Source: a virus (taxonomy: Duplodnaviria > Caudoviricetes). Taken from it: 36,675 nucleotides of DNA. The notes under the pieces are model-generated. The model searched no databases and was not told the DNA's origin. It was given only the letters and a program-made list of their open reading frames with translations. The first letter of the stretch is position 1. Every line of letters starts with the position of its first letter. The translations under genes and the position numbers were made by a program. The stretch is from the IMG/VR virus record IMGVR_UViG_3300017727_000050, positions 1 through 36,675 of that record. One strand, written 5' to 3'. Positions 1 through 36,675 of the stretch are shown in pieces.

Positions 1-12
1 GAGAGGAGAAGA

Positions 13-63
13 TAAATGGGAGGTTCTCTGGATAGGACCCGCTTATTTTTAGTGACTTAGGCA
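13..63. repeat. Terminal direct repeat, left copy (51 nt), indicating a circular/complete genome
   Basis: TAAATGGGAGG...GACTTAGGCA is identical to 36625-36675; nt 1-12 do not match 36613-36624. Confidence 0.95.
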
Positions 64-554
64 TGCTCAAACGCCATTCCGCATCGTTTTGCGTCAATTA
101 TCTCTGACGAGGCGGCAACAGCCAACGCCTGCCATGCGTGAGACTTCAAGCCGAGTCGCTTTGCATTTGCCCTTGTTTCTTCGTCTGACCAGTCCATTGC
201 CTCAATCATCTTCCTCCGGATCACCGCGTCGTTCGACTTCTGCCCCGGTGCAATCTGCTTTTTCACCTCGTGCCGCTTGATGAGCCTGTATCGAATGCCG
301 TGTGACTCGCACAGCTGCACCATGCGCCCGATCCATACTACAGTGTCGAACGTCGTCTGGCCTACTCTCGCGCCATAGCTCGATACCATCTCAATAGCGA
401 CAGATGCGCCATGCTCGAGGTGATAACGCGTTATGTTCTTTAGCATCTGCCTGTTGTCGATCACCCCCGCATGAGCCGGTCCTGCGTCTCTCCAATCCGC
501 TCCAATCATCGCGTATCCTGATTCTGTTGTCCCCGGGTCGATTCCTAAGATCAT
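57..554 (-). CDS. ruvC: RuvC-like Holliday junction resolvase
   Basis: Starts MILGIDPGTTESGYA (RNase H-fold motif I), then VAIEMV and C-terminal HAWQALAVA; start trimmed to ATG at 554. Confidence 0.8.
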   Translation of the reverse strand: MILGIDPGTTESGYAMIGADWRDAGPAHAGVIDNRQMLKNITRYHLEHGASVAIEMVSSYGARVGQTTFDTVVWIGRMVQLCESHGIRYRLIKRHEVKKQIAPGQKSNDAVIRRKMIEAMDWSDEETRANAKRLGLKSHAWQALAVAASSEIIDAKRCGMAFEHA

Positions 555-629
555 TACAAACAATGCGCCAATCCCTGACTGTTTGCAAAAAACGATACGT
601 CGACGACTCAATTTTTGCCCTTTTCTTAG

Positions 630-836
630 TGTCACATTTCTCGTGTCACATTTGTCACGTGTCACATTGCGAAAACAAAAACTCTGAAAAATCGAATTGT
701 AATTGATGCCCTGCATTATGGTAAATAATCTTTATTATAATAATAATATAATAATAATGATATAGTACTACGTTTGGGACTTTGTGACTATAGGCATGTG
801 ACAATGTGACAAATGTGACAATAAGGATTCTGTCAC
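630..836. promoter_or_regulatory. Putative replication origin: inverted TGTCAC/TGTGAC iteron clusters flanking an AT-rich core
   Basis: 4x TGTCAC (630, 644, 653, 660), AT-rich 722-764, 4x TGTGAC (783, 797, 805, 814); immediately downstream of the primase-helicase gene. Confidence 0.65.
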
Positions 837-852
837 GTCAGCAAATGGGACA

Positions 853-3294
853 CTAAGCAGTCGATTTCGCATCATTTGAGCCGATCCAAAACAGCCTTTC
901 CGCTGCCCGGATTGCGCCCTCCTCTTTCACCTTTCGCATTTCGAGGTCCGGCATCTTTGCAAGTTTCAGGTCAAACGCGCCCCGGGATAAATGGGCTGAC
1001 CGTAATGCGCTCCGCAAAAGCAAACCCTTATCGCCTGCCTCTTTCACCATCTCAACCCATTTTTCTTGCTTGCTCATTTGCTCTTTTGTTTTTTCAATTA
1101 ATAGCGGAAAAAGCAATTCTTTTTGCATATCTGCAAACCATTTCACAAATCCACAGGCCCGCACAGCATCCTCTTTCATTAAAGGCTTAGAGAAAGGATT
1201 GTCGTAATTTTCCGCCATGTGGAGGACGATTGCGAGCCTGTAGGCGTTCTCAGCGTATCGGTTGTGGAACGACGCCAGCGACTCGATTGGCTCCTCCCGA
1301 CTCGCCTTCGCGCATAGATTGTAGTAACTCTTCATCGCATCCGTGAAGCTTGAGGTTTGCGGAATCTTGCCGAGCTGCTCAGGCACAGGCTTGGCGCGGT
1401 AAGCGGAAAACAGGTGTTCGATTATTTCGGCCCAAAGGCTGTGAGCTTTTGCATCGAAATCAATATCCTCAGGCCAATCCTGCACCTCTGCCTCAGAATC
1501 GTGCATAAGGAATCGTGCCAGAAACCCTCCCTCGATCTTGTTCGAATCCTCAAGGATCGAAAGGAAAGCATGTGGCTGAGTCATCCACGATATGCCGAGC
1601 GTCGCTCCTGTCAGACTGTGAGACTCGCTTTTTCGGTCGTAGCTAACGGCATCGCCCGAATACAGATCGCACCAGGTCCCGTCGTCGTTCGTCCCTCTTT
1701 GGCTTGAATACCTGCCAGACATATTCTGGAACTGCTGCGATGCCTCTGCGCTCATGGAAAGAACAGTAGGATGCCAATTTCGCCCCAAATATCCCAGCAT
1801 CGTTTCCGTCGTCGTATCGCTTACAACCACCTTTTCTGGCGTAAGTAGCTTTTCAAGTTTCGACTTTTCCTCATACAATGACTCTGGATTACCTCCCTCG
1901 TCTAGCAGGTCTTTGATCTCATTCTCTAGCTCATCAAGTCGCTTTTGCGCGACCGGTGCGTGAACATTCTTCCGCTTTTCCTCTGCCTCCGCCGCTGCCT
2001 CGATGAGCGGTTTCATCACAGTTCTTTGCGTCCTCCCCTTCCCGGTTCCCGACTTCGCCAATGTCAAAATATACAGATTGCAATGCGAAACCATGCCCGG
2101 GAGTGAATCGACGACGACAGAGTTTCCTACGGCAGTTGAAATAGCCGAGAAGCAACAAGCCGCGACCATCGACTCAGGCACACCGTTTAATTCTGCCACA
2201 TTCTTGACGAATCCCTGCATATTAGAAGGAAGACCACTTGTGGGAAAAGGAATCAGCTCCTGTTCCAATTCCATCACCGCCTTTGCCTCTTGAGATGCCG
2301 ATTCTGACTCATCTAGTATCGAAACTGGTGTTGACTGGGCTTCGCGACTGGACCCGTAGCCCGTGGAAGACAGCTCCTTCGCTGCCGCGCTGAAATCTCC
2401 GCTGTGATTCAGAACGGCATAAAGCGCACCTGCCGTGTATGCCTTCTCCGAATCAAAATCTACTGTTGAGCTGTGAGAGTAAAAACTCCAAACATCCATC
2501 TTCGCATCGGGAGGATTGATTACGCCCGAAGTGCCGCTATCCTTCCCCGGCCGAGTCCACTTTAGCCGGTCGTGACTGCAAGGCGTCCACCCGTGTGACA
2601 AAAGAAGGCTCTCAAACGTTTCCTGAGTGGCTCGATTGCTGAAATCGTCGAGGGGTGTCTCGCCTGTCTGAGATTGCTCCGCCGCTTGCGACAGGTCTAT
2701 AATCCGGTCACTTTTTGGAACAAGCTTTTTCTCCACCGTCAATGGCGTGGCCGTTTCCTTGTAGATCGCGCCCGGATCCCATGACAGAAAACAGGCTCGA
2801 TCTGCGCCTTTGCATTTTCGGTCAATTTCGACTCCAAACGTCTCAGATACATGCTTCTGAGCCGTGTAGAATATATCGGCAGCGTCAGCTTGAGCGTTAG
2901 AAATTGCAAAAATTGCCTTCACTCCTTCACCAGATGGCGAAAGAAACGCGAGGTGGCAATGCTCGTCATTTCCCATATCGCTCCGAAGCCTTTCGGCCCT
3001 TTCGATGCTGAGTCCGTCGACATCCACGCAGATAAACGGTCGAGGAGTATGCGGAGCCGTTTTTGTGCGATGCGGCGTTGAGAAAAGCGATTGCGGAGTA
3101 ATTGCCGGGAGTCGTTTCTTCAATTCTCCGCGCTTGCCCTTGTCCTGCTCTCTCCTTATTTCCTCAATGAGCTTGTAATGCTTGCCTTTTGTCACGTCCT
3201 CCCATACCTGGCGAAGTGTTGTCTGGTCCGGCAGGTCGTCGGTAGAAAACACCGTTCTAAATTGGCTGAATGTAATCATTCTATTTTTGTGCAT
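853..3294 (-). CDS. Primase-helicase replication protein (VirE/BT4734-like N-terminal primase domain + DUF3987/YfjI-like P-loop domain)
   Basis: LKKRLPAITP, ICVDVD, FLSPSGEGVKA, ACFLSWDP in the N-terminal part; AKSGTGKG Walker A and GFLARFL in the C-terminal part. Confidence 0.8.
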   Translation of the reverse strand: MHKNRMITFSQFRTVFSTDDLPDQTTLRQVWEDVTKGKHYKLIEEIRREQDKGKRGELKKRLPAITPQSLFSTPHRTKTAPHTPRPFICVDVDGLSIERAERLRSDMGNDEHCHLAFLSPSGEGVKAIFAISNAQADAADIFYTAQKHVSETFGVEIDRKCKGADRACFLSWDPGAIYKETATPLTVEKKLVPKSDRIIDLSQAAEQSQTGETPLDDFSNRATQETFESLLLSHGWTPCSHDRLKWTRPGKDSGTSGVINPPDAKMDVWSFYSHSSTVDFDSEKAYTAGALYAVLNHSGDFSAAAKELSSTGYGSSREAQSTPVSILDESESASQEAKAVMELEQELIPFPTSGLPSNMQGFVKNVAELNGVPESMVAACCFSAISTAVGNSVVVDSLPGMVSHCNLYILTLAKSGTGKGRTQRTVMKPLIEAAAEAEEKRKNVHAPVAQKRLDELENEIKDLLDEGGNPESLYEEKSKLEKLLTPEKVVVSDTTTETMLGYLGRNWHPTVLSMSAEASQQFQNMSGRYSSQRGTNDDGTWCDLYSGDAVSYDRKSESHSLTGATLGISWMTQPHAFLSILEDSNKIEGGFLARFLMHDSEAEVQDWPEDIDFDAKAHSLWAEIIEHLFSAYRAKPVPEQLGKIPQTSSFTDAMKSYYNLCAKASREEPIESLASFHNRYAENAYRLAIVLHMAENYDNPFSKPLMKEDAVRACGFVKWFADMQKELLFPLLIEKTKEQMSKQEKWVEMVKEAGDKGLLLRSALRSAHLSRGAFDLKLAKMPDLEMRKVKEEGAIRAAERLFWIGSNDAKSTA

Positions 3295-3342
3295 AAAAAA
3301 TCCCCATAGCGAACACCTGCCGCTGATGGGGAATTATTTTGT

Positions 3343-3567
3343 TTATCTTTTGAGTTTGTAGCGAGTGCGAATGTGAAAAAGCGGGACCGGCGGCATTTTG
3401 CGCCATTCAATATCTGACCCCCACCGTGAAATGTGGCCCTCCTGGATCCGCGAATTACTCCGATCCCGGCGAGCGATTGCAAAAGCAACAGCCGAATCAG
3501 CGTCTACCGCGCCAATCCCCAGAACCTGTTGCAGCATCTCAGATGCCAGTCTTTCCTGCTTGTTCAT
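3343..3567 (-). CDS. Hypothetical protein
   Basis: ATG at 3567 overlaps the upstream stop (ATGA) and follows a GGAGGG RBS-like tract. Confidence 0.55.
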   Translation of the reverse strand: MNKQERLASEMLQQVLGIGAVDADSAVAFAIARRDRSNSRIQEGHISRWGSDIEWRKMPPVPLFHIRTRYKLKR

Positions 3568-3794
3568 TCTCCCCCCTCCATTTTTCTCCACGAATCCCAC
3601 AACTTCCCGGCTCGCTCGAGCGATGCAAGATCGCCGCGCTGAATGTTGTCTGTAAGATCGCGAAAAAGCTCCGATTCATCGTAGATTTCCGTATTCTGCA
3701 AAAATGCAGCAATTCTGTGTGCATCAATTTCTGCAATTTCGAGACAGACGTTCCTTCCAATCGCCGCATAAGCGAGTTTGTATCCTAATTTCAT
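3564..3794 (-). CDS. Hypothetical protein
   Basis: 76-aa ORF tightly coupled to both neighbours. Confidence 0.6.
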   Translation of the reverse strand: MKLGYKLAYAAIGRNVCLEIAEIDAHRIAAFLQNTEIYDESELFRDLTDNIQRGDLASLERAGKLWDSWRKMEGGE

Positions 3795-4024
3795 TATTTG
3801 TTTTTTTCTGTTTGTTGCTTTTCTTCTTCGTCAAAAAGGAACAGCATCGCATCTGCTTCTGTTTCGATGCCGACTTTGTAGATGTCCTCCATGACCTCCT
3901 CAAGTCCCGCCAAGTATTCGTTCGGAATATTGCTGCGCGTAATTTCACGATAAAGTAAAATCCTAGCAAGCCGCAATCCCTCCTCTTGGATGTCTTGAAT
4001 CCCGTTTCTCTGTCCTTCTGTCAT
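3794..4024 (-). CDS. Hypothetical protein
   Basis: 76-aa acidic ORF with TAATG coupling to the next gene. Confidence 0.6.
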   Translation of the reverse strand: MTEGQRNGIQDIQEEGLRLARILLYREITRSNIPNEYLAGLEEVMEDIYKVGIETEADAMLFLFDEEEKQQTEKNK

Positions 4025-4043
4025 GTGGCAAGTTGCAATTTTT

Positions 4044-5099
4044 TTATGGATCGAGTCTTTTTAATAGCGTGACAAAAGCTTTTGCTGCTGTCGCTGGAAC
4101 TACTCCGTTTCCTAGCAATCGGAGTCGATCCACTCGGTTGGCAGTTGCGTCCACCCTACTGAAAGACCCATCAGTTGCTCGACCCAATCTGGATTTAGCT
4201 TGCCCCTTGACTTGGGTATATAGATCGGCAATGACTCTTGGCTCTTCCCACTCTTGTTGAGCTTCGCCCGGCTTGGAAACCCAACGATTGAAGGATGATT
4301 CGATAACCCCTTCTGCCCGTAGTTGGGTTGATTCCCAATCTTCGCCCCCTCCCCTACTGTCGGAGTCGGCCAACTCGTTTTGTCGTATTCGACAACTTGA
4401 GGAAGTCCGTCCATCCGACTCTTTCCGTCCTTCCGAATTAACGCCGCTGGAGAATAGCTTCCCTTGTAATCTCTGGATGCCGGAGTCGGCCAGTTCTCCA
4501 CTTGACTCCTTAGCCTCAAAACCTTTTTTCCGTTGCTGACTTGGTTCACTGCTTTTGGCGTAGCCCAAGATAAAGACTCGCTTTCTCTGGTGAGGTGCGC
4601 CGACTTCACGCGCTGAGAATATTCCCGCCGTTGCTGTGTAACCCAATCCTTCCAGTTCTCTGAGGACATATTGGAGAACTGATTCTCCGTCTCCTGTTTT
4701 GGCTGAGATAATTCCTTCAACGTTTTCAAGGAAAACAATTCGGGGTTGGCAGTCTCGGATGCCATCTCGGATGTATGGGAAGAGGTGTCGCGGGTCGTCA
4801 ACTCCTTGACGCGTTCCAGCAGTGCTGAAAGGTTGGCACGGGAATCCTCCAGAGAGGATGTCCACGAGTCCACGAAACTTTCGGTATGGGAAGGTTTTAA
4901 CGTCCGTGAACACAGGTGCTGCATCCAGTTCTCCCGCTTCCATCTTTGCAACCAGGTTCGCGACTGCGAATCCTTCCCTCTCCACGTAAGCGATTTCTCG
5001 CAGATTTGGGAGAACTCTTCTGAGTCCAAGTCCGATGCCTTCGTATCCGCTACAAAGGCTAATGTGTTGAATTCTTTCGGTAGTATTATCATCGTTCAT
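4044..5099 (-). CDS. C5-cytosine DNA methyltransferase, large (alpha) polypeptide
   Basis: Motif I SLCSGYEG, IV GGFPCQPFS, VI ENVEG, VIII PHQRKRVF, X LGNGVVP; motif IX not seen in this frame. Confidence 0.92.
   Translation of the reverse strand: MNDDNTTERIQHISLCSGYEGIGLGLRRVLPNLREIAYVEREGFAVANLVAKMEAGELDAAPVFTDVKTFPYRKFRGLVDILSGGFPCQPFSTAGTRQGVDDPRHLFPYIRDGIRDCQPRIVFLENVEGIISAKTGDGESVLQYVLRELEGLGYTATAGIFSAREVGAPHQRKRVFILGYAKSSEPSQQRKKGFEAKESSGELADSGIQRLQGKLFSSGVNSEGRKESDGRTSSSCRIRQNELADSDSRGGGEDWESTQLRAEGVIESSFNRWVSKPGEAQQEWEEPRVIADLYTQVKGQAKSRLGRATDGSFSRVDATANRVDRLRLLGNGVVPATAAKAFVTLLKRLDP
4112..5092 (-). CDS. Overlapping alternative-frame ORF; putative beta polypeptide of the C5 methyltransferase (motif IX)
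   Basis: 326 stop-free codons nested in the MTase gene; WATP/WPTP repeats; C-terminal KLNPDWVEQLMGLSVGWT resembles motif IX; true start uncertain. Confidence 0.65.
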   Translation of the reverse strand: MIILPKEFNTLAFVADTKASDLDSEEFSQICEKSLTWRGKDSQSRTWLQRWKRENWMQHLCSRTLKPSHTESFVDSWTSSLEDSRANLSALLERVKELTTRDTSSHTSEMASETANPELFSLKTLKELSQPKQETENQFSNMSSENWKDWVTQQRREYSQRVKSAHLTRESESLSWATPKAVNQVSNGKKVLRLRSQVENWPTPASRDYKGSYSPAALIRKDGKSRMDGLPQVVEYDKTSWPTPTVGEGAKIGNQPNYGQKGLSNHPSIVGFPSRAKLNKSGKSQESLPIYIPKSRGKLNPDWVEQLMGLSVGWTQLPTEWIDSDC

Positions 5100-5107
5100 A
5101 AAATCGT

Positions 5108-5563
5108 TTATATTGCCCTCCTTACGCCAAGAATCTTGGACTTGTAAATAGAAAGGTCAGTCATCTGCACTGGCTTCGATCTTGTTGGGCGGTGGATGCA
5201 CCGACCGTTTCCGAGATAGATCATAACATGACCGCTTTTACCGCTCTTGCTTCCGCGCCAAGTCACAATGACATCTCCCGGTTTCATGGCCGATTTGCTG
5301 ACTCCTTTCCCCCATTTCAGCCAATTCCGCGCCATCGAGGAATATAGCGGTCTGCCTCCACCGGCAGAGAAAACCACTTGGCTGACCCAATTCGCGCATT
5401 GGCAAGATTGGCCTTTGCGGAAGTGCTTACCGTTCCAGAGTTTAGCTCTTTTGACAATTTGAGCTGGCAATACGCCAGATTGCAAAATTGGGCGAAATGC
5501 CCTTTTTTCTTGAGAATTGCCTGTGACAAACACAAGCAAAGTCAGTGCAATAATTCTTTTCAT
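5108..5563 (-). CDS. NlpC/P60-family peptidase with predicted signal peptide
   Basis: MKRIIALTLLVFV hydrophobic N-terminus; QCANWVSQV (Cys), PGDVIV, GHVMIYLGNGRCIH (His/His). Confidence 0.85.
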   Translation of the reverse strand: MKRIIALTLLVFVTGNSQEKRAFRPILQSGVLPAQIVKRAKLWNGKHFRKGQSCQCANWVSQVVFSAGGGRPLYSSMARNWLKWGKGVSKSAMKPGDVIVTWRGSKSGKSGHVMIYLGNGRCIHRPTRSKPVQMTDLSIYKSKILGVRRAI

Positions 5564-5654
5564 TTTTCAGTTTTTAGGTTTCAACGGCTTTTAAGCCGCC
5601 GGAGATTAAACCGGTTTTTGCAAAAGGTCCAATTTTTTCTATTTCAAAAAAATA

Positions 5655-5683
5655 GTAGACAAGAACAGATTGCGGTTTTAGTC
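5655..5683 (+). promoter_or_regulatory. Possible sigma70-type early promoter in the divergent intergenic region
   Basis: TAGACA-17 nt-TAGTCT just upstream of ATG 5691, in the AT-rich gap between the divergent arms. Confidence 0.3.
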
Positions 5684-5690
5684 TCCGGCG

Positions 5691-5888
5691 ATGGACAAGA
5701 AAAAAAGATGTGAAACCTGCGAAGGGGTTTTTGAACCCCTTCATGTCGTGTTTGAGGTGGCGGAGACTGATTTTGTTTTCACTCAATCGCATTGCGACGC
5801 GTGTATTGACGAGATCGAATGCCGCCCTGCCAGCGCAACGAGAATAAAACTTGAAGATATTATGGAGGTGTTGAATGAAAGTCTCTGA
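5691..5888 (+). CDS. Small hypothetical protein with two CxxC pairs (possible Zn finger)
   Basis: CETC...CDAC; first gene of the + arm. Confidence 0.55.
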   Translation: MDKKKRCETCEGVFEPLHVVFEVAETDFVFTQSHCDACIDEIECRPASATRIKLEDIMEVLNESL

Positions 5889-6204
5889 CGCATTTTCCGG
5901 CTTTCTTGAGGCCGAAGATATTCCAGACGGCAAAGAAATCGAGGTGGAAATTGAGGGCGTCCGCATGGGGACGCGCAAAGACTTGGGCCGGGACGGTCGA
6001 GCAATCGAAAATCCGCTGATGAAAATCGTTGGAGTCAAAAAGGAAATGGTATTGAACAAAACCAATGCCCGGACCATCCGCCGACATCACGGCAACGAAA
6101 TGGATGAATGGCCTGGCAAAAAGATCACGCTATTCCGCTCAACTTGCGATGCGTTTGGAAAAAAGAACGTCCCGTGCATCCGGGTGAAAGGAAAAACATT
6201 ATGA
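5875..6204 (+). CDS. Phage hypothetical protein, possibly an ssDNA-binding/annealing partner
   Basis: GGAGG RBS; FLEAEDI, LNKTNA, WPGKKITLF pattern recalled from phage recombination modules. Confidence 0.6.
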   Translation: MKVSDAFSGFLEAEDIPDGKEIEVEIEGVRMGTRKDLGRDGRAIENPLMKIVGVKKEMVLNKTNARTIRRHHGNEMDEWPGKKITLFRSTCDAFGKKNVPCIRVKGKTL

Positions 6205-7274
6205 AAATAACAGTAAATAAATCAGAACTGGCAGCTGCCTTGAAAGCAGCCGGTAAAACTTGCAGCTCGCACGGGAATATTCCCGTCCTGTCGAACGTCA
6301 AAATTTCCACCGCAGACGCAGGCGATAGTTTTTTCATTGAGTCCACCAATCTGGACCAATACACGTCTATTGAGGTTGAGGCTGATGTCGTCGAGAAAGG
6401 CGAAGTTTTGGTCCCCTTTCGTAGACTGAACTCGATTATCGCAAACTTGGAAGGCGAGACTGTAGAGCTTGAATCTAAAGGCTCAAAAACCGAAATCCGA
6501 TCCGGGCGTTTTCGGGCGTCTGTTGAGGGAGTCGATGTTGCTGATTGGCCGCAATGCTCAATGGAAATCAATCGAGCGTATGACATTAAGGCCAATCAGC
6601 TATCGAACGCGATACAGAGCGTGATCGGCTGCGTTTCTGCCGATGAGTCTCGCTATGTTCTGAATGGTGTATTTCTGGAGTGTGTCGACTCTGTGGTTAG
6701 TATAGTCGCTACTGACGGGCGACAGCTAGCCGTGCATTCGTTCGAGGCAGATTGGAACGACTTCAATGTGGTAATCCCTACATTGGCCGCTGACGCTATT
6801 CTCGATGCGTGTCGAGGCGAAGCCAATATTGAAATCGCTCTGGGAGACAATTCTGTAGGAGTAGCGACAGACACGGCAAGAACCTGGTCAAAAACAATCG
6901 CAGGCAAATTCCCAGAGTGGCGCAGAGTGATGCCGGATGAGTCGGCAATGAGAACTTTTCCCGCTCCGCACAAAAAGCTCCTCGGCATTCTTCGTCGAGT
7001 CGGATTGATTGCCGATCCCCGGATCGGATGCGTTCGGCTCGACGGGAGTGCTGATGGGATTACCGTTTCATCATCGAACGCGGGAGAATCAGCGTCGGAG
7101 AAACTGGAATGCGAGTCGCCCGAGTTTGGCGTTTCCGTGAATCACGATTTCCTAGCGAAGATGCTTGCGACCATCGACGGCGAATCGGTCGATATTAAAG
7201 TGGGCGAGAACGAATCGCCAGTTTTGATCAAATCAGATGGCCTCAAATATATTATCATGCCGATGCGTAAATAA
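6201..7274 (+). CDS. dnaN: DNA polymerase III beta sliding clamp
   Basis: IPVLSNVKI, STNLD, ESRYVLNGVFL, VATDGRQLA, GKFPEWRRVMP, YIIMPMR; ~357 aa; start trimmed to 6201. Confidence 0.93.
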   Translation: MKITVNKSELAAALKAAGKTCSSHGNIPVLSNVKISTADAGDSFFIESTNLDQYTSIEVEADVVEKGEVLVPFRRLNSIIANLEGETVELESKGSKTEIRSGRFRASVEGVDVADWPQCSMEINRAYDIKANQLSNAIQSVIGCVSADESRYVLNGVFLECVDSVVSIVATDGRQLAVHSFEADWNDFNVVIPTLAADAILDACRGEANIEIALGDNSVGVATDTARTWSKTIAGKFPEWRRVMPDESAMRTFPAPHKKLLGILRRVGLIADPRIGCVRLDGSADGITVSSSNAGESASEKLECESPEFGVSVNHDFLAKMLATIDGESVDIKVGENESPVLIKSDGLKYIIMPMRK

Positions 7275-7276
7275 AG

Positions 7277-7522
7277 ATGGCAATTCTTAAAGAAACCATT
7301 TACAAGGCGCATGATGTCGCTGACAATGCAGAGCGTCGATACGGCCAATACGCATCACTTCACGAAGTCATGGGGATTCTGGAGGAGGAATTTCTCGAGG
7401 CTAAGCAGTCGCTCCACAAGAGCGATTGGGCTGAATTGAGATGTGAGCTGATCGACATTGCAGCGGTTTGCTTGCGAGCCGCTAGTGAGAAAACAATTCG
7501 TGAAAATAAAAATCAGATATGA
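7277..7522 (+). CDS. MazG-like NTP pyrophosphohydrolase-fold protein
   Basis: ILEEEFLEA...ELIDIAAVC acidic helical motif. Confidence 0.6.
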   Translation: MAILKETIYKAHDVADNAERRYGQYASLHEVMGILEEEFLEAKQSLHKSDWAELRCELIDIAAVCLRAASEKTIRENKNQI

Positions 7523-8406
7523 AAACCAAAATGAAAACAAAAGTGATAGATGAAGCGCACGGGGATAATTGGAGTCTTTACAATGCCGATTGCGTATCCT
7601 TTGCGGAAGGATTACCCGACGACAGTATAGACCTTTCGATTTACTCGCCACCGTTCGCGAATCTTTACGTTTACGGGGATTCCGTGGCTGACATGGGAAA
7701 CTGCGCCGATGACGCGCAATTCTTTGACCAATACCGGTTTATGATTGCCGAAAAGCTGCGAATTACTAAACCTGGCAGATTATCGTGTGTTCATTGCATG
7801 GACTTGCCGTCGAGCAAAACCATGCACGGATACATAGGCCGACGCGACTTTTCTGGGGAAATCATCCGAGCGCATATTGAGGAAGGATGGATTTACCATT
7901 GCAGAGTCACTGTATGGAAGGATCCTGTCGTTGAAATGCAGCGAACAAAGGCACTAGGGCTTTTGCATAAGCAAATAAAAAAGGACTCATGCCGCAGCCG
8001 CATGGGGAATCCAGATTATCTGCTTGTTTTTTACAAGCCGGGAGATAACGGCGATCCAGTAACGCATACAGCCGAAGACTTCCCGGTAGACCAGTGGCAG
8101 CAATGGGCAAGCCCTGTCTGGATGGACATCAATCAAACTAATGTGCTGAGCAAGAAAGGCGCGAGAGATGAGAAGGATGAGAAACACATATGCCCTCTGC
8201 AGCTCGACTTTATTCACAGGTGTCTAGTGATGTGGTCAAATGAAGGTGATACTGTATTTTCGCCGTTTACTGGAATCGGATCAGAAGGGTATATGGCATT
8301 GAAGCATGGAAGAAGGTTTATAGGAACAGAGCTAAAACCGTCGTATTTCCATCAAGCATCGCAAAACCTCAACGCTGCAGAATCAGAAGGAAAGGGGTTG
8401 TTTTGA
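7519..8406 (+). CDS. N4-cytosine/N6-adenine DNA methyltransferase (beta class)
   Basis: YSPPF catalytic motif precedes HICPLQ and the VFSPFTGIGS SAM-binding motif. Confidence 0.9.
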   Translation: MKTKMKTKVIDEAHGDNWSLYNADCVSFAEGLPDDSIDLSIYSPPFANLYVYGDSVADMGNCADDAQFFDQYRFMIAEKLRITKPGRLSCVHCMDLPSSKTMHGYIGRRDFSGEIIRAHIEEGWIYHCRVTVWKDPVVEMQRTKALGLLHKQIKKDSCRSRMGNPDYLLVFYKPGDNGDPVTHTAEDFPVDQWQQWASPVWMDINQTNVLSKKGARDEKDEKHICPLQLDFIHRCLVMWSNEGDTVFSPFTGIGSEGYMALKHGRRFIGTELKPSYFHQASQNLNAAESEGKGLF

Positions 8407-9755
8407 AATCGTCATATAAAGATTTGCTTATCCACAAGAAAGAAGCTGGAATTACGAGTCGTGACAAAGTGGAATGCAATCCGCATCCAAACGCAAAGCC
8501 CCATCAAGCCGATTGCCTGCGAAAGCTACTTAATATAGGAACAGGCGCGGCATTTTTGGATACTGGACTTGGCAAGACGTTTTTGCAGCTCGACTGGGCG
8601 CGACACGTTCCAGGCGACGTATTGATTTTAGCCCCGCTCGCCGTAGCGCAGCAGACGGTTGAGGAAGCTGGAAACTTACTCGACATGAACATCCATCACT
8701 CTCGTAATGGTGATGTAAAAGAGCGGATTACTATCACTAATTACGAGCGAGCGCATCTTTTTGACGTTGCCCGATTCAATGCAGTAGTTCTTGACGAAAG
8801 CTCTATTCTTAAAGGGCAAACGTCCAAGATGAGGAAGTGGATGACTGAGGCGTTTGATTATACGCCGTGGAAGCTGGCATGCACAGCTACGCCTGCGCCA
8901 AATGACTATACAGAGCTGGGGAATCACTCGCGATTTCTGGGAGTTATGAGCGCACAGGAGATGCTAACTAGATGGTTTATACATGATTCTGCAAATACGT
9001 CAGACTGGCGACTAAAAGGGCATGCTGTAAAAGACTTTTGGCAGTGGGTAGGGTCTTGGTCTTGTTGCGTTTTCAAGCCGTCCGATTTAGGCCATAGCGA
9101 CGATGGCTATGATTTGCCGAATCTAAACATTGAAACGCACATACATGACTCGCCGCTTGTCACTGATTCGCCAGATATGTTATTCGACATGCCTAGCGTG
9201 GCAGCAACGGATTTGCATTCAACAAGGCGAGCGACAATAAACGAAAGATGCAAGAGCGTCGCAGAAATGGCAAACAACTCATCTGAGCCGTGGATAGTGT
9301 GGTGTGAGTCAAACGACGAGAGTGCAATGCTATCTAAGCTGATACCTGACGCCGTTGAGGTCAAAGGCTCAATGACCATAGAGCAAAAGGAATCTAGGCT
9401 GGAGTCGTTTTCGCAAGGTCAATCGAGGGTTTTAATTTCCAAGCCTAAAATCTGCGGATTCGGAATGAACTGGCAGCATTGCAGAAACATGGCTTTTGCT
9501 TCGATCTCATACAGCTACGAGTCATTCTATCAGGCTATTCGGAGATCATGGAGATTCGGCCAGACGCAGGAGGTCAATGTCCACGTCTGCATTTCTGACG
9601 CAGAAGTTCCGGTGTGGCGAAGAGTGGAAAGAAAGTCTACGGATCATGACACAATGAAGAAAGAGATGCGATTTGCCGTCGGTAAAACCCAGTCCCACGA
9701 AGTAAAACTCGACTACAACCCTCAAATGCAAGCAACACTTCCGGCTTGGCTTTAA
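8403..9755 (+). CDS. SF2 (SNF2-like) helicase
   Basis: DTGLGKT, LDESS, TATP, GFGMNWQ, QAIRRSWRFGQ; TTG start overlaps the MTase stop. Confidence 0.88.
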   Translation: MKSSYKDLLIHKKEAGITSRDKVECNPHPNAKPHQADCLRKLLNIGTGAAFLDTGLGKTFLQLDWARHVPGDVLILAPLAVAQQTVEEAGNLLDMNIHHSRNGDVKERITITNYERAHLFDVARFNAVVLDESSILKGQTSKMRKWMTEAFDYTPWKLACTATPAPNDYTELGNHSRFLGVMSAQEMLTRWFIHDSANTSDWRLKGHAVKDFWQWVGSWSCCVFKPSDLGHSDDGYDLPNLNIETHIHDSPLVTDSPDMLFDMPSVAATDLHSTRRATINERCKSVAEMANNSSEPWIVWCESNDESAMLSKLIPDAVEVKGSMTIEQKESRLESFSQGQSRVLISKPKICGFGMNWQHCRNMAFASISYSYESFYQAIRRSWRFGQTQEVNVHVCISDAEVPVWRRVERKSTDHDTMKKEMRFAVGKTQSHEVKLDYNPQMQATLPAWL

Positions 9756-9757
9756 TT

Positions 9758-10249
9758 ATGAAAACAAATCCACTGCCTCCGATAGACAGCGTTCTTGAAG
9801 TTCTGAAATACGATCCCGATACAGGAGTATTTACCTGGAGGAGGAATGAGAAAGTTCCAAAAAAAGTAGCCGGAAAAGTCGCAGGCTCCTTTAACAAAAA
9901 CGGATATAGGCAAATTAGGATTTACAGCATTAGATATTTAGCCCACCGGCTGGTGTGGTTGATTTCTGAAGGAAATGATCCAGGCGATTTACAGGTTGAC
10001 CACATCAACGGCCTGAAAGATGACAATCGTCGCGAAAATCTGCGCCTTGTTACAAATTCAGAGAATCAACACAACCAGAGGCGCGCAAGGGGATACCACT
10101 TTCACATCAGGGCGCGTAAGTGGCACGCAACAATCAGGCTAAACGGTAAGGGCCGTCACCTTGGATATTATACCACCGAGGAAGAAGCGCGAACCGCTTA
10201 CATCGAGGCAAAAGCAAAATTTCATCCGACAAGCCCGATTGCAAAGTAG
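9758..10249 (+). CDS. HNH endonuclease with C-terminal AP2-like domain (probable homing endonuclease)
   Basis: LKYDPDTGVFTW, LAHRLVW, VDHINGLKDDNRRENLR, KWHATI...HLGYY...EEA. Confidence 0.9.
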   Translation: MKTNPLPPIDSVLEVLKYDPDTGVFTWRRNEKVPKKVAGKVAGSFNKNGYRQIRIYSIRYLAHRLVWLISEGNDPGDLQVDHINGLKDDNRRENLRLVTNSENQHNQRRARGYHFHIRARKWHATIRLNGKGRHLGYYTTEEEARTAYIEAKAKFHPTSPIAK

Positions 10250-10257
10250 AAACAATT

Positions 10258-11109
10258 ATGACACCACAAGAATATCACAAGAATCTAGTATGTAACCGCG
10301 AGGATATTTTCGCAGACGACAGTTTTCTTTCCAAATCTGTATTGTGGGAGCTGAAATCATCGAGCCTCTACCGATGGAGATTTGCTCCAAAGGTTTTTAC
10401 CGGATCGGCAGCGGCGAATTGGGGTAGCATGGTTGACGCAGAATTGACTGAGCCGGGAGGCTGCGAATCAATCGTCGCGGTTTCTCCGTTTGACTCGTTC
10501 CGGTCGAAAGATGCCCGGGAATGGAGAGACGAGCAGGCTGATGCAGGATTGGTCGTTGTGAAGCAGTCTGATGTAGATCAGGCGAAGATCGCTGCAAACA
10601 AAATTCGATTGGATCGAAACGCGGCAGATTTGCTGGACTCCTCAGAGGGCCAAGTGATTCTGACGTCGAGAATCAAAGACGTAAATGTAAAGTGCATGAT
10701 TGATCTGGTCCCGGAGGATCGCGACTACCTCGTCGACATCAAAACGACAGGCGACTTTTCCCCGTCGGGTATCAGTAAAAAAATCGCGCAATTCGGATAC
10801 CACGCCCAAGCTGCATGGTATCTTAAAATCTGGAACAACGAGAATCGTGACGACCAGCGCAGCCGTTTCCGCTTCATCTGGCAATCCAGCGAGTCGCCTT
10901 ACGAGGTAGCCGTAACTGAGTTGCCAGCAATGGACATTGCAGCAGGCGAAGATTGGTGCGCCCACCAACTCGACCGATTGACCTACGCCGCGAAAACTGA
11001 GTCATGGGGTAATATTTTTAACGACAAGGTAGCCGTGATCGGTAGACCTGGGTGGGCTGATGCGCAGGACGAGGCAGAGATCGAAGGTTTTACAAATGCA
11101 CCCGAATAG
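10258..11109 (+). CDS. RecE/exonuclease VIII-like PD-(D/E)XK nuclease (DUF3799-like)
   Basis: LSKSVL, WGSMVD, KCMIDL, VDIKTT, FGYHAQAAWY. Confidence 0.82.
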   Translation: MTPQEYHKNLVCNREDIFADDSFLSKSVLWELKSSSLYRWRFAPKVFTGSAAANWGSMVDAELTEPGGCESIVAVSPFDSFRSKDAREWRDEQADAGLVVVKQSDVDQAKIAANKIRLDRNAADLLDSSEGQVILTSRIKDVNVKCMIDLVPEDRDYLVDIKTTGDFSPSGISKKIAQFGYHAQAAWYLKIWNNENRDDQRSRFRFIWQSSESPYEVAVTELPAMDIAAGEDWCAHQLDRLTYAAKTESWGNIFNDKVAVIGRPGWADAQDEAEIEGFTNAPE

Positions 11110-11566
11110 AAATCTTTCGATTTTCCATCGAAAAAGCTCCAAAAAGGAGCCTGATTTCCTTCGGTTGAGCCTACGGAGCTGCAAGTTGCTTTTGAACAGG
11201 CCCGAATTGAAGTCATTCGACGAAATCACAAACAAAGATAAAAAGCTTTTACAGAGACGGGTTAATGCGTATGCGGAGGTTGAAGAACCTCATCTCGACC
11301 TTCCAGACGTAAAGCCTCAAATCACGACGTCCTGGTATTTACTCAGCGAAATTATTGGCCGACCAATAGTGAACATTTCGCAAGTTAGGCGTTCGGATCG
11401 GAACTTCTTAGCTAGAGAGATAAAAGAATTAAACGGCGAGAGTGATTTTCAAATTACACTGACAGAATCGGCATCGAGAGAAATAGAAGTCATCGGGGGC
11501 AAACTCCCGTCAATAGAACAGTTTCCAAACATAAAAGGGGTTGAATATGCCCTAACAATAAACTAA
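11096..11566 (+). CDS. Hypothetical protein
   Basis: Long ORF filling the gap in the operon; start uncertain (11060 or 11096). Confidence 0.55.
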   Translation: MHPNRNLSIFHRKSSKKEPDFLRLSLRSCKLLLNRPELKSFDEITNKDKKLLQRRVNAYAEVEEPHLDLPDVKPQITTSWYLLSEIIGRPIVNISQVRRSDRNFLAREIKELNGESDFQITLTESASREIEVIGGKLPSIEQFPNIKGVEYALTIN

Positions 11567-11578
11567 CATACAAAATAT

Positions 11579-11893
11579 ATGAGCAAGCTAGTCAAAGCAA
11601 AGATAGACGTAACTAAAATCGACAAAAAAAAGTTGTTTCAAGGTGCGAAAGGCACGTATCTGGATGTCGATATTTGGATTGACGAAACTGAGCCGGAGGC
11701 GTGGAAACAAGTTTCTCTCAATCAGTCTCAATCGCAGGAGGATCGAGAGGCTGGTTTGCCAAAAAACTACATTGGGAATGGAGAGTGCAAATGGGGATGG
11801 GATAATCAGCCTGCATCTCAGCCTGCATCTCAGCCAGGAGCAAATCCGATGCAGGATGTCCCCGCGCCAGGTAATGACGAAATCCCTTTTTGA
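11579..11893 (+). CDS. Single-stranded DNA-binding protein-like
   Basis: KIDVTKIDK...KGTYLD...YIGNG; QPAS-repeat linker; acidic DEIPF C-terminus typical of SSBs. Confidence 0.7.
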   Translation: MSKLVKAKIDVTKIDKKKLFQGAKGTYLDVDIWIDETEPEAWKQVSLNQSQSQEDREAGLPKNYIGNGECKWGWDNQPASQPASQPGANPMQDVPAPGNDEIPF

Positions 11894-11897
11894 TAAG

Positions 11898-12122
11898 ATG
11901 CAAGGCGACTTAAACAATTTCAACCTAGACGATTTGCATTGGCGAGCTGCGGAATCGCGTCTGGATAAAATCAAAATGAAGTTGTTCGAGTCGCCGCATC
12001 TTTTCACAGTTCTCGATTCCGTTATGACCGATCTGGAATTGTGGGATGATCCCCAACCAACCGACTACGCTCTAAATCTTATTTTGCAGTCTGAATCGAG
12101 AGAAAATAAAGATGGAAGATAG
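11898..12122 (+). CDS. Hypothetical protein
   Basis: ATG 4 nt after the SSB stop; 74 aa. Confidence 0.55.
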   Translation: MQGDLNNFNLDDLHWRAAESRLDKIKMKLFESPHLFTVLDSVMTDLELWDDPQPTDYALNLILQSESRENKDGR

Positions 12123-12363
12123 TTCGATATTTGAGGCATTGCAGCGAGCCGGAGCGGATTCGGTCGACTGTGATTACGAGGACGCCAAGCAGGACGGATG
12201 GCGAACGATTGATGATCTTGCAGTGCTGGCCGATTGTGGCCGAAGCACGATCACTCGACTCATGCGCTTGTCCGTCGCCGATGGAACTTGGGAGACGAAA
12301 AAGGTTAGACTATCTGGAGGCCGAAAGGCTGCAGCATACCGGGAAATCTTAAACAAAGAATAG
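12112..12363 (+). CDS. Hypothetical protein, possible winged HTH
   Basis: TIDDLAVLADCGRSTITRLM resembles an HTH. Confidence 0.55.
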   Translation: MEDSSIFEALQRAGADSVDCDYEDAKQDGWRTIDDLAVLADCGRSTITRLMRLSVADGTWETKKVRLSGGRKAAAYREILNKE

Positions 12364-12366
12364 AAC

Positions 12367-12639
12367 ATGCAAGACTACTGGAATGATCCGCCCGAAGAAC
12401 CGGAATTACCTGAATGGATTTGCCAAATTGAGGACTGTATCGAAGAGGCAATCGGATTTTCGAACGAAGCAAAGGAACGAATAAATGCCGGCCACAAGCA
12501 CGATAACCGACCGGCGGCATTCACTGAGTCGGTAAATAATCTGCAAAGATCGGTCAGGTCGCTTGCTCAAGCAGTTGAATTTCTACTTAGACGAACCGAG
12601 CGAACCGAGCGAACCAAAAAGAAAACGAATCATGAGTGA
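12367..12639 (+). CDS. Hypothetical protein
   Basis: 90-aa ORF beginning MQDYWNDPPEEPE. Confidence 0.6.
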   Translation: MQDYWNDPPEEPELPEWICQIEDCIEEAIGFSNEAKERINAGHKHDNRPAAFTESVNNLQRSVRSLAQAVEFLLRRTERTERTKKKTNHE

Positions 12640-12694
12640 CCAAAGCGAATCAACTACAACTGTCCCTGAGCTTGGCTCGACTGCCTTGTTCGCT
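12592..12694. repeat. attC-like site 0 (degenerate left arm with CGAACCGAG tandem repeats; right end TGCCTTGTTCGCT)
   Basis: Right arm TTGGCTCGACTGCCTTGTTC is partly complementary to GAACCGAGCGAACCAA; contains ATG 12632. Confidence 0.4.
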
Positions 12695-12970
12695 GCCTTT
12701 GGTGCAAAAATCAGATGGTGCGACGAAAAGGCGAAGGAGTGTTACGAATGCCGGGAGGAAGACTGCTCAGACATCGGAAAATACTACGATGCGGCAAAGA
12801 CTGAAATCACAAGATTCCGAAACGAACTTTTCCCAGAAGAAAAACCGGGCAACGCTGAGAAAGATGGCGTTGCGACTGTGAGATGTCCCGAATGCAAGAT
12901 TACGATCGGTTCATGTTGGGCCAACGGTCATTGTCCAGGTTGCGGTCATTTTATCAAAGCGAACGATTGA
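12632..12970 (+). CDS. Cassette 1 protein, Cys-rich (CxxC pairs)
   Basis: Cassette body bounded by GTTCGCT (12688) and AGCGAAC (12958-12964). Confidence 0.6.
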   Translation: MSDQSESTTTVPELGSTALFAAFGAKIRWCDEKAKECYECREEDCSDIGKYYDAAKTEITRFRNELFPEEKPGNAEKDGVATVRCPECKITIGSCWANGHCPGCGHFIKAND

Positions 12971-13043
12971 GGACATCCAGCGAGGAAAAGACTATGGAAA
13001 AACAAACGACGTTATCGAGCTTGGATGCTCCCACTTGTTCTCC
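12958..13043. repeat. attC-like site 1 (82-nt direct repeat, copy 1)
   Basis: 12961-13042 matches 13482-13563 at 80/82 nt; GAAC...GGACATCCAGCGA...TCGAGCTTGGATGCTCC...GTTC forms an imperfect hairpin. Confidence 0.85.
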
Positions 13044-13491
13044 TGTGATTTTTGATCATCGGGTATGGAAAAACTGGGAGGGTGGAACTCTGGAGGCCGT
13101 CGAGATGCTAAACGCCATGTTGAAAAAACACGGCTTAAAAATCAACGTCGATTGGGACTGGCCGAACGATTACACGGAGGTTTCAATTTTGAAGGAGAAT
13201 GCCTTGTTCTGCCAAGAGTATTTGGGTCGCCCGTGGGAGCCAACTCCCGAAGAGAAGCGGCTGCGTGAACTCGCGGCACAATACCACGAAGAGACGGAAT
13301 CCTACGACCGAACCGTTTGCACGGGGCCGATCCGAAACGGCGCGATCATGCCGATGGGGTCGGGGGAACATGCAGCGATCAATCGAAACGCCTTGGCCGT
13401 GAGGGAACGCCTTGGCGCAGAGGTGGCCGAGCTTGGATTCACCAAAAAGGAGTGGCAACACGCCATCGCCAATTTCAGGCAGAACGATTGA
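12994..13491 (+). CDS. Fused cassette 2+3 hypothetical protein
   Basis: Starts MEKQTTLSSLDAPTCS inside the repeat; internal junction GGAGAAT-GCCTT-GTTCTGCC at 13194-13213; ends QND*. Confidence 0.65.
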   Translation: MEKQTTLSSLDAPTCSPVIFDHRVWKNWEGGTLEAVEMLNAMLKKHGLKINVDWDWPNDYTEVSILKENALFCQEYLGRPWEPTPEEKRLRELAAQYHEETESYDRTVCTGPIRNGAIMPMGSGEHAAINRNALAVRERLGAEVAELGFTKKEWQHAIANFRQND

Positions 13492-13565
13492 GGACATCCA
13501 GCGAGGAAAAGACTATGGAAAAACAAACGACGTTACCGAGCTTGGATGCTCCGACTTGTTCTCGG
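13478..13565. repeat. attC-like site 2 (82-nt direct repeat, copy 2)
   Basis: Near-identical to site 1 but with outer ends GGCAGAAC / GTTCTCGG. Confidence 0.85.
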
Positions 13566-13802
13566 TCGATCCACAAGAGCCGTTTTGGGACATTCCGGGA
13601 AGCGACCGTTGGAGACTGGCAATGTCGCCGATGTGGGCGTGTGGTGAAAGAAGAATCTTTCGAGCGAATTTCAAAATCAATCGGGTATCGATGGCCTTTA
13701 TGCGCTTGCTCAACGTGGAAATTTGAAAATTCAGATTGGCGTAAACTTAGAGAGAAAGACATTTTTTCCGAGAACACCCAAGATCGCGAGCCTGCGGAGT
13801 AG
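13515..13802 (+). CDS. Cassette 4 hypothetical protein (CxxC...CxC)
   Basis: Starts MEKQTTLPSLDAPTCS inside the repeat; bounded by GTTCTCGG (13558) and CCGAGAAC (13768-13775). Confidence 0.6.
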   Translation: MEKQTTLPSLDAPTCSRSIHKSRFGTFREATVGDWQCRRCGRVVKEESFERISKSIGYRWPLCACSTWKFENSDWRKLREKDIFSENTQDREPAE

Positions 13803-13826
13803 GTCTTGCGAATCGCTTTGCTCGCA
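13768..13826. repeat. attC-like site 3 (divergent sequence, same fold)
   Basis: GAGAAC...GATCGCGAGCCT-loop-AGGTCTTGCGAATC...TTTGCTC; right arm has extra unpaired bases. Confidence 0.6.
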
Positions 13827-13828
13827 GA

Positions 13829-14569
13829 TCAAACAGGCGAGATGAACTTGCCCGTTTCTCCCTTTCGGCAAAACCAAAGTTCCCAATCTGATTTGCCGCT
13901 TTTGGATTGGTGAATTTCGCCAAATGCCCATCCATTCTCATGCGCCAATTTGCGCGGAGTCTTGGCGTTGTAAGGCATGTCGATTTTACAGAGTGCGCCT
14001 ACGCTAATTCCTTCCGCCCGGGAGAGTGACGAATCGGCGAAACGTGAGAAGGAGTGAACGTGGCCCTGCACTACGCCAGTGCCGCTGCCTTTATAGATTC
14101 CTATTGCCTGGCGAGCTGCCGCTACGCCTGCATGGTAGCCGTGAATGAATTGCAGCTGTCCCAATTTCAAGACGCCACTTCTTACGTCGTAGGGCAAAAC
14201 CTCTGCGTTTTTCCACGACTTGTTTTGCTCGATTTCCTGCACGAGTCTCCCGCACAGATCGCGCATGTTTCCATTCGTCGAACATTTTGCCGATTGCCAC
14301 AATCTCTCGTCGTGATTGCCTCGCAGGATGTAATCCGGGCGGTATGCGTCGAGAAGGGCGATTCCCGTAATGCAATCGCGCTCCATCGACTCGGCTCGTT
14401 CTTCCGCCCCTGCTCCATTTCGCAAAGGTCGAAAGTCGAACACGTCGCCGCCGTGAATTTTTACGTGAGGTTTCCACCTGTCAGCAAACGACAAAAACGC
14501 ATTTACGGTTTCGTCGTCCTGCTGATCGCCGTGGCTGTCGGTTCCAAATAAGAATCTTTTTATTCCCAT
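13829..14569 (-). CDS. Calcineurin-like metallophosphoesterase
   Basis: TDSHG, GGDVFD, RGNHD, IHG, QGHVH motifs. Confidence 0.88.
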   Translation of the reverse strand: MGIKRFLFGTDSHGDQQDDETVNAFLSFADRWKPHVKIHGGDVFDFRPLRNGAGAEERAESMERDCITGIALLDAYRPDYILRGNHDERLWQSAKCSTNGNMRDLCGRLVQEIEQNKSWKNAEVLPYDVRSGVLKLGQLQFIHGYHAGVAAARQAIGIYKGSGTGVVQGHVHSFSRFADSSLSRAEGISVGALCKIDMPYNAKTPRKLAHENGWAFGEIHQSKSGKSDWELWFCRKGETGKFISPV

Positions 14570-14592
14570 CGCTCATTCTCCTTACTTGGTTC

Positions 14593-14955
14593 TTATTTTG
14601 TTCCGAAGAACTTTTTAATGACTGATTGAAATCCGTAGGAAAGAACCGAGAGAATCTGGACCGATCCAAAACCAGCAACGCCGGATATGCCGACAAGCAA
14701 GAAAGAGCCGCCGTATTTATCAATAGTTAAAAGTGAAAGTATCAGGCCGGCAGTAGTTCCCGTAATCAAATAAGTCAAAACGACTCGCTTTGTGACTTTC
14801 TCGGTATGATCGCCAAGCATTTTGGCAACGCTGCCAAGTGAGGAAATAGCGATGATTGCCGCAAAGTATTTGATATACCCGGAAATGGTAAATTCCGATG
14901 CCGGTAGCGTAGCAAGTGATTTCGCTGCTCCAATAATTTGATGTAGTATGTTCAT
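14593..14955 (-). CDS. Holin-like membrane protein
   Basis: About 3 hydrophobic segments, basic C-terminus, adjacent to the endolysin. Confidence 0.6.
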   Translation of the reverse strand: MNILHQIIGAAKSLATLPASEFTISGYIKYFAAIIAISSLGSVAKMLGDHTEKVTKRVVLTYLITGTTAGLILSLLTIDKYGGSFLLVGISGVAGFGSVQILSVLSYGFQSVIKKFFGTK

Positions 14956-16355
14956 AATTTAGAAGTGTTGCTGTTCATTCCCTCCGCGATTTCGTGAACT
15001 TTATTCCATCTGTTTACCAGTCCCTTCCAAAAATTCGACCTATACCCTACCTTTTCGCGCTCGTATCGCTCTCTTGAATCGCGTAGCTTTTGCAACAATA
15101 GAGAAGGCGTGTCTCGGTCTGCCTTTTCGAGTGTTGCGCGAGTGCGCGGTCCCCATTTCCCGTCTCTCCTTACATTGCGCCCCATTGCGCGAAGCGAATC
15201 CTGCACGATCCACGCGCTTCCGCCCGGGCCTCGATTGAAAGTCGAATCGAGAACGGAGAACCTAGTGCCAGGCTTGAGACTTGCCTCGTCGAGCTGTGTA
15301 TATCGCAGCGTGTATTCTTCAATGTATCTCGCCGCGTATTCCTCGCGCCGCTCAGGATTCATCGCTCGTAGGTCAGCAAGTGCTTCCGGGTGGTATCGGT
15401 CATTGATCCCTGCAATCTCGTATTTCCCCCCACCGTCATTTTCTGGCAGTTTGTATATTTTTAGCGTCCCGTCTGCATTCCTCCGCGCCTCGAGATCGAC
15501 AATAGCTCTGCCTGCCGCGTAGTCGCTTGGCGTTTCGGCGGTGACATCTGCAATATTTACCTGCTCAGAGCTGGAATCAATCAGGTCGGTGTCCTCAATC
15601 AGCGTATAAGTAAAAACATTGCCCCAAATCTGCTTTGCCTTTTTCCATTCGTCCCGCAATCGCAAGAAGTCGAGAACGCTTTTTGTCACTTGGCATCCTG
15701 CCGATGCTGCACCAATCTTGTCGTAAACGTCGCGACAAATGCCGTCGTCTGGATTCTCTGGAGCGTGAATATTCGCGCCGAAGTTGCCACTCTGTAGCGT
15801 GTTTGGCTTGAGATCGTAGACTGTATCCTTGTTGCCGTCACGGTAGACATTCACCGGGCCACCATCCTGACAAAGTGCATTGTAGAGTCCTCGATGCTTT
15901 CGGAGTCGGTAAATGTTTCTGTATTGCCCCGGCTTTAATATCATTGCGCCGCGTGGATTGAGCAACTTGCGCCGAGTATATCTCTCGCCCGGATAAGTCG
16001 TAAACGGAACAGAGATAACATGCCATTCGCCATCTTCCTGCTTCCAGAATTGCACCAATCTGCATCCGAATCGGTCAAACTTTGGAGATGCGTCCCTGAT
16101 GCCTACGATGTTGAGATTGTATGGCTGAGAGTTGTTTGCGAAAACATCATACCCTTTGCCTAGCACGGCCCTTGCTACGTCCGTAGCCGCGCCAAAATCC
16201 ATCGAAGGTGGTTTAACTATAGAAGGAGCTTCCGGCGGTTCTGGTGGATCGCTGGGAGTCGGTGCAGGGTCCGGTAGCGGTGCGCGGTGAATCGTCCTAT
16301 TCCTGCCGAATAGCTCGCGAACAATTAGCCGTAACAATGTAAGGAGAAAAACCAT
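14952..16355 (-). CDS. Two-domain endolysin: L,D-transpeptidase-like domain + glycoside hydrolase 108-like lysozyme with PG-binding segment
   Basis: NIVGIR, TTYPG, NIH...SAGCQV; then LEARR...DGGGKYEIAGIN, FNRGPG, DGKWGPRT, FWKGLVNRW; start at 16355 by TAATG coupling. Confidence 0.75.
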   Translation of the reverse strand: MVFLLTLLRLIVRELFGRNRTIHRAPLPDPAPTPSDPPEPPEAPSIVKPPSMDFGAATDVARAVLGKGYDVFANNSQPYNLNIVGIRDASPKFDRFGCRLVQFWKQEDGEWHVISVPFTTYPGERYTRRKLLNPRGAMILKPGQYRNIYRLRKHRGLYNALCQDGGPVNVYRDGNKDTVYDLKPNTLQSGNFGANIHAPENPDDGICRDVYDKIGAASAGCQVTKSVLDFLRLRDEWKKAKQIWGNVFTYTLIEDTDLIDSSSEQVNIADVTAETPSDYAAGRAIVDLEARRNADGTLKIYKLPENDGGGKYEIAGINDRYHPEALADLRAMNPERREEYAARYIEEYTLRYTQLDEASLKPGTRFSVLDSTFNRGPGGSAWIVQDSLRAMGRNVRRDGKWGPRTRATLEKADRDTPSLLLQKLRDSRERYEREKVGYRSNFWKGLVNRWNKVHEIAEGMNSNTSKL

Positions 16356-16897
16356 TACCTGACTTTTCCAGACCACTTCGAAGCGAATTTTGACGCAATA
16401 TGCTGGAGTCCTCGCGATCCGTAGTAAAAGCCGACTACTGTTGTTGCGAGTGTCGCCAGCAATTCGTTTGGCTGCGATGGGTTTCCTGATGCGAAAAGTA
16501 TTAGACAAAGAATCCAATCAGTTAAAAAACAGCCGATAACAATATACCCGACAATCGGTCTCCATGTTTTTGAAAGCTTGCAATCACCCATCATATCGGC
16601 AGCGTGTCGAGCGGTGACCTGCTCCCGGTCCTGTTGATAGTCTGCCAGTATTGCCTGCTGCTCTTGCAATGCTATCTCTGCGATCTGCGCCCTTTGCTCT
16701 GGCGTCGCATCTTCTAGCGCGTCGGCAATGGCTGTTTCGCTTGCGTTGTCGCCAAGCCCCAACGCTCGACCGATCTTTTTGGCAATGTTCCAATAACCTC
16801 CGATGGGAGAGACAGAGATAATAGCGTCAGCAACTTCGTCCAGGCCAGTCTCTCTGGCTTTTCGGGCAAGCTTGCCGCCTTCGTTTAATATCTGCAT
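16355..16897 (-). CDS. 3TM holin (GTA holin-like)
   Basis: ARHAADM...SKTWRPIVGY...two TM segments...GFYYGSRGLQ. Confidence 0.75.
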   Translation of the reverse strand: MQILNEGGKLARKARETGLDEVADAIISVSPIGGYWNIAKKIGRALGLGDNASETAIADALEDATPEQRAQIAEIALQEQQAILADYQQDREQVTARHAADMMGDCKLSKTWRPIVGYIVIGCFLTDWILCLILFASGNPSQPNELLATLATTVVGFYYGSRGLQHIASKFASKWSGKVR

Positions 16898-18487
16898 TTA
16901 TTTCTCCTGCTCGATTTCAATCTTTGATGTATTGCCAAGAGCCGCAATAAAATTTGATCCTTGACCGTCAGATCCTTGCGTAAATCGCGAGAAATGTTGC
17001 AGTTCATAAACATCTGTGGCCGATGTAACCGAAAACCTACCTACAATGTGAGCGGTTGTTTGGTCGCCAGTGCCTCGGTAGCCTGTTACTGCAAATGTAA
17101 AACCGGCAGTTTGTGGAAAGCCCGGATATTGCGGTGAGTCGTCGCCGTGTGTAACAGTAACCACATCCGATGCTGAGCTTGCTGAAAACTTAGAGTCGCC
17201 ATCAATAGCGGATGCAACTGCTGTTGCAACTGCTGTTGCTGAGTCTCCCGTGGCTATGCCGGTAATCTCTACGTATCTATCGACCGTAAGAGTAGGCTGC
17301 GCCGTGCCGCTATCATCTACGTCTACCCAAAAGGCGACCGAACCATCCTCATCGTGCAGGATGAAGTAAGTTCCGTCTAGTGATCCAGCGGTATCTGCAA
17401 CGCATGTAATAGTCTCAGTTTCGGTGGGCGCTATCTGCGCGTATGCCTCCATGCCCTCCACCGCTGTTGTCGCAGCCGTGGTATTTTGAATCCGCAAGTA
17501 GTTGTGGCCGCAATTGTATGCGTTGGCATATCCTCGAACGCGATAGTCTCCAACTGGTAGTTGAAAACCTCCGCTCGACATTGTGCAAATCCCAGCCGTG
17601 TCTACAGACTCGACGAGGCTGCGCTTTGTCCATGTCTGCGAAGTTAATCCGCCTGAGCCGGTTTGCGAAAGTAGAAGGTAGTCGTTTGACCCTGTGTTGA
17701 GTGTCTTTAGTTTAAATACCTTCTCATTGGTGCTGGCAGCGTAATCATCCGGCCTGATTACATCTGGCGAAGATTCAGCGTCGGTTCCAGAAGCAAGCTC
17801 GTAAATCCGCAGAGCGTTACTTGCATCAGCATCCAGCATTGCAAACGTCTCACCAACAGTCCGAGAGACGGTAGACAGTGAGTCCAATTCTGATGCAGTT
17901 CCTCCCGTTAGTCCTGTCAGCGACGGATTGAACTGGATAGTGTTAGATGTCAATGCATAGTCGTCAGGACTTCCACTGTCCGTAGGCGTTCCCTCGCTGC
18001 CGCTGAGAACGTCGTGCTTTATGGTCGTTGTAACGTCGTCAATAGACGATTGGTAATCTGCGCCTGCGCTGTATTTGTAAGTAAGCTCAAATAGACAGTC
18101 GTCTAAAGATGCAATGTCGTTAGTGTCGTCTGCGTCTACTCTTTCTAGCGCATTGTTTATTTCAGTAGTATTAAGCGACAGGTTAAAGGCATACGTTTTG
18201 GCGTCCGAATCGTGAACGTATGTGGATGTTCCGGCTAGTAAATCGCCATCCGAATAGTCGCCGCTTGCTTTGATACCAATGTCAATCAGTGCGCCTGCGC
18301 CCAGATTTTCTGCCGTCCACGATGGTGCTGAAACAACAGAGTTGGGTGCCGCTCCATCTGGCGATTGTCCGAATTGAACGACTACCTCCTCTACATCACC
18401 AGCCTTAAATGTTAGCGTTTCAAGTGCGCCATCAAGACCGGGAACGGTCACGAATCGCCGGAGTCGTCTGTCGAAATATAATGTCAT
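16898..18487 (-). CDS. Tail fibre/baseplate-associated protein
   Basis: 529 aa, acidic and Ser/Thr/Gly-rich; DVIRPDDY motif; located in the tail module. Confidence 0.65.
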   Translation of the reverse strand: MTLYFDRRLRRFVTVPGLDGALETLTFKAGDVEEVVVQFGQSPDGAAPNSVVSAPSWTAENLGAGALIDIGIKASGDYSDGDLLAGTSTYVHDSDAKTYAFNLSLNTTEINNALERVDADDTNDIASLDDCLFELTYKYSAGADYQSSIDDVTTTIKHDVLSGSEGTPTDSGSPDDYALTSNTIQFNPSLTGLTGGTASELDSLSTVSRTVGETFAMLDADASNALRIYELASGTDAESSPDVIRPDDYAASTNEKVFKLKTLNTGSNDYLLLSQTGSGGLTSQTWTKRSLVESVDTAGICTMSSGGFQLPVGDYRVRGYANAYNCGHNYLRIQNTTAATTAVEGMEAYAQIAPTETETITCVADTAGSLDGTYFILHDEDGSVAFWVDVDDSGTAQPTLTVDRYVEITGIATGDSATAVATAVASAIDGDSKFSASSASDVVTVTHGDDSPQYPGFPQTAGFTFAVTGYRGTGDQTTAHIVGRFSVTSATDVYELQHFSRFTQGSDGQGSNFIAALGNTSKIEIEQEK

Positions 18488-18491
18488 GGTA

Positions 18492-18788
18492 TTATTCTGT
18501 TATTGATACAGTTCCGTCTGCCTCAATCTTAAATGGCACAGGAGGAGTTTTTGGAACATATTCTGGATCAATGACGTTGAGAAACTTCACCAGCTCCCCA
18601 CTTAACCAGAAAACCTCTCCAGCATTAGTTCCGAGTGAATCCAATACATCTTGGGGATTGGCTTCGCCGTCCCAGAGTTGGCACATTCCTTGTTCGTGAA
18701 ACTCCTTTAGCTGATCGTGCAAAACTTTTATTAGTGACAGTATTTGATCTGCTTGCTTTTCAGCCTGCGTTTTGTTGATTAAGCTCAT
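18492..18788 (-). CDS. Hypothetical protein (possible fibre chaperone)
   Basis: 98-aa ORF directly after the tail fibre gene. Confidence 0.6.
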   Translation of the reverse strand: MSLINKTQAEKQADQILSLIKVLHDQLKEFHEQGMCQLWDGEANPQDVLDSLGTNAGEVFWLSGELVKFLNVIDPEYVPKTPPVPFKIEADGTVSITE

Positions 18789-18801
18789 AATCTATGTGGC
18801 C

Positions 18802-21800
18802 TTACGTTTTGATAATGTAATTGAGAACGATTGTGGGTTGCGTGTTCTGGTGCGCTAGGTCTCCACCTGCCGAAGTAACAGTTCTTGCCAGAGTAGTGAT
18901 GTTATTCAACCTCACAGAGACCCCGCTGCCAGTGTCTGCCATGTTCCTGGAAGTCGTATCATATCTATCACTAGTGTCGTGATCGTGGATCGGCATTTCG
19001 TTTTCGTCGAGTTGATGCGTTTGGCTTCCACCCGTTGATCCGAGAGTTGCCCCATCTACTCCACTGCCAGCAGATGTCAAAAGCGAAGCGGTTGATTCCT
19101 TACCTGCAATTACGCGCCCCGATATGTCTGGTAGATTGAATGTTGTAGACCCGTCGCCAACTCCGTATGTAGTGCTAACTACGGAGAATAAATCAGAGTA
19201 AGTAGTCCGAGAAACAGCACTGCCATCGCAAATAAGCCAGCCCGTAGGCGAAGAACTTCCAGCATATGCTTGGACACCTCCAGTGGGTGAAAGTGAAGCA
19301 GCAGACTCTATAGCCGCTGTTCCCAGTCCCAAATTTGTTCTTGCTGTCGATGCATTGTCGAAAGTATTATTGCAAGTTCTGCTGTCTGAAAGTCTGCTGT
19401 CTGCCGTATCAATCAGCGTTGCGTCTGTTACAACAGAGTTTAATTCAGCGAGTGTATCAATGTCGCCGGATTGCAGTGCAGAGTCTGCTGCTGATCCCTG
19501 CGCCGCCGTAGCAAATGCGCTGGCGTGGTTTCCGTCTAGTAAATCTGCATCAAGTCCCGATGCTGCACCATCATTTGAGGTATCAAAGAATCCCAAAGCC
19601 CTGATGTCGGCAGCAGTTTGGTCGCCCGTGAAACCAGCGTCATTGGTTAGTGTGGAAATATTATCACTCGGCTGCGTGGCTGAATCAGCGAGAGTCCCCT
19701 GCGCCGCAGTTGCATAATCGCTTGAATCAAAAGCCTTGATTTGATCCAGGTTAGATACTTCCGAATCCATCAATGCCCCTGCTGATGTGACGTTTGCGGT
19801 ATCGGTAACATCTGCCCCAGCCTCAATACCGTCTAGCTTTGCGTGATCTGCGGTTGTAAAGTTTTCGTCAGTCTGCGATGCCACAGTAAAGTCAAGTCTC
19901 CCGTCTGTATCGTCATAGTCAACAGTTATACCGCTTTCAGTATTTCCCGTAACCATACCACCAACTATATCCTGCACCTCCTCACTAGAAAGTTGAGTGT
20001 TTGTATCAGTAGAAGATATGGTTCCGTCGCCTGCTATTGTGATATTGGTTCCAGCAGTCAGAGATGAAACCACATTATTCGTGTCAGTTACATCTGCTCC
20101 CGACTCAATGCCGTCTAGCTTTGTCTTGTCGCCGTCTACAAAAGCTCCCTCGGACGGTTTGAGTTGATAGGAAGATAAATCTTGGTCGCCTGTATTAGTA
20201 CCGCTGACCGCATCAAGCGCAGAGGAATATGCTTGAACATTTACACCAATGTCAGAATCGACCAATGTAGTCGGGTCGTTCACTTCTGCACCCGATTCTA
20301 TTCCGTCTACCTTCGTTTTGATCGCATCAAGTTGCGCCCCTGTGGTCGTAACGTCGGACAAATCAGAGAGTGACTCACTTGTAATGTCGGTAATGTAATT
20401 ACCCAGATCGGATATATCAGCCTCAACCAATTGACGAGATTCGAAGTCGGTTCCGTCAGCGATGAGTGCGTTGCGATTGGTCGCCGTGCTAGTGTTCACA
20501 TCAGACAAATCTGATAGCTGAGTGGCTCCCGATGGTAGATTAGTTAGCTGCGACCCGTCTACAGCAGGGAGTCTGGAGGAACCGTCTAGCTGGACTACCT
20601 CATTCGCCGATGTGCCTACGTCAAGGCTTGCGGCAGTTCCTAGATCGCCAGGTTGTGTAGCTGAATCAGCTAGAGTCCCCTGAGCGGCAGTTGCAAAATC
20701 CCCTGTGTCGCTCGCCGCCGCTGTACCCGCGTCAGTAATATCAGAAAGAGTGTGACTGTGAGTTGCCTCTGCAAATGTCTCATCGGGTGATCTCTGCCCT
20801 TGGCAGTTGATCACAAGAACTCCGGTCGATGCGTGTATTCTTCCAACTGTCGCAACTGGTTGCACGGTTCCGCTAGTTGGCTGCGTCGATGTCAGACCGC
20901 TTGCGCCTACAAAAATTTCATCATTGAGGCCCCAGCCTGGAGTGTCTGTATCAAATGATCGAATTTCCCCTACGATGACACCATCTCCCTCGCCGTTGTT
21001 CGCAAGATCATCTGCCAGTAGCGCAACGGCTGGCATCTTCGCGGAATCAGATTGGTCTGCTGCTGCTACCTCGATTCGATCCGACACGCCCACATGTCCG
21101 GTGACGTATACTGGTGTTCCTTTCGTTAGCGTTCCTCCGCTGGTGTTTTTGACATGAACATAAAGCGTCCCTGCTATACTACCATGTATGTGGTCAGCGG
21201 TTAAAAGTCCCGGCACGTTGAGGTCATCAGACCAAGTCAGATCGTAATTGTCGCCGCTTGCCTTGGTAGCAATCTGCCCCGTTGTGCCTCCGGTCAAACC
21301 TGAAATGTCACTTGGCTGAATTGCTGTGTCCGCTGTTGCCCCTTGCGCTGCTGTCGCATAGTCGGCAGGGTCGAATGACTTTACATCGTCCAGATTAGCC
21401 ACTTCGCTATCCATCAATGCGCCAGCATCTGCTACATTCTGGGCATTGGTCACATCTGCATTGGCTTGAATACCGTCTAGCTTGCTGTGGTCTGCGTCGG
21501 TAAATACGTTGGAGTCTGTAGCGGAATCAACAAGGCTTCGAATCTCGCTGGCATCTTGGTCAGCAGTAGCGTTCGACTCAATCCCATCGAGCTTTGTTTT
21601 GTCACCGTCGATGAATGCACCTTCAGATGGCTGGAGTTGATAGGTAGACAAATCCTGATCGCCTGTGTTCGTACCACTCTGATTTCCAAGCAGTGTTTTC
21701 TCCGCGTCTGTAAAGGCGTTTGTGTCAGGCTCTGACTCGTAAAGAGATTTTATCTCTGCACCAGTCTGGTCACCAGTAGCGTTCGATTCAATACCTGAAA

Positions 21801-22050
21801 GCTTGGAGCGCTCCGCGTCTGTGAGAATTTTTGTGGTCGATCCTTCGACCATATTATCCATTGCGAAAGCATCACCAGAAACGGTCGTGGGATCATATAC
21901 TGACGCCAGCATATCCCCGCCACTGCTAACGCCGGTTACGCTTACAGGAACGGAAACGCTGCCGGTCGTCACCGAAACGGATACGCCATCGTCGTCTAGC
22001 GTTACGGCTATGCTTGGCGACGTAGCAATGGATACAGATATTTCAGTCAT
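18802..22050 (-). CDS. Long tail fibre with KLDGIE repeats and C-terminal tail-collar domain
   Basis: Repeated KLDGIESGA / ATAAQG units; PTGWLICDGSAVSRTTYSDLF...FNLPD...HQNTQPTIVLNYIIKT collar domain. Confidence 0.9.
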   Translation of the reverse strand: MTEISVSIATSPSIAVTLDDDGVSVSVTTGSVSVPVSVTGVSSGGDMLASVYDPTTVSGDAFAMDNMVEGSTTKILTDAERSKLSGIESNATGDQTGAEIKSLYESEPDTNAFTDAEKTLLGNQSGTNTGDQDLSTYQLQPSEGAFIDGDKTKLDGIESNATADQDASEIRSLVDSATDSNVFTDADHSKLDGIQANADVTNAQNVADAGALMDSEVANLDDVKSFDPADYATAAQGATADTAIQPSDISGLTGGTTGQIATKASGDNYDLTWSDDLNVPGLLTADHIHGSIAGTLYVHVKNTSGGTLTKGTPVYVTGHVGVSDRIEVAAADQSDSAKMPAVALLADDLANNGEGDGVIVGEIRSFDTDTPGWGLNDEIFVGASGLTSTQPTSGTVQPVATVGRIHASTGVLVINCQGQRSPDETFAEATHSHTLSDITDAGTAAASDTGDFATAAQGTLADSATQPGDLGTAASLDVGTSANEVVQLDGSSRLPAVDGSQLTNLPSGATQLSDLSDVNTSTATNRNALIADGTDFESRQLVEADISDLGNYITDITSESLSDLSDVTTTGAQLDAIKTKVDGIESGAEVNDPTTLVDSDIGVNVQAYSSALDAVSGTNTGDQDLSSYQLKPSEGAFVDGDKTKLDGIESGADVTDTNNVVSSLTAGTNITIAGDGTISSTDTNTQLSSEEVQDIVGGMVTGNTESGITVDYDDTDGRLDFTVASQTDENFTTADHAKLDGIEAGADVTDTANVTSAGALMDSEVSNLDQIKAFDSSDYATAAQGTLADSATQPSDNISTLTNDAGFTGDQTAADIRALGFFDTSNDGAASGLDADLLDGNHASAFATAAQGSAADSALQSGDIDTLAELNSVVTDATLIDTADSRLSDSRTCNNTFDNASTARTNLGLGTAAIESAASLSPTGGVQAYAGSSSPTGWLICDGSAVSRTTYSDLFSVVSTTYGVGDGSTTFNLPDISGRVIAGKESTASLLTSAGSGVDGATLGSTGGSQTHQLDENEMPIHDHDTSDRYDTTSRNMADTGSGVSVRLNNITTLARTVTSAGGDLAHQNTQPTIVLNYIIKT

Positions 22051-22441
22051 TCCAGTCTCCAGCTTCCTCGAGAAAGTTCATGTCGCCTTGCAGCCTTAAC
22101 TCTACCGGTTGACCGGATGAGGCAAGAAAATCCACTCTGTATTCGCATTCCTCTTTTTGTGCGATGTCAGACAAGGTGATCGAACTGTCTGCTGCTGAAA
22201 CTGCAACAGGCGGAATGCTGATCGTTGTCGTTTGATCTGAAACCGTGACATATGATCCATCAGTGCTTGCCGTGAATGATCTTCTGTCGCTTAAATTGCG
22301 AGAACGAATTTCAAACTCAACACGTTTACCATCCATGTCATACGCTGCATCCATTGGAATAGATAGCTCAAGCGATGCGCCTTGCGGAAACTCAATCACT
22401 GGAACGACTGCCGTTTTTAAAGTGTAAGTGGTATTTGACAT
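22043..22441 (-). CDS. Tail-associated protein (BppU N-terminal-like)
   Basis: 132 aa, beta-rich, FPQGASL...YRVDF...LQGD; precedes the fibre gene. Confidence 0.5.
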   Translation of the reverse strand: MSNTTYTLKTAVVPVIEFPQGASLELSIPMDAAYDMDGKRVEFEIRSRNLSDRRSFTASTDGSYVTVSDQTTTISIPPVAVSAADSSITLSDIAQKEECEYRVDFLASSGQPVELRLQGDMNFLEEAGDWND

Positions 22442-22569
22442 TGATTATTCTGATTTGCGCGCTCCGTATTCGGTTGCGCCCGTTTTTATTTTCAGAAAAT
22501 GACCTGGGCAACTCATCCGCTCAATTTACCCTAGTTTGACCGATTCGCAAAAACAAGCGAAGTTTAGCA

Positions 22570-23193
22570 ATGGACCTTGAAATTGATTTGACGGAGTTTA
22601 GGAGGACGCTGAACGAATACGTGAAAGCGAACAAGCGGGAATCGTCAGATTTGATAAACAAGAAAGCGAAAGATATTGCTTTCCGGGCGGCGAAACACGT
22701 CGACAATGCAAAGGCTCCTGATATTACTGCTTTGGGTGCGCCCCATAAGCCGCGAAAGCAAGGCAGCAGAGCCAAGCCTAGAAATAAAACAAACACTTTA
22801 TTTCATGCGTTGGCATCGAAGGGTAATAAATTTGGAAAAGCTCCGCGAGGAAAGGGAAACTATGACGTGGCTAGGCAGACTTTTGACTCTCGCAAAAGAT
22901 CAATCGGCTACTCCAAGGCAATGTTTATAAAGCTCGCAAAGCAGTTGATAAAAAAGCCTTTTGATTTTACCAAAAATCCGCATGCAAAAGGTAGGGCATC
23001 CATCGACGACACATCTGCAAAAATATCTACTCCGGCAACATTGACTGCATTGCTCCACATCCCCGGGCTTGACTCAAACCACTACGCCAAAGTAATGAAG
23101 CCAGCGTTGGAAAAAGCAATTCGAGAAGCAACTGCTGACATGCAAAAGTATCTGGCAGATAAGTTGCAAAAGGTCGCTGATAAATACAGCTAG
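22570..23193 (+). CDS. Basic virion morphogenesis protein (HK97 gp10/neck Ne1-like), in inverted orientation
   Basis: 207 aa, Lys/Arg-rich; MDLEIDLTEFRRTL start and VMKPALEKAI end; the only + strand gene in the late arm. Confidence 0.55.
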   Translation: MDLEIDLTEFRRTLNEYVKANKRESSDLINKKAKDIAFRAAKHVDNAKAPDITALGAPHKPRKQGSRAKPRNKTNTLFHALASKGNKFGKAPRGKGNYDVARQTFDSRKRSIGYSKAMFIKLAKQLIKKPFDFTKNPHAKGRASIDDTSAKISTPATLTALLHIPGLDSNHYAKVMKPALEKAIREATADMQKYLADKLQKVADKYS

Positions 23194-24035
23194 GTTTGAC
23201 TGGCCCAATCCGATTCGGTGATCCATTCCTCTGTCGTCCACCACTCATCTGCTTCAATTGAGAGGGAGTAGCCCGTTGGTGAGTTGGTCAATTCCGTCTG
23301 CATCGGTTGACCTAGCATGGTGACGTTTGAATCTTCAGATGCGCTGCCTGTCGTTCCAACTGTGGCAACTTTTATCGTGTAATTATCTCCGCCCGTCATT
23401 TCAATGTTGAGAATTGGCTGTGCAAGATACGGCGTCGGCCCTTGAAAATATGTAGACAGAGGCTCAGTTAGCACGGCAAAAGGATTTATCCTGACTTGTG
23501 TCTGTGCCTCATCCTCGTCAAACTCCGAGTTGACGTTACAGGAAAACAAATAAGCTCCTCGCTTACCTCCGTTTGGCCTAGTCGGATTTGTTATTGAGTC
23601 AGTCACGGAAGTTCCAGCCGGTATCGTCGCGCTCACTGTCTGCGTTCCTATCGTTCCTGTTACGGCCCATGTTTTTACATTGAGCCAATAGTTTGCGATA
23701 AAGTTGGTGTAAAATAGCGGATCGTCTACTGTCCCGAAATTTACGGCTTCGAATGGTCCGTATTCGTAACCTCTCAACGTGTGATCTGCGTCGTCGGAAT
23801 ACGAGCGATTGAGTAAATAGCTCAGTCTGTTGTCCGAATCTGGAAAGTCTCCGCCTACCTGGTATGCCTCTTGGTAAATGGTCGCAATCGGATCGCCTCC
23901 GCCCGGGTCGTATGTCGTTACGCCGATTGCATCGGCTGGTGTGACGGTGCTTTCGCTGTTCAAAACAGAGTTTGTAACCATCGACCGAGCTGCGCCTGTG
24001 GCCCAATGGTTGAGCGTTACTGGTCGGTTTATCAT
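23190..24035 (-). CDS. Putative minor tail protein
   Basis: 281 aa, Thr-rich, coupled to the upstream tail gene. Confidence 0.6.
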   Translation of the reverse strand: MINRPVTLNHWATGAARSMVTNSVLNSESTVTPADAIGVTTYDPGGGDPIATIYQEAYQVGGDFPDSDNRLSYLLNRSYSDDADHTLRGYEYGPFEAVNFGTVDDPLFYTNFIANYWLNVKTWAVTGTIGTQTVSATIPAGTSVTDSITNPTRPNGGKRGAYLFSCNVNSEFDEDEAQTQVRINPFAVLTEPLSTYFQGPTPYLAQPILNIEMTGGDNYTIKVATVGTTGSASEDSNVTMLGQPMQTELTNSPTGYSLSIEADEWWTTEEWITESDWASQT

Positions 24036-24799
24036 TCTTCCGCGCTAGGTTCTTCCGTTCCCGTTCCAGGCACAAGTTGGTAGTATGGGATAACATGCCC
24101 AGTCAATGTCTCATCTTGAGCCAAGACGAATTGCAGATGAGTCCCGTATCCCCATTTTACCGCCATTATTGTATCCGATACGGCCATTGATCCGATAGGG
24201 CGCGGCGGTGCGTCCGAGGCGTCTGGATCGGGCGGTGGGTCCGGGTCGTCTGGATCGGGCGGTGAGTCCGGGTCGTCTGGGTCGGGCGGTGCGTCTGGGT
24301 CGTCTGAATCGGGCGGTGCGACAAAGGCCCAAATAACGTAGTAGTATTTTTCGAGAATCTTTTTACCTGCAGGATCAGAGTCGGTTTCCTTTACCGGGTA
24401 TGGGTAACCCGTCCACTCCTCAACCATTGCCAGTGTCACCGTAAGGTTAGGCTCGACTACTAAGCATAGAAACTTGCCGACAGCAGGTGTAAATGTTTCG
24501 GCTATGTCCACAACATCAACCAGGCCCGACTCGTCGTATGCCGTCGTTCGCTTAACTTTGCCCGGGTGTTTTATTGAGACTTCCTTGTCGCCTTCGTCTG
24601 TAGTTTCTATTTTAAGGTTCCAATATTCTATGGCCCTGGCTGAAGAATCAAATTCTGGCGTTACCGGTGGAACAAGTCCCTCCGGTGTTTGCTCCCATCC
24701 CGGCCTGATAGGTAAAACTCTGTTTTTTCTGATAAGATCAATCAAGCGATTGAATCGACCGAAGAAAAAACCGGAATCGTATTTTTCGAAATCGTCCAT
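24032..24799 (-). CDS. Putative minor tail protein with a Pro/Asp repeat
   Basis: 255 aa; (PPDPDDPD.)x4 near the C-terminus. Confidence 0.6.
   Translation of the reverse strand: MDDFEKYDSGFFFGRFNRLIDLIRKNRVLPIRPGWEQTPEGLVPPVTPEFDSSARAIEYWNLKIETTDEGDKEVSIKHPGKVKRTTAYDESGLVDVVDIAETFTPAVGKFLCLVVEPNLTVTLAMVEEWTGYPYPVKETDSDPAGKKILEKYYYVIWAFVAPPDSDDPDAPPDPDDPDSPPDPDDPDPPPDPDASDAPPRPIGSMAVSDTIMAVKWGYGTHLQFVLAQDETLTGHVIPYYQLVPGTGTEEPSAEE
24200..24320. repeat. In-frame 27-nt tandem repeat, about 4 copies
   Basis: GGGCGGTG...GGGTCGTCTG units. Confidence 0.8.
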
Positions 24800-25429
24800 T
24801 TATCCTTCATCCGGTTCCATTCGCACGATCCACGTTTCGGTCACAGCCCAAATACCAGTCGCCAGTTCTGATCTTGTAAAACCTGCCAGCAGTCCCACAT
24901 TTTTTACCTGCAAAGAACCATCGAAAGTTGGCGGTTGCTTATTGAATAGCGTGGAAGTATTTATCTCAGCTGGGACAATAGCAGGATACTGTGGCGCAGT
25001 TGGAGCGTTTCTGCCCCTGTGTATCCACGATATAGACGTTTGCTGCGCGTAGAACGAGGCTTGAACTGTTACATCATTGCCTTCGTCGTCTGGTTTATCG
25101 GAAAGAAACGAACCGCTTTGTATTGTTAGCGAGTCCTCAATGTTTACAGGATTGCTAAAAGTCGCGACAAGAAACCCCTCAAAGTTCAAAGTGATTTCTG
25201 CAAATGGCTGACCTCCTCCGCTGCTAACGCTTTTGGTTTGCAAAAACATATTCGGGTATCCGAGCAAAGAGCCTGACCTTCCCCGTATCCATGACTGATT
25301 TACTGCACCCAGCTCATCTAGATCGCCGCGTAAAACAACGGTCAGAGTATCAGAACTTTCTGAGTTTTCGTTTTCGAACACCGAGAAGGTGCGAAAGGAC
25401 GTGTTGCCGATGTAAGTTGGGTCTGCCAT
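24800..25429 (-). CDS. Putative distal tail/tail tip protein
   Basis: 209 aa, directly after the tape measure gene. Confidence 0.55.
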   Translation of the reverse strand: MADPTYIGNTSFRTFSVFENENSESSDTLTVVLRGDLDELGAVNQSWIRGRSGSLLGYPNMFLQTKSVSSGGGQPFAEITLNFEGFLVATFSNPVNIEDSLTIQSGSFLSDKPDDEGNDVTVQASFYAQQTSISWIHRGRNAPTAPQYPAIVPAEINTSTLFNKQPPTFDGSLQVKNVGLLAGFTRSELATGIWAVTETWIVRMEPDEG

Positions 25430-25430
25430 A

Positions 25431-27044
25431 TCAATTTACTGCCAAGCCCTGAGCCAGCTTCTTATCAACATCGCGCAGAATATCTGTCTGGTCGCGAACG
25501 TCTTTTTTCTGCTCCTTTGCGATCCGGGCAGCTTCTCGCGCTGGGTTTGTATATCGGTTCGTTCCGAGTCCTCCCGTTTGCAATTTGCTACCCGCTCCGA
25601 TTGTTGCATACCTGCCCAAAGCTGCGGAAAGCCCGTCACGTGACGGTGCAAGAGTTTGAGGTGTTGCAAATCGAGACGGCCCCTCCGTAGCGTTTGCGAA
25701 AACTCTCCCGCCTGGAGATGCTGCAAGAGGAGGTGGTGGAGGTGTTTCGTTTTCCTTTTTTATCTCTTGGCTCTTTTGCTCCTGTAGCTTTTCCTTACCC
25801 TTCGCCATTATATCTGACATGGCTTTGTCCAAATCCTCTGCTGCTTTCTTAAAGCCAAACGGGTCGTCGTCTTTTGTCACCTTGTCCTTAAACGCTTTCT
25901 GCGCTGCCAGCATTTTTTCCTCAAGCGTCTTGGCTTGTTCTCCCATCGTCTTGCCCGTCGCGATTTGAATTTTCGCCATCGCCTGACCAATCTTCCCGGT
26001 TGCAAGGAAAAACATCACTTCCGCCGCATCCTTAGCGGCTTTCATTAACTGCTCGCCAAATTTACCTGTAATCTTCGCAGATACGTGATTGAACGCTACC
26101 TCAAAAAGAGAAGCGGAGAGTCGGATTGCCTCGACCATTTTATTCCCCAAAAAGGCAGCGACTACTTTTGCTGCGGAGAATAAAAGGTTTTTTGCGCCAT
26201 CTACATCCAAGCCTGCAAGAAACCTTTGCCCGATTCCTGCAAAATCCATTTTATTAAATGATTCCAACGCCGCCAAAATTTTTGGAGCTGCAACTTCCGC
26301 CAGTGCGAGAATGATGCCCTGAAATTTTACCGACGCCCTGTTGAGCAAGTCGGAAATGCGGTCGAACTTCTCTGCGTTCTTTCTCAATATTTCGGCAGAT
26401 GATCCCATCGTTACCGATGCCTTTTCAATGGCCCCGGCGTCTTGGAATAAAGCCATGAGATCACCTCCAGCTCTGCCAAACAATTCCATCGCAGTTGCGG
26501 CCTTCTGCGTTGGGTCTTGCATGTCGGCAATCGCATTTTGCACCATCTTGAATTGTTCAAGCGGTGATTTGTTTTTGATCTGGTCAAAGGTGATTCCAAG
26601 TCTTTCGAATGCTCTGGACTGCGTAGAAAGTCCGGCTCCAAAATCCGTAATCGACCTTTGCAGCTTGTTGATGACTGAGCCTATACTGTCGGCAGCAACT
26701 CCGTTATCCTCAAAAGCCTGTTGTAAGATGGCAAGTTGATCGACCGCCACTCCTGTCTGTGCCGATAGGTCTGATAGTCTGCCGCCCAGATCAAACGCAT
26801 CTTTTAACGCCCTGCCTAGCTTGTATGCACCAGCTATGGCCGCGCCGAATGTCAATGCTCCAGCGATAAGAGCAAAGTTCTTCATTCTAGCAGCCGCCTT
26901 TCCGATTGCTGCGCCGATCTTTCTAAACGCTGCGCTAGCTTTTTTTGCCGCTGTAGCGGTAGCTCGACCTACCTTTTTCATGCCCGAAACGAATGCGCTG
27001 TCGTCCAGGGAAATTTTAGATTTGAGATTAACGGTTCCGGCCAT
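25431..27044 (-). CDS. Tail tape measure protein
   Basis: Ala/Lys-rich helical protein; LSAQTGV...AMELFGRAGGDL; follows the chaperone genes. Confidence 0.85.
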   Translation of the reverse strand: MAGTVNLKSKISLDDSAFVSGMKKVGRATATAAKKASAAFRKIGAAIGKAAARMKNFALIAGALTFGAAIAGAYKLGRALKDAFDLGGRLSDLSAQTGVAVDQLAILQQAFEDNGVAADSIGSVINKLQRSITDFGAGLSTQSRAFERLGITFDQIKNKSPLEQFKMVQNAIADMQDPTQKAATAMELFGRAGGDLMALFQDAGAIEKASVTMGSSAEILRKNAEKFDRISDLLNRASVKFQGIILALAEVAAPKILAALESFNKMDFAGIGQRFLAGLDVDGAKNLLFSAAKVVAAFLGNKMVEAIRLSASLFEVAFNHVSAKITGKFGEQLMKAAKDAAEVMFFLATGKIGQAMAKIQIATGKTMGEQAKTLEEKMLAAQKAFKDKVTKDDDPFGFKKAAEDLDKAMSDIMAKGKEKLQEQKSQEIKKENETPPPPPLAASPGGRVFANATEGPSRFATPQTLAPSRDGLSAALGRYATIGAGSKLQTGGLGTNRYTNPAREAARIAKEQKKDVRDQTDILRDVDKKLAQGLAVN

Positions 27045-27086
27045 GTTGAGTAATATAGGTTAATTCTCTACGTAATCAAAAACGCC

Positions 27087-27314
27087 TCACGATGCGAACT
27101 CGTCGTAATAGTCGCCGAGTATAGACTCAGCCTCTCGTCGCAGGTTGCTTCCCCCTGCCGGTTTCATCCTGACGTTTTTGGCAATCAATCCCGCGCTACG
27201 TAGCTGCAATCCTTGAGCGACTGGCATATCCAAAATCTGCTCAACGGTCATAGAACCGTGAGTAGCTTCAGAAATGGTAGCTACATATTCGCAAACCGAG
27301 CCAATCACTTTCCC
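27087..27314 (-). CDS. Tail assembly chaperone, gpT-like frameshifted extension
   Basis: Open -1 frame GKVIGSVCEY...MTVEQILDMPVAQ begins at the slippery site. Confidence 0.7.
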   Translation of the reverse strand, partial: GKVIGSVCEYVATISEATHGSMTVEQILDMPVAQGLQLRSAGLIAKNVRMKPAGGSNLRREAESILGDYYDEFAS

Positions 27315-27817
27315 AAGCTGTCGTCGGCTGACTGCATTCCTGTCTCGTCGATCTCGGCAACACTGGCGATGATGTCTCCGATGATGTCTCCGAATGCCGC
27401 AATGAGCTCGCTGTGCTTCTCGTTTCCGACAAGAACGCCTGCCTTTTCGGCCCAATTCAACGCCTCGCCCATTACCTTTGCAGGAACACGTAAAGCTTTC
27501 TTGGCGAGTGAAACAGGATGAGCGCAGAGGTAGACGACTATGACGGCATCTTGAAAAATGCCGTTGTATGTCTCGCGTTCCTGAAATTCTTCTAGCGCCT
27601 CCTCGCCCATGTTGAAAAACTCCATGCCGAGCTTCTGCGCTGCGACCTGGCGATGCGTGTTGAAAGGCTGCAATTTTACATCTCGACCGTCTGGCCCTCC
27701 GAATGATATTTTTCTGACTCCATCAGATTTGAGAAAAGCCTCATCCTGTTCGTCGATTTTAATTTCCTCCGGTTCTTCCAGAATATCCAAGTTTAGATTT
27801 TGTTCTCCTAAGTCCAT
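27305..27817 (-). CDS. Tail assembly chaperone, gpG-like
   Basis: 170 aa, acidic, ends TTG GGA AAG TGA. Confidence 0.75.
   Translation of the reverse strand: MDLGEQNLNLDILEEPEEIKIDEQDEAFLKSDGVRKISFGGPDGRDVKLQPFNTHRQVAAQKLGMEFFNMGEEALEEFQERETYNGIFQDAVIVVYLCAHPVSLAKKALRVPAKVMGEALNWAEKAGVLVGNEKHSELIAAFGDIIGDIIASVAEIDETGMQSADDSLGK
27308..27314 (-). other. -1 programmed ribosomal frameshift site G GGA AAG
   Basis: Same heptamer as the lambda G/GT site, in the correct frame. Confidence 0.8.
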
Positions 27818-28494
27818 CGTTTAAGCATTTGTTCGAATTTTGGCCCTTGTGGTAACACAAGAGGAGGCAGGCCGTTCCCCCTTTTGATTTTCAAACTCTT
27901 TGGAACTTCCTTCCACAAATTGGATAGTTCCAGAAAATTGGAGCGGTATGCCCTGAGCCAGCTAACCATTGCCGGTTTCCAGTTCGCTGCGAGTGACTTT
28001 GCGAGCTTGGTCCTGCCGCTTTTATCATGCGCGTCCTCAAGCTTGCGAGCGAATGAGTCGAGATATGCAGATGCGTTGTCCTCGTCGGATGTGTGACTGG
28101 GTAGCTTGATCCTATTCAGAGAGAACAGGCGCATGTGAGCAAAAGCCGCCTTAATGTAAATCGAATCAAATTCTACGCATAGGGCAGCGAGTTCTTGCGC
28201 GTTGGCTGCTGACTTGATTCTTGCAGGCAACGCTTCCGCGTCATTTAATGCTTTTCCCGGGTCAATCCATACCTTTGCCAAATCAGACACTTCGATCGCG
28301 CCTTTTGAAAGCGGTAGGAAATATTTTACGTCGCCAGGTTTGTCCGGCTCGTATTTGTTTTCGTCAGAGTAGACATTTGAGACGCATGGCGTTTCCTCTA
28401 CTAGGTCAAAACCTACTGACACTGCTGCCGCAGCGAAGCCTATGCGGTCGTCCTTGTCGCCGCTAACTGCTCTGAATCCAATCCCTACATCCAT
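27808..28494 (-). CDS. Hypothetical protein
   Basis: 228-aa ORF between the tube and chaperone genes. Confidence 0.65.
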   Translation of the reverse strand: MDVGIGFRAVSGDKDDRIGFAAAAVSVGFDLVEETPCVSNVYSDENKYEPDKPGDVKYFLPLSKGAIEVSDLAKVWIDPGKALNDAEALPARIKSAANAQELAALCVEFDSIYIKAAFAHMRLFSLNRIKLPSHTSDEDNASAYLDSFARKLEDAHDKSGRTKLAKSLAANWKPAMVSWLRAYRSNFLELSNLWKEVPKSLKIKRGNGLPPLVLPQGPKFEQMLKRWT

Positions 28495-28525
28495 TTTTTA
28501 ATCCACTTGTGTCCCATCCTACCCT

Positions 28526-28909
28526 TTACACTGCTGTCACGCCATTGTAGCGAACGGCCTCGATAGATGCCGTCTGGAAGGCGTCGCGGCTCGCTGACAG
28601 CTCGATAGACTCCAAAAAGTAGTCGCCCGAAGTCGAATCGTATGCGTCGGTGCTGTTTGCAATAGTCAGAGCTGTTGCAAATGCAGCAGACATAATTGCA
28701 TCGAGTGAAGTAGTTACTTCGCCCTCAATGGATACGGTGCTTTGCGGATCGAAGTCTGTAGCGAATCCGGTAGTTCCTCCGAATCGGTCGAGAATAAGTG
28801 CTTTTTCGTTGCTGAAACTCTCGCTGAAACTAGAGATGTTGATTCCAGACTCCGCAGAGGTGATTCCTCTGACGTGTCCGCCTGCTTGAATGTAAGATGG
28901 TGTTGCCAT
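28526..28909 (-). CDS. Putative tail tube (major tail) protein
   Basis: 127 aa, Ser/Thr-rich, predicted beta; syntenic position. Confidence 0.65.
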   Translation of the reverse strand: MATPSYIQAGGHVRGITSAESGINISSFSESFSNEKALILDRFGGTTGFATDFDPQSTVSIEGEVTTSLDAIMSAAFATALTIANSTDAYDSTSGDYFLESIELSASRDAFQTASIEAVRYNGVTAV

Positions 28910-28923
28910 AATGTTTGTTTGTT

Positions 28924-29346
28924 TTATGCAGAGTCAGATATTTCCTGCGTCTGCGCGTAAATTGAAAAGTTGTAGCGATACTCTGTATCTAGTGCATCGC
29001 CGGTTTTAGATGATCCATCCACGTCTATAGCCTTGCCCTGTGGCACCACGAAGGAGCTGCTGGCTGCAACTCTGACCGCGTTGGAAAATTCGTAGCAGTT
29101 GTCAAAAATTGCCTCGAGCGTAGCAATATCGTCCTGCGAATGCTGCCCGTGCGCCATTATCTCCAGGGACAGGTTGAAAATGCCTGCGCCTGCCGGATCC
29201 TCCTCGTTCTGGCTGCACCTGACCGCGATGTAGGTCTTCCCTGCTCGCTCAATGTCGCCAAATTGAACGACTTGCGCGGCAGATAGTTGAGCCTCAATCA
29301 GTCCTACTATGACCGTTTCAACTCGTTTTGCTAGTGGGTCAGCCAT
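28924..29346 (-). CDS. Putative tail terminator/completion protein
   Basis: 140 aa, acidic; synteny. Confidence 0.55.
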   Translation of the reverse strand: MADPLAKRVETVIVGLIEAQLSAAQVVQFGDIERAGKTYIAVRCSQNEEDPAGAGIFNLSLEIMAHGQHSQDDIATLEAIFDNCYEFSNAVRVAASSSFVVPQGKAIDVDGSSKTGDALDTEYRYNFSIYAQTQEISDSA

Positions 29347-29654
29347 TACGGTTTTTCTATATTAAGACGGATTGCCACAGTCCCCTCCTGAGATAGTTCT
29401 GTGATTCTGTATTCTGCTCCACCTAGCAACAGAGTGCTTTCCGCGTCGATAGTTGGAAGGTCGTCAGCCAGAACTGTTATATTTGTTTCCCCGGTGAACT
29501 CCATCTCTCCTATGTCGCCAAACGACTGCGCCTCTGACAGTTCAAATGGAATGATCGCACGGATGCTTTCGCCCTCAATCGTGACGTATGCGCCAGAAAG
29601 CGAGTATGCCTCGTCGAACGCCAGTGTGTGGTCTGCTGTCAGGTTGTTTGCCAT
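29346..29654 (-). CDS. Putative head closure/head-tail joining protein (gpFII-like)
   Basis: 102 aa; GGAEYRIT...IRL ending; synteny. Confidence 0.6.
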   Translation of the reverse strand: MANNLTADHTLAFDEAYSLSGAYVTIEGESIRAIIPFELSEAQSFGDIGEMEFTGETNITVLADDLPTIDAESTLLLGGAEYRITELSQEGTVAIRLNIEKP

Positions 29655-29658
29655 GATG

Positions 29659-29690
29659 AAAAAAGGGCGGCGGATTACTCCGCCGCCCTT
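29659..29690 (-). terminator. Rho-independent terminator
   Basis: AAGGGCGGCGGA-loop-TCCGCCGCCCTT hairpin followed by a T-run on the minus strand. Confidence 0.7.
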
Positions 29691-29738
29691 GCGCGGATGG
29701 ATGGGACACTGAGCGGAATGATCCGCCCTGTGGAAAAA

Positions 29739-30032
29739 TTAGTCTTTGGGCTTGCTTGTTTTCTTTGTCTTTGGCTGCTGCGCTTGTGGTAGTGCCGCTG
29801 CCATTGAGTCGATTGCCATTTCCAGATTCTCCGCGTCGATTCCGGCAGCTTTCGCCGCTGCATCTCTGTCGGTTTCGGGCAATGATCTCCACACCTCTAC
29901 GTCTCGCTCGAGACTCGTAACCGTGTCAAATGCCAAGCCTGCTCCGGTCCTTAGTGCATGAAGCATCGAGTGATTTCGACCACTCTCTTTTGGCCCGGGG
30001 CAAGGTGCGATATATGACGGTCTAGCCCTCAT
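29739..30032 (-). CDS. Hypothetical protein
   Basis: 97 aa, overlaps the upstream small gene. Confidence 0.5.
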   Translation of the reverse strand: MRARPSYIAPCPGPKESGRNHSMLHALRTGAGLAFDTVTSLERDVEVWRSLPETDRDAAAKAAGIDAENLEMAIDSMAAALPQAQQPKTKKTSKPKD

Positions 30033-30219
30033 CGCTCTTTACCTTCTTGGCCTTGGCTGGTGCTGGCTTTTTGATCTTGTGGATCTCAGGGTCGTAAATC
30101 TTGCAGCCGCCCGACAGCAAGGCTGCCTGGTGTTGTGCGTTGTCTACATCAAGAACGGTCCCCTGTGGTTGAGGCTTGCCCTTGTAGTTTACGTTGGGTT
30201 TTGAAAAGTAAATTTTCAT
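30022..30219 (-). CDS. Small basic hypothetical protein downstream of the capsid gene
   Basis: 65 aa with a Lys/Pro/Ala-rich tail. Confidence 0.6.
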   Translation of the reverse strand: MKIYFSKPNVNYKGKPQPQGTVLDVDNAQHQAALLSGGCKIYDPEIHKIKKPAPAKAKKVKSDEG

Positions 30220-30236
30220 CTCATCAGCGGGATGTG

Positions 30237-30265
30237 ATAGCCCGGAGGAATTGCCTCCGGGCTAT
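30237..30265 (-). terminator. Hairpin downstream of the major capsid gene (terminator or mRNA stabiliser)
   Basis: ATAGCCCGGAGG-AATTG-CCTCCGGGCTAT perfect 12-bp stem; no strong U-tract. Confidence 0.55.
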
Positions 30266-30273
30266 CTGGTGAA

Positions 30274-32226
30274 TTATGCGTGAGTCGTTCCGTTGTCTCC
30301 GATAACGAAGGCGGAAGGCTGCTCGAGTGCTGCGTCAGCGAATGCGTTCGCGAACAGTTCAACCGTTCCCGAGTTCTTGCTGCTGTATGGATCAACAACG
30401 AGGTCGATTCCACCCCAAAGGCAAACGAGGAGATAGCTGAACTCTCCGAAGATTACCTTGTTGGCGGTAATGTCGGTGTGGTCGTAATACTCGTAACCAA
30501 GGGCGCGCTGAGTTCCGTTTGGATTCTCGTCGATGACGTAGTTGGCCTGGCCGGACTCTTTTGGAGTCGCCATCCAGTCAGCAGTGACGCCTGGCTCAGA
30601 GAGCCACTTGGCCGATGTAAGTGGAACTTTCGCGTCGCGGAGTCCCTTCCACTGGTCAATTACGTTCTGGTGAGCGGAGTTGCCGACCTGCCAAGTGTAG
30701 GCACTAGTTCCAGATGCCGAGAGAATGCCGGTTGGTTGATCTCCGCCTGATCCGGTGAATGCTCCCCGGTCAATAGCAATCGAGATGCCCTGTCCGAGCT
30801 TGGAGCGAATCCAGCCCTCAAAATCAACAGATGACTGCTGGAGAAGTTGCAGAGAAACGCTAGTTCCTGCACCGACTCGCTTTGGCGTCATTGTGAAGTT
30901 GGAGAATACTGCATCTGCGTTCGCAATCGTGTCGGTTTCTGCGTCCCATGCTCCCGTATATCCGCTTGTCGCGGTAGGGAAACTGAGGTTGCCGGTAGCA
31001 TCGCGAAAGATCGTTGCTCCGAGCTGTGGAAGAAGCGAGTAGTCCTCGAAATAGTCGACGACAGGCTGCAATTCCGTTGCTACTGTGTGGCCACCAGAAG
31101 TGGTTGTGCCGACTGTAGCAGCGTTCTTGACTCCGTGAGAAACTTCTCCGGGAATCAAAATGCCCTTTGGAGTGTCGCCGGATGCTGCGCGGAAACGCTG
31201 AGAAAGCTCGTCTTGAACTTCGCGCTCCAGGCCGGTCAATCCGCCGTTGATATGCTCGTTGACTGCTTTGAGGACAGAATAGCTCTGGACTTCTTTTTCG
31301 CCTACGTAGACAGACTCATTGGAGCCGCCTGCTGCAAATTTGCTTGGGTCGAAATTGTTCATCACCTCTGCGCGAAACTCGTCAGTAGCTTTGCCACTGT
31401 CGATTGCAGAGTTGATTTCCTTGTCGTCGACGTTGAAACGCTGCCCGATAGCGGAGATCTCTCCGATGCGGTGACGCTCCTCGTCGCGGATGTCCTTGAT
31501 ATTGATAGCCGGGGCTTCCGGCTTTGCTTCTTCGCTCATTTTGTGAGGTAGTTCTTTGTGGTTTGTTGGTTTTGTTTCGGGCTGTTCGGTTTCCCCGAAA
31601 ACCAACCCTTTTGGTAAATCTTTTGCAATGCTGTTCGCCCATGACTCCTTGAAAGCTGCGGCCTTGAAACTCTCCTCGACTCGATCTGCAAAACCGAGAT
31701 CGACAGCCTCGTTGCCATCCATAAAAGTCTCGCGATCCATCAAATCCTGGACCTGCTCGCGTGTTAGCCCGGTCCGCTCAACGTATACCGAAACAATGCT
31801 GTTTTGAATCTTCTCTAGCGTAGCTGCGGCATCTCCAAGTGCTTGCGAATCGCCAACGAGTCCCACATACGGATTGTGGATCATCAAATAACTATTCGAT
31901 GGCATCACAATTTCATCTGCCGCCATCAGAATCACTGACGCCATGCTGCCAGCAAATCCTTCTACCTTGGCGGATACGATGCCTTCGAAATTTTTAATAG
32001 CGTTGTAAATGGCCCAGCCTTCTAGCACGTCGCCGCCGGGAGAGTGTATAGAAAGATTGATTTCGTCTACTCCTTCCATCGCCTGCATTTCTGCGAGGAA
32101 GCTGCTGCCTGATACTCCAAATCCACCGATTTCGTCGTGAATAGAGATGTCGGCGACTGAACCTTCTTGAGAAAGGTTATACCATGTCTTTTTCTGCTGC
32201 GTTTTCACCTTAAAAAGAAAACACAT
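30274..32226 (-). CDS. ClpP-like (S14) prohead protease fused to HK97-fold major capsid protein
   Basis: IHSPGGDV, FAGSMASVI, LMIHNP, EAVDLGFAD; then GILIP, MTPKRVG, FGEFS, WGGIDLVVDPY; exact start uncertain. Confidence 0.92.
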   Translation of the reverse strand: MCFLFKVKTQQKKTWYNLSQEGSVADISIHDEIGGFGVSGSSFLAEMQAMEGVDEINLSIHSPGGDVLEGWAIYNAIKNFEGIVSAKVEGFAGSMASVILMAADEIVMPSNSYLMIHNPYVGLVGDSQALGDAAATLEKIQNSIVSVYVERTGLTREQVQDLMDRETFMDGNEAVDLGFADRVEESFKAAAFKESWANSIAKDLPKGLVFGETEQPETKPTNHKELPHKMSEEAKPEAPAINIKDIRDEERHRIGEISAIGQRFNVDDKEINSAIDSGKATDEFRAEVMNNFDPSKFAAGGSNESVYVGEKEVQSYSVLKAVNEHINGGLTGLEREVQDELSQRFRAASGDTPKGILIPGEVSHGVKNAATVGTTTSGGHTVATELQPVVDYFEDYSLLPQLGATIFRDATGNLSFPTATSGYTGAWDAETDTIANADAVFSNFTMTPKRVGAGTSVSLQLLQQSSVDFEGWIRSKLGQGISIAIDRGAFTGSGGDQPTGILSASGTSAYTWQVGNSAHQNVIDQWKGLRDAKVPLTSAKWLSEPGVTADWMATPKESGQANYVIDENPNGTQRALGYEYYDHTDITANKVIFGEFSYLLVCLWGGIDLVVDPYSSKNSGTVELFANAFADAALEQPSAFVIGDNGTTHA

Positions 32227-32243
32227 AAAAACGATAAGGCAAA

Positions 32244-33716
32244 TTAGCCTACTTCGTCGGGTGCTGGCTGGGCATCTGGAATGTCTAAAAACATATCTAT
32301 TTGCCTACTACCGGCAGATGCGGAATCAGCCTCGATTTCGTCAAATATCTCCTCGATGTCTTCGCCTTTGCTACGTGCGAGTCGCTGGTGAGAAGTAAGT
32401 CTGTTTTTGAGTCTGCGATCTTCAGCCCGGGCATCTTTGTCCGGGTCGATCCACTCCCAGCGTCTGCCTTGAAACTCAGGGTGTGCCAATCGGTCAAAAT
32501 CGGACATATCATAAGCCAATTCCCCGGACATAATTGCCATCTCGAGCCACTGTTCGAAAATTGGCGTTTTCACCTCGTCGATATACCACTTTTGAACCAA
32601 TTTCCACATATCCCGCTCGCTTAGAGTGCCTTGGCGAATTGAGCTGTAGTTTACGCCTTCCAAATCAGAACCAAGCTGCGGGTATGAGATTGTGAGTCCT
32701 GCAGCGACAGCTTGCAACATTGCTTTGCGGAATCCTGGCAGGTTTTGATTGGGGTGCGTTGGATCAAGTAGCTCCGGCCTGACGCCGGGCGGCAGATTTT
32801 CGAAACTGCCCGGGCTACCGTCCATTTTGATATTCCCGAAATTATCTTTCCCCTCGCCTTGGTATCCGCCAGCGGGAGAGTCAAAATCAGAGACGAAAAA
32901 TCCTAGTTTGCTGGCATGGGCGCGAGCCGCAATCAGTTCGGCCTCCTCGTAACCGTGAAGCATCCTCAGCCTAGTCAGGCAGTTACTCAGCCAAGGCAAT
33001 CCCTGAGATTGGGAAAACTCATGTTTGATAAATGCGTGAATCACCTCGCTTGCATCCAGAGTCTGTCGCGGTCCGTTGATTACTCTGCCATCCCACCTGT
33101 CGCCGGGGTGCTTGTCGAGAACGTGATACTTTGTGACTGCTCCAAATCCATCCTTTTCGACTGACATGAAAATGCGCCGGTCCTTGTCATACAGCTCCGG
33201 GTCGAGTCGCTCCATCGCGATTCCTTGCATGGCGAATCTGAATGGATTGCGATTGTAACCTTTTACCATCCTCGCCAAGCCTCCGCCGGTAACAAATACC
33301 GAGCGCATGAAGATGCAGTCAAACTCATGTTCGGTCACGTCGCCGGTGACGGTGTAGTTTTGCCTCTTGCAAAATTTTTTCCAGGCATCCTCTACCGCCT
33401 TACTCGCCGCCTTGTCGATTCCGCCGCGTTTGTTTTTGGCCCGAACCTTTAAGCGGAATCCACTGTGACCAACTACGTTTTGAACCGCTTGCGTCGTTGC
33501 GTTTGCAGCATATCCGTCATTCTGGCATAGTTGCTTCGACCGGGAGCGGAGTTTTACCAGGCTATTTTCCATCAGCGAATCAAGAGACGCATTGCGCGTT
33601 ACCCAATCGCTCGTAAAACGGCTGACAGATGCCCCTTCGAAAAATCTATTTTTCGGCTTTGTGATTTCAGACTTGCCGCGTAGGGCGTCCCATGCTGCTT
33701 TTATTTTGGAAGGCAT
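32244..33716 (-). CDS. Portal protein, lambda family
   Basis: LRSRSKQLCQNDGYA, QSQGLPWL, VNYSSIRQG, WIDPDKDA. Confidence 0.92.
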   Translation of the reverse strand: MPSKIKAAWDALRGKSEITKPKNRFFEGASVSRFTSDWVTRNASLDSLMENSLVKLRSRSKQLCQNDGYAANATTQAVQNVVGHSGFRLKVRAKNKRGGIDKAASKAVEDAWKKFCKRQNYTVTGDVTEHEFDCIFMRSVFVTGGGLARMVKGYNRNPFRFAMQGIAMERLDPELYDKDRRIFMSVEKDGFGAVTKYHVLDKHPGDRWDGRVINGPRQTLDASEVIHAFIKHEFSQSQGLPWLSNCLTRLRMLHGYEEAELIAARAHASKLGFFVSDFDSPAGGYQGEGKDNFGNIKMDGSPGSFENLPPGVRPELLDPTHPNQNLPGFRKAMLQAVAAGLTISYPQLGSDLEGVNYSSIRQGTLSERDMWKLVQKWYIDEVKTPIFEQWLEMAIMSGELAYDMSDFDRLAHPEFQGRRWEWIDPDKDARAEDRRLKNRLTSHQRLARSKGEDIEEIFDEIEADSASAGSRQIDMFLDIPDAQPAPDEVG

Positions 33717-33718
33717 CT

Positions 33719-34273
33719 CTAAAAGTGAATGTGAATTGTATTCCCGGTAGGCTCGTCTGGATTGCGACGCTGCAAATCTGCTTTAATTTCGTAAGCTAGT
33801 CTGCCTCTGTATTCTGAAAGTAGTTGCTGTGCGTCCAATAAAGAAATTTTGGAAATTGGAACACCTCCGATTGTGTGGCTTTCCAAGCCTTCTGGAAGCC
33901 TGCCCTCAATGTGAGATTCAAGCAGTCCGACCATTCTAGAGTTGAATGATTCTGACGGTGCTGCTGTCGGATTTGGTAGCAAGGTCAGAAAACCGCTTTC
34001 TTCGCTTTCCCTGCCCCAGGTGTAGGTAATGATTTTGGTAATAGCAAACTCGTCTGCTGCCAGAGACGCGGTATCTGCGCCCTCTATTTCAAACGTGAAA
34101 TGGTCAGAATCGTCGGTTCCCGCGACAGTGAAAGATATATCGCCATCATTTACCGATCTGAAAATCACGGAATACGCAGTAACGTCGTCGATGCTTTCTG
34201 GAGTGTCCCTCCACTGGTAAACATCTCCAGCAATTAGGCTTTTCGGCGGTTTTGAGTATATCTCGATTGCCAT
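33719..34273 (-). CDS. Head-tail adaptor (gpW-like C-terminus with N-terminal extension)
   Basis: Between terminase and portal; SHTIGGVPISKISL motif. Confidence 0.6.
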   Translation of the reverse strand: MAIEIYSKPPKSLIAGDVYQWRDTPESIDDVTAYSVIFRSVNDGDISFTVAGTDDSDHFTFEIEGADTASLAADEFAITKIITYTWGRESEESGFLTLLPNPTAAPSESFNSRMVGLLESHIEGRLPEGLESHTIGGVPISKISLLDAQQLLSEYRGRLAYEIKADLQRRNPDEPTGNTIHIHF

Positions 34274-34325
34274 GAGCTAACGGTAACACCTATGCCGATA
34301 TAGGCAAATTCGCCGCAATTGCCGC

Positions 34326-36152
34326 CTATTTGAGCATATTTCGCGCAATCTCCTCGTATTTAGGCGACATCCTGCGTTCTGCTGCCATCGCATAGACCAT
34401 GCAGTCAAGAGCCTCGTTTCTCTGCCCTCTTTGGCATTCGAAAAAGCGAACAAACTCGCCTGTTTTGGAGCTGCGCCGGATTACCGAATCCTCTGCGAGT
34501 AGCATTTCAAAAAAGCCGGTAGCCTCTCCACCCGCTGACGGTCCAAACTCTGCAGTTTTGGGGAAGTGAATGAATCCTCGAGGATGTGATTCGCCTGCCT
34601 CGTCCGGTTGCAAATCGAGTCGGGAGTAAATAGTCTCTTTCGCTTCGTGAGTGCCGATGTGGTATTGCAGAATTTTGGCCGCTCCGATCCGCGTCGGTTT
34701 ATTATCCATCAATACGCGGTCAATCGTCCTAGCTCCCTTGCAGCCGTATACTCGCTGCCGTGTCCGCATATGCGTTTGCGCCAATACAGCATCTTGCCAC
34801 TTCCCGGAGTCAATCATAGTGCAGACGATTCCGAGCGATCCGGCGACTGGATGCGCGTATCGCTTTGACAATTCCTTGTCGAGCTTTTGCCAAGTCGAAA
34901 GCTCCATCGGACTCCCCAGAATCGTTTTGTATGCAACGCCCCAACTCTCTGCGTTGTCGCCCCATCCCATCACAATCAGCTCGCATCTGTTTTTCTGCCA
35001 ATCCACGCCTGCGGTGAGCATGAGAACGTCAGCCGGGAGCATTTCGCCTGGATTGTATTCTTCGCGGCGCGCATACAGGACGTGAGGCTCTGGTTTTGAT
35101 TCTACCTGTTCCGCGTAAGATTCTGCCAGCATCGTATTCACAAATACACGCTTGGCTTTTTCCGGTGAATCTGCCTTTTTCCCGCGCTCAATCTCGGCAG
35201 CGATTTCATGCAAATACCCGTTATAGGCTGCTGAGTGGTCGCCTACGTTCGCAAGGCAATTCAGGTGAAATCCCCGCTCGCCTGAATCTCTAGGCTCGCT
35301 CAGTGTCTTGTCGAGAAATCTTCCACCCTTTGCCATCGCAAGTCTTGATTCGTCGTCGTGTCTTTCGCCGCAACTACGGCAGACGATTACTGCGCTTTCT
35401 GGCTCGCCTGTTTTCCATTGCAGGTCTTTGATTTGCATCTCCCATTCATGCTCGCATTTTGAGCAGGTGACGAACCAACGGCATTGGTCTGACTGGTCAA
35501 ACATTGCGTCGATCTTGGAGTGACCTTTGAGGGAAGGATATGACGAAGCCCACTTGTATTGGTTTTTCTCGCCCCGGGCGCGTTTGAAAAATTGCGCGAG
35601 CTTGTCGCCTTCGTCGGTCGTTTCTTGAGTAATTGCGTCGATCTCGTCTGCATATAGCACCGGAGCCTGTAGCCTTCGAATCATGCCCGATGAGTTGCTG
35701 CCGATTGCGTGGATTGCTCCGCCGCTGTTCCATCGCTTCAATCTTTTCAAATCGGTTTCCATCTCCATCTTTTCAATGGCGGGAGTCGCCAGAAACATTT
35801 TATAAAGCTCCTCGTTCACCCAATCCTCCGCGATGCTTTGAGATGGAAACATTACACCGGCAGCGGTCCGCAATTGCTCGACGACATAGCAGAGTCCAGC
35901 CGCAAAGAGATAGGTTTTCCCTGCTCCCGAAAATGCCCGGATCGCTACCGAAGTCAGTGATGGGTTGAACAAGTCCCGGGCTATTTGCACCTGCGTTTCC
36001 CGAAATCGAAACGGAGTGCCGTCCGGGTTGATGATGTATCGCGTGGCCCAATCTTCGAAGGAGATAGCAGGGCGAAACCGGAGCGAATCTTTTAGCGTCT
36101 GGTTGAGCGTTTCCAGCAAGGATATTTGCGAGATGTTGTAGCTGTCGTCCAT
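34326..36152 (-). CDS. Terminase large subunit, GpA family
   Basis: FSGAGKT, YADEID, SDQCRWFVTCSKC, LTAGVDWQKNR, MIDSG, RNEALDCMVYA. Confidence 0.93.
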   Translation of the reverse strand: MDDSYNISQISLLETLNQTLKDSLRFRPAISFEDWATRYIINPDGTPFRFRETQVQIARDLFNPSLTSVAIRAFSGAGKTYLFAAGLCYVVEQLRTAAGVMFPSQSIAEDWVNEELYKMFLATPAIEKMEMETDLKRLKRWNSGGAIHAIGSNSSGMIRRLQAPVLYADEIDAITQETTDEGDKLAQFFKRARGEKNQYKWASSYPSLKGHSKIDAMFDQSDQCRWFVTCSKCEHEWEMQIKDLQWKTGEPESAVIVCRSCGERHDDESRLAMAKGGRFLDKTLSEPRDSGERGFHLNCLANVGDHSAAYNGYLHEIAAEIERGKKADSPEKAKRVFVNTMLAESYAEQVESKPEPHVLYARREEYNPGEMLPADVLMLTAGVDWQKNRCELIVMGWGDNAESWGVAYKTILGSPMELSTWQKLDKELSKRYAHPVAGSLGIVCTMIDSGKWQDAVLAQTHMRTRQRVYGCKGARTIDRVLMDNKPTRIGAAKILQYHIGTHEAKETIYSRLDLQPDEAGESHPRGFIHFPKTAEFGPSAGGEATGFFEMLLAEDSVIRRSSKTGEFVRFFECQRGQRNEALDCMVYAMAAERRMSPKYEEIARNMLK

Positions 36153-36156
36153 CCGG

Positions 36157-36570
36157 TCAATCTTCCTCTGTGAACTCGTCCAGCACTATCTGGAGTTGCT
36201 CGATGCAATTTCCTTTTTCTTCGTCGCTGATGTCGAGCCTGGAAATAACTTTGTTCATGGCAGAGATAGCGTGGCCGAGTGGTTTGGCGATGTCCTCAAT
36301 CTTGATGTACTTACGTTCCAGAATTGCCGTCTCTGTTTCGGCCTTTCGAGCTTGCGCCATGTTTCGGCGATCCGTCGATGTCATTGCGCCTTTGTGGTCA
36401 ATGACGGTAGCGACCAACTTTTCAACGTCATACAAATGACTGCTCCCTGTGATGCGTGGCCTCAATCCCTGCTCCTCCATTAGCGCAGTAAATTTGCCCT
36501 TATCCATCCTGCAGATGCTCGACGCCTTTCTCACAGTCCACTCAGGTCTTTTTGTTTCTTTACTTGGCAT
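36157..36570 (-). CDS. Terminase small subunit (Nu1-like)
   Basis: N-terminal HTH-like region with LYDV, coiled coil AQARKAETE; directly upstream of TerL. Confidence 0.7.
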   Translation of the reverse strand: MPSKETKRPEWTVRKASSICRMDKGKFTALMEEQGLRPRITGSSHLYDVEKLVATVIDHKGAMTSTDRRNMAQARKAETETAILERKYIKIEDIAKPLGHAISAMNKVISRLDISDEEKGNCIEQLQIVLDEFTEED

Positions 36571-36624
36571 TCGGTGGTGGTCGCTAATGGGTGTAAAATG
36601 TAGAAATTAATCGCGGTGCGCTCC

Positions 36625-36675
36625 TAAATGGGAGGTTCTCTGGATAGGACCCGCTTATTTTTAGTGACTTAGGCA
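36625..36675. repeat. Terminal direct repeat, right copy
   Basis: Identical to 13-63. Confidence 0.95.
36646..36652 (-). other. cosQ-like element GGGTCCT (also at 34-40)
   Basis: Minus strand CGGGTCCTATCCAGAGAACC, about 80 nt upstream of the small terminase gene. Confidence 0.6.

Follow-up and report, generated by a model that had tools for sequence, protein, structure and literature searches.

How can a phage that encodes no tyrosine recombinase carry a row of genes bounded by integron-type recombination sites, and which enzyme would move them? The question is raised by the 36,675-base viral record analysed here (referred to as the window), for which a preliminary description had proposed an integrase-free, integron-like cassette array with GTTC/GAAC cores. 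The record has a completeness rating of 100%, and a 51-base overlap joins window positions 13–63 and 36625–36675, with the start offset by 12 bases, which suggests that the assembly is complete and circularly permuted, even though the record's class is linear. Scanning of 48 ORFs identified a lambda-type terminase and portal, a capsid–protease fusion, two DNA methylases, a beta clamp, a helicase, and an exonuclease VIII-like gene. The plus-strand replication block ends in the array, which converges on its conserved right flank, a metallophosphoesterase gene (13829–14569, minus strand). Comparison with relatives identified the core gene that closes the replication/recombination block (12112–12363, plus strand) as the conserved left flank; it is followed by a variable gene (12367–12639, plus strand) that is missing from the related contig L101 and of which only the start is kept in the related contig L102. 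Elsewhere in the genome, the beta clamp (6108–7274, plus strand) belongs to a separate cluster with 69–93% identity among relatives and ~30% to other beta clamps, and a lone plus-strand ORF of 207 aa (22570–23193), with look-alikes among viral hypothetical proteins only, is located within the minus-strand tail block. The array DNA had no match in the cultured-phage collection, where terminase relatives were at ~30% identity or below, nothing in Rfam matched within the array region, and a promoter and terminator scan gave chance-level results.

A sequence check located all four pairs of complementary ends that had been assigned to four consecutive segments. In the four bases outside GTT/AAC, each segment start agreed with its own end at 4/4 positions and with the ends of other segments at 1–3/4. 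The imperfect hairpins reported between the segments were intact in geometry at two sites (sites 1 and 3), whereas the others turned out to be a half-site, a collapsed site, and a decayed terminal site. With three of the five junctions in the window array decayed, only some units would still move.

Site 1 (12958–13043, attC top strand on the minus strand) has the geometry of the published aadA7 bottom strand. Read on the plus strand, its left arm comprises R' (12958–12964), a 6-nt spacer, and L' (12971–12977), and its right arm L'' (13024–13031), a 5-nt spacer, and R'' (13037–13043), with extra bases at 13021/13022 (T) and within L'' (C at 13028), a loop holding GAGG and the ATG at 12994, and a predicted AA|C crossover at 12963/12964. 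Site 3 (13479–13564, minus strand), whose loop contains the ATG at 13515 and whose predicted crossover is at 13484/13485, is likewise intact and nearly identical to site 1; the two form an 82-bp direct repeat (98% by the repeat finder score) and differ at two diagnostic bases. In both, the L box pairs at 7/7 positions and the right arm carries two extra bases.

Site 0 (12608–12694, minus strand) is the right half of an attC-type site, with L'' at 12675–12682 and R'' (GTTCGCT) at 12688–12694, and it contains the start codon of c1 (12632). Its left arm has been lost, and L-box pairing is just 1/7. One contig from run X2, with a loose end before 12619, retains a left arm that pairs at 7/7 positions with the window L''. 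In place of this arm, window positions 12589–12617 hold a 9-base unit repeated about three times, which codes for the end of the upstream gene. The motif AGCGAAC at 12608–12614 was considered as an R' box and rejected, since the contigs place these letters in the loop of the site whose left arm was lost. The collapsed site (13194–13213, minus strand) consists of the cores GGAGAAT and GTTCTGCC separated by 5 nt; its left core reads AAT, the hairpin body is missing, and c2a is fused to c2b. It presumably arose by hairpin deletion, and Loot et al. (bioRxiv 10.1101/2022.09.11.507474) describe, in the part of their report that bears on this, hairpins that are readily deleted. The terminal site (13769–13826, minus strand; predicted crossover 13774/13775) forms the fixed right end of the array. 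Its L box is paired at 6/7 positions and its R'' core has decayed to GCT in place of the GTT that is retained in L101 and L102; the counterparts in L101, L102, and the related contig L106 are 80–89% identical. To the right of the terminal hairpin, L101 and L102 carry ~420–500 bases with promoter-like sequence and two short ORFs, which the window lacks. At the other end of the relatives' arrays, the two cores of the leftmost L101 site are complementary over 7 bases across the same hairpin, and in the leftmost half-sites of L102 and L003 the right arm alone is evident; these odd leftmost sites may bear on array seeding.

Three plus-strand genes are distributed over these sites. c1 (12632–12970, 112 aa) has no family and ends at a stop codon in the site 1 spacer, and c2 (12994–13491, 165 aa) starts inside site 1 and stops inside site 3. 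The latter consists of two cassettes, c2a and c2b, fused in frame. c2b matches phrog_27964, and its four homologues (95–136 aa, with unrelated N-termini) are stand-alone forms of the second half of c2; a c2b protein-pattern search of viral contigs gave 36 candidates, none of which was confirmed. In some runs, contig coverage of c2a was broken by gaps, which were given no weight as evidence. c3 (13515–13802) encodes a Cys-rich protein of 95 aa that has a 16-residue, hairpin-encoded N-terminus in common with c2, with one change; its hexamer score is ~0, so that its coding status is weakly supported, and its atlas matches are viral hypothetical proteins only (0.90–0.91).

The attC character of the intact sites was evaluated feature by feature. 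Sites 1 and 3 have an AAC inverse core and a GTT core at their ends, the spacing R''–5 nt–L'' (8, with an extra base)…L' (7)–6 nt–R' on the minus strand with 7/7 pairing, and extrahelical bases at attC positions, their identity being C and T where G and T are usual on the bottom strand. An attC-geometry detector found two genome sites at a score of at least 11, against 0.07 expected in Markov-2 sequences; this detector under-counts, because it missed the published H101 and TJE1 sites, whose strands were taken from motif matches. Predicted folding gave the expected stem, although weakly, with free energies of −8.1 and −7.7 kcal/mol for the two intact sites and z ~0 relative to base shuffles. 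Compared with attCaadA7 and VCR as presented in the relevant sections of PMC2727003, the window sites share R and L boxes, 6-nt and 5-nt spacers, the extra bases on the R''–L'' arm, the G after the bottom-strand AAC, and own-end complementarity; they differ in their bottom-strand gene, the start codon in the loop, and the weak predicted folding, and the family differs in a first extra base that is mostly C rather than G and a core that is mostly GTTC rather than GTTR. These results bear out the identification of the segments as integron-type cassettes with attC-type sites.

The same geometry fixes the polarity of the array. In plus-strand order, each intact site consists of AAC, 6 nt, a 7-nt L', loop, an 8-nt L'' with the extra base, 5 nt, and GTT, and the attCaadA7 bottom strand has this AAC-first layout (PMC9892861, as tabulated in Table S3), so the coding strand of the window corresponds to the attC bottom strand. 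The extra bases that had been noted in the right arm are indeed present; however, their consequence, an inversion of polarity relative to the genes, had been overlooked. Bouvier 2009 (PMC2727003), in the passages on site structure, assigns the extra bases to the R''–L'' arm and has a G following AAC on the bottom strand, and extra bases in the right arm therefore mean that the window sites are inverted relative to their genes. The typical layout, with the gene on the top strand and attC downstream, is reversed in the window, where the hairpin precedes the gene in each cassette. A class 3 integron served as a control: with the same detector, its bottom strand was opposite the genes. Bottom-strand gene polarity predicts joint movement of each hairpin and the gene that follows it, with crossover at the left AA|C.

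No tyrosine recombinase was found in the window genome, in agreement with the preliminary description: PF00589 had no match at E values up to 10, whereas the same search matched in 14/14 control genomes. An intI gene is thus absent by this search, and no attI or Pc was recognised at the array, as judged without an attI model. With at least two clustered attC sites and no intI nearby, the array qualifies as a CALIN. A separate hairpin-recombination system, built on a GTTC/GAAC core of its own and an enzyme so far unrecognised, would suit a genome that lacks a tyrosine recombinase and contains several genes without family, and it was the second option of the preliminary description. However, attC is matched in spacer and box lengths, in the positions of the extra bases, and in the G that follows AAC, GTTC is ordinary in host arrays, and GTTA and GTTG cores are used within the same related phage arrays as well. 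The window sites, having GTTC cores, depart from the GTTRRRY/RYYYAAC consensus past the triplet; because GTTC forms the core of 21/36 sites in genome arrays and of 9/14 in IntI-bearing loci, the long consensus does not define this family. GTTC is the commonest core of the Verrucomicrobiota arrays (GAAC 20/36; the 36-site count omits four loci judged chance or weak), and the idea of a distinct GTTC/GAAC system was abandoned; we consider it hardly credible. The array behaves like an integron cassette array, and it is neither a complete integron nor a new recombination chemistry.

To characterise the family, 195 inter-site segments were reduced to 170 unique sequences and 166 clusters (52 viral, 23 genome, and 91 metagenome). 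The loci were collected by phage-site patterns and represent one site family rather than an unbiased census. The metagenome set covers 124 of ~290 stretches, a 15-base pattern matched 91 stretches, mostly by chance, so that only full-hairpin stretches were used, and one locus (L181), being the window's own sequence, was excluded from all counts. Among single-ORF clusters, own-end complementarity was complete (4/4) in 30/33 viral, 12/12 genome, and, among the matches listed, 57/70 metagenome cassettes, against shuffled means of 1.6, 1.6, and 4.1, respectively, whereas complementarity across the junction was found in 1/33, 0/12, and, again among the matches listed, 3/68. The findings uphold the earlier proposal that own-end complementarity reflects the circular junction of the cassette. 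In addition, end complementarity extended beyond the 7-base R box (at least five outer bases) in 25/33 viral versus 6/15 genome cassettes, and the median cassette length was 232 bp in phages versus 469 bp in genome arrays.

The reversed polarity distinguishes the phage cassettes as a group. Gene strand was assigned with a hexamer model (training set: 134 long ORFs of the collected loci), because ORF length left 11/33 viral cassettes ambiguous and called 3 normal, and counts were restricted to clusters with 4/4 ends (33, 15, and 68), the others, which probably span missed sites, being dropped. Genes were on the bottom strand in 32/33 viral cassettes, compared with 2/15 genome and, among the matches listed, 8/68 metagenome cassettes (Fisher p = 7e-9 and 1e-17, respectively). 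Moreover, the AAC of the next site was in frame for 19/20 phage genes that extend to it. A stop codon directly after AAC was not clearly enriched in phage sites (11/54 vs. 12/108, p = 0.15). Only 6/54 phage sites had an open ATG together with a ribosome-binding motif in their loop, indicating that the loop-start layout of the window is not universal. G followed AAC in 52/54 phage sites, and the extra L-box base was C in 99/108 host-type sites; the first value was set in part by patterns and filters and the second in part by the search patterns.

Exchange of these cassettes in nature was evident from related contigs, and the proposal that they are mobile held. L101 and L102, which were found via a flanking gene, have flanks 85–95% identical and unrelated cassettes that meet the terminal hairpin at its GAAC; the same site thus occurs in related phages with other cassettes, and a fixed ORF order, which would have spoken against mobility, is not the case, as content varies at the locus. 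Contigs from runs X1, X2, and X12 provided three further upstream sequences ending at 13770–13772, X1 and X2 being possible source samples of the phage DNA. The site 3 hairpin also heads a different cassette on other contigs. This cassette, headed by the window hairpin, was present on five further contigs, of which four are viral and one is metagenomic; identity there runs from the left AAC to the next AAC, and the neighbours on each side are five different ones. In all-against-all comparison, eight viral junction pairs began at the left AAC and none ended at the right GTT, with six of the eight derived from one cassette. These comparisons showed that each exchanged unit begins with the C of one 5'-AAC and finishes with the AA of the next, and that hairpin and gene move together.

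A different account would hold that the sites, though derived from attC, now act as homology anchors and translation-start modules, exchanged through homologous recombination by the phage or its host with no part for IntI; they would then resemble the conserved-boundary or promoter/stem-loop cassettes seen in other phages. Several observations are consistent with it. The near-identity of sites 1 and 3 extends over 82 bp, their predicted folding is weak, and the phage encodes an exonuclease VIII-like protein. In the contigs L209 and L230, c1 is followed by site 3 and c3, with c2 missing, and run X9 has the same joint (12960–13482); because it falls between near-identical repeats, homologous recombination explains these three cases equally well. 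Furthermore, one hairpin heads three different genes, and among the metagenome junction pairs in the matches listed, 11 began at the left AAC and seven ended at the right GTT; these seven pairs, together with the three genes, indicate that exchange also takes place away from the R' crossover. However, the exchanged blocks run from the left AAC, next to unrelated flanks, to the next AAC, and end before unrelated hairpins, the viral pairs stand at eight to none in favour of the left AAC, albeit with six from one cassette, and own-end complementarity would have no use in homologous recombination. We therefore regard homology anchors as an unlikely explanation of the array as a whole. The cassette circles for which a search had been recommended were not recovered: neither a circle nor an excision joint between unlike sites was present in the contigs of 8 runs, from which assembly drops rare forms.

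The source of the recombinase was then sought among bacteria carrying the same sites. Parts of two papers (PMC4889954 and PMC8618304) list Verrucomicrobiota among the integron-bearing phyla, and the phage-site pattern matched 21 genome loci, comprising 17 in Verrucomicrobiota, one in Planctomycetota, and three others, many of them being long arrays whose genes occupy the opposite strand. ORFs adjoining the arrays of three Verrucomicrobiota loci (L107, L111, and L127) scored above the TIGR02249 integron-integrase cut-off (3/3 proteins), and an IntI gene above the cut-off was found in 4/5 genomes tested. These integrons are alike to the phage array in site family, core usage, and extra-base identity, but differ in possessing IntI and in having genes on the top strand in 13/15 cases. 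The earlier suggestion that the enzyme comes from the host or is unrecognised was thus narrowed: an IntI-like gene is linked to this site family in bacteria, and an unrecognised enzyme is not needed. The L107 array itself contains a reversed cassette (2384–2674, plus strand) whose gene matches phrog_6724, and this suggests some traffic between the phage and host pools; the start of a second phage-like ORF lies at 6107–6403 of the same locus. Verrucomicrobiota are the presumed host. Terminase relatives in 401 Verrucomicrobiota genomes reached 28–31% identity at most and named DnaN relatives 28–30%, values that do not pinpoint a particular host.

The recombinase might also be the IntI of co-infecting phages or islands rather than of the host chromosome, the phage hitchhiking on a phage-specific integron lineage. 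The strong orientation split, which suggests largely separate pools, is in line with such a source. Against it, none of the 11 phage records searched contained IntI (one has a phage-type tyrosine recombinase, at 24.7 bits versus the cut-off of 265), host IntI adjoins the same site family, and the reversed cassette with a phage-family gene resides inside the L107 host array. A co-infecting source thus appears quite improbable, more so than homology anchors. The explanation that we regard as likely is an integrase-free array of Verrucomicrobiota-family attC sites, inverted relative to the genes and exchanged by a host integron integrase, whose action on the phage array we infer from the shared sites and the natural breakpoints.

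Part of this picture has precedent. Phage CALINs have already been published: in the available text of Qi et al. 2023 (PMC9892861), 17 were reported, 5/6 tested phage sites recombined with attI1 under IntI1 with a preference for the bottom strand, and TJE1 and PH101 were called typical. These CALINs are likewise attC clusters without integrase in phages. In contrast, that text contains no mention of bottom-strand genes, Verrucomicrobiota-type sites, natural breakpoints, or frame preservation. In our own strand check, the TJE1 cassettes were in normal orientation. For H101 (NC_029094, 73500–80500), the attC bottom strand coincides with the strand of all 14 annotated genes, which is the reversed type. 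Because sites of this reversed phage recombined under IntI1 in the experiments described by Qi et al., reversed-cassette sites have in effect already been shown to be IntI1-competent. SALINs and attC × attG insertion, as treated in the portion of Loot et al. cited above that deals with them, are related in that IntI in trans can thereby seed cassettes outside integrons; they involve normal cassettes in bacterial genomes, and the origin of reversed cassettes is left unexplained there. A description of the reversed layout was not found in the non-subscription literature, including the accessible content of PMC4889954, PMC8618304, and PMC13323075.

A mechanism can be proposed on the basis of known integron chemistry. 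The substrate of IntI is the folded bottom strand, which it recombines at AAC, excision is an attC × attC reaction, and CALINs can be moved in trans, as stated in sections of PMC11389934 and bioRxiv 10.1101/2022.09.11.507474. Phage replication would expose the coding strand as a single strand, which would fold, and host IntI would cut the folded coding strand at AA|C. Cassettes would be excised by an attC × attC reaction, and incoming ones would be inserted ahead of a resident hairpin. The early transcript from upstream would then read through the array, and for c2 and c3 the hairpin loop would supply GAGG and ATG while the next site supplied the stop.

Beyond this locus, we tentatively suggest, as a real possibility short of a likelihood, that lytic phages run a mirror-image cassette pool on host IntI, in which crossover is in frame, one early transcript serves all units, and orientation acts as a firewall. 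If so, the reversed polarity would allow a single phage early transcript to read all cassettes, and the in-frame crossover would allow any cassette to follow any other. The firewall would keep host cassettes, which are often anti-phage, silent in a phage array and phage cassettes silent in a host integron. Arrays in which one hairpin is joined to several genes, each with a matching far end, would allow the birth of new cassettes to be observed.

In the usual view, integron cassettes are a bacterial toolkit and phage-borne ones are captured fragments. The array described here, with short phage-type genes, opposite polarity, and phage-to-phage exchange that falls precisely on the crossover base, points to the use of a host enzyme by phages to shuffle accessory genes. 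Two questions thereby become testable: does host IntI work on phage DNA as it replicates, and by what route do new cassettes gain matched ends?
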